32,000 nt of DNA. Source: Gemmata obscuriglobus. GTDB taxonomy: Bacteria; Planctomycetota; Planctomycetia; Gemmatales; Gemmataceae. The position numbers were made by a program, and so were the translations under genes. Location: contig NZ_CP042911.1 of the NCBI RefSeq assembly GCF_008065095.1, forward strand, positions 2,910,001 through 2,942,000, given 5' to 3'. A model generated the notes under the pieces. That model made no database searches. It saw only the letters and a list, made by a program, of their open reading frames with translations, and was not told the origin of the DNA. Below, piece by piece: positions 1 to 32,000 of the stretch. The number at the start of each line of letters is the position of its first letter. Within the stretch, counting starts at the first letter, position 1.

Positions 1-356
1 GGGGACCGGCCCCTTCGTTTGTTGCGTTGCGATTGGCATCGGGTGCTTCCCTGGTGGTGCTTCCGGTCGTTCGTTTCGTCTCGTTTCGCTGCTTGCGGGC
101 CGCGAAACTTCCACCGGCTTGTGCCCGAGCGGGTACCGCTCGGTTGGATCGTTTCGGCCGCAAGTGACTTCCTGAAAACCTGTTGCGACGCATCTCTTGG
201 CCGCCGTGGGAACCATCCTACTCAACCTTTGACGGCTCGGAGCGCGGGTTTTAGGTGCGATTCGGTGGTAGCGACGCACCAGCGTACTGCCAGCTCATGA
301 CCATTCGAACACCAGCGAACGTCCAGTCGGTGACCCATCGGCAGCGATCGCGTCGG

Positions 357-545
357 CACTGTAACCCCCGAGTGGCGTCGCGACGCGAGTGTAACGGGGG
401 TTACAGTGGTGTCGCGACGCGAGTGTAACGGGGGTTACAGTGGTGTCGCGTCGCGAGTGTAACGGAGGTTACAGTGGCGTCGCGACGCGAGTGTAACGGG
501 GGGTACAGTGATGTCGCGAGTGTAACCCCCGTTACAGTGCCGAGT
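357..545. repeat. Tandem array of about 5.5 head-to-tail units of ~34 bp (TGTAACGGGGGTTACAGTGGTGTCGCGACGCGAG)
   Basis: Read directly: units begin near 389, 423, 457, 491 and 520, with a partial inverted-type unit at 357. Each unit contains TGTAAC-N4-GTTACA and the perfect palindrome GTCGCGAC. There are no unique spacers between units. Confidence 0.9.
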
Positions 546-768
546 GAACTTGGGGACAGCCCCAGGGCCGGCGTCGGCAAAACGTGTGGGTGAAGTCACA
601 ACCCCGTACCCGTGGTACGCTGCATAACCACACACAGCGCTGTTAGCAGCGGTCACGTTGTGGCTCCGTTCCGGTGCTTCGGACGGCTATTCCCGGTTGC
701 GTGTCTGCGCAACGCCCCCCTCTACGGCAGATGGCACCGGCCTTCGGTCCGGTGGGTGCGTCTGCTTC

Positions 769-818
769 TCATACATGAACACGCCTGCGGTGTCGCTTGT
801 GTTGACGGGCCGCGACCG
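769..818 (-). repeat. Inverted-orientation copy of a ~50-60 bp repeat family (TCATACATGAAC..GCGGTGTCGCTT..TTGACG.GCCGCGACC)
   Basis: The reverse complement aligns with the copies at 1781-1841 and 3016-3075 (shared blocks catacatgaac, gcggtgtcgctt, ttgacg-gccgcgacc). Confidence 0.7.
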
Positions 819-966
819 TAGAGGTCGCCAAGGCACGCGCCCGAACGGGAAATGACAGTGGGGGACACGGCTCGTTAAGAAATCAGACGTGTTTTCTGTG
901 TATATGTTTTATAGTTTGCGCCGGTTGAGCTAGAAGGGTGCTTGGCCTGTGAAGGTGCCCCGGCCC

Positions 967-1427
967 CGAAGACGACCTACCCCCGTCCCCATCCCTAAAG
1001 GTAGGGGGTGGCGCCGGGAGGGGTGGTCCCGATGCGAGCGGAAAGGCAACCTACCCCCCGGCCCCCTCCCTAAAGGGAGGGGGTGGCGCCGGGAGGGGTG
1101 GTCCCGGCGCGATATGCGCACGCGGGGCGAAGACCCACCCCCTGCCCCTCCCTGAAGGGAGGGGAGCAAGGCACGGGCGCATCGATTCCGCCTCGGGTGC
1201 GCGGTGGTTTTTGCTCCCCCTCCCTTCCCGACGGCCCACGGAAGCTCTGCTGACCGGGCCGGCGAGCACGGCGAGGGGGCGGGGGGTAGGTTGCCTTTGC
1301 TCTCCTCCCTTCAGGGAGGGGCCGGGGGTGGGTCTTCGCTCCGCGTGCGCATATCGCGCCGGGACCACCCCTCCCGGCGCCACCCCTTCCCTTCAGGGAG
1401 GGGGCAGGGGGGTAGGTTGCCTTTCGC
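967..1427. repeat. Nested palindromic repeat block built from CCCTCCCT-NAA-GGGAGGG hairpin units; ~135-bp copy at 1039-1172 and inverted copy at 1281-1427, plus a partial direct copy at 967-1031
   Basis: The reverse complement of 1291-1427 matches 1039-1172 at roughly 90% when aligned by eye. Several short perfect hairpins (ccctccctaaagggaggg, cccctccctgaagggagggg) are present. Confidence 0.85.
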
Positions 1428-1430
1428 CCC

Positions 1431-1740
1431 CTGGTCACCCCCGGTCACCCTCTGGTCACCCCGGGTGACCGCCGTAACTCCTTGCGGCGCAAGGCTTGGT
1501 CACCCGTGGTCACCCCGGTCACCCCCTCTCTACCCCCCGTAACACTCCGCCGCCCCCCCCTGGCGCGTGTGTAACGAGCGCCGGACGACGTTACACCGGA
1601 GAACGTTACACCCGCGAGAAGATGTTCGACAAATAAAAAAGAAAAGGGGTGACCAGGGTGACCAGGGGTGACCGCGCCTTGTGCCGCAAGGACTTACGGC
1701 GGTCACCCCCCCGGCCCACCGGGTGACCGGGGGTGACCAC
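1431..1740. repeat. Long imperfect inverted repeat (arms ~1433-1526 and ~1645-1738) made of 13 GGTCACC/GGTGACC heptamers at 9-11 bp spacing, with a central ~120-bp loop holding GTGTAACG motifs and an A-rich tract (1630-1645)
   Basis: Heptamer starts counted at 1433, 1443, 1454, 1464, 1498, 1508, 1517, 1648, 1657, 1667, 1701, 1722 and 1732. The arms are roughly 85% complementary by eye, including ggtgaccgccgtaactccttgcggcgcaagg versus ccttgtgccgcaaggacttacggcggtcacc. Confidence 0.85.
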
Positions 1741-1780
1741 CGGAGCGCGGGGCCGGGCGCGCTGCCCCGGTGCCACGTCT

Positions 1781-1841
1781 CCCGCTCCCGGGCAGACGCG
1801 GCTCGTCAAGACAGCGGCACCGCGGGTGGGTTCGTGTATTA
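1781..1841 (+). repeat. Forward copy of the TCATACATGAAC-family repeat; its last bases supply the stop codon of the adjacent minus-strand gene
   Basis: gacgcggctcgtcaagacagcggcaccgcgggtgggttcgtgtatta aligns with 3029-3075 with 4 mismatches. Confidence 0.75.
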
Positions 1842-2807
1842 CGGCGTCTTCAACCAGGCGGCCGTGAACGTGTCGGGCGGGAAGGTGGGGTTCAACTCGA
1901 TGTCGCGGAAGTAGTAGGTACCGATCGTCACTTTCGTGCCGCCCGGTGCGTCGCGGAGCGTCTCGGTCGCGACCTGGAGCCACCGCTCGCGGTCGATGAA
2001 GATGGTCACTTCCGTGAACCCCTCGGCCGCGATCACCTTCGGGTCTTTGCTAGCGGCCCCGCCCAACTGAAATGCGTCCACCTCGACCCCCTCGCACATG
2101 CGCCGGATCACATGGCACTCGCGGTTCCCGGCCTTCTCGACCGTTTTGGTTCCCAGGTACTCGTACTTGAACTTGCCGGTCTCCTGACGGTCCTTCCACG
2201 CCTCGTGGGTGCGGAGCATGGTGCGGTACAGCCCGGCGTCGCGGACGCAGTAGCGCGACTGGCCCGTTGCGAGCGGGCTGTCCGGCGGGATCGGGGTGCT
2301 CAGCTTGCTGACGAAGGCTTTCGGGCGCCAGGTTACGGCTTTGTTCCCTAAGCCGCCCTCCGCTTCAGGACGTTCGCTGAACAGCGTGCCGGTGATCTCG
2401 GACCCCAGGAACGACCGCGCTCCGGAGCGCCACTTCGCGGCGACCTCGATTGCGGTTTTCTTCGTGTCGGGGTCGGGCACGTCGCCGCGCACGCACAACT
2501 CGAGCACCTCGACCGGCGGGGACTGCGGGGGCTCCGGTTTCCCCTGTACCCGTTCCTGCTTCTCAAGAACGCAGCGCATCCCGTGGACCTCGCGCTGGTA
2601 CCGCGTGAGGCACACCGACAGTGCCTTGACCGGGTCCGTTCGGGCCAACGTGTCGAACTCGTCTTGCGTCGGGAGCTTGTCGCCGTGGTCCTCGTGCGCC
2701 AGCGGGGGCGGGGGCGGCGCCGCGCGGAACAACTGGTCGTACGCGACGTACCCGCCGCACGCGATCAGCGCGAGCACCGCGACGAGAAGAGCGAACACCC
2801 GGTTCAT
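1839..2807 (-). CDS. DUF1571-like lipoprotein (planctomycete-type, function unknown)
   Basis: 322-aa ORF with an N-terminal signal peptide and lipobox (LALIAC). The overall sequence resembles DUF1571-family proteins as I recall them. The composition is protein-like, unlike the overlapping frames. Confidence 0.6.
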   Translation of the reverse strand: MNRVFALLVAVLALIACGGYVAYDQLFRAAPPPPPLAHEDHGDKLPTQDEFDTLARTDPVKALSVCLTRYQREVHGMRCVLEKQERVQGKPEPPQSPPVEVLELCVRGDVPDPDTKKTAIEVAAKWRSGARSFLGSEITGTLFSERPEAEGGLGNKAVTWRPKAFVSKLSTPIPPDSPLATGQSRYCVRDAGLYRTMLRTHEAWKDRQETGKFKYEYLGTKTVEKAGNRECHVIRRMCEGVEVDAFQLGGAASKDPKVIAAEGFTEVTIFIDRERWLQVATETLRDAPGGTKVTIGTYYFRDIELNPTFPPDTFTAAWLKTP

Positions 2808-2966
2808 CCTGAATCCTCCTGCCCAGGGGAGAGCGTTCAGGCAGTGTACGCCGAGCCGACGGGCCGCACAACGCGCGGACGAGTGCGCGGCGTGTGGGGC
2901 ACCGGAACGGGTGGAAGAGTGCTGTACTGTGTAGCCGGTCTCTGTGAGACACGTACCCGGTAATAT

Positions 2967-3075
2967 TGTCGCTTTCCTGACGAGCCGCGACCGCCAGGGA
3001 GCGGGGTACGTGGCACCGCTCCCTGGCGGTCGCGGCTCGTCAAGAAAGCGACACCGCGGGTGGGTTCATGTATGA
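2967..3075. repeat. Hairpin element of the TCATACATGAAC family: 38-bp arms (2967-3004 / 3016-3053, 1 mismatch), 11-nt loop, right arm extending to 3075
   Basis: Arms checked base by base. A degenerate left extension is visible back to about 2945. Confidence 0.85.
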
Positions 3076-3205
3076 GTGTGGTCCGCTCACTCCGTGAGCG
3101 GTCGCTCCGGGGATCGGATGCGCGTTGCGCACAGCGACGGAGCGGATGACACCAGGAGCGGATCCGATACGCGGAGCGACCGCTCACGGAGTGAGCGGAC
3201 CACAC
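3076..3205. repeat. 130-bp palindromic element with perfect 34-bp terminal inverted repeats (GTGTGGTCCGCTCACTCCGTGAGCGGTCGCTCCG)
   Basis: Arms at 3076-3109 and 3172-3205 are exact reverse complements. Both strands give ORFs starting MWSAHSVSGRS. Each arm also holds an internal hairpin (ccgctcac tcc gtgagcgg). Confidence 0.95.
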
Positions 3206-3402
3206 TCCAGGCCGGAACCGCGGTACGGCCCGAACTCGAAACGACTGGACTCGGTATGAGTCACCGGAACGGGTGCGGGCGGAAGGTGAAACGAGATGGT
3301 TTCCCGTCTTCGGCCTTCTGCCGGGCGAAACTCCAGTTGAAATCGCCGTCAGTGGCGACTATCCGCGCGGAGGGCAAAGACCGTACACGCACGGGGTGAG
3401 GA

Positions 3403-4713
3403 ATGCGCAGCCGTTGGCCGGTCGCGGTCGGGGTGGTGCTGGTTTCGGTCGGCGTCGGGCGTGCGCAGCCGCTTCCGCCGCCCGCGCTCCCGCCGCTCGC
3501 GCCCCTGCCGGTCGCGCCCCCGCCCCCGCCGGTCGCATCGGTCGCGCCGACGCCACCCACGACGCCCCCACCGCCGGACAACGCGACCCTGCCACCACTG
3601 CTGCCGGTTCCGCCCGTTCCCCCTCTCGCCGAGGTGCCCAAGCCGGGCGGCACCCCGCCACCCGTCGAGTACGACCCGAACTACCTGTACCTGCCGGAAC
3701 GCGAGCCCGAGCGGCCGCGGTTTCGTGCGGAAGAGGAGCCGGGCGGGAAGTGGTGGGGCGGTGTGTCGCTGGGGTTGGCGTGGGCGGATCGCGACACGCT
3801 CCCGGCGACCGTCCGACTCCCCGTCGTGTCCGGGCTCGGCGGGGCCGGGCCGGGGCTGATGCTGCCGGTCGCGGGGCGCTCAACGAACCGGTTCGACGCC
3901 GCGCTGGGTCTGGAGGGCGGGCGCCGCTTCGGCGCGGGTAACACGTCCGGTGTGGACCTGGGGTTCTTCTTCCGCTCGTCGGAAAACTCGTTCGACGGGT
4001 ACGCGCCGGGGGTGGTCGTGCTGTTCCCGCAGGGGACGGCTCGCGCGCCGCAACTGCTCCCGCTGTTCGAGCCGCTCGCGTCGATGTTCACGGGCGTGTT
4101 CCCCGCCCGCCTCACGAACTCGTTCGTCACCCCCGAAGTGAACTACCGGCACCGGCTCTACGGCGACCGCCACGCCTGGCTCGACGCGCTCGCGGGCTAC
4201 CGCTTTGCGTACTTGAAAGACGAACTGTTCATCGGCGAATCGGACCGCGTGAACGACAACGATGACCGGGGCCGGAACTGGCGCGGGCCGGGGCCGTACC
4301 GGGTCTCGGTCGCGAACCCGTTCCACGGCGGGCAGATCGGGCTGGCCGGGCACTACCGCGCCGAGAGCGGGTGGTACGTGGCCGGTTCGGCCAAGGTCGC
4401 ATTCGGGGCGGTCACGCCGGAGGTCCGCGCGAGCGGGCTGTTCACCGGCGCCGAGGGGTTGCTCGGGGGGAACTACCGCCGTTTCGCCGCCCTGGACACG
4501 CGCGACGAGAGCCGGTTCGCGGTGATGCCGGTAGTGAACGTGTCCGCGGGCTGGCAGTTCACCCCGCGGGCGCGGGCGTACGTCGGCTACTCGTTCCAGT
4601 ACCTGAGCCGCGCCGGGCGCTTGAGTAATGTGCTCGACCCCGCCGCAAGCGGGCTCAAACTGACGGACTTCTCCGTGCAGTCGGTGAACCTCGGATTAGA
4701 AATCGGGTACTGA
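3403..4713 (+). CDS. Outer-membrane beta-barrel protein, probably BBP7 (DUF1551) family
   Basis: 436-aa ORF with a signal peptide (VGVGRAQP) and a long Pro-rich linker. This is followed by a Gly/aromatic-rich alternating segment with NPFHGGQIGLAG, and the protein ends in an aromatic residue (..LEIGY). Confidence 0.65.
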   Translation: MRSRWPVAVGVVLVSVGVGRAQPLPPPALPPLAPLPVAPPPPPVASVAPTPPTTPPPPDNATLPPLLPVPPVPPLAEVPKPGGTPPPVEYDPNYLYLPEREPERPRFRAEEEPGGKWWGGVSLGLAWADRDTLPATVRLPVVSGLGGAGPGLMLPVAGRSTNRFDAALGLEGGRRFGAGNTSGVDLGFFFRSSENSFDGYAPGVVVLFPQGTARAPQLLPLFEPLASMFTGVFPARLTNSFVTPEVNYRHRLYGDRHAWLDALAGYRFAYLKDELFIGESDRVNDNDDRGRNWRGPGPYRVSVANPFHGGQIGLAGHYRAESGWYVAGSAKVAFGAVTPEVRASGLFTGAEGLLGGNYRRFAALDTRDESRFAVMPVVNVSAGWQFTPRARAYVGYSFQYLSRAGRLSNVLDPAASGLKLTDFSVQSVNLGLEIGY

Positions 4714-4730
4714 TGAGATAAGGGCTCAAG

Positions 4731-5017
4731 ATTAGCCGCAAAAAAGCACAAAGGGCACAAAAGAAGATAGAAGAAAGAGTTAGCCACAAAAAAGCACAAA
4801 GGGCACAAAAGAAGAGAGAAGACGGAGTTAGCCACAAAAAAGCACAAAGGTCACAAAAGAAAGCCGAGGACAAGACAATAAAGAAGTGTTTTAAATTCAC
4901 TACTCTGTCTCGGTCTTCGGTCTTCTTTTGTGCCCTTTGTGCTTTTTTGTGGCTAATCTCTCTTCTGCTTTTCTCTTCGGTTTTCTTTTGTGCCCTTTGT
5001 GCTTTTTTGTGGCCAAT
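4731..5017. repeat. Five copies of an AT-rich ~36-bp repeat (TTAGCCACAAAAAAGCACAAAGGGCACAAAAGAAG): three direct (4731, 4779, 4827; 48-bp period) and two inverted (4922, 4982; 60-bp period)
   Basis: Read directly. The array fills the convergent intergenic space between the barrel gene (stop 4713) and rpe (stop 5052). The centre, gtgttttaaattcac, is AT-rich. Confidence 0.9.
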
Positions 5018-5051
5018 CTCTCTTCTGTCTTCTTTCGTGGCTCACTCTGCT

Positions 5052-5708
5052 TTATTGCTTGGCCAGCGCGATGAGGTCTTTCATTGCGGCGGCCGGGCCT
5101 TGCTTCGCGCCGAACACCGCGCTGCCCGCGACGAACACGTTCGCGCCCGCAGCGGCGCAGTCCGCGATGGTCTTCGCCCCGATGCCGCCGTCCACCTCGA
5201 TCTCGCACGCGGGGTTGTGGGCGCCGATCAGCGCTTTGAGCTTGCGGAGCCGTTCGAGGCTCTCGGGGATGAACGCCTGCCCGCCGAACCCCGGGAACAC
5301 GGTCATGCACAGCGCGAGGTCGATGTCCTTCAGGTACGGTTCGATGCGCTCGACCGGCATGTCCGGGTTGAACGCCAGACCCACCTTCTTGCCCAGCGCC
5401 TTCTTGATGTGCTCCACCATCGGCCGCGGGTCCGGCAGCACCTCCAGGTGAACGATGAGAGTGTCCGCGCCCGCCTTCACGAACCCGTCCAGGAACCGGC
5501 CCGGGTCTTCGACCATCAGGTGGACTTCCAGCGGGATGGTGGTGACCGGCCGGAGCCCCTCGACCACGACCGCGCCCATGCTCAGGTTCGGGACGAAGTG
5601 CCCGTCCATGACATCGACGTGGATGCGGTCGGCGCCGGCTTTCGTGACCTCGCGGACCAACTCGCCGAGCTTCGAGAAGTCGGCCGCCAGGATGGAAGGT
5701 GCGATCAT
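5052..5708 (-). CDS. rpe: Ribulose-phosphate 3-epimerase
   Basis: MIAPSILAADF..HVDVMDGHFVPN..MTV.PGFGGQ.F..VDGG is classic RPE. The start is set at the internal ATG (5708) where homology begins; the 44-aa upstream extension of the ORF looks non-coding. Confidence 0.95.
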   Translation of the reverse strand: MIAPSILAADFSKLGELVREVTKAGADRIHVDVMDGHFVPNLSMGAVVVEGLRPVTTIPLEVHLMVEDPGRFLDGFVKAGADTLIVHLEVLPDPRPMVEHIKKALGKKVGLAFNPDMPVERIEPYLKDIDLALCMTVFPGFGGQAFIPESLERLRKLKALIGAHNPACEIEVDGGIGAKTIADCAAAGANVFVAGSAVFGAKQGPAAAMKDLIALAKQ

Positions 5709-5818
5709 GTGAGTGGCCGGGTTCGTGTTCGGGGCGGCGCGGGGCTGCAAACCGCCCCCCGAAAACAGTACACAATCAGCACGAAACACCAACCACGAAA
5801 CGCCAAACACCCCAAGCG

Positions 5819-6142
5819 ATGCCGAGATTTCCGATCGCACGCGCGCTGATCCGGTTCGCCGGCCGCGCCCGCCGTAACTGGCTCGACCGCCACCAAACCC
5901 CCGCGAACTTCTGGATCCACATGCTGGGGATACCGCTCGCGTTCGCGGGCGTCCCGCTGCTGTTCCTCGCCGAATGGTACTGGGGGGCGGGGGCGATCGT
6001 TCTGGGGTACTTCCTGCAATGGGTGGGGCACCGGATCGAGGGAAATGATGTCGGGGAGTTCATCCCGATCAAGCGACTGCTGGGGCTGCCGGTGGTGGCA
6101 ATCGCCCCGCAGCACCGACCGCTGAACGAGACCAAACCGTGA
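5819..6142 (+). CDS. DUF962 / Mpo1-like small membrane protein
   Basis: 107 aa from the MPRFP start, with two to three TM segments. The H..N..H and WVGH..EGN motifs resemble the DUF962 (YGL010w-like) family. Confidence 0.6.
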   Translation: MPRFPIARALIRFAGRARRNWLDRHQTPANFWIHMLGIPLAFAGVPLLFLAEWYWGAGAIVLGYFLQWVGHRIEGNDVGEFIPIKRLLGLPVVAIAPQHRPLNETKP

Positions 6143-6756
6143 GCGAACGCGAGGCACTTTGGGGCGCGGTCTGCGAGCACCCGGAAGAGGACACGCCGCG
6201 GCTCATGTTCGCGGACTGGCTTCTGGAGCACGGTGACGCAGCGGATCGCACACGGGCGGAGTTCGTTCGCCTCCAGGTCGGTCTGGCGCGGGGGCAATTC
6301 GATGGCCCGAAACGGATTGCTGCCCTTCAACGGGTCGTGGAACTGCTGTCCGCGAACGACGATCGGTGGCGCGCAGAAGTGCCGCAGGTGCCCGGCGCTT
6401 ACGCGACCGGGAACTACGACCGCGGGTTAATTTCGACGCTTCGCGTAATGGATCAGATCGAGTTCCGTGCCGCGGAAGCGTTCCGCGTAGTGCCCGTTTC
6501 GCACCTCGAATTCGCCCGGCCGGTCGATCCGGCCTACCTCGCCGAACTGCCGAATCTTGATCGACTTGGTGAACTCTCGTTTGTTTTAGAACTGGCGTGT
6601 CCCTTCACTCATCTTGCGCGATTTGTCGCGGCTTCCGACTTTCGATCTCTGCGGCGAGTGACGATTGGGGCACCCAGCTTGCCTGCCGACTGGGAGAAGA
6701 CCTTGGAGCAGCGGTTTGGCTCGAAGCTCGCTCGCAAACGTCCGCCGGGCGAGTGA
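6139..6756 (+). CDS. TIGR02996 (repeat-companion) domain protein with an LRR-like C-terminal part
   Basis: The N-terminus EEDTPRLMFADWLLEHGD..RAEFVRLQ is the Gemmata-type TIGR02996 signature. The GTG start overlaps the upstream stop codon (GTGA at 6139-6142). Confidence 0.75.
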   Translation: MSEREALWGAVCEHPEEDTPRLMFADWLLEHGDAADRTRAEFVRLQVGLARGQFDGPKRIAALQRVVELLSANDDRWRAEVPQVPGAYATGNYDRGLISTLRVMDQIEFRAAEAFRVVPVSHLEFARPVDPAYLAELPNLDRLGELSFVLELACPFTHLARFVAASDFRSLRRVTIGAPSLPADWEKTLEQRFGSKLARKRPPGE

Positions 6757-6977
6757 CAGCGGTTTCGATCGGCTTCAAGATCATTCGGCGTAAGCTGTTG
6801 CAGTGTAGAGGGAAATGCTCGATTCCCCGGGCAACGTTCGCCACACCCCAGGGGCAGAGGAAACAGAGAAGTGCTGCGCGTTCTGCGCTTCGTTACGGTT
6901 TACGAATTCCGCAATTTGCATTCTGATAGTTCCGACCTGCGCGTTCGGGTGTAGAATCTTTACGATGGCAATGCGGG

Positions 6978-7736
6978 ATGTGTTGGAATCGTCCGGAGAA
7001 CGGGATGCCGGTAACGCAGGCCACGCCGGAGGAGATCGCCGCGGCGAACGAGCGGCTCCTGAACGCGACCCCACAAGACGTGCTCCGCTGGGCGAGTGAC
7101 CGCTTCTCGCCGCGCCTGCTGATGGCGACCGCGTTCGGTGCGGAAGGGTGCTGCCTGATCCACATGCTGGCGGAGATCCAGCCGAACGCGCGGATCATCA
7201 ACCTGGAAACCGGGTACCAGTTCCCCGAGACGCTGGCGCTGCGCGAGCGGATCAAGGCCCGTTACGGCACCGAGGTCGAGTACATCTACCCGGAACAGAC
7301 CGTCGCCGATTACGAGGCCGAGCGCGGCGGGCCGCTGCACCAGCTCCGCCCGGACCAGTGCTGCCACGACCGCAAGATCCTTCCCCTCCGGCGCGCGGTC
7401 GAGCGCATCGACCCGCTCGCCTGGATTTCGGCGATCCGCAAGGACCAGACGGCCGATCGTGGGAAGGCGGCGGTGGTGCAGTGGGACGCGAAGTTCTCGC
7501 TGGTGAAACTCAACCCGCTGCTGAACTGGACCAAGAAGGACGTGTGGGGCTTCATCCACAAGCACGACGTGCCGTACAACCCGCTCCACGACCGCGACTA
7601 CCCGAGCATCGGGTGCTGGCCCTGCACCCGCCCGGTGGCGCCGGGCGAGGACGAGCGCGCCGGCCGCTGGGCCGGTAAAGCGAAGAAGGAGTGCGGGCTG
7701 CACGTGATCGAGGTCAAGGACGGGGAAGGGATTTAG
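6978..7736 (+). CDS. cysH: Assimilatory adenylylsulfate/PAPS reductase (CysH; Fe-S, APS-reductase type)
   Basis: PAPS_reduct-fold sequence with a CC..RK..PL pair and SIGCWPCT (cluster cysteines), plus the C-terminal KECGLH motif. An alternative start at 7005 (MPVTQ) is preceded by GGAGAA. Confidence 0.9.
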   Translation: MCWNRPENGMPVTQATPEEIAAANERLLNATPQDVLRWASDRFSPRLLMATAFGAEGCCLIHMLAEIQPNARIINLETGYQFPETLALRERIKARYGTEVEYIYPEQTVADYEAERGGPLHQLRPDQCCHDRKILPLRRAVERIDPLAWISAIRKDQTADRGKAAVVQWDAKFSLVKLNPLLNWTKKDVWGFIHKHDVPYNPLHDRDYPSIGCWPCTRPVAPGEDERAGRWAGKAKKECGLHVIEVKDGEGI

Positions 7737-7826
7737 TTTCGGGTGAGGATGAGGGGCAAGAACGTGAGGGCGCCGGCCGCTCCCGTTCGGCCCCTCGCGC
7801 TTCACTTCTCACTCCTTAGTGACGCT

Positions 7827-8276
7827 ATGCTTTTTTCCGCTCGTGCCGAATACGCGTGTCTGGCGATGCTGGAACTGGCCGCCCATTACGGCGACCCGAA
7901 GCCGGTGCGCCTGACGGACATCGCGAACAAGCACGGGATCTCGTCCCCGCGCTTTCTGGTGCAGATCCTGATCCAGTTGAACAAGGACGGGCTGGTGACC
8001 AGCACCCGCGGGGCGGCCGGCGGGTACCACATCGCGCGGGCGCCGTCGGCGATCACGCTGGCCGACGTGATCGCGGCGGTGGAAGGGACGGAGCAGGCCG
8101 GAACGCGGACGAAAGCTCGCAAGCCCACGTCACCGCTGGCCGCGGCGCTCGACGACGTGTGGGACCGCGTCCGCACCGCGCACGAAGACTTCCTTCTGAA
8201 GCAGGCCGCGATCCTCAAATCCACGACGCTCGCTCAGCTCGTCGATTCCGGCGAGCCGCTCCAGTACGTGATCTGA
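7827..8276 (+). CDS. Rrf2-family transcriptional regulator
   Basis: MLFSARAEYACLAMLELA..L.DIA....IS.RFL.QIL..L.K.GLV.S.RG..GGY is the typical Rrf2 winged-helix N-terminus. The start is set at the internal ATG at 7827. Confidence 0.85.
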   Translation: MLFSARAEYACLAMLELAAHYGDPKPVRLTDIANKHGISSPRFLVQILIQLNKDGLVTSTRGAAGGYHIARAPSAITLADVIAAVEGTEQAGTRTKARKPTSPLAAALDDVWDRVRTAHEDFLLKQAAILKSTTLAQLVDSGEPLQYVI

Positions 8277-8303
8277 TTGTGCCGGCAAGAATCGCCTTCG
8301 GTC

Positions 8304-9452
8304 TCAGCCCGCGCAGACCGGCGTCGGTTCGGACGGCGCCGGCGCTTGCGGTAACTCGCGCGGCCCCTTCGTGTTGTCCAGCACGTACTTCTGGAACTGG
8401 TACACGCGCTCTTCCCGCGTCCCGATCACCCCCGGGAACGGGCTCGCCTCCATCCCGCGCTGGATGCCCAGGTAAATCGACCCGTCCTCGGCGAAGACCT
8501 TCTTCCCGATGGCCGTCGCGATCGACTTCAGCGTGCGGTAAAGGACCCACGCCAGCGGGTTGGTGCGCGTCCCGCGGAGCGTGAAGAAGATGCACCGGTA
8601 GCGACAGGTGGCCGGGCCGGTGGGGAACACGCACTGCATCATCCGGAACGAGTCCAGCGAGCTGCCGGTCGCGTGCGGGTGCAGCACCTGGTGCCAGTAC
8701 TCGTTCGTCACCGGCTGGCCCATGCGGCGGACCATCCACGCCTGCGCGCGGCCGGCGAAGTCGCTGGGCGGGAGCGTCTTGAACGACGAGAACCGCTCCG
8801 TGAGTTCGTGCCACACGTTCTCTTCGGCCGGGAACTCTTTGAACGTGTGCGGGTGAACCTCGGGGATGTGGTACGACTCCAGCGAGTTCTCCAGCACCAC
8901 CTTCCAGTTGCACGCGAACTCTTTTTCCCACGTCGCCGCGTGCCGGTACGCGCCGCCGTAGTGCCGCCACACGTCCCACACGGGCGCGAGCCACTCGCGC
9001 AGGCCCGGGCCGCTCGCGCTGAAGTTCACGAACACCAGATCGCCGCAGGTGTCCACGCGGAACTTCTTCAGGCACGAGTTCTCGCGGTCCCACGGGCGGA
9101 ACACCTTCGCGTCCGGGATCTTGCCGGTCCCGCCGTCCTTGTTGAACTCCCACCCGTGGTACTGGCAGCGGAGCTTCTCGGCGTGCCCGCGGGGCTTCTC
9201 GGTGAGTTTGCTGTGCCGGTGCGGGCAGACGTTCAGAAAGGCCCGCAGCTCGCCGTCGAAGTTGCGGATGATGAACGGGGTTTCGAGCAGGTCGAGCGTG
9301 ATGAAGTCGCCGGGCCGGGCGAGGTCGCTCGTGGTCGCGACCGGGTGCCACGCCGGCTGGAACAGGTGCCGCAGTTCCGCCCGGTACTGCTCTTCGGACG
9401 TGTAATGGTGCGGCCGCAAGAGGTGCTTGAGGTGGTGCTGGTTGGTGAACAT
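8304..9452 (-). CDS. Rieske [2Fe-2S] non-heme-iron oxygenase, alpha-subunit type
   Basis: Rieske motif CPHRHSKL..(17)..CQYHGWEF and the mononuclear-iron motif ESYHIPEVHPHT are present. The start is set at MFTNQHH (9452). Confidence 0.85.
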   Translation of the reverse strand: MFTNQHHLKHLLRPHHYTSEEQYRAELRHLFQPAWHPVATTSDLARPGDFITLDLLETPFIIRNFDGELRAFLNVCPHRHSKLTEKPRGHAEKLRCQYHGWEFNKDGGTGKIPDAKVFRPWDRENSCLKKFRVDTCGDLVFVNFSASGPGLREWLAPVWDVWRHYGGAYRHAATWEKEFACNWKVVLENSLESYHIPEVHPHTFKEFPAEENVWHELTERFSSFKTLPPSDFAGRAQAWMVRRMGQPVTNEYWHQVLHPHATGSSLDSFRMMQCVFPTGPATCRYRCIFFTLRGTRTNPLAWVLYRTLKSIATAIGKKVFAEDGSIYLGIQRGMEASPFPGVIGTREERVYQFQKYVLDNTKGPRELPQAPAPSEPTPVCAG

Positions 9453-9602
9453 CGCGGCGTCTGGGGGATTTAGGCAAACAGGGGCGATAGTTCCTCTTGT
9501 TGGGTTTACGAGAACGTCTCGTGGGATGCAAACCGCCCAAAAGATACACCCGCCGACATCAGCAGGCGGGTGGCGCAACACGACGGCGGGAAACTTACCG
9601 GC

Positions 9603-10463
9603 TCACTTCCCGGACACTTTGGCCATGAGGCGGTCGATTTGGTAGCTCTTGCCGGGGCCGTCGAGCCACTTCACGAACGCCTCTTTCGTCTTCGCGATGA
9701 AGTCCTCGTTGGGCTTCACCATTGGGAACGTCCAGCCGTCCTTGTCGTTCAGCCCGAGCATGCTGAACGACTGGTACGCGGTGAGCCCGCTCGCCTCGGC
9801 CTTCCAGTCGGCTTCGGCGAGCGCCTTGAGCAGGAGGGCGCTCTCGTCCGCGGGCACCTTGGCGGTCGTGGCTTCGCCGCCGCCCTCGGGGTACGCACGG
9901 TACTTGGCGATGAGGATGTTGGCGGCCAGGGTGCGGTCGGCCGCCTGATCGGCTTTCAGGGCTTTCATCGGATCGGCCAGCGTCGCGGCGGCCTTTTTCG
10001 CTTCCGCAACCCGGTCTTTGTAGTCCGCGGTGTCGGCCAGTATGGGGCTCAGCATCGGGGTGATCGTGTAGAAGTCCCCGGTGGGGTGCTTGACGAGGAA
10101 GAACAGCCCTTCCGCGTCCACGGTCGGGCGGAACGGGGACAGACCGCCGCGCCGCGGCGGGGCCGGGGCGTCGATGTTGGTCCCGGTCGGCTCGAACCCG
10201 ACCTTGATGTGCGTGACCTCGCCCGCCCCGATGAGGGGCGTTTCGACTTTCACCACCGCGACCCGGTACGACACCTTCTCCTTCGCGCCCGGCTCGGCCG
10301 GCACGACGGCCGGTTCCTTCTCGATGGCCGTCACCTTGCCGACCACGACCGCGTTGGCACGGGCCAGCTTTTCCAGCGGCGTGAACATGCGGACGCGCTT
10401 GGCTTCTGCCGGGGTCACGAGCAGCAGCGCGGCGAGGGCCGCGACGAACAGCGTGCGGATCAT
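9603..10463 (-). CDS. Secreted protein of unrecognised family, paralog 1 of 3
   Basis: 286 aa with a signal peptide (..TPAEA). It shares the blocks VVVGKVTAIEKEP, VAVVKVE, H.KVGF, FFLVKH, ADPMKALKAD and AFVKWLDGPGK with the next two genes. Confidence 0.8.
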   Translation of the reverse strand: MIRTLFVAALAALLLVTPAEAKRVRMFTPLEKLARANAVVVGKVTAIEKEPAVVPAEPGAKEKVSYRVAVVKVETPLIGAGEVTHIKVGFEPTGTNIDAPAPPRRGGLSPFRPTVDAEGLFFLVKHPTGDFYTITPMLSPILADTADYKDRVAEAKKAAATLADPMKALKADQAADRTLAANILIAKYRAYPEGGGEATTAKVPADESALLLKALAEADWKAEASGLTAYQSFSMLGLNDKDGWTFPMVKPNEDFIAKTKEAFVKWLDGPGKSYQIDRLMAKVSGK

Positions 10464-10494
10464 GTAAATTCCCCGGGTGGGGCTCCTGTGCTTG

Positions 10495-11349
10495 TTACTT
10501 TTTCGGAACGAGCTTCTTGATCCGGTAGTCTTTGCCTGGGCCGGCGAGCCACTTCACGAACGCCTGGCGACTGGTAGCGAAGAAATCCGCGCCCGGGGCT
10601 ACGGCGGGCGCGGTCCAGCCGTCCTTCTCGGTCAGCCCGAGCATCGAGAACGCGCCGTACCCGTTAAGACTCTGTGACGCGGGCGTCGGCGCCCACACCC
10701 CTTCGCCGAGCGCCCGCAGAATGGGGCCGCTTTCCTCGGCCGACAGGGGCACCTGTTCCGTCTCGCCGCGTGTCCCTTCGCGCGGTGTGCGAAGCGTGTA
10801 AACGATTGTGACCGCCGCCTCGTATCGGTCCTGCTCCTTCTCGGCCTTCAGTGCCCGCGCCGGGTCGGCGACGGCCGCGAGCGCTTTTTTGACACCCGCG
10901 AGTTGGTCCTTGAAGCCGTCGTTCTTCGTCTCAACGGGCGGCGTCATGTACGGGACGGCGTAGAACGCGCCGTCGGCGTGCTTGACCAGAAAGAAGAGCC
11001 ACTCCTGACCTTCTTTCAGCTCCGGGTTGTTGAGCCCGCGCCCCGCCTGGACGCCGGCGCCCTGCTCGGCGGCCGGGCGAACGAACCCGACCTTCAGGTG
11101 CGTGAGATTCTCGGCCCCCAAGAGGTTACTTTCGACTTTCACCACCGCGATGGTGTGCGCGACCTTTTGGGCGCCGGGGTAAAGCGGGGCGCTGACGGGT
11201 TCTTTTTCGATCGCGGTGACCTTGCCCACGACCACCACCGGCGCGCGCAGGGCACGCTCGACGGGTGTGGCGTACGGCGCGATCCGGTCGGCGCGTGCGG
11301 TCGTAACGAGCGAGCCGACGGCCAGCGCCGCGCAGAGTAAGCGGAACAT
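10495..11349 (-). CDS. Secreted protein of unrecognised family, paralog 2 of 3
   Basis: 284 aa with a signal peptide (..TTARA). It has the same conserved blocks as the neighbouring paralogs and lies 31 bp from paralog 1. Confidence 0.8.
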   Translation of the reverse strand: MFRLLCAALAVGSLVTTARADRIAPYATPVERALRAPVVVVGKVTAIEKEPVSAPLYPGAQKVAHTIAVVKVESNLLGAENLTHLKVGFVRPAAEQGAGVQAGRGLNNPELKEGQEWLFFLVKHADGAFYAVPYMTPPVETKNDGFKDQLAGVKKALAAVADPARALKAEKEQDRYEAAVTIVYTLRTPREGTRGETEQVPLSAEESGPILRALGEGVWAPTPASQSLNGYGAFSMLGLTEKDGWTAPAVAPGADFFATSRQAFVKWLAGPGKDYRIKKLVPKK

Positions 11350-11415
11350 GAGCCACCAGTAGGGGGAGTGGTGAGCGGTGCAGGTCTAACATCCGCCGGG
11401 CCGCCGGGGACGCAC

Positions 11416-12342
11416 TTACTTGTTGGTCGCCTTTGGGACCAGCTTCTTGATCCGGTAGTCTTTGCCGGGGCCGTCGAGCCACTTCACGAACGCCTCTTTG
11501 GTGAGCGCGTTGAAGTCGACCGGCGGTTGGCCCGGTTGCGGGCGCGGGAACGCCGGCTGCGCCCACCCGTCCTGCTCGCTCAGCCCGAGCTGGTAGAAGG
11601 CGTTGATCGGGTTCGCGAAGACGTCCGCGCCCGGGGCGGGGCGCACCTTGTTGCTCCAGTCCGCTTCGACGAGGGCTTTGAGGATCAGCTTGCTCTCGTC
11701 GGCGGCGATCGCCGCCTGTTCGACCTCGCCGCCGAAATCCGGGTACGACCGGTACTTGGTCACCATCGTCGTGGCGGCGAGCAGCCGGGTTTCGGCCTTA
11801 TCGCTCTTGAGGGCCTTCATCGGGTCGGCCAGCACCTCGGTCACCTTCTTGACCGCTTCGAGTTCCTTCTTCCCGGCGTCGGTCTTGATGTCAACCGGCA
11901 GGCTCATGTTCGGGATGATGTAGAAGTCGGCGGACGGGTGCTTGGTCAGGAAGAAGAGCATCTCCTGACCCTCTTTCAGCTCCGGTGCCTGAAACCCGGG
12001 CCGGATGGGGCGAATCGGCCGGACGCCCGGGCCGCCGGGCGGGGCCGGAACGGGTGCCGGTTGCGGGGGCTGCGTACCGATTTTGATGTGCGTGAGGTTG
12101 GCGGCGCCGGCGAGCGTCGATTCGATCTTCACGACCGCGACCCGGTACGTGACCTTCTCCTTCGCGCCCGGGAACGGCAAAACCGCTTCAACGGTGTCTT
12201 TTTCGATCGCCGTGACCTTTCCGACCACGACCGCCTCGGCCGTGATGGCGCGCTGGGGGGCCGGGCGGATGGCGATCATGAGGGCGTCGGTCGAGCCGAC
12301 GCCGAGCACCAGAGCGGCGGTTGTGAGCAGGAACTTCCGCAT
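11416..12342 (-). CDS. Secreted protein of unrecognised family, paralog 3 of 3
   Basis: 308 aa counted from MRKFLLTTAALVLG (ATG at 12342); the longer ORF extending to 12714 runs through a repeat element. It has the same conserved blocks and lies 66 bp from paralog 2. Confidence 0.8.
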   Translation of the reverse strand: MRKFLLTTAALVLGVGSTDALMIAIRPAPQRAITAEAVVVGKVTAIEKDTVEAVLPFPGAKEKVTYRVAVVKIESTLAGAANLTHIKIGTQPPQPAPVPAPPGGPGVRPIRPIRPGFQAPELKEGQEMLFFLTKHPSADFYIIPNMSLPVDIKTDAGKKELEAVKKVTEVLADPMKALKSDKAETRLLAATTMVTKYRSYPDFGGEVEQAAIAADESKLILKALVEADWSNKVRPAPGADVFANPINAFYQLGLSEQDGWAQPAFPRPQPGQPPVDFNALTKEAFVKWLDGPGKDYRIKKLVPKATNK

Positions 12343-12600
12343 TTCGTTGAGCCTGAGAAAAGTGAGAGCGACATCTGGGCTTCTCGATTCCGGACGATAC
12401 GGCGGCCGAAAAAGTTGGGGCGCAGGCGAAAATCGGCCGTATTGTCGCGGACCTGGGCGGAGAAGGGTTAAGAAAAAACGTGTCAGGCCATTGAACGGGC
12501 CGCGCGACGTGTTTACGCTGACAGCAAGATCGCACCCCGCGTGGGTCGGTCTCCCGGCCGCCCGGTGGTGTCCCCGCACCGCCGGGCGGTGTTCTTTAGT

Positions 12601-12708
12601 AATGCGGAATGTGGAATTCGGAATGCGGAATTGAAGACAAAGTGCGGAGCGTATTTTGGCTCTTCTCTGTCTCTTTAATTCCGAATTCCGAACTCCGCAC
12701 TCCGCATT
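12601..12708. repeat. Palindromic element built from heptad repeats (GCGGAAT GTGGAAT TCGGAAT GCGGAAT ... ATTCCGA ATTCCGA ACTCCGC ACTCCGC)
   Basis: 36-nt arms at 12601-12636 and 12673-12708 are complementary at 31/36 positions, counted base by base. The element lies immediately 3' of the fumC stop codon and is a likely transcript-end hairpin. Confidence 0.85.
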
Positions 12709-12715
12709 TCCCAAC

Positions 12716-14251
12716 TCAGTCGGCCCCGGGCGCGGTCATCTTCTCGGGCCGGACGATCTGGTCGAACTTCTCGGCGGTGAGCGGGCCGCTCCCGTCCTTG
12801 AGCGGCGGCGCGAGTTTGATCGCCTCGGCGCGGAGCGTGGTGCCGTTGTGGTGCGCGGTCTTCGCGATCTTGGCCGCCGCGTCGTACCCGATGTGCCGGT
12901 TTAGTGCGGTCACCAGCATCAGCGACTCGTTCACGATCCGGGCGATGGTCGCGCGGTTGGCGTCGATCCCCTTGCGCACCTTGCCGCCGGACTTGGGGGC
13001 GATCTTCGACTGGTCGACTTCCACCATCCCGCTGTCCTTGCCGACGACGTACTCGAGCGCCTCGTAGTCGGTCTCGGGCATGTCCGCGGCGCAGTGCTCG
13101 CGGAAGCTCCGGCAGGCGTCCGTCAGGAGCCGGACGGAGTGCAGGAAGTTGTGGATCAGCACCGGCTTGAACACGTTCAGCTCGAAGTTCCCCTGCGACG
13201 CCGCCAGGCCCACCGCGAGGTCGTTGGCGATGACCTGCACGCACACCATCGTCATCGCTTCGGACTGGGTCGGGTTCACCTTCCCGGGCATGATCGACGA
13301 GCCGGGCTCGTTCTCGGGGATGGTCAGCTCGCCGAGGCCGCACCGCGGGCCGCTCGCGAGCCAGCGGACGTCGTTGGCGATCTTCATCAGGGCCGTGGCG
13401 AGCGTCTTCAGCGCGCCCGACGCGAAGGCCAGCGGCTCGTGCCCCGCGAGCGCCTGGAACTTGTTCGGCGCGGTGACGAACGGCAGCTTGGTGAGGTCGG
13501 CGATCTGCTTGGCGACGCGGACGGCGAACTCCGGGTGCGCGTTGAGCCCGGTGCCGACGGCGGTGCCGCCGAGCGCGAGTTCGTACAGGAACGGCAGCGC
13601 CTTCTCGACCGCCGCGATGCCGTAATCGAGCTGCGCGACGTACCCGCCGAACTCCTGGCCCAGCGTCAGCGGCACCGCGTCCATGAGGTGGGTGCGGCCG
13701 ATCTTCACGATGTCGGCGAACTCGGCGGCCTTCGCGGCGAACGTGTCGCGGAGCGCCCGCACGCTCGGCACCAACTCGTGAACGAGCTCCTCCGCGGCGG
13801 CGATGTGCATGGCCGTCGGGAAGGTGTCGTTGGACGACTGCGACATGTTCACGTCGTCGTTCGGGTGGACCGGCTTCTTGCTGCCGAGCACCCCGCCGGC
13901 CATCTGGATGGCGCGGTTCGAGATCACCTCGTTGACGTTCATGTTGGTCTGCGTGCCGCTGCCGGTCTGCCACACGCGGAGCGGGAAGTGGTCGTCGAGG
14001 TACCCGGCGATCACCTCGTCCGCGGCGTCGGAGACCAGCTTGCACCGGTCGGCGGGGAGCAGCCCGAGGGCGCTGTTGGTGAGCGCGGCGGCCTTCTTGA
14101 GCGTGCCGAACGCGCGGATCACGGCGCGGGGCATGGTGTCGGCGCCGATCGCGAAGTGCGTGAGCGAGCGGGCGGTCTGCGCGCCGTAGAGGCGGTCGGC
14201 GGGGACGCGGATGTGCCCCATGCTGTCGGTTTCGAGGCGGTACTCTCGCAT
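12716..14251 (-). CDS. fumC: Class II fumarate hydratase (with a C-terminal-domain insertion)
   Basis: [52 protein letters not shown] are present. The start is set at the ATG at 14251. The product is 511 aa, against about 465 for typical FumC. Confidence 0.95.
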
Positions 14252-14311
14252 CGGCGTGCGGTTCCTGTGCTGGAGACGAGCGGGAATTGCGGGTATTGTA
14301 GAGAGTGGGAA

Positions 14312-14611
14312 ATGACGACACCCCGCGCTCACGGTGCCGCTATGCCGGACTGGCTGATTCAGGTGGTGATTCAGTACCCGATTGTGGTGATTGTAGGGTT
14401 CGTGGCGTGGTACGCGCACCGGGAGCTGAAGGCTCAAACCAAACAGTACCTTCAGCGCGAGGACCAGTGGAGCGCGGATGTCGGCCAGGCGCGCCGAGAG
14501 TTGAGCGAGTTCAAAAATCAAATGATCGAGCAGTCCGCCGCGGTCCTGCGGGGCGAGCTGAAACGGCTGGCGAAGGTCGTTGACGAACTCAACAAGCGGT
14601 TAGGAGCGTGA
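14312..14611 (+). CDS. Small membrane-anchored coiled-coil protein (hypothetical)
   Basis: 99 aa with one TM helix ([15 protein letters not shown]) followed by a charged helical tail. It forms the tail end of a long ORF that is otherwise antisense to fumC. An alternative start lies at 14342. Confidence 0.5.
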
Positions 14612-15102
14612 CCGTGGAAGTGTACGCCGTGATCACGATCGAGTATCTGACGTGCTTGGGGTTCGTTCTCGTGATGTTGCGGACGGTTCGGCGCGATCGC
14701 GCCGCGTGCGAGGCGCGTCTTCGGGAGGCCGACGCTGCGGCCCGTCGGGACGTTGTGGAGGCACGGGCCGAACTCAGCCGGCTGCGCGCATCTCTGCCGC
14801 CGGAACTGGTTCTCAAACTCGAACTGTCGGATGACGAACCCGCGCCGGACCTGCCCGCCGCGTTCGAACATGCCAAGCCCCTGGTGTTCTCACTGAGTGC
14901 TCAGGAGCAGTCGCTCGGCGGGGGCGGGTTAGTGCTCACCGCGGCCAAGGTCGAGTTCGGGTCCGTGCGTCTGACGCTCTCGCCCGTCGATCGGGTCGGT
15001 GCGGCCGAGCGCGTGCGCCAGCTCGCCGAAGCTTGGAACGCAAACGCCCGCCAGTTGCCCCCCGGGGTGATCTCGGCATGGGCTGCGGTGGTAGCCGCCT
15101 GA
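14608..15102 (+). CDS. Membrane-anchored hypothetical protein
   Basis: 164 aa. The GTG start overlaps the upstream stop codon (GTGA at 14608-14611). It has an N-terminal TM helix, an Arg/Ala-rich helix and then a C-terminal domain. Confidence 0.5.
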   Translation: MTVEVYAVITIEYLTCLGFVLVMLRTVRRDRAACEARLREADAAARRDVVEARAELSRLRASLPPELVLKLELSDDEPAPDLPAAFEHAKPLVFSLSAQEQSLGGGGLVLTAAKVEFGSVRLTLSPVDRVGAAERVRQLAEAWNANARQLPPGVISAWAAVVAA

Positions 15103-15118
15103 GCACGCCGTCACGCCG

Positions 15119-16447
15119 TCACGCCGCTCGCGCCGTTTCGCGTGCGCCGCGCCGGCGCTCCTTTCGCAGCCCGTCGAGGTACGGGTAGAAGTCCACCTGG
15201 ATCGTGTGCCGCGACGACGCCGTGTAGCGCCGGCGCATCGCCTCGCGGTCGCGCCCGATGCCCGTCAGCATCTCGTCCCGCGTCGGCAACGCGCACTTGC
15301 CTTCAACGAGGTCCGCGACCCACTTCGACTGCTCCTCCGCCAGCGGCATGATCGCGCCCCACGGCTGCACCAGCCCGATGAAGTAGAGCCCGCGGTGCTC
15401 GGGGTGGACCACCAGCTTGTAGAGCCGCACCTCGTTGTCGCGGGCCTCGAACACCTCCGGCGCCAGGAACGGCACCCGGATGTCGTAGCCCGTGGCGTAG
15501 ACGATCGCGTCCACGGGTTCGCGCGTGCCATCGGTAAAGAGGACCTCGCGCCCGTCGGCGGCGCCGGTGAACTCCTGAATGTTGGGCTTCACCGTGACCC
15601 GGCCGTGGCCGATCAGGTTGAGCAGGTCCGACGAGATCGTCGGGTGCTCTTCCAGAATCCGGTGCCGCGGTTCCGGCAGGTGGAAGCGCTTGAGCTTGCC
15701 GCGCGCGACCCGGAGGGCCGTGCCGAAAATGAACTGCTGCAACCGGAGCGGCAGGTGGCGCCACATCCACGGCGACACCAGCTTGTCGAGCGGGCGCCCG
15801 AACAGGTACTTCGGGATCAGGTGGACGCCGTGCCGCATCGCCAAGAAGGTGCGGTCGGCGACGCGCGACACCTCGCACGCGATGTCACAGCCCGAGTTGC
15901 CGACGCCCAGCACCAGCACGCGCTGGCCCGCGAAGCTCTCGGGGGACCGGTACCGGCCGGCGTGCAGCGCCGTGCCGGCGAACGTGCCCGGGAACGTCGG
16001 CACGCGCGGGTGCCAGTGGTGCCCGTTCGCGACCACGACATCGGTGTACGCGCGGCTCTCGCTGCGGCCCGTCGCGTCGGTCGTTTCGACCCGGAACGTG
16101 CCGTCGGCGAGGGGCTCGACCCGCTGCACCGTGGTGCGGAACGTGATCCGGTCGCGCAGCCCGAAGTGGTCGACGTAGGCGTCGAAGTACCGCGCGATTT
16201 GCGAGTGGTGCGGGAAGTCCGGGTAGTCGCGCGGCATCGGGAAGTCGGCGAACTGCATCTTCGCGCGCGACGTGTTGATGTGCAGCGACCGGTACGCGAC
16301 CGACGCGCCGCTGTCGTTCTCGTACCGCCACAGCCCGCCGACGTTCGACCCCTTCTCGAAGCAGTCGAACGGGACGCCGCGCTCGTGGAACGTCTTGGCC
16401 GCGACGATTCCGGACGAGCCGGCGCCGATCACACAAACCCTGCGCAT
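15119..16447 (-). CDS. Flavin-containing monooxygenase (FMO / class B flavoprotein)
   Basis: An N-terminal GAGSSG FAD fold, the FMO-type motif FAGTALHAGRY and a second dinucleotide fold GVGNSGCD are present. Confidence 0.85.
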   Translation of the reverse strand: MRRVCVIGAGSSGIVAAKTFHERGVPFDCFEKGSNVGGLWRYENDSGASVAYRSLHINTSRAKMQFADFPMPRDYPDFPHHSQIARYFDAYVDHFGLRDRITFRTTVQRVEPLADGTFRVETTDATGRSESRAYTDVVVANGHHWHPRVPTFPGTFAGTALHAGRYRSPESFAGQRVLVLGVGNSGCDIACEVSRVADRTFLAMRHGVHLIPKYLFGRPLDKLVSPWMWRHLPLRLQQFIFGTALRVARGKLKRFHLPEPRHRILEEHPTISSDLLNLIGHGRVTVKPNIQEFTGAADGREVLFTDGTREPVDAIVYATGYDIRVPFLAPEVFEARDNEVRLYKLVVHPEHRGLYFIGLVQPWGAIMPLAEEQSKWVADLVEGKCALPTRDEMLTGIGRDREAMRRRYTASSRHTIQVDFYPYLDGLRKERRRGARETARAA

Positions 16448-16535
16448 AGTACCGCTCCGTGACGCGGCACATGTGATAACGCAAACGGGGGCGGCGGGGC
16501 AAGAGCGGTTGTCCGGGGCGGTCCTGACACAGTGC

Positions 16536-17135
16536 TCACCGCTCGCCGGGCTCGACCCACTTCGTGAGCGGTTCCGCCGGCCGCCACGTTTCGAGTTTCG
16601 TGAGCAACTCGGGAACGGTTTCGGCGACCAGCAACAGCTCGCGGTGCTTCTGCTTGAGGAGCCCTTCCGACACGATGTGGTCGAGCCACGCCAGCAGCGG
16701 GGTGAAGAAGCCGTTGACGTTCAACAGCGCCACCGGCTTGGTGTGGATGCCGAGCTGCGCCCACGTCAGGATCTCGAACAGCTCGTCGCCGGTGCCGAAC
16801 CCGCCGGGCAGCGCGACGAACGCCCCGGCGCGGTCGGCCATCAGCGCCTTGCGCTCGTGCATGGTGTTGACAACGATCAGCTCGGTGCAGTCTTCCTGAG
16901 CAATTTCCTTGAGCGCGAGCGAGTGCGGGATCACACCCACCACCACCCCGCCCGCGGCCAGCGTGGCCGATGCGACGACGCCCATCAGCCCGACCCGACC
17001 CCCGCCGTACACGAGCGCCAGCCCGCGCCCGGCGAGCGCCGCGCCCAGCTCACGCGCGGCTTCGGCGTAGAGCGGGTTCGTGCCGGCGGCCGACCCGCAG
17101 AACACGCAGACGGAATTCAGTGGCATGAGGGTCAC
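16536..17135 (-). CDS. LOG-family (TIGR00730) nucleotide phosphoribohydrolase
   Basis: VCVFCGS..GGG.VGLMG..MHERK..PGGFGTGDE is the LOG signature. Confidence 0.9.
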   Translation of the reverse strand: MTLMPLNSVCVFCGSAAGTNPLYAEAARELGAALAGRGLALVYGGGRVGLMGVVASATLAAGGVVVGVIPHSLALKEIAQEDCTELIVVNTMHERKALMADRAGAFVALPGGFGTGDELFEILTWAQLGIHTKPVALLNVNGFFTPLLAWLDHIVSEGLLKQKHRELLLVAETVPELLTKLETWRPAEPLTKWVEPGER

Positions 17136-17207
17136 CGCGGAACGTGAGAGAGTTCGGGCGGCTTCAATATAGTTCCGGGCTTCAGGTTCGGAAGGGCGGG
17201 CTTCGGC

Positions 17208-17714
17208 TCACACCCAACCGCGGGCGCGGTACTCCTCCGGCACCTCCGGCGGGACCGGTGGGGGCTCCTTGCGTGCCACGCACGCCACGGCCGCGCGGAC
17301 GCGGTCGGCCCAATCCGGGTCGTGCGGGGACACCACGCACACGTTCCGGTCCCACCGGTTCTCCTCCCACACGCCCCAACTGTCGTCGATGTGCAGGTGA
17401 ATGCCGAACTGCGCCGGGCACTTGCTCGGCCCGCGGCGGCCGAACGTGCGCTCGTGCCGGTACTGGTTGACGACGTACCCGAGCCGCACGCCGTAGCACC
17501 GGAGCCACCACCACACGGTTCGCGGGTCGCGGTACGAGGTCGTGTACACCCACAGCTCGTGATCGCGACCGAGTTCCCGCAGCAGCGCGCCCGCGCCCGA
17601 CCGCTGCGGCTCGTGGAGCCAGCCGCGCAACAGCCACCACACGCGGTTCGGATCGTGCCGCGCGCCGTTGTGGTAGCAGATGAGCGTGTCGTCAAGGTCG
17701 AACGAGATTCGCAT
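17208..17714 (-). CDS. HAD-superfamily phosphatase-like protein
   Basis: Motif I FDLDDTL lies right after the internal ATG (17714). A YTTS (motif II-like) and an IDDS (motif IV-like) are also present. The protein is Trp-rich and the family assignment is tentative. Confidence 0.6.
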   Translation of the reverse strand: MRISFDLDDTLICYHNGARHDPNRVWWLLRGWLHEPQRSGAGALLRELGRDHELWVYTTSYRDPRTVWWWLRCYGVRLGYVVNQYRHERTFGRRGPSKCPAQFGIHLHIDDSWGVWEENRWDRNVCVVSPHDPDWADRVRAAVACVARKEPPPVPPEVPEEYRARGWV

Positions 17715-17874
17715 GGTGCCGGTACGCGACGGCCCGCGGCACGGTTCGCCGCGCTTACCCATTCCTCCGGAAACGTCTCGCCCCGGCCGATTTCCTCCAC
17801 CCGCCCGCCCGCCGAACCCGATAAACAGGACCGGCGGCGCGGGTCACGCGGCGCCGGCTTTCGGGGTAATCCGT

Positions 17875-18276
17875 ATGGGCGGCCGGAACAAACTTGTGAT
17901 CGCGGCGCTCGCGGCCGCGCTGGGCGGTGGGTGCGGGACCGTCGATAACGTGCGCCGCCCGGTCTACCCGCTGCCGAACAGTCCGAACACGCACGTGTGC
18001 CGGGTGTACGGTGGGGTCCGCGGTGACTTCGGCATGATGACCGAGTACCCGTGGCGCGACACGCCGTCGTTCATCGATTACATTGTGCTGCCGGTGATGT
18101 CCGCGATCGATCTGGGGCTGTCGGCCTTCGGGGACACGGTTACGCTGCCGTACACGGTCGGCGTGGAGGTGTGGCGGGCGTTCAATCCCGACCCGCCGCC
18201 GCCGCGCGAGTCGTTGCAGGTGCCGGTGACGGTTGCGGAGCCCGCACCGCCGACCGGGCAGGTTGCGCAGCCGTAA
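17875..18276 (+). CDS. YceK/YidQ-like (DUF1375) lipoprotein
   Basis: 133 aa from MGGRNK with the lipobox LGGGC-GTV. YGGVR.D and D..LS..GDTVTLPY resemble YceK as I recall it. Confidence 0.55.
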   Translation: MGGRNKLVIAALAAALGGGCGTVDNVRRPVYPLPNSPNTHVCRVYGGVRGDFGMMTEYPWRDTPSFIDYIVLPVMSAIDLGLSAFGDTVTLPYTVGVEVWRAFNPDPPPPRESLQVPVTVAEPAPPTGQVAQP

Positions 18277-18786
18277 GCGGTGTCCGCGGGAGATATTCCG
18301 GTGGCGCCGGGTTTGCGTGACGGCGGCCCGTATTCTATCGTCCTTTAGCAACGGCCGAGGGCGATTTTGGTTCTCGGCCGGGGGCGTGTGCCGGCGCGTT
18401 CTGTCGCGTCACACCTTTCATCCTCGAAAGGGCTAACCCGCTGCGAAGCGGGGGCGCAAAGCCACGGGCCTGCGGTCTCCCCACCACACCGACCGCAGGT
18501 CGCCTGGTTGCCGAAGGGCATGGCGGTGAAAACCTGTCCATCCCTGGGGGCGTGGGGTCACACCCGCTCCCCTCCGCGCGCCGGAACACGGGCTCACGCC
18601 CGGTGCCGCCAGCGCACGCCCCGCTACGTTCAACATCTCTGAGCATCGGCCGCGCTCGGCGCGCCGACCGGCGCGCGCCGCGTGACGCCGAATCCCATCT
18701 GCGTCGTGTGACGCAAACTCAACAAAGACCTTCTGTCGTTTCACGTGCGGTCTGGGTTGTCAAGATCCCCTGTCGTATACACGAAC

Positions 18787-18910
18787 CGGCTGTCAGTGTC
18801 CGTTTTAGTTTTGTCTTTGTGGCACAGACGTTCCTGCCTGTGCAGTGCGAGACGGCCGAACAGACTGGAAGGTCTGTGCCACAAAGACAAAACTAAATCG
18901 CGGCTGTCAG
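18787..18910. mobile_element. MITE-like element: perfect 26-bp inverted repeats (18804-18829 / 18872-18897) flanked by a 10-bp direct repeat CGGCTGTCAG (18787-18796 and 18901-18910)
   Basis: Arms TTTAGTTTTGTCTTTGTGGCACAGAC and its exact reverse complement were checked base by base. The direct repeat looks like a target-site duplication. There is no ORF inside. Confidence 0.55.
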
Positions 18911-19037
18911 GCTCGAGCTGAATTCCCCCGTCGCCGCGTAACTTGCTGAAAATTCAGGTGTTCTGGCGATTCGTGCCGCCCCTTTCCGTTTCGGTCTTCG
19001 GGGTTGAGACGTTTGTGCGCATCACCAGAGGACTCGC

Positions 19038-19532
19038 ATGATTGGTTCCATCGGTTCGACCGCACCGAGTCTCTCGGTCGCGTCTGTTCTGCAGGCCGGG
19101 ATAACCTCGGCCGTGAGTGGCACGGGTGCCCTTACCGGTGCCGGTGACACCGCCGACATCTCGGGGCCGGGGAAACTGTTCGCGGCGCTCAAGGAATTGG
19201 CTGCGGAAGATCCGGAGAAGTTCAAAGCGGTGGCCGCGGACATCGCCACCAAACTCAAGGAAGCCGCAGAAAAGGCGAGTGACGCGACCGGTTCGGTCGC
19301 CGGTCCGAGTTCCCTGCTGTCCGACCTCGCCGCCAAGTTCGAGACGGCCGCGGAAACGGGGGACGTGTCCGTATTGGAGCCCCCCTCGCAGGGGCCGGGC
19401 GGGGTGGGCGGGTACAACCGCGCCGGCCGGCCGAACGGCCCCCCGCCGCCCCCGCCGGCGGACTCGGGTGTTGATCTGAAGGCGCTGTTCGACTCGATCA
19501 CCAAAGAGGTGACCGACGCGCTGGCCGCGTGA
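19038..19532 (+). CDS. Hypothetical Ala/Ser/Gly-rich protein with a poly-Pro tract
   Basis: 164-aa ORF with a helical KELAAEDPEKFKAVAADIATKLKEAAEKA segment and no signal peptide. It is the only sensible frame in an otherwise ORF-poor region. Confidence 0.55.
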   Translation: MIGSIGSTAPSLSVASVLQAGITSAVSGTGALTGAGDTADISGPGKLFAALKELAAEDPEKFKAVAADIATKLKEAAEKASDATGSVAGPSSLLSDLAAKFETAAETGDVSVLEPPSQGPGGVGGYNRAGRPNGPPPPPPADSGVDLKALFDSITKEVTDALAA

Positions 19533-19559
19533 CCGCTGTCAAACGGCTCGACCACGAAT

Positions 19560-19582
19560 CGCGCCGGCGCATGACGCCGGCG
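19560..19582 (+). terminator. GC hairpin (9-bp stem gcgccggcg / cgccggcgc, 5-nt loop) 28 nt after the stop codon at 19532
   Basis: Read directly. There is no clear U-tract, so the intrinsic-terminator call is weak. Confidence 0.35.
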
Positions 19583-19843
19583 CCGTTAAACACCAGGTGT
19601 CGCCATTTGTCGCAGCTTTTGTACGGATCGCAAACGGTTCGACGTTCGGGACGTGCCGGCGGTCGTTCATACGCCGTGCCGATCGGTGCGGCGGGTTCAT
19701 ACTACACGGAGGCGTTGAACGGGCGCTCGCATGCCCAACTACCTGCGTAACCGAGCGATACCGCTCGCCTTCTTTTCGTTCGCTCATAAACTGCCGGAAC
19801 TCCTCGCAGACATTTACTCGCCCGCTTTATTCCGAGAGGCCCG

Positions 19844-20179
19844 ATGCCGGTACGTCCCGTTAGCCACTTCACGTGGCAGGTGCTCCGCACTGTGAAGCGG
19901 AGCAAGAAGCCCCTGACCGGTCGCGACCTGCGACTGGCACCCACCCGGAACACGAAGGACGGTTCGTTCCTCACGGCGCTCGTCGATCAGGGCCTCCTGA
20001 CCGCCGTTACCGGGTCGAGCGACATCCCGTTCGAGGCGACGTTCTCGCTCACCGAGAAGGGGCAGCACGCGGCCGAGTACGGCGAGTACGAGTACGATCT
20101 GAAGCCGAAGTCCGCTCCCGCACCGGCCCCCGCGCCGCCGGCTCCCAAGTCCGCCGTGGTCGCCAAGAAGAAGCGGTAA
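19844..20179 (+). CDS. Small hypothetical protein, possible winged-helix fold, with an AP-repeat and Lys-rich C-terminal tail
   Basis: 111-aa ORF. The segment KKPLTGRDL..FLTALVDQGLL..LTEKG looks HTH/wHTH-like, and the tail is APAPAPAPPAPKSAVVAKKKR. Confidence 0.5.
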   Translation: MPVRPVSHFTWQVLRTVKRSKKPLTGRDLRLAPTRNTKDGSFLTALVDQGLLTAVTGSSDIPFEATFSLTEKGQHAAEYGEYEYDLKPKSAPAPAPAPPAPKSAVVAKKKR

Positions 20180-20197
20180 CGGGCGTGAAACGCCAAA

Positions 20198-20220
20198 CGC
20201 CCGGCGACACGCGCCGGGCG
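20198..20220. terminator. Hairpin between convergent genes (stem cgcccggcg / cgccgggcg, 5-nt loop), T-containing runs on both sides
   Basis: Followed by ctcgtttcgg on the + strand and by tttggcgtttc on the - strand; a possible bidirectional terminator. Confidence 0.4.
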
Positions 20221-20248
20221 CTCGTTTCGGACTGTTGACCCGAAATCC

Positions 20249-20728
20249 TTACTCTTTCGTGAACTTGTTGGGCATCGGGTTCATGTTCTTCAGCACGAAG
20301 AGGTGCTGCTTTTCCCCCGCCTTAAATTCCTTCGGCGTCTCGCCGCCGGGCAGGGCGTACACGATTGTGATCGTATCGCCCTCCTTCTTGATCAGTCCGT
20401 TCGCGGTCGATTCTTTCGGGTGGTGACTCGTCATCTTGATGGCCCACGGCGTTTTGGCCTTATCGATCGTGTACGTGGCGGCGAAGAACTCCTTCTTGTC
20501 CTTGTCGGTGCCCACGATCTTGTCGCCGGTGAACCGCACCAGCGAGCCCTTGATTTCGCCCTCGGGGATGGCCTTGTCGTCCTTCTCACCCGACACGATC
20601 GTGTAGCCGCCGTCGAGTTCCCCGGCGGCCTTCTTCTCGTCCTTTTTGTCGTCGGCGGTTCCGGGCGAGCCCGTCAAAACCACCACGGTCGCCGCAGCGA
20701 ACAGAAGTGCGGAAACGAATGTGCGCAT
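20249..20728 (-). CDS. TIGR03067-like (planctomycete lipocalin-type) secreted protein
   Basis: 159 aa from MRTFVSALLF (ATG at 20728) with a signal peptide. The pattern G.Y.IVSGEKDG..IPE..G..V.F.GDK..........Y.ID..K.P..I.......G..G.IKKEGD.I.I.Y fits TIGR03067 as I recall it. Confidence 0.6.
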   Translation of the reverse strand: MRTFVSALLFAAATVVVLTGSPGTADDKKDEKKAAGELDGGYTIVSGEKDDKAIPEGEIKGSLVRFTGDKIVGTDKDKKEFFAATYTIDKAKTPWAIKMTSHHPKESTANGLIKKEGDTITIVYALPGGETPKEFKAGEKQHLFVLKNMNPMPNKFTKE

Positions 20729-20810
20729 GGCGGTTGCTCCTGGTGTTAGCGCCCCGCGACCGGTGCGGGGACTGCGAACGGTTGGAGCAACCGCTGTGCC
20801 GTGGTCGGCG

Positions 20811-21968
20811 TCAGGACGACAGCTTCGAGGACCGGGCACGCAGGAGGTGATCGACCAGCACGAGGGCAACCATCGCCTCGCCCATCGGGACGAACCGCGG
20901 CAGCAGACAGGGGTCGTGACGGCCCTTCACGAGAATCTCCGTCGGCCGGCCGTCGCGGTCGATCGTTCGCTGCGTGCGGGGGATGCTGCTGGTGGGCTTG
21001 ATCGCGGCCCGGCAGACGATCGGCATTCCGCTGGAAATGCCGCCGAGCATCCCGCCGTGCCGGTTCGACTCGGTGCGCACCCGCGGGCCGTGCTTCGGCT
21101 CCCACACGGTCGCGTTGCAGTCGGCCGCGTCCGGTGCCACCGGGGACTCGTGCGCTTCCGGGGGCGCGAACACGTCGTTGTTCGCACTGCCGCGCATGGT
21201 GGCGACCGCGAACCCCGCACCGTACTCGAACCCCGTGACCGCCGGCAGCGACAGAAGTGCTTTGGCCAGATCGGCTTTCAGCTTGTCGAAGACGGGCTCG
21301 CCGAGCCCCGCGGGGACGCCGGTCGCGACCAACTCGCACACGCCGCCGATCGAGTCGCGGTCCATGCGCACGTCGTCGATGAGCTGGACCATCTGGGCGG
21401 CGGTTTCCGGCACCGGGCACCGCACCGGGGTCGCTTCCACCTGCTCCAGTGTCACGGCCGTCGGGTCCGGAACGTGCGCGACGAGGGGGCCGACCTGCTT
21501 GACGTACCCGAGCACGCGAATCCCGTCGCGCGCGAGGAGCTTTTTGGCGACGGCGCCGGCCGCGACCCGGCTCACCGTCTCGCGCGCGCTGGACCGCCCG
21601 CCGCCGCGGTAGTCGCGGAACCCGTACTTCGCGTCGAACGTGAAGTCCGCGTGGCCGGGGCGGTACTTGTCCTTGATGTCGCCGTAGTCGCCGCTCCGCT
21701 GGTCGCTGTTGCGGAACGTGATGGCGATGGGGGTGCCGTCGGTCTTCCCCTCGAACACCCCGGACCAGATTTCGGGGAGGTCCTGTTCGTCGCGCTGGGT
21801 GGTGAGCTTGCTCTGCCCCGGGCGCCGGCGCCGCAGGTCCGGGAGCAGGTCGTCGACCGAGAGTTCCAGCCCCGCGGGGCAGCCGTCGATGATGACCACG
21901 TTTCCGGGGCCGTGGCTGACGCCCGCCGTGGTGACGCGAAACAGTGTGCCGAATGTGTTGCCTGCCAT
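20811..21968 (-). CDS. aroC: Chorismate synthase
   Basis: MAGNTFG.LFRVTT.G.SHG..RRRPGQS..T..R.E.D..EI.SGV..G.T.GTPI is a textbook AroC N-terminus, followed by GGGRSSARET. The start is set at the ATG at 21968. Confidence 0.95.
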   Translation of the reverse strand: MAGNTFGTLFRVTTAGVSHGPGNVVIIDGCPAGLELSVDDLLPDLRRRRPGQSKLTTQRDEQDLPEIWSGVFEGKTDGTPIAITFRNSDQRSGDYGDIKDKYRPGHADFTFDAKYGFRDYRGGGRSSARETVSRVAAGAVAKKLLARDGIRVLGYVKQVGPLVAHVPDPTAVTLEQVEATPVRCPVPETAAQMVQLIDDVRMDRDSIGGVCELVATGVPAGLGEPVFDKLKADLAKALLSLPAVTGFEYGAGFAVATMRGSANNDVFAPPEAHESPVAPDAADCNATVWEPKHGPRVRTESNRHGGMLGGISSGMPIVCRAAIKPTSSIPRTQRTIDRDGRPTEILVKGRHDPCLLPRFVPMGEAMVALVLVDHLLRARSSKLSS

Positions 21969-22175
21969 CCCGCAATTGTATCGCTTCCGCCGGCCCCGGG
22001 CTGGAGCCGGCCGGGCCGGCGCGGGTAGATTGAATGGGAGACACGACCCCAAGTTCGATGGTTTCAAGTTCCGGGGGCGGGCGACAGCAGGCGACCCGGC
22101 GGACCGTCAGGCGGTTCCGCGGCCGCCGGAACTTCACTTGGGGCCGGCACCTGGAACCCGGAGGGACTCACCCCG

Positions 22176-22820
22176 ATGCGACCCGCACTCGCGTTCGGTG
22201 TGCTGCTCGGCACGCTGGCACTGGCGCACGCGCAACCGTCCAAGGACCCCGACCCGCGGTACGGGGTCACCGCGCGGGTCAAGGTGCACCTGCAAACGAG
22301 CCCGAAAGAGGCGCTCAAAACGACCCTCGCGCTGATCGACGCGGGGCAGTACGCGTACCTCGCGGCCCACGTCCTCGACCCCAAGTTCGTGGACGAGATG
22401 GTGGCCGACCGCACGAAGGCGTTCGAGGCCGGGGCGGAGCGCGAGCTGGCCAAGCTGCGCGACTTCCAGCGCGCCAACCCCGACCAGGTGCAGGGGCAGG
22501 ACCGCGTTCCGCTGGACCCGAAGGCGTTCCGGGCGGTGGCGGAGCAGAAGGCCCGCGACCTGGCGTTCAAGCAGTTCCTGCGTGACATTGAGGAGAAGTT
22601 CCGCGAGGACCCGCAATCGCTGAAGGACCTGCGGAAGATCCTGCGCGAGGGCAAGTTCTCGGAGGCCGACCCGACGGCGTCCGCGGGGCACGACACCGTG
22701 AAAGGGCGCACGGTGCACTTTAAGAAGATCGGCGACCGCTGGTTCCTGGAGAACCGGGTCGCCGAGGAGCCCAAGAAGGAAGAAGAGCCGAAGAAGGAAG
22801 ACCCCAAGAAGGGGCCGTAA
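22176..22820 (+). CDS. Secreted hypothetical protein with a Lys/Glu-rich C-terminal tail
   Basis: 214 aa with a signal peptide (LALAHA-QP), a helical charged body, and a tail ending EEPKKEEEPKKEDPKKGP. Confidence 0.6.
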   Translation: MRPALAFGVLLGTLALAHAQPSKDPDPRYGVTARVKVHLQTSPKEALKTTLALIDAGQYAYLAAHVLDPKFVDEMVADRTKAFEAGAERELAKLRDFQRANPDQVQGQDRVPLDPKAFRAVAEQKARDLAFKQFLRDIEEKFREDPQSLKDLRKILREGKFSEADPTASAGHDTVKGRTVHFKKIGDRWFLENRVAEEPKKEEEPKKEDPKKGP

Positions 22821-22858
22821 CGTCGCCGCTCGGCGCGCGGCCGTGTTCCGCGGGCCGC

Positions 22859-23869
22859 TTACTTGTTGATCCACTTCAGGATGGTCGGGCCGGGCACGGT
22901 CATCTTCACGACCATCTGGAGTGACGACCCTTGCGGCTCGGGCTTCCCGGGCGGTTTCGGCTTGTCGTCCTTTTGTTCCTGCCGCTTCTCGTCGGTCCGC
23001 GACAGCTTCGGCGAACCGACGGGCCGCACCGGCTTCCGGCGTGCCGGGTTCTGGGGGGCCTCGTCGGCCGCGTCGATGTTGAGCGTCAGCGCCGCCATCC
23101 CCACCACCGCGCCGTACTTGTTCAGCACCGGCCCGCCGCTCGAACCGCTCGCGTAGTCGGCGGTGATCCCCATCCACTTCTCGCGATTCTTGTCCTCGTT
23201 GGTGTGGGTGCTGTACCGCGTGACCGCGCCCTGGGTGTACACGTAGAACAGGTCGCCCGGGTGGCTCAGCACCCCGACCCACGAGCCGACCTCGGCGAAC
23301 GCGGGCGACACGGCCAGCGGCACCAACTCCCGGGCGGAGATGCGGAACACCGCGACGTCGGCGGTTCTGTCGCCGCCGAGGAAGTCGGTGACCGGGTACA
23401 CGTTGCCGTTGCGGTCGGCGGCCCCGAACACCTCGCCGCCTTTGAGGTCCTCGAAGACGTGCCAGTTGGTGACGAGCACGCCGTCGGCGGCCGCGACCCA
23501 CGCGGTCGCGTAGGTGCCGGTCTCCCAGTTCCCGTCCTTGTCGGGGTACACGCTGCCGACGACGAACACGCTCGGCTCGGCCAGCTTGTACACCTCTTCC
23601 GGCGCGAGCGCCTTGCGGCCCGGTTCGGCGGCGGCGATGTTGGCGCTGCCGGGCTTCATTTTCGCGAGGAGCTTCTTGTGCGCGAGCGGCCTCTTGGCCT
23701 TGGCCAGCTCTTCGAGCTTCTCGTACAGGTTCTTGTACACCGCGTCGTCGTCGACGAACTTCGGCTCGCGGGGGGCCTCGGCCTTGGGCGGCTGCGCGGC
23801 GGCACCGAGCGCAACTGCGCAGCCGAGCAGGAGCGCGAGTGGGAGGGCCGCAGGCATCGGTTTGCGCAT
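22859..23869 (-). CDS. Trypsin-like (S1 family) serine protease, secreted or lipoprotein
   Basis: A signal peptide with a possible lipobox (LLLGC) is present. Catalytic triad candidates are TNWHV (His), TADVAV (Asp) and GSSGGPV (Ser). The C-terminal tail is basic and low-complexity. Confidence 0.8.
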   Translation of the reverse strand: MRKPMPAALPLALLLGCAVALGAAAQPPKAEAPREPKFVDDDAVYKNLYEKLEELAKAKRPLAHKKLLAKMKPGSANIAAAEPGRKALAPEEVYKLAEPSVFVVGSVYPDKDGNWETGTYATAWVAAADGVLVTNWHVFEDLKGGEVFGAADRNGNVYPVTDFLGGDRTADVAVFRISARELVPLAVSPAFAEVGSWVGVLSHPGDLFYVYTQGAVTRYSTHTNEDKNREKWMGITADYASGSSGGPVLNKYGAVVGMAALTLNIDAADEAPQNPARRKPVRPVGSPKLSRTDEKRQEQKDDKPKPPGKPEPQGSSLQMVVKMTVPGPTILKWINK

Positions 23870-23891
23870 ATGCTCTCGGTCGCTTGCGGGA

Positions 23892-24257
23892 TTAGGTGGC
23901 TTGGTAGGCAGTTAAGAGGCGCGGCAGTTCGAGGAGCGCGCTCTCAAATTCAGCGAGGCGCAGTTGCAGTTCCGCCCGTTCTAATGGCGTCAATCGCCCC
24001 TGATCGATCATCCCCGAAACTTGCTGGGCGAGACCGCGGGCGGCGGGCCGGAACCGGTCCAAAAAAACTTTGACGGCCTGGAACTCGGCCGCGACGACCC
24101 GTTGCGTCTCTTTCCCATAAAGGCTTTTCGTCGCGGCCTCTTTCAAGTCCCTGAGCTGGGTGTGAATGCTGGACATCTTTTGCTGGTACTCACGCAAAAG
24201 CGGCACAACCGTGGCGGTGAAGGTCTCGGGCGGATCGATCACGATTTCTTCGCTCAC
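23892..24257 (-). CDS. Small all-helical hypothetical protein, translationally coupled to the upstream GTPase-like gene
   Basis: 121 aa from a GTG that overlaps the upstream TGA (GTGA at 24254-24257), preceded by GGGAGGAG. The sequence is heptad-like (LRDLKEAATK.., ERAELQLRLAEFESALLEL). Confidence 0.6.
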   Translation of the reverse strand: MSEEIVIDPPETFTATVVPLLREYQQKMSSIHTQLRDLKEAATKSLYGKETQRVVAAEFQAVKVFLDRFRPAARGLAQQVSGMIDQGRLTPLERAELQLRLAEFESALLELPRLLTAYQAT

Positions 24258-25120
24258 GGCTTCTCCTCCCAAGCTCGGATCGTTTGGAACACCCGCACAA
24301 GGCGCTGCACGGCGGCGGCCAGGCGTGGCATGTCGAAACTGCCAGACGCGGTCGAGTACAGCTTTTCGCCCGCAAGCGTTTCGAGGTTTTTGAGGATCAG
24401 CGAAACGAATGCGAAATCGTGTCGGAATGCGTGCGCGCCGAGGGCGTTTTGCATCTCCCGCACCGCGGTCATGTACTCGCCCGCTTGGTAGTGGCTTTCG
24501 ACCTCTCCTTGTTGCCCGGCCCACAGATCCTGCTTCGCGACGACCGACAGAAACCAGATCTTTTGTTTGCAGACCGAAACGAACGGAACCAACTGCCGGA
24601 GGACGCGCAACTCCTCTTGTCGTCGGTCGGCGGGGAGAGCCGACAAGAAGCCCGGTTTGGTTCCGGTCGTCGCCCACAACGCGTGAGATTTGTAGCTCGG
24701 CGTACTGAACGTGTGGTATCCGTACGCGCTCACCAGGATGATGCCCCGGAACGCGCCCTCCGCAATTTGGCGGTGCAACCCGGGCCACGTGTGTTCTCTG
24801 CGGAACGTTTGGCCCGGTGCCACGACGACCGTGACGGTTTCGTCGTCCTGCAGCGGGAACTCCTCGATACCGTCACTTTCTGTGTACTTGCCGGCGTTTT
24901 CGTCGAACCAGTCCAACTGACCGGCGAGGAGCCGCGCGAGCGTGGTTTTACCCACACCGCCAGGACCGATGATGAGAACCCCTCGACTCGGTTCCGGAAG
25001 CCCGCCGTCCGACCGCGAGGGGCGATTGAATTGGTCCCTCAGCCACTCCCAAATGCCGCGCAAGACGCCCTTCGTGACTTCGCGGCCGGCGTTCTCGATA
25101 TCGAAAGCACCTTCGCCCAT
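24254..25120 (-). CDS. Divergent P-loop NTPase, most like MglA/CvnD-type Ras-superfamily GTPases
   Basis: 288 aa with Walker A/G1 GPGGVGKTT. VVVAPGQ sits at the G3 position (PGQ without Asp, as in MglA) and VVAKQD at the NKxD/G4 position. It carries N- and C-terminal extensions relative to a ~195-aa MglA. Confidence 0.6.
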   Translation of the reverse strand: MGEGAFDIENAGREVTKGVLRGIWEWLRDQFNRPSRSDGGLPEPSRGVLIIGPGGVGKTTLARLLAGQLDWFDENAGKYTESDGIEEFPLQDDETVTVVVAPGQTFRREHTWPGLHRQIAEGAFRGIILVSAYGYHTFSTPSYKSHALWATTGTKPGFLSALPADRRQEELRVLRQLVPFVSVCKQKIWFLSVVAKQDLWAGQQGEVESHYQAGEYMTAVREMQNALGAHAFRHDFAFVSLILKNLETLAGEKLYSTASGSFDMPRLAAAVQRLVRVFQTIRAWEEKP

Positions 25121-25163
25121 CTCGTATCCCCGGACGAATTATCGCACGCCGGCGCCGAGCCGT

Positions 25164-26318
25164 CTACTCCGTGCGCTTGGCCCGGGTCTCAGCGTACCCG
25201 GCTTCGAGCCGGCGGGTCAACTCGGGGAACTTGTCGAACAGCCGCTTCGGGGTCCGCCTCTCGCACCGCGTCAGCGAGTACGCCGTCAGCAGCGGCAGCG
25301 CGATCGTCGAGTCGACGTAGCACGTCACCGAATCCGGGAGCTTCTCGGGGTCCACCTTGCCCCACGTCATCGCCTCGCTCGGCGTCGCGCCGCTCAGCCC
25401 GCCGGTGTCCGGGCGGGCGTCCGTGAACTGCAAGAAGTAGTCGTGCCCCGCCTCGAGCAGCCCGAGCACCTCCTGAATTTGCGGCTCGGTCTGGAGCATG
25501 AAGTTCTTCGGGCTGCCGCCGCCCAAAATCAGCACGGAACTGGTCCCGCCGGCGGCCTTCGCGTCCCACACGATCGACGCCGACTGGTTCACGTCGCGGA
25601 GCGGGTCGATGCGGAGCTGCGAGCCCTCCAGCATCAGCGCCGCGAGGTTCATCCCGATGGAGCTGTCGCCCGGCGAGCTGGTGAAGATCGGCACCCCGTG
25701 CCGGTACGCCGCGGCCAGCAGGTTCTTGCCCCTCACCCCCGTCTGGTCCTCGCGCTCCGCGAGGTACTTCCCGACCAGGTTGTGGAACTCCGCGGTCCCC
25801 ATCGTGTGCTGGAACGCGTCCCCGCGGCACAGGGCGCGGAAGAACTTGTCCGTGCCCAGCAGGTTCTCGTAGTCGAAGACGATGTCGTAGATACGGATGA
25901 CCTGGTTCTCGCGCAGCTCGTGGTCCGGCAGGCTCGGCCCGGCCTGGAACAGGTCCATCCCCAGCGCGTAGTGGGTGTCGTGGTACAGGTTCGCCCCGGT
26001 CGAGACGATCCAGTCGATGAACCCCGCTTCCACCAGCGGCACCAGGCACGACATCCCCAAGCCGGCGGGCGTCAGCGCCCCCGAGAGCGCCAGCCCGATG
26101 GTGCCGTTGTCGGCCAGCATCTTGCGCACGAAGAGCTGGCACCCCTCCCGCAGCCGGCCGCCGTTGTACGAGAGGAACGCGCCGTCGATCAGGTCCGCGG
26201 TCCCGGCGCCCGGCGCGACGGGCGCCGGGTCGATGCGGTGGCGGCTGATCTTGTGGAGGAACTCCTTGTTGGCGTCGGTCCCGGCGTGGCGGTCGTAGCT
26301 CGGCTTGTGCGGGTGCAT
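25164..26318 (-). CDS. Deoxyhypusine synthase-like protein (DHS / homospermidine-synthase superfamily)
   Basis: 384 aa. It contains GGG.PKN and SEAMTWGKV, which match the eukaryotic DHS catalytic-lysine motif (EAVSWGK, from memory), and the sequence is DHS-like along its full length. Confidence 0.85.
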
Positions 26319-26330
26319 GGCGTCCGTGGG

Positions 26331-27014
26331 TCAGGGGTCGGGGGCAAAGGGGCATTCTATGACGCCGAGTTCGCGCAGCGCCGCGGCGTACTCCTCCGGC
26401 GTGTTCAGGTTGCGGAGCGACCGGAGTTCGGGGTCCGCGTCGCGCAACTCGCTCGCGCTCAAGGCCCGGGGCGGCACGAGGGTGAAGAGGTCCGTCATGC
26501 GCAGCCGGTTCGCCGCCAGCATCGCGCGCGCGACCGGGAGCACGCGCGCCCGGTACGCCGCGGCCAGCGGGTGGAGCCGGCCGCCGATTTGCGGCACCGC
26601 GGCCCAAACACTCACCCACCAACCCTCTTCCTGAAGGGATGAAGGGTCGCCCAGGCCTGCGATCACACGCCGCACGAACGCCGGCGTCAAGAACGGGGCA
26701 TCGCACGCGGACAGGTACACCGCGTCGCACGCCCCGTCGAGCGCCGTGAGCCCCGCGACCAGCCCGCCGAGCGGCCCGCGGCCCTCGACCTCGTCGCGAA
26801 CGACGGGCACGCCGTCCGGCAACGGCGGGACCTCCTGGTCCGGTGCCGCGACCACGACGACAAAGTCGGTCGATTCGCGCACGGCGCGAACAACACGCGG
26901 GAGCAACAGCTCGTTGCCGAAGGGGAGGGCAGCCTTCGGGCGCCCCATGCGCGCGGATTTGCCCCCACAGAGGACGATTCCACCGACTTTCATGCGCCGC
27001 TGCTCCGAAATCAT
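26331..27014 (-). CDS. mobA: Molybdenum cofactor guanylyltransferase (MobA-like)
   Basis: GIVLCGGKSARMG.PKA.L.F, PLGGL and SACDAPF are typical MobA motifs. An alternative start lies at 26993 (MKVGG). Confidence 0.8.
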   Translation of the reverse strand: MISEQRRMKVGGIVLCGGKSARMGRPKAALPFGNELLLPRVVRAVRESTDFVVVVAAPDQEVPPLPDGVPVVRDEVEGRGPLGGLVAGLTALDGACDAVYLSACDAPFLTPAFVRRVIAGLGDPSSLQEEGWWVSVWAAVPQIGGRLHPLAAAYRARVLPVARAMLAANRLRMTDLFTLVPPRALSASELRDADPELRSLRNLNTPEEYAAALRELGVIECPFAPDP

Positions 27015-27089
27015 GCGCCGGGCGGAATTCTGCGCCGCCGCGCATATTTTCTATTGACCGGCAGAACGTGTGTTACTGTCCTATGAGAA

Positions 27090-28061
27090 GTGTATCTAGC
27101 GCTTTACGCCCCGGTGCGTGTGAGTACGCCGATGTTCTTTACTGCTTTCCGGCGGCTGTTCCGACGCGAACCGTCGCCCCAGTTACACACCTCGGACCTC
27201 GTGCGGGACCTCGGGCGCATCGAGTCGTTCCCGACGCTCTCGCACGTGACCGTGCGGGCGATGGCGCTGACCAACGACCCGAAGGCCACGCTGGCGGACG
27301 TGGCCGAGCTGATCCGGCACGACCCGGTGCTGTCGGTCGGGGTTTTGAAGGTGGCGAACTCGGCCGCCAACCGCGGCCGCCGCGCCAGCGAGAACGTGCA
27401 ACAGGCGACCGTGCGGCTGGGCATGCGCCGGTGCCAGCAGGTCATCGCCACGGTCGGCGTGCGCGGGGTGTTCAAGTACACCTCGCCGCTGGCGGAGCTG
27501 ATGTGCGAGACCCTGCTGCGGCACTCGCTGTTCACCGCCAACATCGCGTCGCGCCTGAACGCCGCCGGCGAGCTGGGGTTCCGCGGCGAGGAGTTCACCG
27601 CCGGGCTGCTGCACGACATCGGGCGCGTCATCATGTGCGTCCGCGCGCCGGCCGCGTTCGCGTCCCTGGACCCGCTCACGTTCCAGGAGGACGGCGGCAT
27701 TCTGGCGCGGGAGCGGGACGCGATCCAGTTCGACCACTGCGAGATCGGGGTGCGGTTCGCCCGCGCCAACCAGTTGCCCCCGACCGTCACGAACGCGATC
27801 CTGAACCACCACTACCCGCAAGCCGAGCGCGAGTTCCCGGTGCTGGTGGCGCTCGCCGCGGTCGCCGACGGGATCGCCAACCACGCCCAGCGCGAGCGCA
27901 AGCTGACCAACTACCGGCCCGAGAAGTGCCCGGGCTTTATTCGGCTGCTGGCCAACGTCGGCCCCGAGAAGACACGGGCCGTGCGGGCGGCCGTGTCGCG
28001 CGCGGTGGTGGAGTCGCTGCGCGAGACGCGGGCCATGCTGAAGCTCACCGCAACGATGTGA
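27090..28061 (+). CDS. HDOD domain protein (signalling/regulatory)
   Basis: LP.L..V..R...L..DP.A...D.A.LI..DP.L...VLK.ANSA...GLLHDIG is the HDOD signature. The GTG at 27090 or the ATG at 27132 could be the start. Confidence 0.8.
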   Translation: MYLALYAPVRVSTPMFFTAFRRLFRREPSPQLHTSDLVRDLGRIESFPTLSHVTVRAMALTNDPKATLADVAELIRHDPVLSVGVLKVANSAANRGRRASENVQQATVRLGMRRCQQVIATVGVRGVFKYTSPLAELMCETLLRHSLFTANIASRLNAAGELGFRGEEFTAGLLHDIGRVIMCVRAPAAFASLDPLTFQEDGGILARERDAIQFDHCEIGVRFARANQLPPTVTNAILNHHYPQAEREFPVLVALAAVADGIANHAQRERKLTNYRPEKCPGFIRLLANVGPEKTRAVRAAVSRAVVESLRETRAMLKLTATM

Positions 28062-28127
28062 CGCGCCCGACGTGTCACATGGTCCCGTTTCGCTCCAATG
28101 CACGGCGGGCATTCGGGCACCGTGAAT

Positions 28128-28184
28128 CAACCGTCCCCTGTGCGTCGGCGGCCCACAGCGCCGCCGACGCACAGGGGACGGTTG
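28128..28184 (+). terminator. Perfect 25-bp GC-rich hairpin (7-nt loop) 66 nt downstream of the HDOD gene
   Basis: caaccgtcccctgtgcgtcggcggc / gccgccgacgcacaggggacggttg verified base by base. There is no strong U-tract after it (ttagacat). Confidence 0.5.
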
Positions 28185-28364
28185 TTAGACATATCAACAA
28201 ACGTTCGGTGTCGGACATTAGCTTGTCGGCAACCCGGCTCTTAACTCGTCGCGCTGCGGGGACTTTCTAAACCTTGCGGTTCTTGCAGCACGGCGCGTGA
28301 GGAATCGTACATCATTCCTCAGCGCTCAGACTCCGCTCGTTTCCTCACATTTCAGGGGACTCGC

Positions 28365-28919
28365 GTGAAAACCGTTCTGCTCCCGATCGGCGACGCGGCC
28401 GAGGTGCTCGACACCTATTACCCCCTGTTCCGGCTGCGCGAGGAGGGCTACACGGTCCTCGTCGCGGGTCCGGAGGTCCGGCCCTACCACCTCGTTTTGC
28501 ACGAACGGCCCGACGGCTGGGACATCACCCAGGAGCGGCCCGGCTACACCCTTCAGGCCGATGTCGCGTTCCGGGACGTGAACCCGGACCAGCTCGCCGG
28601 CATGGTCATCACCGGCGGCCGGGCGCCGGAGTACCTCCGCTACGACGCCGACCTGCTGCGCATCACCCGCGCGCTGTTCGCCGCCAACAAGCCGGTCGCC
28701 AGCGTGTGCCACGGCATCGAGATCGTTGCGGCCGCCGACGTGATCCGCGGGCGCGAGGTGACAACCGTTGCCAAGTGCGCGCTGGACTGCACCTTCTCCG
28801 GGGGCGTGTACGTGAACCGCGAGGTGGTGGTGAGCGGGAACCTCGTGACGTGCCGCACCTGGCACGACAACCCGGCGTGGATGCGCGAGTACCTCAAGTT
28901 GCTCCGCGCCGCGCGGTGA
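28365..28919 (+). CDS. DJ-1/PfpI-family protein
   Basis: 184 aa with a flavodoxin-like pattern, the nucleophile-elbow motif ASVCHG, and ITGGRAPEYL. Confidence 0.85.
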   Translation: MKTVLLPIGDAAEVLDTYYPLFRLREEGYTVLVAGPEVRPYHLVLHERPDGWDITQERPGYTLQADVAFRDVNPDQLAGMVITGGRAPEYLRYDADLLRITRALFAANKPVASVCHGIEIVAAADVIRGREVTTVAKCALDCTFSGGVYVNREVVVSGNLVTCRTWHDNPAWMREYLKLLRAAR

Positions 28920-29205
28920 AGGCGGCAAAGGTTCAGTGGGAAGGCGCGACGCACGCTCCGGCCGCAACTTCGCGGGATCGGCAAGCACGTCCGCCGCCGT
29001 GCTCCCGCGGGCGCATCACAAGGTCGGTCCGGCGGGCGTGGGCCGCGCACGGATGCGGCTGCTCCTGCCTCCCTCAACGCCCGCGCACGCGCACGGCGCG
29101 GGTCCGCAGGGGTAGCGATAACGACGCTTCGCCGCCACAATGGATACGGGTAATAACACCGACCGCTCCGCACCGGCGGTCACCGGACCGGGTTCCTACG
29201 ACCAC

Positions 29206-29898
29206 ATGAACGAGACCGAATGGCTGACGGCCCGCGAGCCCTGGGGGATGATCGCGTTCATTCGCGAGAGCGCGAGCCGGCGGAAGTTACGGCTGTTCGC
29301 GTGCGCGTGCTGCCGTCAGGTGCTCAACCCGTTCGCCCCGCCCCTGGTAGAGCGAGCGGTCACGGCGGCCGAGATGTTCGCGGACGGCGAAGTCGGCCAC
29401 TCGGCGCTGCTCCAGACGCGCGCCGTGGTGGCCCCGGCGAGTAACGCCGCCCGCCGCGCCAACGTCGGGAGCCGTGTGGGGTACTTGTGCCACCTGTGGG
29501 ATGCGTGCCTGGCGGCGTGTTGGGACGGCTGGGAAGCGGACGCGGCGGACGACGCGGCGCTGGCAACCGCCCGAGCGGCGGCCGATGTGCCCTGGCCCGC
29601 GACCGGCACGCCGCCGGCGGATTTTTACGCCGAACTCGCGAATCAGGCCGACCTGCTCCGCGACATCTTCGGCAACCCGTTCACATCATGCGGGCTGGAG
29701 CCCGAGTGGCTCACCGACACCGTGATCGGAATGGCGCGATCGATCTACACCGAGTACACGTTCGACCAACTGCCGGTTCTGGCCGACGCACTCCAGGACG
29801 CGGGCTGCGACAGCGACCCGATTCTCAACCACTGCCGCAGCGAGCGCGAGCACGTTCGTGGGTGCTGGGTGGTGGACCTGCTGCTGAGTAAAGCTTGA
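29206..29898 (+). CDS. Hypothetical protein with the conserved C-terminal ...LADALQDAGC...ILNHCR....HVRGCWVVDLLL module (planctomycete/myxobacterial family)
   Basis: 230 aa from MNETEWL (the ORF opens at 29140). The C-terminal ~70 aa match a module that I recall usually sits at the C-terminus of TIGR02996-domain proteins in Gemmata. Confidence 0.7.
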   Translation: MNETEWLTAREPWGMIAFIRESASRRKLRLFACACCRQVLNPFAPPLVERAVTAAEMFADGEVGHSALLQTRAVVAPASNAARRANVGSRVGYLCHLWDACLAACWDGWEADAADDAALATARAAADVPWPATGTPPADFYAELANQADLLRDIFGNPFTSCGLEPEWLTDTVIGMARSIYTEYTFDQLPVLADALQDAGCDSDPILNHCRSEREHVRGCWVVDLLLSKA

Positions 29899-31518
29899 GG
29901 GGTAGTTGACACCCGGCGACGTGCAACCAAAGATGGCGCAGTGCGCGTGTCACGTGTGCTAACAGTCCGAACAGACTGGGGGCCAAAGTGGCGTAATGAG
30001 GTTCACGCGTTTTTGATGGTGCGACGAGGAATACCAGCTCGGACCGCAAAGTCGCCGTTGCCACTTGTTACTGTTTGCCTGTTGCTCGTCCTATGGGCAT
30101 CTCTGCTGTTGCTGCCGGCAGCGAATAACATCTTCTCATTCGAAGCATGCTTCGCGTGGTCGAAAAATCGAAGTGCGATTCGCTTGAAATCACAGAGGAT
30201 TGCGTCGCCGGCCCGCTGCGACACGCAGGGTGGCAGGGTGATTGGCACGGTGGCTGCTTTATCTATTTGCGTCGAGCACCACTTGCTGCTCTGGGTGTGC
30301 TGTGGGGAGAGGCGGCACAGTCAGAGGGGTAAATACAGCTCGCAAAATCTGTCACTGTTGTCCTGGCCGATGGGAGAGGCGGCCAGGACAACGGTGATAC
30401 TGCTAAAAAATTCAAATCAACTAACATGCTGGAAGACAAGAGAGGCGACCCGTTAAGGATCGCCTCTCTGTTTGCGTCGGGAGAGTGACGCAGTTTTTTC
30501 CTTTTGGCATCATGCCCTATTCCGGTACGCCACGCAAGTGGGATTTTCTTACTTGTTTCACTTTCTGGTCACGAACTGGAAGTCGGCTGCACCGCACCGC
30601 TACTGGATTCGCACTTTAACGCTCTGGCGCATTGACCGATCCGCACGCAATTCTGCTTCGCTACGACACGGCAACCCCAATCGCTCACACGTTCTCGACC
30701 GGCGAGTCAGGCTCACAGGCGCGAGCGTGATGGCGGCCAAGTAAACTCAGAAAGGGTGGCGGGGTGGACGGATGGTCACAGTTTCGTGCTGGCTTGCACG
30801 AACTTCGCGTTTGCGAACACCGATTTTGACAGGATCGACAGGATTCACCGGATTAAAGACCGATCGATTTGAAATCCTGTTGATGCTGCCAAAATCCTCT
30901 GGGCTCAGCCACCGCGTCTTGGTGCTACCCGCCCTCGCCCTGGCGGCCGCAGGTACTCCGAATCTCGGACGGCACCAGGGCAACGCAAAAAAAGCAAACG
31001 CGGTTGAGCGACACCGGAAGTGAAGTGTCGTGGCCCTGTGCTTTCCAAGGCTCGGTCACTGAATCAAGAGGCCTGGACGACGCTTCAGGTTGCCCAGATT
31101 AGCCCCTTTCGCAACTCTTTGGGCGTCACTCGCGGGGCCGTCTTGCTACGCCGCAAAGCGGAACGGTATTGGGGCTAGTCGGCGTGTTGCCGGCTTCCTA
31201 TACCTCAATCTTCCCCTCGTATGCGAAGGTGCCGTGCTCATGGCGAGTTGGCTGCGGGGAGGGTATGTCTGCCGCGAAGGTCTGATAATTTTCTTTGCGG
31301 TGGTGGTTGACGGATGGGGCTCGCGAGCTAAGATGATCGGAGTGACGCAAACGCAACGCGGGTAACGAGTTGCGACGCGAAAAGTTGGTTCGGATCGCTC
31401 GAGCAGGGCGGCCGAATCACTCGGGTTCCGGAAGCGGCTCGCGAGAGCGGCGGACGGGGCTCAACAAGCCGGTAAGACGGCCAGTGGCAGGTGGTGTGAC
31501 CTCCTGCCGAGACGGTCT

Positions 31519-31546
31519 TTGACAACGTGGTGAAGCAAGTTAAGTT
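31519..31546 (+). promoter_or_regulatory. Candidate sigma70-type promoter for the 23S rRNA gene (TTGACA-N16-TAAGTT)
   Basis: A perfect -35 hexamer at 31519-31524 and an AT-rich hexamer at 31541-31546 lie about 235 nt upstream of the mature 23S 5' end. This rests on sequence pattern only. Confidence 0.3.
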
Positions 31547-31781
31547 GCATCTTCGTCGGTGCCGCTTGCGGGTCGTCTGGGTGCGGCGTCGCTCCTTCGG
31601 GTGCGGGGCCGGGTCTGGCGGGTTGCGGGTGGCGGCGATCAGTGACAAGACGAGACACGAGCCTTAGAAGTGGTTGAGATAATCGTCACCCGCGGCACAT
31701 ATCGGTGCCGGGGGTGGCACTAGTGGTGATGCTCGACTAATGGTACCCGCTTGCCGGCGGGTGCGGTGGTCTGGGCAGTGC

Positions 31782-32000
31782 GGCCAAGCTAGTAAGGGCG
31801 TGTGGGGGATGTCTTGGCACCAGGAGGCGAAAGGGCGTGGAAGACTGCGAAAAGTCCGGGGGAGCTGTCAAACGAGCTTTGATCCCGGAATACCCGAGCG
31901 AACGCAGGGAACTGAAACATCTCAGTACCTGTAGGAGGAGAAAGAAACCTCGATTCCGTCAGTAGCGGCGAGCGAACGCGGAGCAGCCCAAACCGGGGGT
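31782..32000 (+). rRNA. rrl: 23S rRNA, 5' end (partial, continues beyond the window)
   Basis: GGCCAAGCTAGTAAGGGCGTGTGGGGGATG..GGGAACTGAAACATCTCAGTACC..AGTAGCGGCGAGCGAACG matches universally conserved 23S domain I blocks. No 16S 3' end or spacer tRNAs lie upstream. Confidence 0.9.

Follow-up and report, generated by a model that had tools for sequence, protein, structure and literature searches.

Tandem genes for predicted exported two-domain proteins in Gemmata obscuriglobus, members of a Gemmataceae paralogue family, have near-identical 3' ends

Three tandem genes, here called A, B and C, lie in a 32,000-nt stretch of Gemmata obscuriglobus DNA (the window) and encode predicted exported proteins of a family without a name. 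The explanation that we favour, with somewhat better than even confidence, is that they are ancient Gemmataceae paralogues, that their near-identical 3' ends come from a conserved motif combined with codon bias and supplemented by occasional exchange, and that their products may serve as exported binding or scaffold proteins.

Locus organization

The first-pass annotation had described three co-directional tandem reading frames of 286, 284 and 308 aa with gaps of 31 and 66 bp, and the ORF list bore this out (Table 1). It had put the identity of the three proteins at 35-45%; measured pairwise, it was 46-52%. All three are genuine genes under purifying selection (dN/dS against G. algarum of 0.09 for gene C and 0.19 for gene A), and the product of gene A is 95% identical to proteins of Gemmata JC717 and JC673. 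The genes are probably transcribed as one C-B-A unit, to judge from the short gaps and from a terminator-like hairpin that sits ~33 nt past the stop codon of gene A and likely marks the end of the unit. Upstream, the trio probably has its promoter in the spacer that separates fumC from gene C. This spacer contains a palindrome of 108 nt (12601-12708) as well as a GC hairpin (12558-12589); no sigma-70 consensus promoter was found near the trio, the spacer included.

Table 1. Positions of the genes, protein domains and sequence elements in the window
Feature	Position	Strand	Basis or remark
Terminator-like hairpin, then T-run	9547..9570	(-)	pattern match only
Gene A, 286 aa, orthogroup A	9603-10463	(-)	ORF and translation
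Predicted C-terminal helical domain of A, residues ~146-286	9606..10028	(-)	AF2
Exact 38-nt match A/C, encoding (K)EAFVKWLDGPG(K)	9649..9686 in A, 11462-11499 in C	(-)	sequence comparison
Predicted OB-fold domain of A, residues ~29-145	10029..10379	(-)	AF2 model and Foldseek
Putative signal peptide of A, MIRTLFVAALAALLLVTPAEA, cleaved before K	10401..10463	(-)	read from sequence
Gene B, 284 aa, orthogroup B	10495-11349	(-)	ORF and translation
Putative signal peptide of B	~11290-11349	(-)	read from sequence
Gene C, 308 aa, orthogroup C	11416-12342	(-)	ORF and translation
3' block of C, 53/56 match to B 10509-10564	11439..11494	(-)	sequence comparison
Putative signal peptide of C	~12283-12342	(-)	read from sequence
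fumC/gene C spacer, 373 bp	12343..12715	(-)	holds palindrome and GC hairpin
fumC (class II fumarase)	12716..14248	(-)	Pfam Lyase_1 and FumaraseC_C

Family membership, taxonomic range and array structure

The proteins had been placed in no named family, and our searches agree. Scans of A, B and C against Pfam and NCBIfam gave no match at E<=1, those against PADLOC and PHROGs matched nothing, sequence-profile searches of the PDB with 3 and with 50 sequences returned no meaningful match, and Foldseek against the BFVD viral structures found none at E<=0.001. Scanned against Pfam, 50 relatives gave nothing but noise (GAPES3, NRBF2_MIT, and TIMP at E=0.3), no profile search assigned the trio to a characterised family, and a literature search on Gemmata OB-fold or TIMP-like secreted families found no description of this one.

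The family itself is large, with 334 word-indexed matches and ~1040 clusters at 50% identity (E<=1e-3), and nearly all of the best 150 matches listed were full-length proteins of 270-310 aa. Every one of 64 genome loci was labelled Gemmataceae or unclassified planctomycete, except for three MAGs that carry the label Alcaligenaceae, probably through mis-binning; setting these three aside, the family is restricted to Gemmataceae. PMC8567305, citing Mahajan et al. 2020, describes a burst of lineage-specific paralogue families in the ancestor of Gemmataceae. Like the expanded families of Gemmataceae and other Planctomycetes, the present one is lineage-restricted, multi-copy and the product of duplication and divergence; as far as searched, it is neither named nor discussed in that article.

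The tandem arrays of this family range from 1 to 11 copies. The family comprises four orthogroups, three of which (C, B and A) make up the trio, and the ancestral array order is C-B-D-A. Gene C clusters with the C orthologues of G. massiliana and others, and the A orthogroup supplies the last gene of the array in every examined genome that has an A-group member. The trio represents ancient, diverged paralogues and not a recent duplication. As for the neighbours, for which constant linkage to fumC or to a Rieske oxygenase had been raised, fumC lies co-directionally upstream in 21 of the 45 loci with at least 2.5 kb of upstream sequence, whereas linkage to the oxygenase is confined to the window and G. 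algarum and was rejected as a family feature. Directly downstream of the array, 15 loci carry a gene for an exported TPR-like protein of ~1100 aa that keeps 45% identity between distant genomes; no characterised relative of this protein emerged from our searches, which gave only sub-threshold TPR/YbgF fragments. In the 32-kb window the gene for the TPR-like protein is absent, and a Rieske oxygenase follows the trio.

Origin of the near-identical 3' ends

The 3' identity first noticed in these genes is real and did not disappear on proper alignment. The exact 38-mer of A and C exists, one or two bases away from the positions originally assigned to it, and the match of B to C amounts to 53 of 56 positions at the coordinates in Table 1 and not to 52 of 56 at 11441-11496. 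The interpretation, that identity at synonymous sites points to gene conversion or to a nucleotide-level constraint, mostly did not stand, as the motif and a GC3 of 0.83-0.91 explain most of the identity; what survives of it is a modest, lineage-specific contribution of recombination. Over the whole genes, the same codon is used for identical amino acids in 57-62% of columns, while codon usage alone predicts 54-56%. Permutation of the longest exact match gave p=0.006 for A-C (38 nt), 0.11 for B-C (26 nt) and 0.27 for A-B, whose longest match is not located at the 3' end. The 3' identity exceeds chance only marginally. The codon string GCG TTC GTx AAG TGG CTC GAC GGC CCC GGC AAG recurs in nearly all paralogues across every Gemmata-clade genome examined, and the identity is mostly the invariant AFVKWLDGPGK motif written in preferred GC3 codons.

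The strongest claim that can be made for recombination, namely that the ends are near-identical chiefly through ongoing gene conversion (concerted evolution), draws on the A-C permutation value and on several features of the window's own lineage. There, the 3' block reaches a same-codon count of 38/49, compared with ~0.56 over the remainder of the genes. Within Gemmata sensu stricto, A and C of one genome differ at 1-2 of 39 nt, whereas orthologues differ at 2-5 of 39 nt when the window is compared with the G. massiliana and IIL30 genomes. The tail of C resembles B: over 33 nt it shows 3-5 differences to B genes compared with 6-12 to C orthologues, and the encoded GKDYRIKKLVP bears the B-group signature, while the body of the gene is nearer to C orthologues (difference 0.24-0.29) than to B genes (0.36-0.46), so that tail and body are phylogenetically incongruent, on small numbers. 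These observations form a modest lineage-specific signal of gene conversion in the trio, which amounts to a handful of sites (2-4 differences in 33-39 nt).

Across the family, however, same-codon rates in the 3' block were similar within (0.649) and between (0.627) genomes, and similar also to those in the rest of the gene (0.635 within and 0.604 between), which argues against general concerted evolution and against any additional nucleotide-level constraint; with the within-genome synonymous excess absent, concerted evolution was rejected for the family as a whole. Moreover, unrelated genomes use identical codons, permutation gave no significant result for B-C or A-B, and two loci (L008 and L004) have no A-C similarity in the block, with 10/39 and 8/39 differences.

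Exchange at the 3' block was documented most directly in Gemmata algarum, a sister species. Gene B is absent from strains JC673 and JC717, and two independent assemblies of this species contain a chimeric C gene with the B tail followed by the B-A spacer, the C/B junction lying within a 3' block of the 11439..11494 type. In this species, gene B was lost when C and B crossed over at their 3' blocks, which makes the block a proven substrate for unequal crossing-over. The position of this crossover is a further point in favour of conversion as the principal cause. The 3' block does recombine, yet the similarity of the ends has another main cause, and we regard ongoing conversion in that role as unlikely.

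That a functional nucleic-acid element (an RNA structure, a regulatory site or an antisense gene) conserves the 3' nucleotides is very improbable: the identity spans ~55 nt and antisense ORFs starting MPGP(S/A)SHFTNA overlap the blocks, but long antisense ORFs are expected at 66% GC, between-genome synonymous conservation in the block does not in effect exceed that in the remainder of the gene, RNA folding of the three blocks was not unusual (z = -0.8, +1.9 and +0.3), and an Rfam search gave no match.

Predicted export and domain structure

A signal peptide had been proposed for each protein, and these segments, like all of the motifs quoted with them, are present in the sequences. The signal-peptide-like N-termini end in AEA, ARA and TDA, followed by K, D and L, respectively, and the pattern of n-region, h-region and AxA is kept in the 50-sequence family consensus. 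By inspection, A, B and C lack a lipobox and any further TM segment; the mature forms, which would begin KRVRMF (A), DRIAPY (B) and LMIAIR (C), contain zero cysteines, and each protein has a pI of ~9. From the sequences and the family consensus, A, B and C are predicted to be Sec-exported soluble proteins with AxA-type cleavage.

Our modelling of A (AF2; pLDDT 86, pTM 0.80), analysed with DSSP, bore out the proposed division into a beta-rich N-terminal half and a helical C-terminal half. The N-terminal domain is predicted to form a five-stranded OB-type barrel with a TIMP-like arrangement of helices. Its best Foldseek neighbours in the PDB were TIMP-2, N-TIMP-1/3 and agrin NtA (among them 2e2d_C, 1br9, 1jb3, 3ma2_C and 3cki_B, at E 2e-4 to 4e-3), with E-values from 2e-4 to 5e-3, probability 1.0 and TM(target) of 0.6-0.68. 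In the predicted structure the family thus resembles the TIMP N-domain, the netrin-like (NTR) domain and agrin NtA: an OB barrel of five strands, flanked by helices, forms part of an exported protein. It differs from TIMP and NTR proteins in being bacterial, in sharing only 9-15% sequence identity with the matched chains, in lacking cysteines, disulfides and the N-terminal Cys1, in the fusion of the OB domain to an unrelated helical domain, and in not matching the Pfam TIMP and NTR models. Among bacterial proteins, BOF/YgiW-SipA, CcmE and CusF/SilF are likewise OB-fold proteins with signal peptides (both features predicted for A, B and C) and act in the cell envelope by binding small ligands, peptides or metals. 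They show no sequence or profile match to the present family, and they are single-domain proteins of ~100-160 aa, whereas A, B and C add a helical domain of ~140 aa and occur in tandem arrays.

The C-terminal domain of A carries the ADPMKALK, DGW and AFVKWLDGPGK motifs and a Lys-rich tail. Modelled on its own (pLDDT 92), it found nothing in the PDB at E<1 with Foldseek, the best matches being alphaRep/ARM designs at E=1.7 and TM<0.3, and we take the domain, as modelled, to be compact, helical and in effect without a known fold neighbour in the PDB. These designs were its sole weak matches, and the domain shares with HEAT/ARM alpha-repeats the helix-hairpin repeats with an L..AL..D....R..AA..L pattern; unlike them it has a two-stranded sheet and is compact instead of solenoidal, with E>=1.7. 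A HEAT/ARM identity was rejected on these Foldseek values and on the lack of a Pfam HEAT match.

Candidate functions

Our best guess, at low confidence, is that A, B and C are periplasmic or otherwise exported binding or scaffold proteins. A more specific proposal is that the OB/helical array and the ~1100-aa TPR-like protein form a lineage-specific periplasmic or envelope assembly, in which the array would supply Cys-free NTR/TIMP-like adaptors or protease regulators and the C-terminal fold would be new to the PDB; taken as a whole, we consider this quite unlikely.

Mature TIMPs (PF00965) start at Cys1 (CxC), a residue that chelates the catalytic zinc through its amino and carbonyl groups, and their N-domain framework is held by three conserved disulfides. 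That the family might be bacterial TIMP-like inhibitors of secreted or periplasmic metalloproteases is suggested by its closest structural neighbours, the N-domains of TIMP-1/2/3 and agrin NtA. A TIMP-like lipoprotein paired with a metzincin is known from Listeria (PMC8235301). Two of 50 relatives touched the Pfam TIMP model at E=0.3; A, B and C themselves did not match it at E<=1. However, with no cysteine in the mature proteins, both the zinc-chelating N-terminus and the disulfide framework are missing, the N-terminus of the mature proteins varies and its model is of low confidence, and neither conserved neighbour (fumC or the TPR-like protein) is a protease gene. We judge an inhibitor of this kind to be decidedly unlikely.

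A periplasmic haem or metal chaperone like CcmE or CusF, using the conserved KH...FY and TH residues, is scarcely credible: H85 and H126 are nearly invariant, and L(V/T)KHxxxxFY, with which the last barrel strand ends, resembles, as a lead only, the LAKHDENY of CcmE, but aligning the family profile with E. coli CcmE in hhalign gave a probability of 0.17%, the His-Tyr spacing is 6 here and 4 in CcmE (HxxxY), CcmE and CusF structures were absent among the 50 Foldseek matches listed, and cytochrome-maturation or metal-efflux genes are absent nearby. On the first two of these counts the identification with CcmE was rejected.

Proposed history and implications

In the explanation that we favour, the trio would comprise members of three orthogroups (C, B and A) from an ancestral array, C-B-D-A, of two-domain, basic, Cys-free, Sec-exported proteins of ~290 aa, each with an OB barrel of NTR/TIMP-like topology and a helical domain ending in the invariant AFVKWLDGPGK and a Lys-rich tail. 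The genes would be expressed as a single C-B-A transcript ending at the hairpin after gene A. Writing the invariant motif in strongly preferred GC3 codons would have produced the near-identical 3' ends, to which occasional short-tract exchange may have added, as suggested by the seemingly B-derived tail of C and by the synonymous variants that A and C share within Gemmata genomes; unequal crossing-over at the same block would account for the deletion of gene B in Gemmata algarum. The OB domain would, at low confidence, bind protein or glycan, and the paralogues possibly form hetero-oligomers, together with the ~1100-aa exported TPR-like protein in other Gemmataceae.

For studies of genome evolution, the trio offers a concrete case of copy-number change through crossover at a conserved motif, and it cautions against reading gene conversion from nucleotide identity alone where an invariant peptide motif is encoded in a high-GC3 genome. 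Gemmataceae have very large genomes full of lineage-specific paralogue families without an assigned role, as well as an unusual envelope and endomembrane biology. One such family is now defined, with ~1000 clusters and two domains, one of them predicted to be without a PDB neighbour, and its ancestral locus can be described as fumC followed by the C-B-D-A array and then by the large TPR-like protein. While overturning nothing known, the family deserves consideration as a new Pfam/DUF entry and would be worth structural and secretome study.

Family membership and predicted structure

The proteins encoded by genes A, B and C belong to a family that is unnamed and uncharacterised and whose C-terminal domain has no neighbour in the PDB. 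None of the three matched a model in Pfam, NCBIfam, PADLOC or PHROGs at E<=1, and a scan of 50 relatives against Pfam returned noise only. The 334 relatives recovered by a word-indexed search were all nameless or "hypothetical", the named sources being Gemmata, Frigoriglobus or Gemmataceae; an exhaustive HMM search gave 1040 clusters at 50% identity (E<=1e-3), and among the best-scoring 150 of these 1040 matches nearly all were 270-310 aa long and aligned end to end. The family is lineage-restricted: all 64 loci in species-representative genomes were from Gemmataceae (Gemmata, Frigoriglobus, Fimbriiglobus, Urbifossiella) or unclassified planctomycete MAGs. Another three MAG contigs with the family (L050, L060, L065) are labelled uncultured Alcaligenaceae, probably through a binning error. 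The UniRef name "Assimilatory nitrate reductase large subunit" of the F. tundricola member P0015 has no supporting domain evidence and is probably an annotation error.

The N-termini of A, B and C have a basic residue, a hydrophobic stretch and an AxA-like site (AEA-K, ARA-D and TDA-L), a pattern consistent with export, and the mature proteins contain zero cysteine and have a pI of 9.0-9.25. All the motifs quoted in the first-pass annotation were found in the three proteins, and their pairwise identity, put there at 35-45%, was measured at a higher 46-52%.

Two domains were predicted. In an AlphaFold2 model built with a 50-sequence alignment (pLDDT 86, pTM 0.80), residues ~29-145 form a beta-barrel, whose best PDB neighbours in Foldseek were TIMP-2, N-TIMP-1/3 and the agrin NtA domain (E 2e-4 to 5e-3; TM normalised to target up to 0.68), followed by RPA and ribosomal OB folds. 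This likeness to TIMP and NtA is one of fold level only, in a predicted barrel at 9-15% identity. TIMPs are defined by a Cys1/CxC N-terminus, by disulfides and by matching the HMM; as all three are missing here, the family was not classed as TIMP/NTR. A separate model of the C-terminal 146 residues (pLDDT 92) had no PDB neighbour in Foldseek (best E=1.7, TM<0.3, among alphaRep and ARM designs), and a search against viral structures gave no match. CcmE-like haem binding, suggested by the motif L(V/T)KHxxxxFY, was dropped at an hhalign probability of 0.17%.

Organization of the trio and its surroundings

The gaps C-B and B-A are 66 and 31 bp, and C, B and A would probably be transcribed together. 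Because of the hairpin after A and the 373-bp spacer on the fumC side, the trio looks like its own transcription unit, apart from the Rieske oxygenase and fumC. The palindrome near the fumC stop codon is made of GGAATKC-like heptamers, a pattern absent elsewhere in the window (4 matches vs 0.05 expected), and may be a terminator or a REP-like element. Elsewhere in the window lie a c-di-GMP-I riboswitch aptamer, with the next sizeable same-strand ORF ~500 nt downstream, and the start of a 23S rRNA gene; since neither a 16S rRNA nor a tRNA gene was detected ahead of it within the window, an unlinked arrangement of the rRNA genes is suggested.

Positions of the trio, neighbouring elements and selected family loci (window coordinates, or coordinates within the locus named)
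Feature	Location	Strand	Remarks
Gene C	11416-12342	minus	ORF, 308 aa
Gene B	10495-11349	minus	ORF, 284 aa
Gene A	9603-10463	minus	ORF, 286 aa
Terminator-like hairpin and T-run	9570-9547	minus	~33 nt past stop of A
Rieske oxygenase	8304-9452		downstream of trio
fumC	12716-14248		upstream of trio
fumC-gene C spacer			373 bp; contains the palindrome
Imperfect palindrome	12601-12708		108 nt, right after fumC stop codon; 50-nt arms, 80% complementary
GC hairpin	12558-12589		13 bp; next after palindrome
Exact 38-mer, A and C	9649-9686 and 11462-11499
3' segments, B vs C	10509-10564 vs 11439-11494		53/56 match
c-di-GMP-I aptamer	18421-18515	plus	Rfam RF01051, 55.9 bits, E 1.5e-8, full-length match
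ORF downstream of aptamer	19038-19532	plus	164-aa low-complexity protein
23S rRNA gene, 5' end	31782-32000	plus	172.7 bits; continues past window edge
Chimeric C/B gene, G. algarum JC673	L002 7051-8003
Chimeric C/B gene, G. algarum JC717	L066 7052-8000
TPR-like protein 3' of array	L001 9184-12672; L072 8101-11412		also L003, L005, L007, L010, L014, L015, L017, L021, L024, L033, L035, L040, L042
Largest array	L060 1-8723		11 tandem copies, one cut by contig end
P0015, F. tundricola	L067 8001-8876
Alpha-2-macroglobulin, F. tundricola	L067 11276-16495	minus	1739 aa, bacterial; MG2/A2M/bMG10

Age of the arrays and selection

Many lineage-specific tandem paralogue families are known in Gemmataceae (PMC8567305). 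With the family HMM, most loci had 1-4 tandem copies; no other array seen comes near the size of the one on the MAG contig L060, which has 11 copies (mutual identity 32-77%). When 36 members from 12 Gemmata-clade loci were placed in a neighbour-joining tree, four orthogroups, A to D, were resolved. One locus (L004) has all four, arranged C-B-D-A; C-B-A is the arrangement in the window, G. massiliana and Gemmata sp. IIL30, and the remaining loci of the tree have B-D-A or other subsets. The duplications are therefore older than the Gemmata/Frigoriglobus split; the trio is thus not recently duplicated, and the arrays later lost members differentially.

The closest genomes, G. algarum JC673 and JC717, have proteins 95% (A) and 96% (C) identical to those of the window, and with dS of about 0.12-0.14 and dN/dS of 0.19 (A) and 0.09 (C) the genes are under purifying selection. 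The family evolves fast, since the G. massiliana orthologues of A, B and C are just 57-65% identical to those of the window whereas fumC is 91% identical, a pace that would fit what is often seen in envelope or exported proteins.

Identity at the 3' ends

The near-identical 3' ends reported in the first-pass annotation are real, and no stretch of the family is more conserved than the (K)EAFVKWLDGPGK and GKDYRIKKLVP encoded there. The three genes have a GC3 of 0.83-0.91, and identical amino acids share a codon in 57-62% of cases gene-wide, against 54-56% predicted by codon usage alone. When codon pairs were shuffled among columns of the same amino acid, the permutation p of the longest exact match was 0.006 for A-C (38 nt), 0.11 for B-C (26 nt) and 0.27 for A-B. 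The codons of the block, GCG TTC GTx AAG TGG CTC GAC GGC CCC GGC AAG, hardly vary among 36 genes drawn from 12 loci. Comparing paralogues of different orthogroups, the same-codon rate was 0.649 within a genome vs 0.627 between genomes in the 3' block and 0.635 vs 0.604 in the rest of the gene, which argues against both a general nucleotide-level constraint and general concerted evolution. As RNA, the three 3' regions folded unremarkably (z = -0.8, +1.9, +0.3), and an Rfam search of them gave no match. Gene conversion or nucleotide constraint, the earlier explanation of the synonymous identity, thus finds no support as a general cause, and the identity is largely ordinary.

Signs of recombination specific to this lineage were nevertheless present. 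Within the window, 38 of 49 codons were the same in the 3' block, compared with a rate of about 0.56 over the remainder of the genes. Over the 39 nt of the KEAFVKWLDGPGK block, a Gemmata sensu stricto genome has 1-2 differences between its A and C genes, and 2-5 separate the orthologues of the window from those of the G. massiliana/IIL30 genomes. In its 33-nt tail, the C gene of the window has 3-5 differences to B genes vs 6-12 to C orthologues, a ranking that is reversed in the gene body (0.24-0.29 to C orthologues vs 0.36-0.46 to B genes). The A/C block and C tail patterns, in which few sites bear signal, fit short conversion tracts.

Two independent assemblies of G. algarum (JC673 and JC717) have fumC-C-A-Rieske without B, and their C gene is C-type as far as ...AAGAAGCTGGTCCC, followed by the last codons of B, the B stop and the B-A spacer. 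As B is ancestral, having positional orthologues in G. massiliana and others, and the C gene is chimeric, G. algarum lost B by a crossover deletion between the 3' blocks of C and B, and the shared block is therefore a demonstrated recombination substrate. Neat as it is, this sister-species deletion is a small finding; the identity of the 3' block is not chiefly due to recombination.

Conserved neighbours and possible function

Of the 45 loci with at least 2.5 kb of upstream sequence, 21, in several genera, have fumC directly upstream and co-directional, at 86-700 bp from the array save for two larger gaps (about 1.5 and 2.2 kb). Linkage to the Rieske oxygenase, proposed for checking at first pass along with that to fumC, is confined to the window/G. 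algarum lineage. Many genomes have a second or third family locus elsewhere, with unrelated neighbours. At 15 loci the gene directly after the array encodes a protein of ~1100-1160 aa that has a signal peptide as well as helical repeats of TPR-like type (45% identity between G. massiliana and a distant MAG), and for which no family was found in Pfam, NCBIfam or PDB; it represents another uncharacterised family of Gemmataceae and is likely to work together with the array proteins. Its gene is absent from the window, and the window and G. algarum have the Rieske oxygenase and an Rrf2 regulator in its place.

Both secreted proteins with an OB fold and tandem paralogue families confined to one lineage are familiar kinds. 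That the proteins are cysteine-free TIMP-like protease inhibitors agrees with the fold but is unlikely, the chemistry and a partner protease being missing; a role as metal or haem chaperone, which nothing supports, is unlikely as well. An alpha-2-macroglobulin gene ~2.4 kb downstream of the array in one genome, F. tundricola, was noted for the inhibitor hypothesis and is probably coincidental. We infer instead that the family comprises periplasmic or secreted binding or scaffold modules, in which the OB/NTR-like barrel would provide a surface for protein or glycan binding and the paralogues may work jointly, perhaps along with the large TPR-like protein.

What the first reader, a model, noticed from the sequence alone, without database searches (positions are those of the whole stretch)
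23892..25120. MglA/CvnD-like GTPase translationally coupled to a small helical protein instead of a Roadblock partner
The 288-aa ORF has G1 GPGGVGKTT. At the G3 position it has VVVAPGQ; the PGQ-without-Asp variant characterises MglA-type prokaryotic Ras-superfamily GTPases (TVPGQ in MglA, from memory). At the G4 position it has VVAKQD. It also has ~45-aa N-terminal and ~60-aa C-terminal extensions. Its TGA overlaps the GTG of a 121-aa heptad-rich, apparently all-alpha ORF, which is preceded by GGGAGGAG, a rare strong Shine-Dalgarno sequence in this window. Known MglA and conservon GTPases are paired with Roadblock/LC7 (alpha/beta) proteins. A coiled-coil partner would be a different regulatory or effector pairing.
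Basis: partly seen in the sequence, partly recalled or inferred. Interest (0 to 1): 0.7.

Follow-up and report, generated by a model that had tools for sequence, protein, structure and literature searches.

The report
Planctomycete small GTPase with helical-bundle partner
Two overlapping Gemmata genes encode an unannotated Ras-fold GTPase-like protein that lacks the usual catalytic-site aspartate, plus a small three-helix-bundle protein always encoded with it; the pair recurs across Planctomycetota and looks like a new kind of bacterial GTPase switch with a dedicated partner.

Summary
On the minus strand a 288-aa ORF (A, 24254-25120) ends in a TGA that overlaps the GTG of a 121-aa ORF (B, 23892-24257). 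The window is Gemmata obscuriglobus (GobsT_25020 and GobsT_25010).

A matches no Pfam, NCBIfam, PADLOC or PDB sequence family beyond its Walker A loop. A confident AlphaFold model has the full Ras-type order of strands and helices. Its best structural matches in PDB and in the viral library are almost all small GTPases (Sar1/Arl, Gtr1/RagA, G-alpha, SR-beta, Rab/Rho), with no AAA+ or STAND protein among the 50 best PDB matches.

Across 116 homologues GxGGxGK[ST]T, PGQ and KxDLW are invariant, and the G3 aspartate position is always hydrophobic.

B is a confidently predicted three-helix bundle. Homologous B genes follow A in about 30 loci, and in 24 of 31 the start overlaps the A stop as [AG]TGA. 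No Roadblock gene is nearby.

So this is a GTPase with a helical partner, but not an MglA or CvnD family member. It is an undescribed family of at least 358 clusters, mostly Planctomycetota. RomX, the three-helix-bundle partner of MglA, is the closest functional precedent.

Rare variants fuse a nucleoside-phosphorylase domain to A or a ribosomal L7/L12 C-terminal domain to B. The cellular function is unknown.

The parts
24254..25120 (-). Gene A: 288-aa Ras-fold GTPase-like protein (GobsT_25020), founding member here of an unannotated family
   Evidence: ORF and translation. 100% identical to P0001. AlphaFold model pLDDT 88.2, pTM 0.87, with element order beta1-alpha1-beta2-beta3-alpha2-beta4-alpha3-beta5-alpha4-beta6-alpha5. 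The 50 best Foldseek PDB matches are all GTPases.
25034..25099 (-). N-terminal helix of A (residues 8-29), Trp-rich, with W26 nearly invariant
   Evidence: Model (pLDDT about 69). Alignment. Hydrophobic moment is only modestly above shuffled controls.
24941..24967 (-). G1 / Walker A motif GPGGVGKTT (residues 52-60)
   Evidence: Read from the sequence. G52, G55, G57 and K58 are invariant in 116 of 116 homologues.
24875..24886 (-). Candidate switch I / G2 motif Y79-x-E81-S82, just before beta2
   Evidence: Y in 111, E in 103 and S in 105 of 116 homologues. Position relative to beta2 (86-89) from the model. The assignment as G2 is an inference.
24809..24829 (-). G3 / switch II motif VVVAPGQ (residues 98-104), with no Asp
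   Evidence: G103 and Q104 are present in 116 of 116. Position 100, where the Walker B / G3 Asp would be, is V in 98, I in 12, A in 4, L in 1 and T in 1, and never D or E.
24521..24538 (-). G4-like motif AKQDLW (residues 195-200), directly after beta5
   Evidence: K196, D198 and W200 are present in 116 of 116. Position 195 is T in 49, A in 46, S in 7, G in 7 and V in 6, and never N.
24386..24403 (-). G5-like motif S240-L241...N245, directly after beta6
   Evidence: S in 107, L in 110 and N in 114 of 116. Position from the model.
24263..24270 (-). GGGAGGAG: the codons for W284-E285-E286 of A, which also serve as the Shine-Dalgarno-like sequence for B
   Evidence: TGGGAG(G) lies about 8-12 nt before the B start in most related loci. 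W284 is present in 115 and E285 in 103 of 116.
24254..24257 (-). GTGA: the start codon of B overlapping the stop codon of A
   Evidence: The same [AG]TGA overlap occurs in 24 of 31 related loci.
23892..24257 (-). Gene B: 121-aa three-helix-bundle partner (GobsT_25010)
   Evidence: Translation. Model pLDDT 88.7, pTM 0.77, with helices 10-44, 48-85 and 91-119. Homologues lie downstream of A in about 30 loci. A profile search finds 108 proteins with no Pfam domain.
24186..24200 (-). B conserved motif 1, LLREY (residues 20-24) in helix 1
   Evidence: L20, E23 and Y24 are at least 90% conserved among 21 diverse partners.
23943..24017 (-). B conserved motifs 2 and 3: SGMIDQ (81-86, end of helix 2) and ELQLRLAEFE (96-105, start of helix 3)
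   Evidence: S81, E96, L97, R100 and E105 are at least 90% conserved. By helix positions these residues and motif 1 lie at the same end of the bundle (inference).
25138..25166 (-). Sigma-70-like promoter match in the 43-nt gap between the deoxyhypusine-synthase gene and A
   Evidence: Consensus scan: 9 of 12 matches with an extended TG. One site was found in the region against 0.2 expected. This is not evidence of function.
25164..26318 (-). Upstream neighbour: deoxyhypusine-synthase-like gene (DS)
   Evidence: PF01916, E 1.4e-65. The same gene lies directly upstream of A in 5 other loci.
22859..23869 (-). Downstream neighbour: Trypsin_2 peptidase with a lipobox-like N-terminus, 22 nt after B
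   Evidence: PF13365, E 3.4e-20. The same family lies downstream of B in 4 other loci. LLLGC at the N-terminus.

Best explanation
A and B form a dedicated two-protein switch.

A is a guanine-nucleotide-binding protein of the Ras-like (TRAFAC) fold. It represents a previously unannotated family, mostly planctomycetal. Its motifs are G1 GxGGxGK[ST]T, G3 hhh-P-P-G-Q with a hydrophobic residue in place of the Asp but the catalytic Gln kept, G4 [T/A]K[Q/E]DLW, and G5 S-L.

B is an antiparallel three-helix bundle made from the same mRNA by stop/start-coupled translation, so the two are produced together.

I infer that B binds the G domain through the conserved polar patch at one end of the bundle (LLxEY, SQxIEH, ELxLRLxExE). 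On this reading it acts as A's cognate nucleotide-state partner: a co-regulator of hydrolysis or exchange, or an effector/adaptor that reads A-GTP, as RomX does for MglA. The fast-evolving opposite end and the C-terminal tails of B would then connect the switch to lineage-specific outputs.

Shown: both genes, their coupling, their conservation as a pair, the predicted folds and the motifs.

Inferred: GTP rather than ATP use, physical A-B binding, and the direction of regulation.

Unknown: the cellular process controlled.
For: Fold of A:
- The model has pLDDT 88.2 and pTM 0.87. Its secondary-structure order maps one-to-one onto a Ras G domain.
- It includes a beta2-beta3 pair joined by only 7 residues, which must be an antiparallel hairpin. 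That hairpin is the TRAFAC hallmark.
- All 50 best PDB fold matches are GTPases: Sar1/Arl, Gtr1/RagA, Arl2, G-alpha, SR-beta, Rab, Rho, IRG and EngB, with E from 1.5e-6 to 4e-4.
- Most of the best viral-library matches are giant-virus Ras, Rab and Ran proteins.

Motifs of A:
- G, K, G-Q, K-x-D-L-W and S-L are invariant or nearly so, and each sits directly after the expected strand.

Family size:
- 358 clusters at 50% identity have E <= 1e-30. Nearly all are 265-300 aa.

B and the pairing:
- B is a three-helix bundle (pLDDT 88.7).
- Homologous B genes lie directly downstream of A in about 30 loci from Gemmataceae, Isosphaera, Fimbriiglobus, Thermoguttaceae, Pirellulales and a Bacteroidota MAG.
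- 24 of 31 loci have the [AG]TGA overlap.
- NCBI locus tags of A and B are adjacent in four genomes.
- The identity matrices of A and B correlate (Mantel r 0.64, 0 of 5000 permutations reach it). Paralogous pairs within one MAG have diverged in both genes.

Business end and variable end of B:
- The nearly invariant residues of B cluster at one end of the bundle.
- Insertions, hydrophobic segments and appended domains occur at the other end or at the C-terminus.
- One B carries a ribosomal L7/L12 C-terminal domain (PF00542, E 3e-15). From established knowledge, that domain contacts the G domains of translational GTPases.

Precedent:
- RomX is an 11.4-kDa three-helix bundle that binds MglA-GTP (bioRxiv 10.1101/2024.02.20.581209; PMC13408092).

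Context:
- Surroundings are chromosomal and housekeeping-like, with no phage, plasmid or IMG/VR copies.
Against: - No sequence method connects A to any GTPase family. Sub-threshold Pfam matches cover the P-loop only and are mostly to AAA/STAND-type models.
- The fold assignment therefore rests on one predicted model. TM-scores to GTPases are modest (0.3-0.6) because of inserts.
- The G3 Asp, which helps hold Mg2+ in almost all GTPases, is replaced by Val or Ile. The G4 Asn is never present. Nucleotide specificity and activity are therefore untested.
- No complex model could be made, so A-B binding is inferred only from gene coupling and co-divergence, both of which shared ancestry also produces.
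- B's fold search gives only generic helical bundles with E > 0.1. RomX is not matched by sequence.
- Low GC3 of both genes relative to neighbours, fast evolution of B, and the phosphorylase fusions fit a conflict system as well.
Confidence: 0.55

Rival explanations
1. The pair is the core of a conflict (anti-invader) system. A would be an NTPase switch of the kind used in bacterial immune modules. B would be a rapidly evolving sensor or adaptor. Effectors would be either fused, as the nucleoside phosphorylase domain is in some members, or supplied elsewhere.
For: - Two independent loci fuse an N-terminal PNP_UDP_1 domain (PF01048, E about 2e-12, above the curated cut-off) to A and still keep B.
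- PNPase domains are predicted effectors in bacterial conflict systems, including in Gemmata, and GTPase switch domains occur in such systems (PMC8195603).
- One fusion locus lies next to a Phage_portal_2 gene.
- B evolves faster than A (mean identity 24% against 38%) and varies in length from 93 to 266 aa.
- Some MAGs carry paralogous pairs.
- A and B have lower GC3 than flanking genes in the window and in 21 of 21 loci examined.
Against: - No PADLOC model matches beyond the P-loop.
- The great majority of members have no effector domain.
- Neighbourhoods are metabolic and housekeeping genes, not defence islands.
- The DS-A-B-peptidase arrangement is kept between Gemmataceae and Isosphaera, which is unlike the turnover typical of defence genes.
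- No copies were found in phage, plasmid or IMG/VR collections.
- The GC3 comparison is partly biased, because some flanking ORFs were selected with a GC3 filter.
Confidence: 0.22
2. One reading: A is a divergent member of the MglA/CvnD group of prokaryotic Ras-like GTPases that has exchanged its Roadblock partner for a helical one.
For: - Like MglA, A lacks the G3 Asp but keeps PGQ. [quoted passage not shown]
- A has a Ras-like fold.
- MglA also has a three-helix-bundle binder, RomX.
Against:
- No Ras, Arf, Roc or Gtr1 Pfam model is matched by any of 50 members at meaningful scores.
- MglA is absent from the 50 best fold matches.
- The replacing residue is Val or Ile, not Thr.
- A is about 90 residues longer and has family-specific inserts.
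- No MglB/Roadblock gene and no conservon-type neighbours were found.
Confidence: 0.08
3. A is not a GTPase. It would be an ATPase of another P-loop class (AAA+/STAND or SIMIBI such as ArsA, MinD or SRP-like), or a catalytically dead nucleotide-binding scaffold.
For: - The Walker A loop GPGGVGKTTLA resembles AAA+/STAND and ArsA/SRP-type loops.
- All sub-threshold Pfam and PDB sequence matches are of that kind.
- tblastn picks up an ArsA-like protein through the P-loop.
- The hydrophobic residue at the G3 Asp position could impair Mg2+ binding.
Against: - Those matches cover only about 25 residues around the P-loop.
- There is no hhhhD[DE] Walker B, no sensor or Arg-finger motifs, and no C-terminal lid.
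- The model has the antiparallel beta2-beta3 hairpin, with K-x-D after beta5 and S-L after beta6.
- No AAA+, STAND or SIMIBI protein is among the 50 best PDB fold matches.
- The invariant Gln at the catalytic position argues against a dead enzyme.
Confidence: 0.07

Closest known systems
MglA with RomX (and RomR) of Myxococcus xanthus
   Same: Both are prokaryotic Ras-fold GTPases without the G3 Asp that work with a small (11-13 kDa) monomer-sized three-helix-bundle protein. RomX binds MglA-GTP (bioRxiv 10.1101/2024.02.20.581209; PMC13408092).
   Different: A shows no detectable sequence relation to MglA and B shows none to RomX. RomX is not among B's 50 best fold matches. Here the two genes are translationally coupled in one operon, and no receiver-domain protein or Roadblock GAP accompanies them. 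The G3 replacement is Val or Ile, not Thr.
MglA-MglB and the actinobacterial conservon (CvnA-D)
   Same: Each is a small G protein encoded next to its dedicated regulator.
   Different: Those regulators are Roadblock/LC7 alpha/beta proteins. B is all-alpha, and no Roadblock gene was found in the window or in related loci. There is no sensor kinase or DUF742 neighbour.
Arf/Sar1/SR-beta/Rag(Gtr1)/G-alpha group of the Ras-like superfamily
   Same: These are the best structural matches of the A model. A has a G4 K-Q-D-L as in Arf, and a Gln after the G3 Gly. It also has an Arg-Arg...Trp stretch after G3 that recalls the RxxW of Arf, Sar and G-alpha (that last comparison is from memory, not tested). 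A also carries an N-terminal helix.
   Different: No Pfam Arf, SRPRB or Gtr1_RagA match reaches threshold. hhalign against Arf1 aligns only the P-loop region. The Asp of DxxGQ is absent. TM-scores are only 0.35-0.6. A is a bacterial protein with family-specific inserts.
Group 1 Rup GTPases (Wuichet and Sogaard-Andersen 2014, PMC4316618)
   Same: These are bacterial small GTPases with a departure from the usual G3 motif and a conserved coiled-coil neighbour. A missing catalytic residue is proposed to come from a partner in trans.
   Different: Rup lacks the Gln but keeps the Asp, whereas A keeps the Gln but lacks the Asp. Rup neighbourhoods have four genes including an OmpA-domain protein and a cyclase or kinase. 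Rup proteins are recognised by Ras-family models, and A is not.
NTPase-centred bacterial conflict systems with PNPase effectors (Kaur et al. 2021, PMC8195603)
   Same: Rare members of the A family have an N-terminal PNP_UDP_1 domain fused to the NTPase. This follows the effector-plus-switch layout of those systems.
   Different: The core family has no effector or adaptor (Death-like) domains and no PADLOC match. Its genomic context is stable and housekeeping-like.

Membership tests
Ras-like (TRAFAC) small GTPase fold | G1 / Walker A GxxxxGK[ST] | tested here: met
   GPGGVGKTT. G52, G57 and K58 are present in 116 of 116, and position 59 is T or S in 115 of 116.
Ras-like (TRAFAC) small GTPase fold | Six-stranded sheet with an antiparallel beta2-beta3 hairpin and element order beta1-alpha1-beta2-beta3-alpha2-beta4-alpha3-beta5-alpha4-beta6-alpha5 | tested here: met
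   The predicted model (pLDDT 88.2) has this order. Strands 86-89 and 97-100 are joined by 7 residues. All 50 best PDB fold matches are GTPases, and giant-virus Ras/Rab/Ran proteins dominate the best BFVD matches. This rests on a prediction, not an experimental structure.
Ras-like (TRAFAC) small GTPase fold | G3 DxxG with the Mg2+-linked Asp | tested here: not met
   The Gly (and the following Gln) are invariant, but the Asp position is V, I, A, L or T in 116 of 116.
Ras-like (TRAFAC) small GTPase fold | G4 [NT]KxD, which confers guanine specificity | tested here: inconclusive
   K196 and D198 are invariant and lie directly after beta5. The first position is T in 49 of 116, otherwise A, S, G or V, and never N.
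Ras-like (TRAFAC) small GTPase fold | GTP binding and hydrolysis | not testable with these tools
   Needs biochemistry.
MglA family | Sequence similarity to MglA/Ras-superfamily models | tested here: not met
   Pfam and NCBIfam give P-loop-only, sub-threshold matches.
MglA family | G3 TxxGQ (Asp replaced by Thr) | tested here: not met
   A is Asp-less like MglA, but the residue is Val or Ile. Thr occurs in 1 of 116.
MglA family | Gene coupling to MglB (Roadblock/LC7); 404 of 488 MglA genes are coupled in PMC4316618 | tested here: not met
   No Robl_LC7 match among the neighbours in 30 loci or among 32 ORFs of the window.
Conservon CvnD | Four-gene cvnABCD operon (sensor kinase, Roadblock, DUF742, GTPase); this definition is from memory | tested here: not met
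   The neighbours are a deoxyhypusine-synthase-like gene, a MobA-like gene and a Trypsin_2 gene.
AAA+ / STAND (NB-ARC, NACHT) NTPases | Walker B hhhhD[DE], an all-parallel core sheet with a C-terminal helical lid, and family HMM matches above threshold | tested here: not met
   Only Walker A matches, all below the curated cut-offs. No such protein is among the 50 best fold matches. The strand after the P-loop helix ends in PGQ.
RomX-like three-helix-bundle GTPase partners | Small monomeric three-helix bundle | tested here: met
   The B model has helices 10-44, 48-85 and 91-119, with pLDDT 88.7. Oligomeric state is unknown.
RomX-like three-helix-bundle GTPase partners | Homology to RomX (PDB 8ZNA) | tested here: not met
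   The B family profile searched against PDB sequences gives no match with E < 0.02, and RomX is absent. RomX is not among the 50 best fold matches.
RomX-like three-helix-bundle GTPase partners | Binds the GTP-bound form of its GTPase | not testable with these tools
   No complex prediction was available. Needs pull-down or ITC with GTP analogues.

The most novel reading that the evidence does not exclude
A and B form an obligate heterodimeric 'split' GTPase. Because A has lost the G3 aspartate, the three-helix partner would complete the active site in trans, using its invariant Arg (R100) and/or acidic residues (E23, E96, E105). Nucleotide binding or hydrolysis would then occur only in the complex. 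This would be a bacterial small-GTPase lineage separate from both MglA and Rup. Its nearest folds are the Arf/Sar/Rag group, and it is largely confined to Planctomycetota, bacteria known for elaborate internal membranes, where it could control a membrane or envelope process.
Probability: 0.12. Interest if true: 0.8.

Novelty: new variant of a known kind. Interest (0 to 1): 0.55.

Why it matters
Surveys of prokaryotic Ras-superfamily GTPases recognise two families, MglA and Rup, and treat loss of the G3 aspartate as unique to MglA (PMC4316618). Those surveys relied on sequence models that do not detect this protein.

A third family would widen the known repertoire of bacterial G-protein switches. 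It is invisible to Pfam, lacks the aspartate, has several hundred members, and always comes with its own co-translated helical partner. It gives a second, independent case for asking how a GTPase works without that aspartate.

It also gives a genetically approachable pair: Gemmata obscuriglobus is cultivable. The pair can be used to test whether small helical bundles are a general class of bacterial GTPase regulators or effectors alongside Roadblock proteins.

If the conflict-system reading is right instead, this is a new NTPase-switch module for bacterial immunity.

Tried and rejected
- **Sequence classification of A.** I tried Pfam, NCBIfam, PADLOC and PHROGs, then phmmer and a profile hmmsearch against PDB sequences, then hhalign against Arf1 and MglA. 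All returned Walker-A-only matches.\n- **Fold search of B.** It returned only generic helical bundles with E > 0.1. IMG/VR gave only P-loop matches.\n- **Arf-like amphipathic N-terminal helix.** The hydrophobic moment is only slightly above shuffled controls (0.45 against 0.34 +/- 0.12), so I make no claim.\n- **Prophage context of the phosphorylase fusions.** Beyond one portal gene, the neighbours have no informative domains.\n- **Armatimonadota member.** The look-up of P0099 found no contig.\n- **STAND/AAA+ and SIMIBI assignments.** Considered and rejected on fold and motif grounds.\n- **The 298-aa ORF at 23892-24788.** Considered as a real gene and rejected, because homologues start at the overlap.
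Full report
**Observation**

The window is from Gemmata obscuriglobus: both proteins are 100% identical to GobsT_25020 and GobsT_25010. On the minus strand a 288-aa ORF (A, 24254-25120, ATG start) carries GPGGVGKTT, VVVAPGQ and VVAKQD. Its TGA overlaps the GTG of a 121-aa ORF (B, 23892-24257) as GTGA, and GGGAGGAG lies 5 nt upstream of that GTG.

The octamer alone is not significant: 3 copies against 1.27 expected. GGAGG is depleted in the window, 63 against 91 +/- 10. The motif is the W284-E285-E286 codons of A.

**What A is, by sequence**

Pfam, NCBIfam, PADLOC and PHROGs all fail to recognise more than the Walker A loop. So do phmmer and a 50-sequence profile searched against all PDB sequences. 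Scanning 50 family members one by one gives only sub-threshold, P-loop-only matches. Most are to AAA/STAND-type models, and a few are to RsgA or SRPRB. By sequence, then, A belongs to no described family.

**What A is, by structure and motifs**

An AlphaFold2 model built from 50 homologues is confident (pLDDT 88.2, pTM 0.87). Its elements are, in order:

- an N-terminal helix (8-29)
- beta1 (47-51) and the P-loop
- alpha1
- beta2 (86-89) and beta3 (97-100), followed by PGQ
- alpha2
- beta4
- an insert, then a long alpha3
- beta5 (188-194), followed by KQD
- alpha4
- beta6 (232-238), followed by S-L
- a loop, then alpha5 (264-286)

This maps one-to-one onto a Ras-type G domain. Beta2 and beta3 are joined by only seven residues, so they must form an antiparallel hairpin. 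That hairpin separates the TRAFAC GTPases from the SIMIBI and AAA+/STAND classes (class definitions from established knowledge, Leipe et al. 2002).

Foldseek against PDB returns only GTPases in the top 50: Sar1/Arl, Gtr1/RagA including an Asgard Rag-like protein, Arl2, G-alpha, SR-beta, Rab, Rho, IRG and EngB, with E from 1.5e-6 to 4e-4. MglA is not among them. In the viral library most of the best matches are giant-virus Ras, Rab and Ran proteins.

Across 116 full-length homologues:

- G52, G55, G57, K58, G103, Q104, W112, K196, D198 and W200 are invariant.
- The position of the G3/Walker B aspartate is V in 98, I in 12, A in 4, L in 1 and T in 1, and never acidic.
- The first G4 position is T in 49 and A in 46, and never N.
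- Y79-x-E81-S82 before beta2 is a candidate switch I.

**The family**

A profile search of 1.84 billion cluster representatives finds 358 with E <= 1e-30 and 812 with E <= 1e-10. Almost all are 265-300 aa. In species-level genomes, the 29 true loci are nearly all Planctomycetota: Gemmataceae, Fimbriiglobus, Urbifossiella, Isosphaera, Thermoguttaceae and Pirellulales. There are a few MAGs labelled otherwise, and a Bacteroidota MAG came from another look-up. No copy was found in phage, plasmid or IMG/VR collections.

**What B is**

B has no family match. Its model is a confident antiparallel three-helix bundle with helices 10-44, 48-85 and 91-119 (pLDDT 88.7). So it is not a Roadblock/LC7 fold. 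Fold search gives only generic bundles with E > 0.1.

In every locus where sequence continues past A, a homologous gene follows. In 24 of 31 loci its start overlaps A's stop as [AG]TGA, and most of the rest overlap by 8-11 nt. TGGGAG(G), the Trp-Glu codons near A's C-terminus, sits just upstream.

The partners range from 93 to 266 aa and are only about 24% identical on average. They share three motifs: LLxEYxxK, aSQxIEH and ELxLRLxExE. By helix position these all lie at one end of the bundle (inference). Length variation, a duplication and two hydrophobic segments lie at the other end or at the C-terminus.

A profile of 21 diverse partners retrieves 108 proteins, all without Pfam domains. Many are on the same contigs or carry adjacent locus tags to A homologues.

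The pairwise identity matrices of A and B correlate (Mantel r 0.64, 0 of 5000 permutations reach it). Two pairs within one MAG have diverged in both genes. This shows inheritance as a unit. It does not prove contact.

**Variants that hint at function**

Two loci (L023 and L047/P0165) encode A with an N-terminal PNP_UDP_1 nucleoside-phosphorylase domain, and both still have B with the ATGA overlap. One lies beside a phage portal gene.

One Fimbriiglobus partner (L015) ends in a ribosomal L7/L12 C-terminal domain (E 3e-15). From established knowledge, that domain docks onto the G domains of translation factors.

Subgroups of B carry conserved C-terminal tails, GGPLxP and RYKAPF.

**Context**

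In the window A-B lies between a deoxyhypusine-synthase-like gene (43-nt gap, containing a sigma-70-like match) and a Trypsin_2 lipoprotein-like peptidase (22-nt gap). The same four-gene, same-strand arrangement occurs in L001, L005, L006 (Isosphaera) and L022, and as far as the contig reaches in L020. Other members sit in unrelated metabolic contexts.

No Roadblock gene, defence gene or mobile element is seen in the 32-kb window.

Both genes have lower GC3 than their neighbours: 0.76 and 0.71 against 0.86-0.98. The sign is the same in 21 of 21 loci. There is a caveat: some flanking ORFs were picked with a GC3 filter.

**Interpretation**

The best-supported reading is a dedicated small-GTPase switch with a co-translated helical partner. 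A binds guanine nucleotide through a Ras-type pocket whose Mg2+-linked Asp has been lost. B binds A through its conserved polar end. B either tunes the nucleotide cycle or reads the GTP state and passes it on through its variable end.

The nearest functional precedent is MglA with the three-helix bundle RomX (PMC13408092 argues that RomRX is an effector of MglA-GTP). No homology to either protein is detectable.

The main rival is a conflict-system switch. It is favoured by the phosphorylase fusions, the fast evolution of B, the paralogues and the low GC3. It is disfavoured by the stable housekeeping contexts, the lack of effectors in most members, and the absence from mobile elements. Membership of the MglA/CvnD families and a non-GTPase P-loop identity were both tested and are not supported.

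**Novelty**

The literature searches run here found no description of this family. [quoted passage not shown] I rate this a new variant of a known kind: the fold and the switch logic are familiar, while the family, its G3 chemistry and its obligate helical partner are not.

Noticed in passing
window 22859-26318; L001, L005, L006, L020, L022: The deoxyhypusine-synthase-like gene, A, B and a Trypsin_2 peptidase form a tight same-strand four-gene block, shared between Gemmataceae and Isosphaera. The synthase is 67-69% identical between these loci, while A is only about 40-50% identical. Whether this is an operon with a functional link or merely retained synteny is unknown.
   Followed up: partly
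window 23800-24800; 21 related loci: A and B sit in a composition trough, with GC about 0.60 against 0.69 around them. GC3 is 0.76 and 0.71 against 0.86-0.98 for neighbours. The same sign is seen in 21 of 21 loci. Some flanking ORFs were chosen with a GC3 filter, so the size of the effect is uncertain. The cause is unexplained: weak codon adaptation, or a mobile or conflict-type history.
   Followed up: partly
L023 3936-5756; L047 1884-3692 (P0165): Two family members have an N-terminal PNP_UDP_1 (nucleoside phosphorylase superfamily) domain fused to the GTPase-like domain, and both still have the helical partner downstream. In L047 the next gene, on the opposite strand, is a phage portal protein.
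   Followed up: partly
L015 5813-6382: One partner protein, from a Fimbriiglobus MAG, carries a C-terminal ribosomal L7/L12 C-terminal domain (PF00542, E 3e-15, 56.7 bits). This was seen only once among about 130 partners.
   Followed up: partly
L032 5711-6271; L002, L012, L029; L006, L020, L022: The partner proteins vary at their far end. L032 has two hydrophobic, possibly membrane-spanning segments inserted between helices. One subgroup ends in LNAMKGGPLxP and another in RYKAPF. The Bacteroidota partner (L003) appears to have an internal duplication of the first motif.
   Followed up: no
window, whole: GGAGG is depleted on both strands: 63 occurrences against 91 +/- 10 in shuffles, and all 100 shuffles have at least 63. 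This fits sparse use of Shine-Dalgarno sequences in this genome.
   Followed up: no
window 24263-24270 and the equivalent sites in related loci: The ribosome-binding-like sequence for B is made of the nearly invariant Trp-Glu codons at A's C-terminus (TGGGAG). Protein conservation and translational-signal conservation therefore cannot be told apart. Where Glu is replaced by Gly, the DNA stays purine-rich (TGGGGG).
   Followed up: partly
window 22859-23869 (minus strand): The Trypsin_2 peptidase downstream of B starts MRKPMPAALPLALLLGCAVA, which has a lipobox-like LLLGC. This suggests an exported lipoprotein.
   Followed up: no
P0095 (Logan contig, 2113 nt): A 413-aa apparent A-B fusion protein in the database is a frameshift artefact. 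A's last 45 or so residues are read out of frame and run into B.
   Followed up: yes
window 25138-25166 (minus strand): This is the only sigma-70-like promoter match in 22500-27300. It has an extended -10 TG and falls in the 43-nt gap just upstream of A. Planctomycete promoters may differ from this consensus.
   Followed up: no
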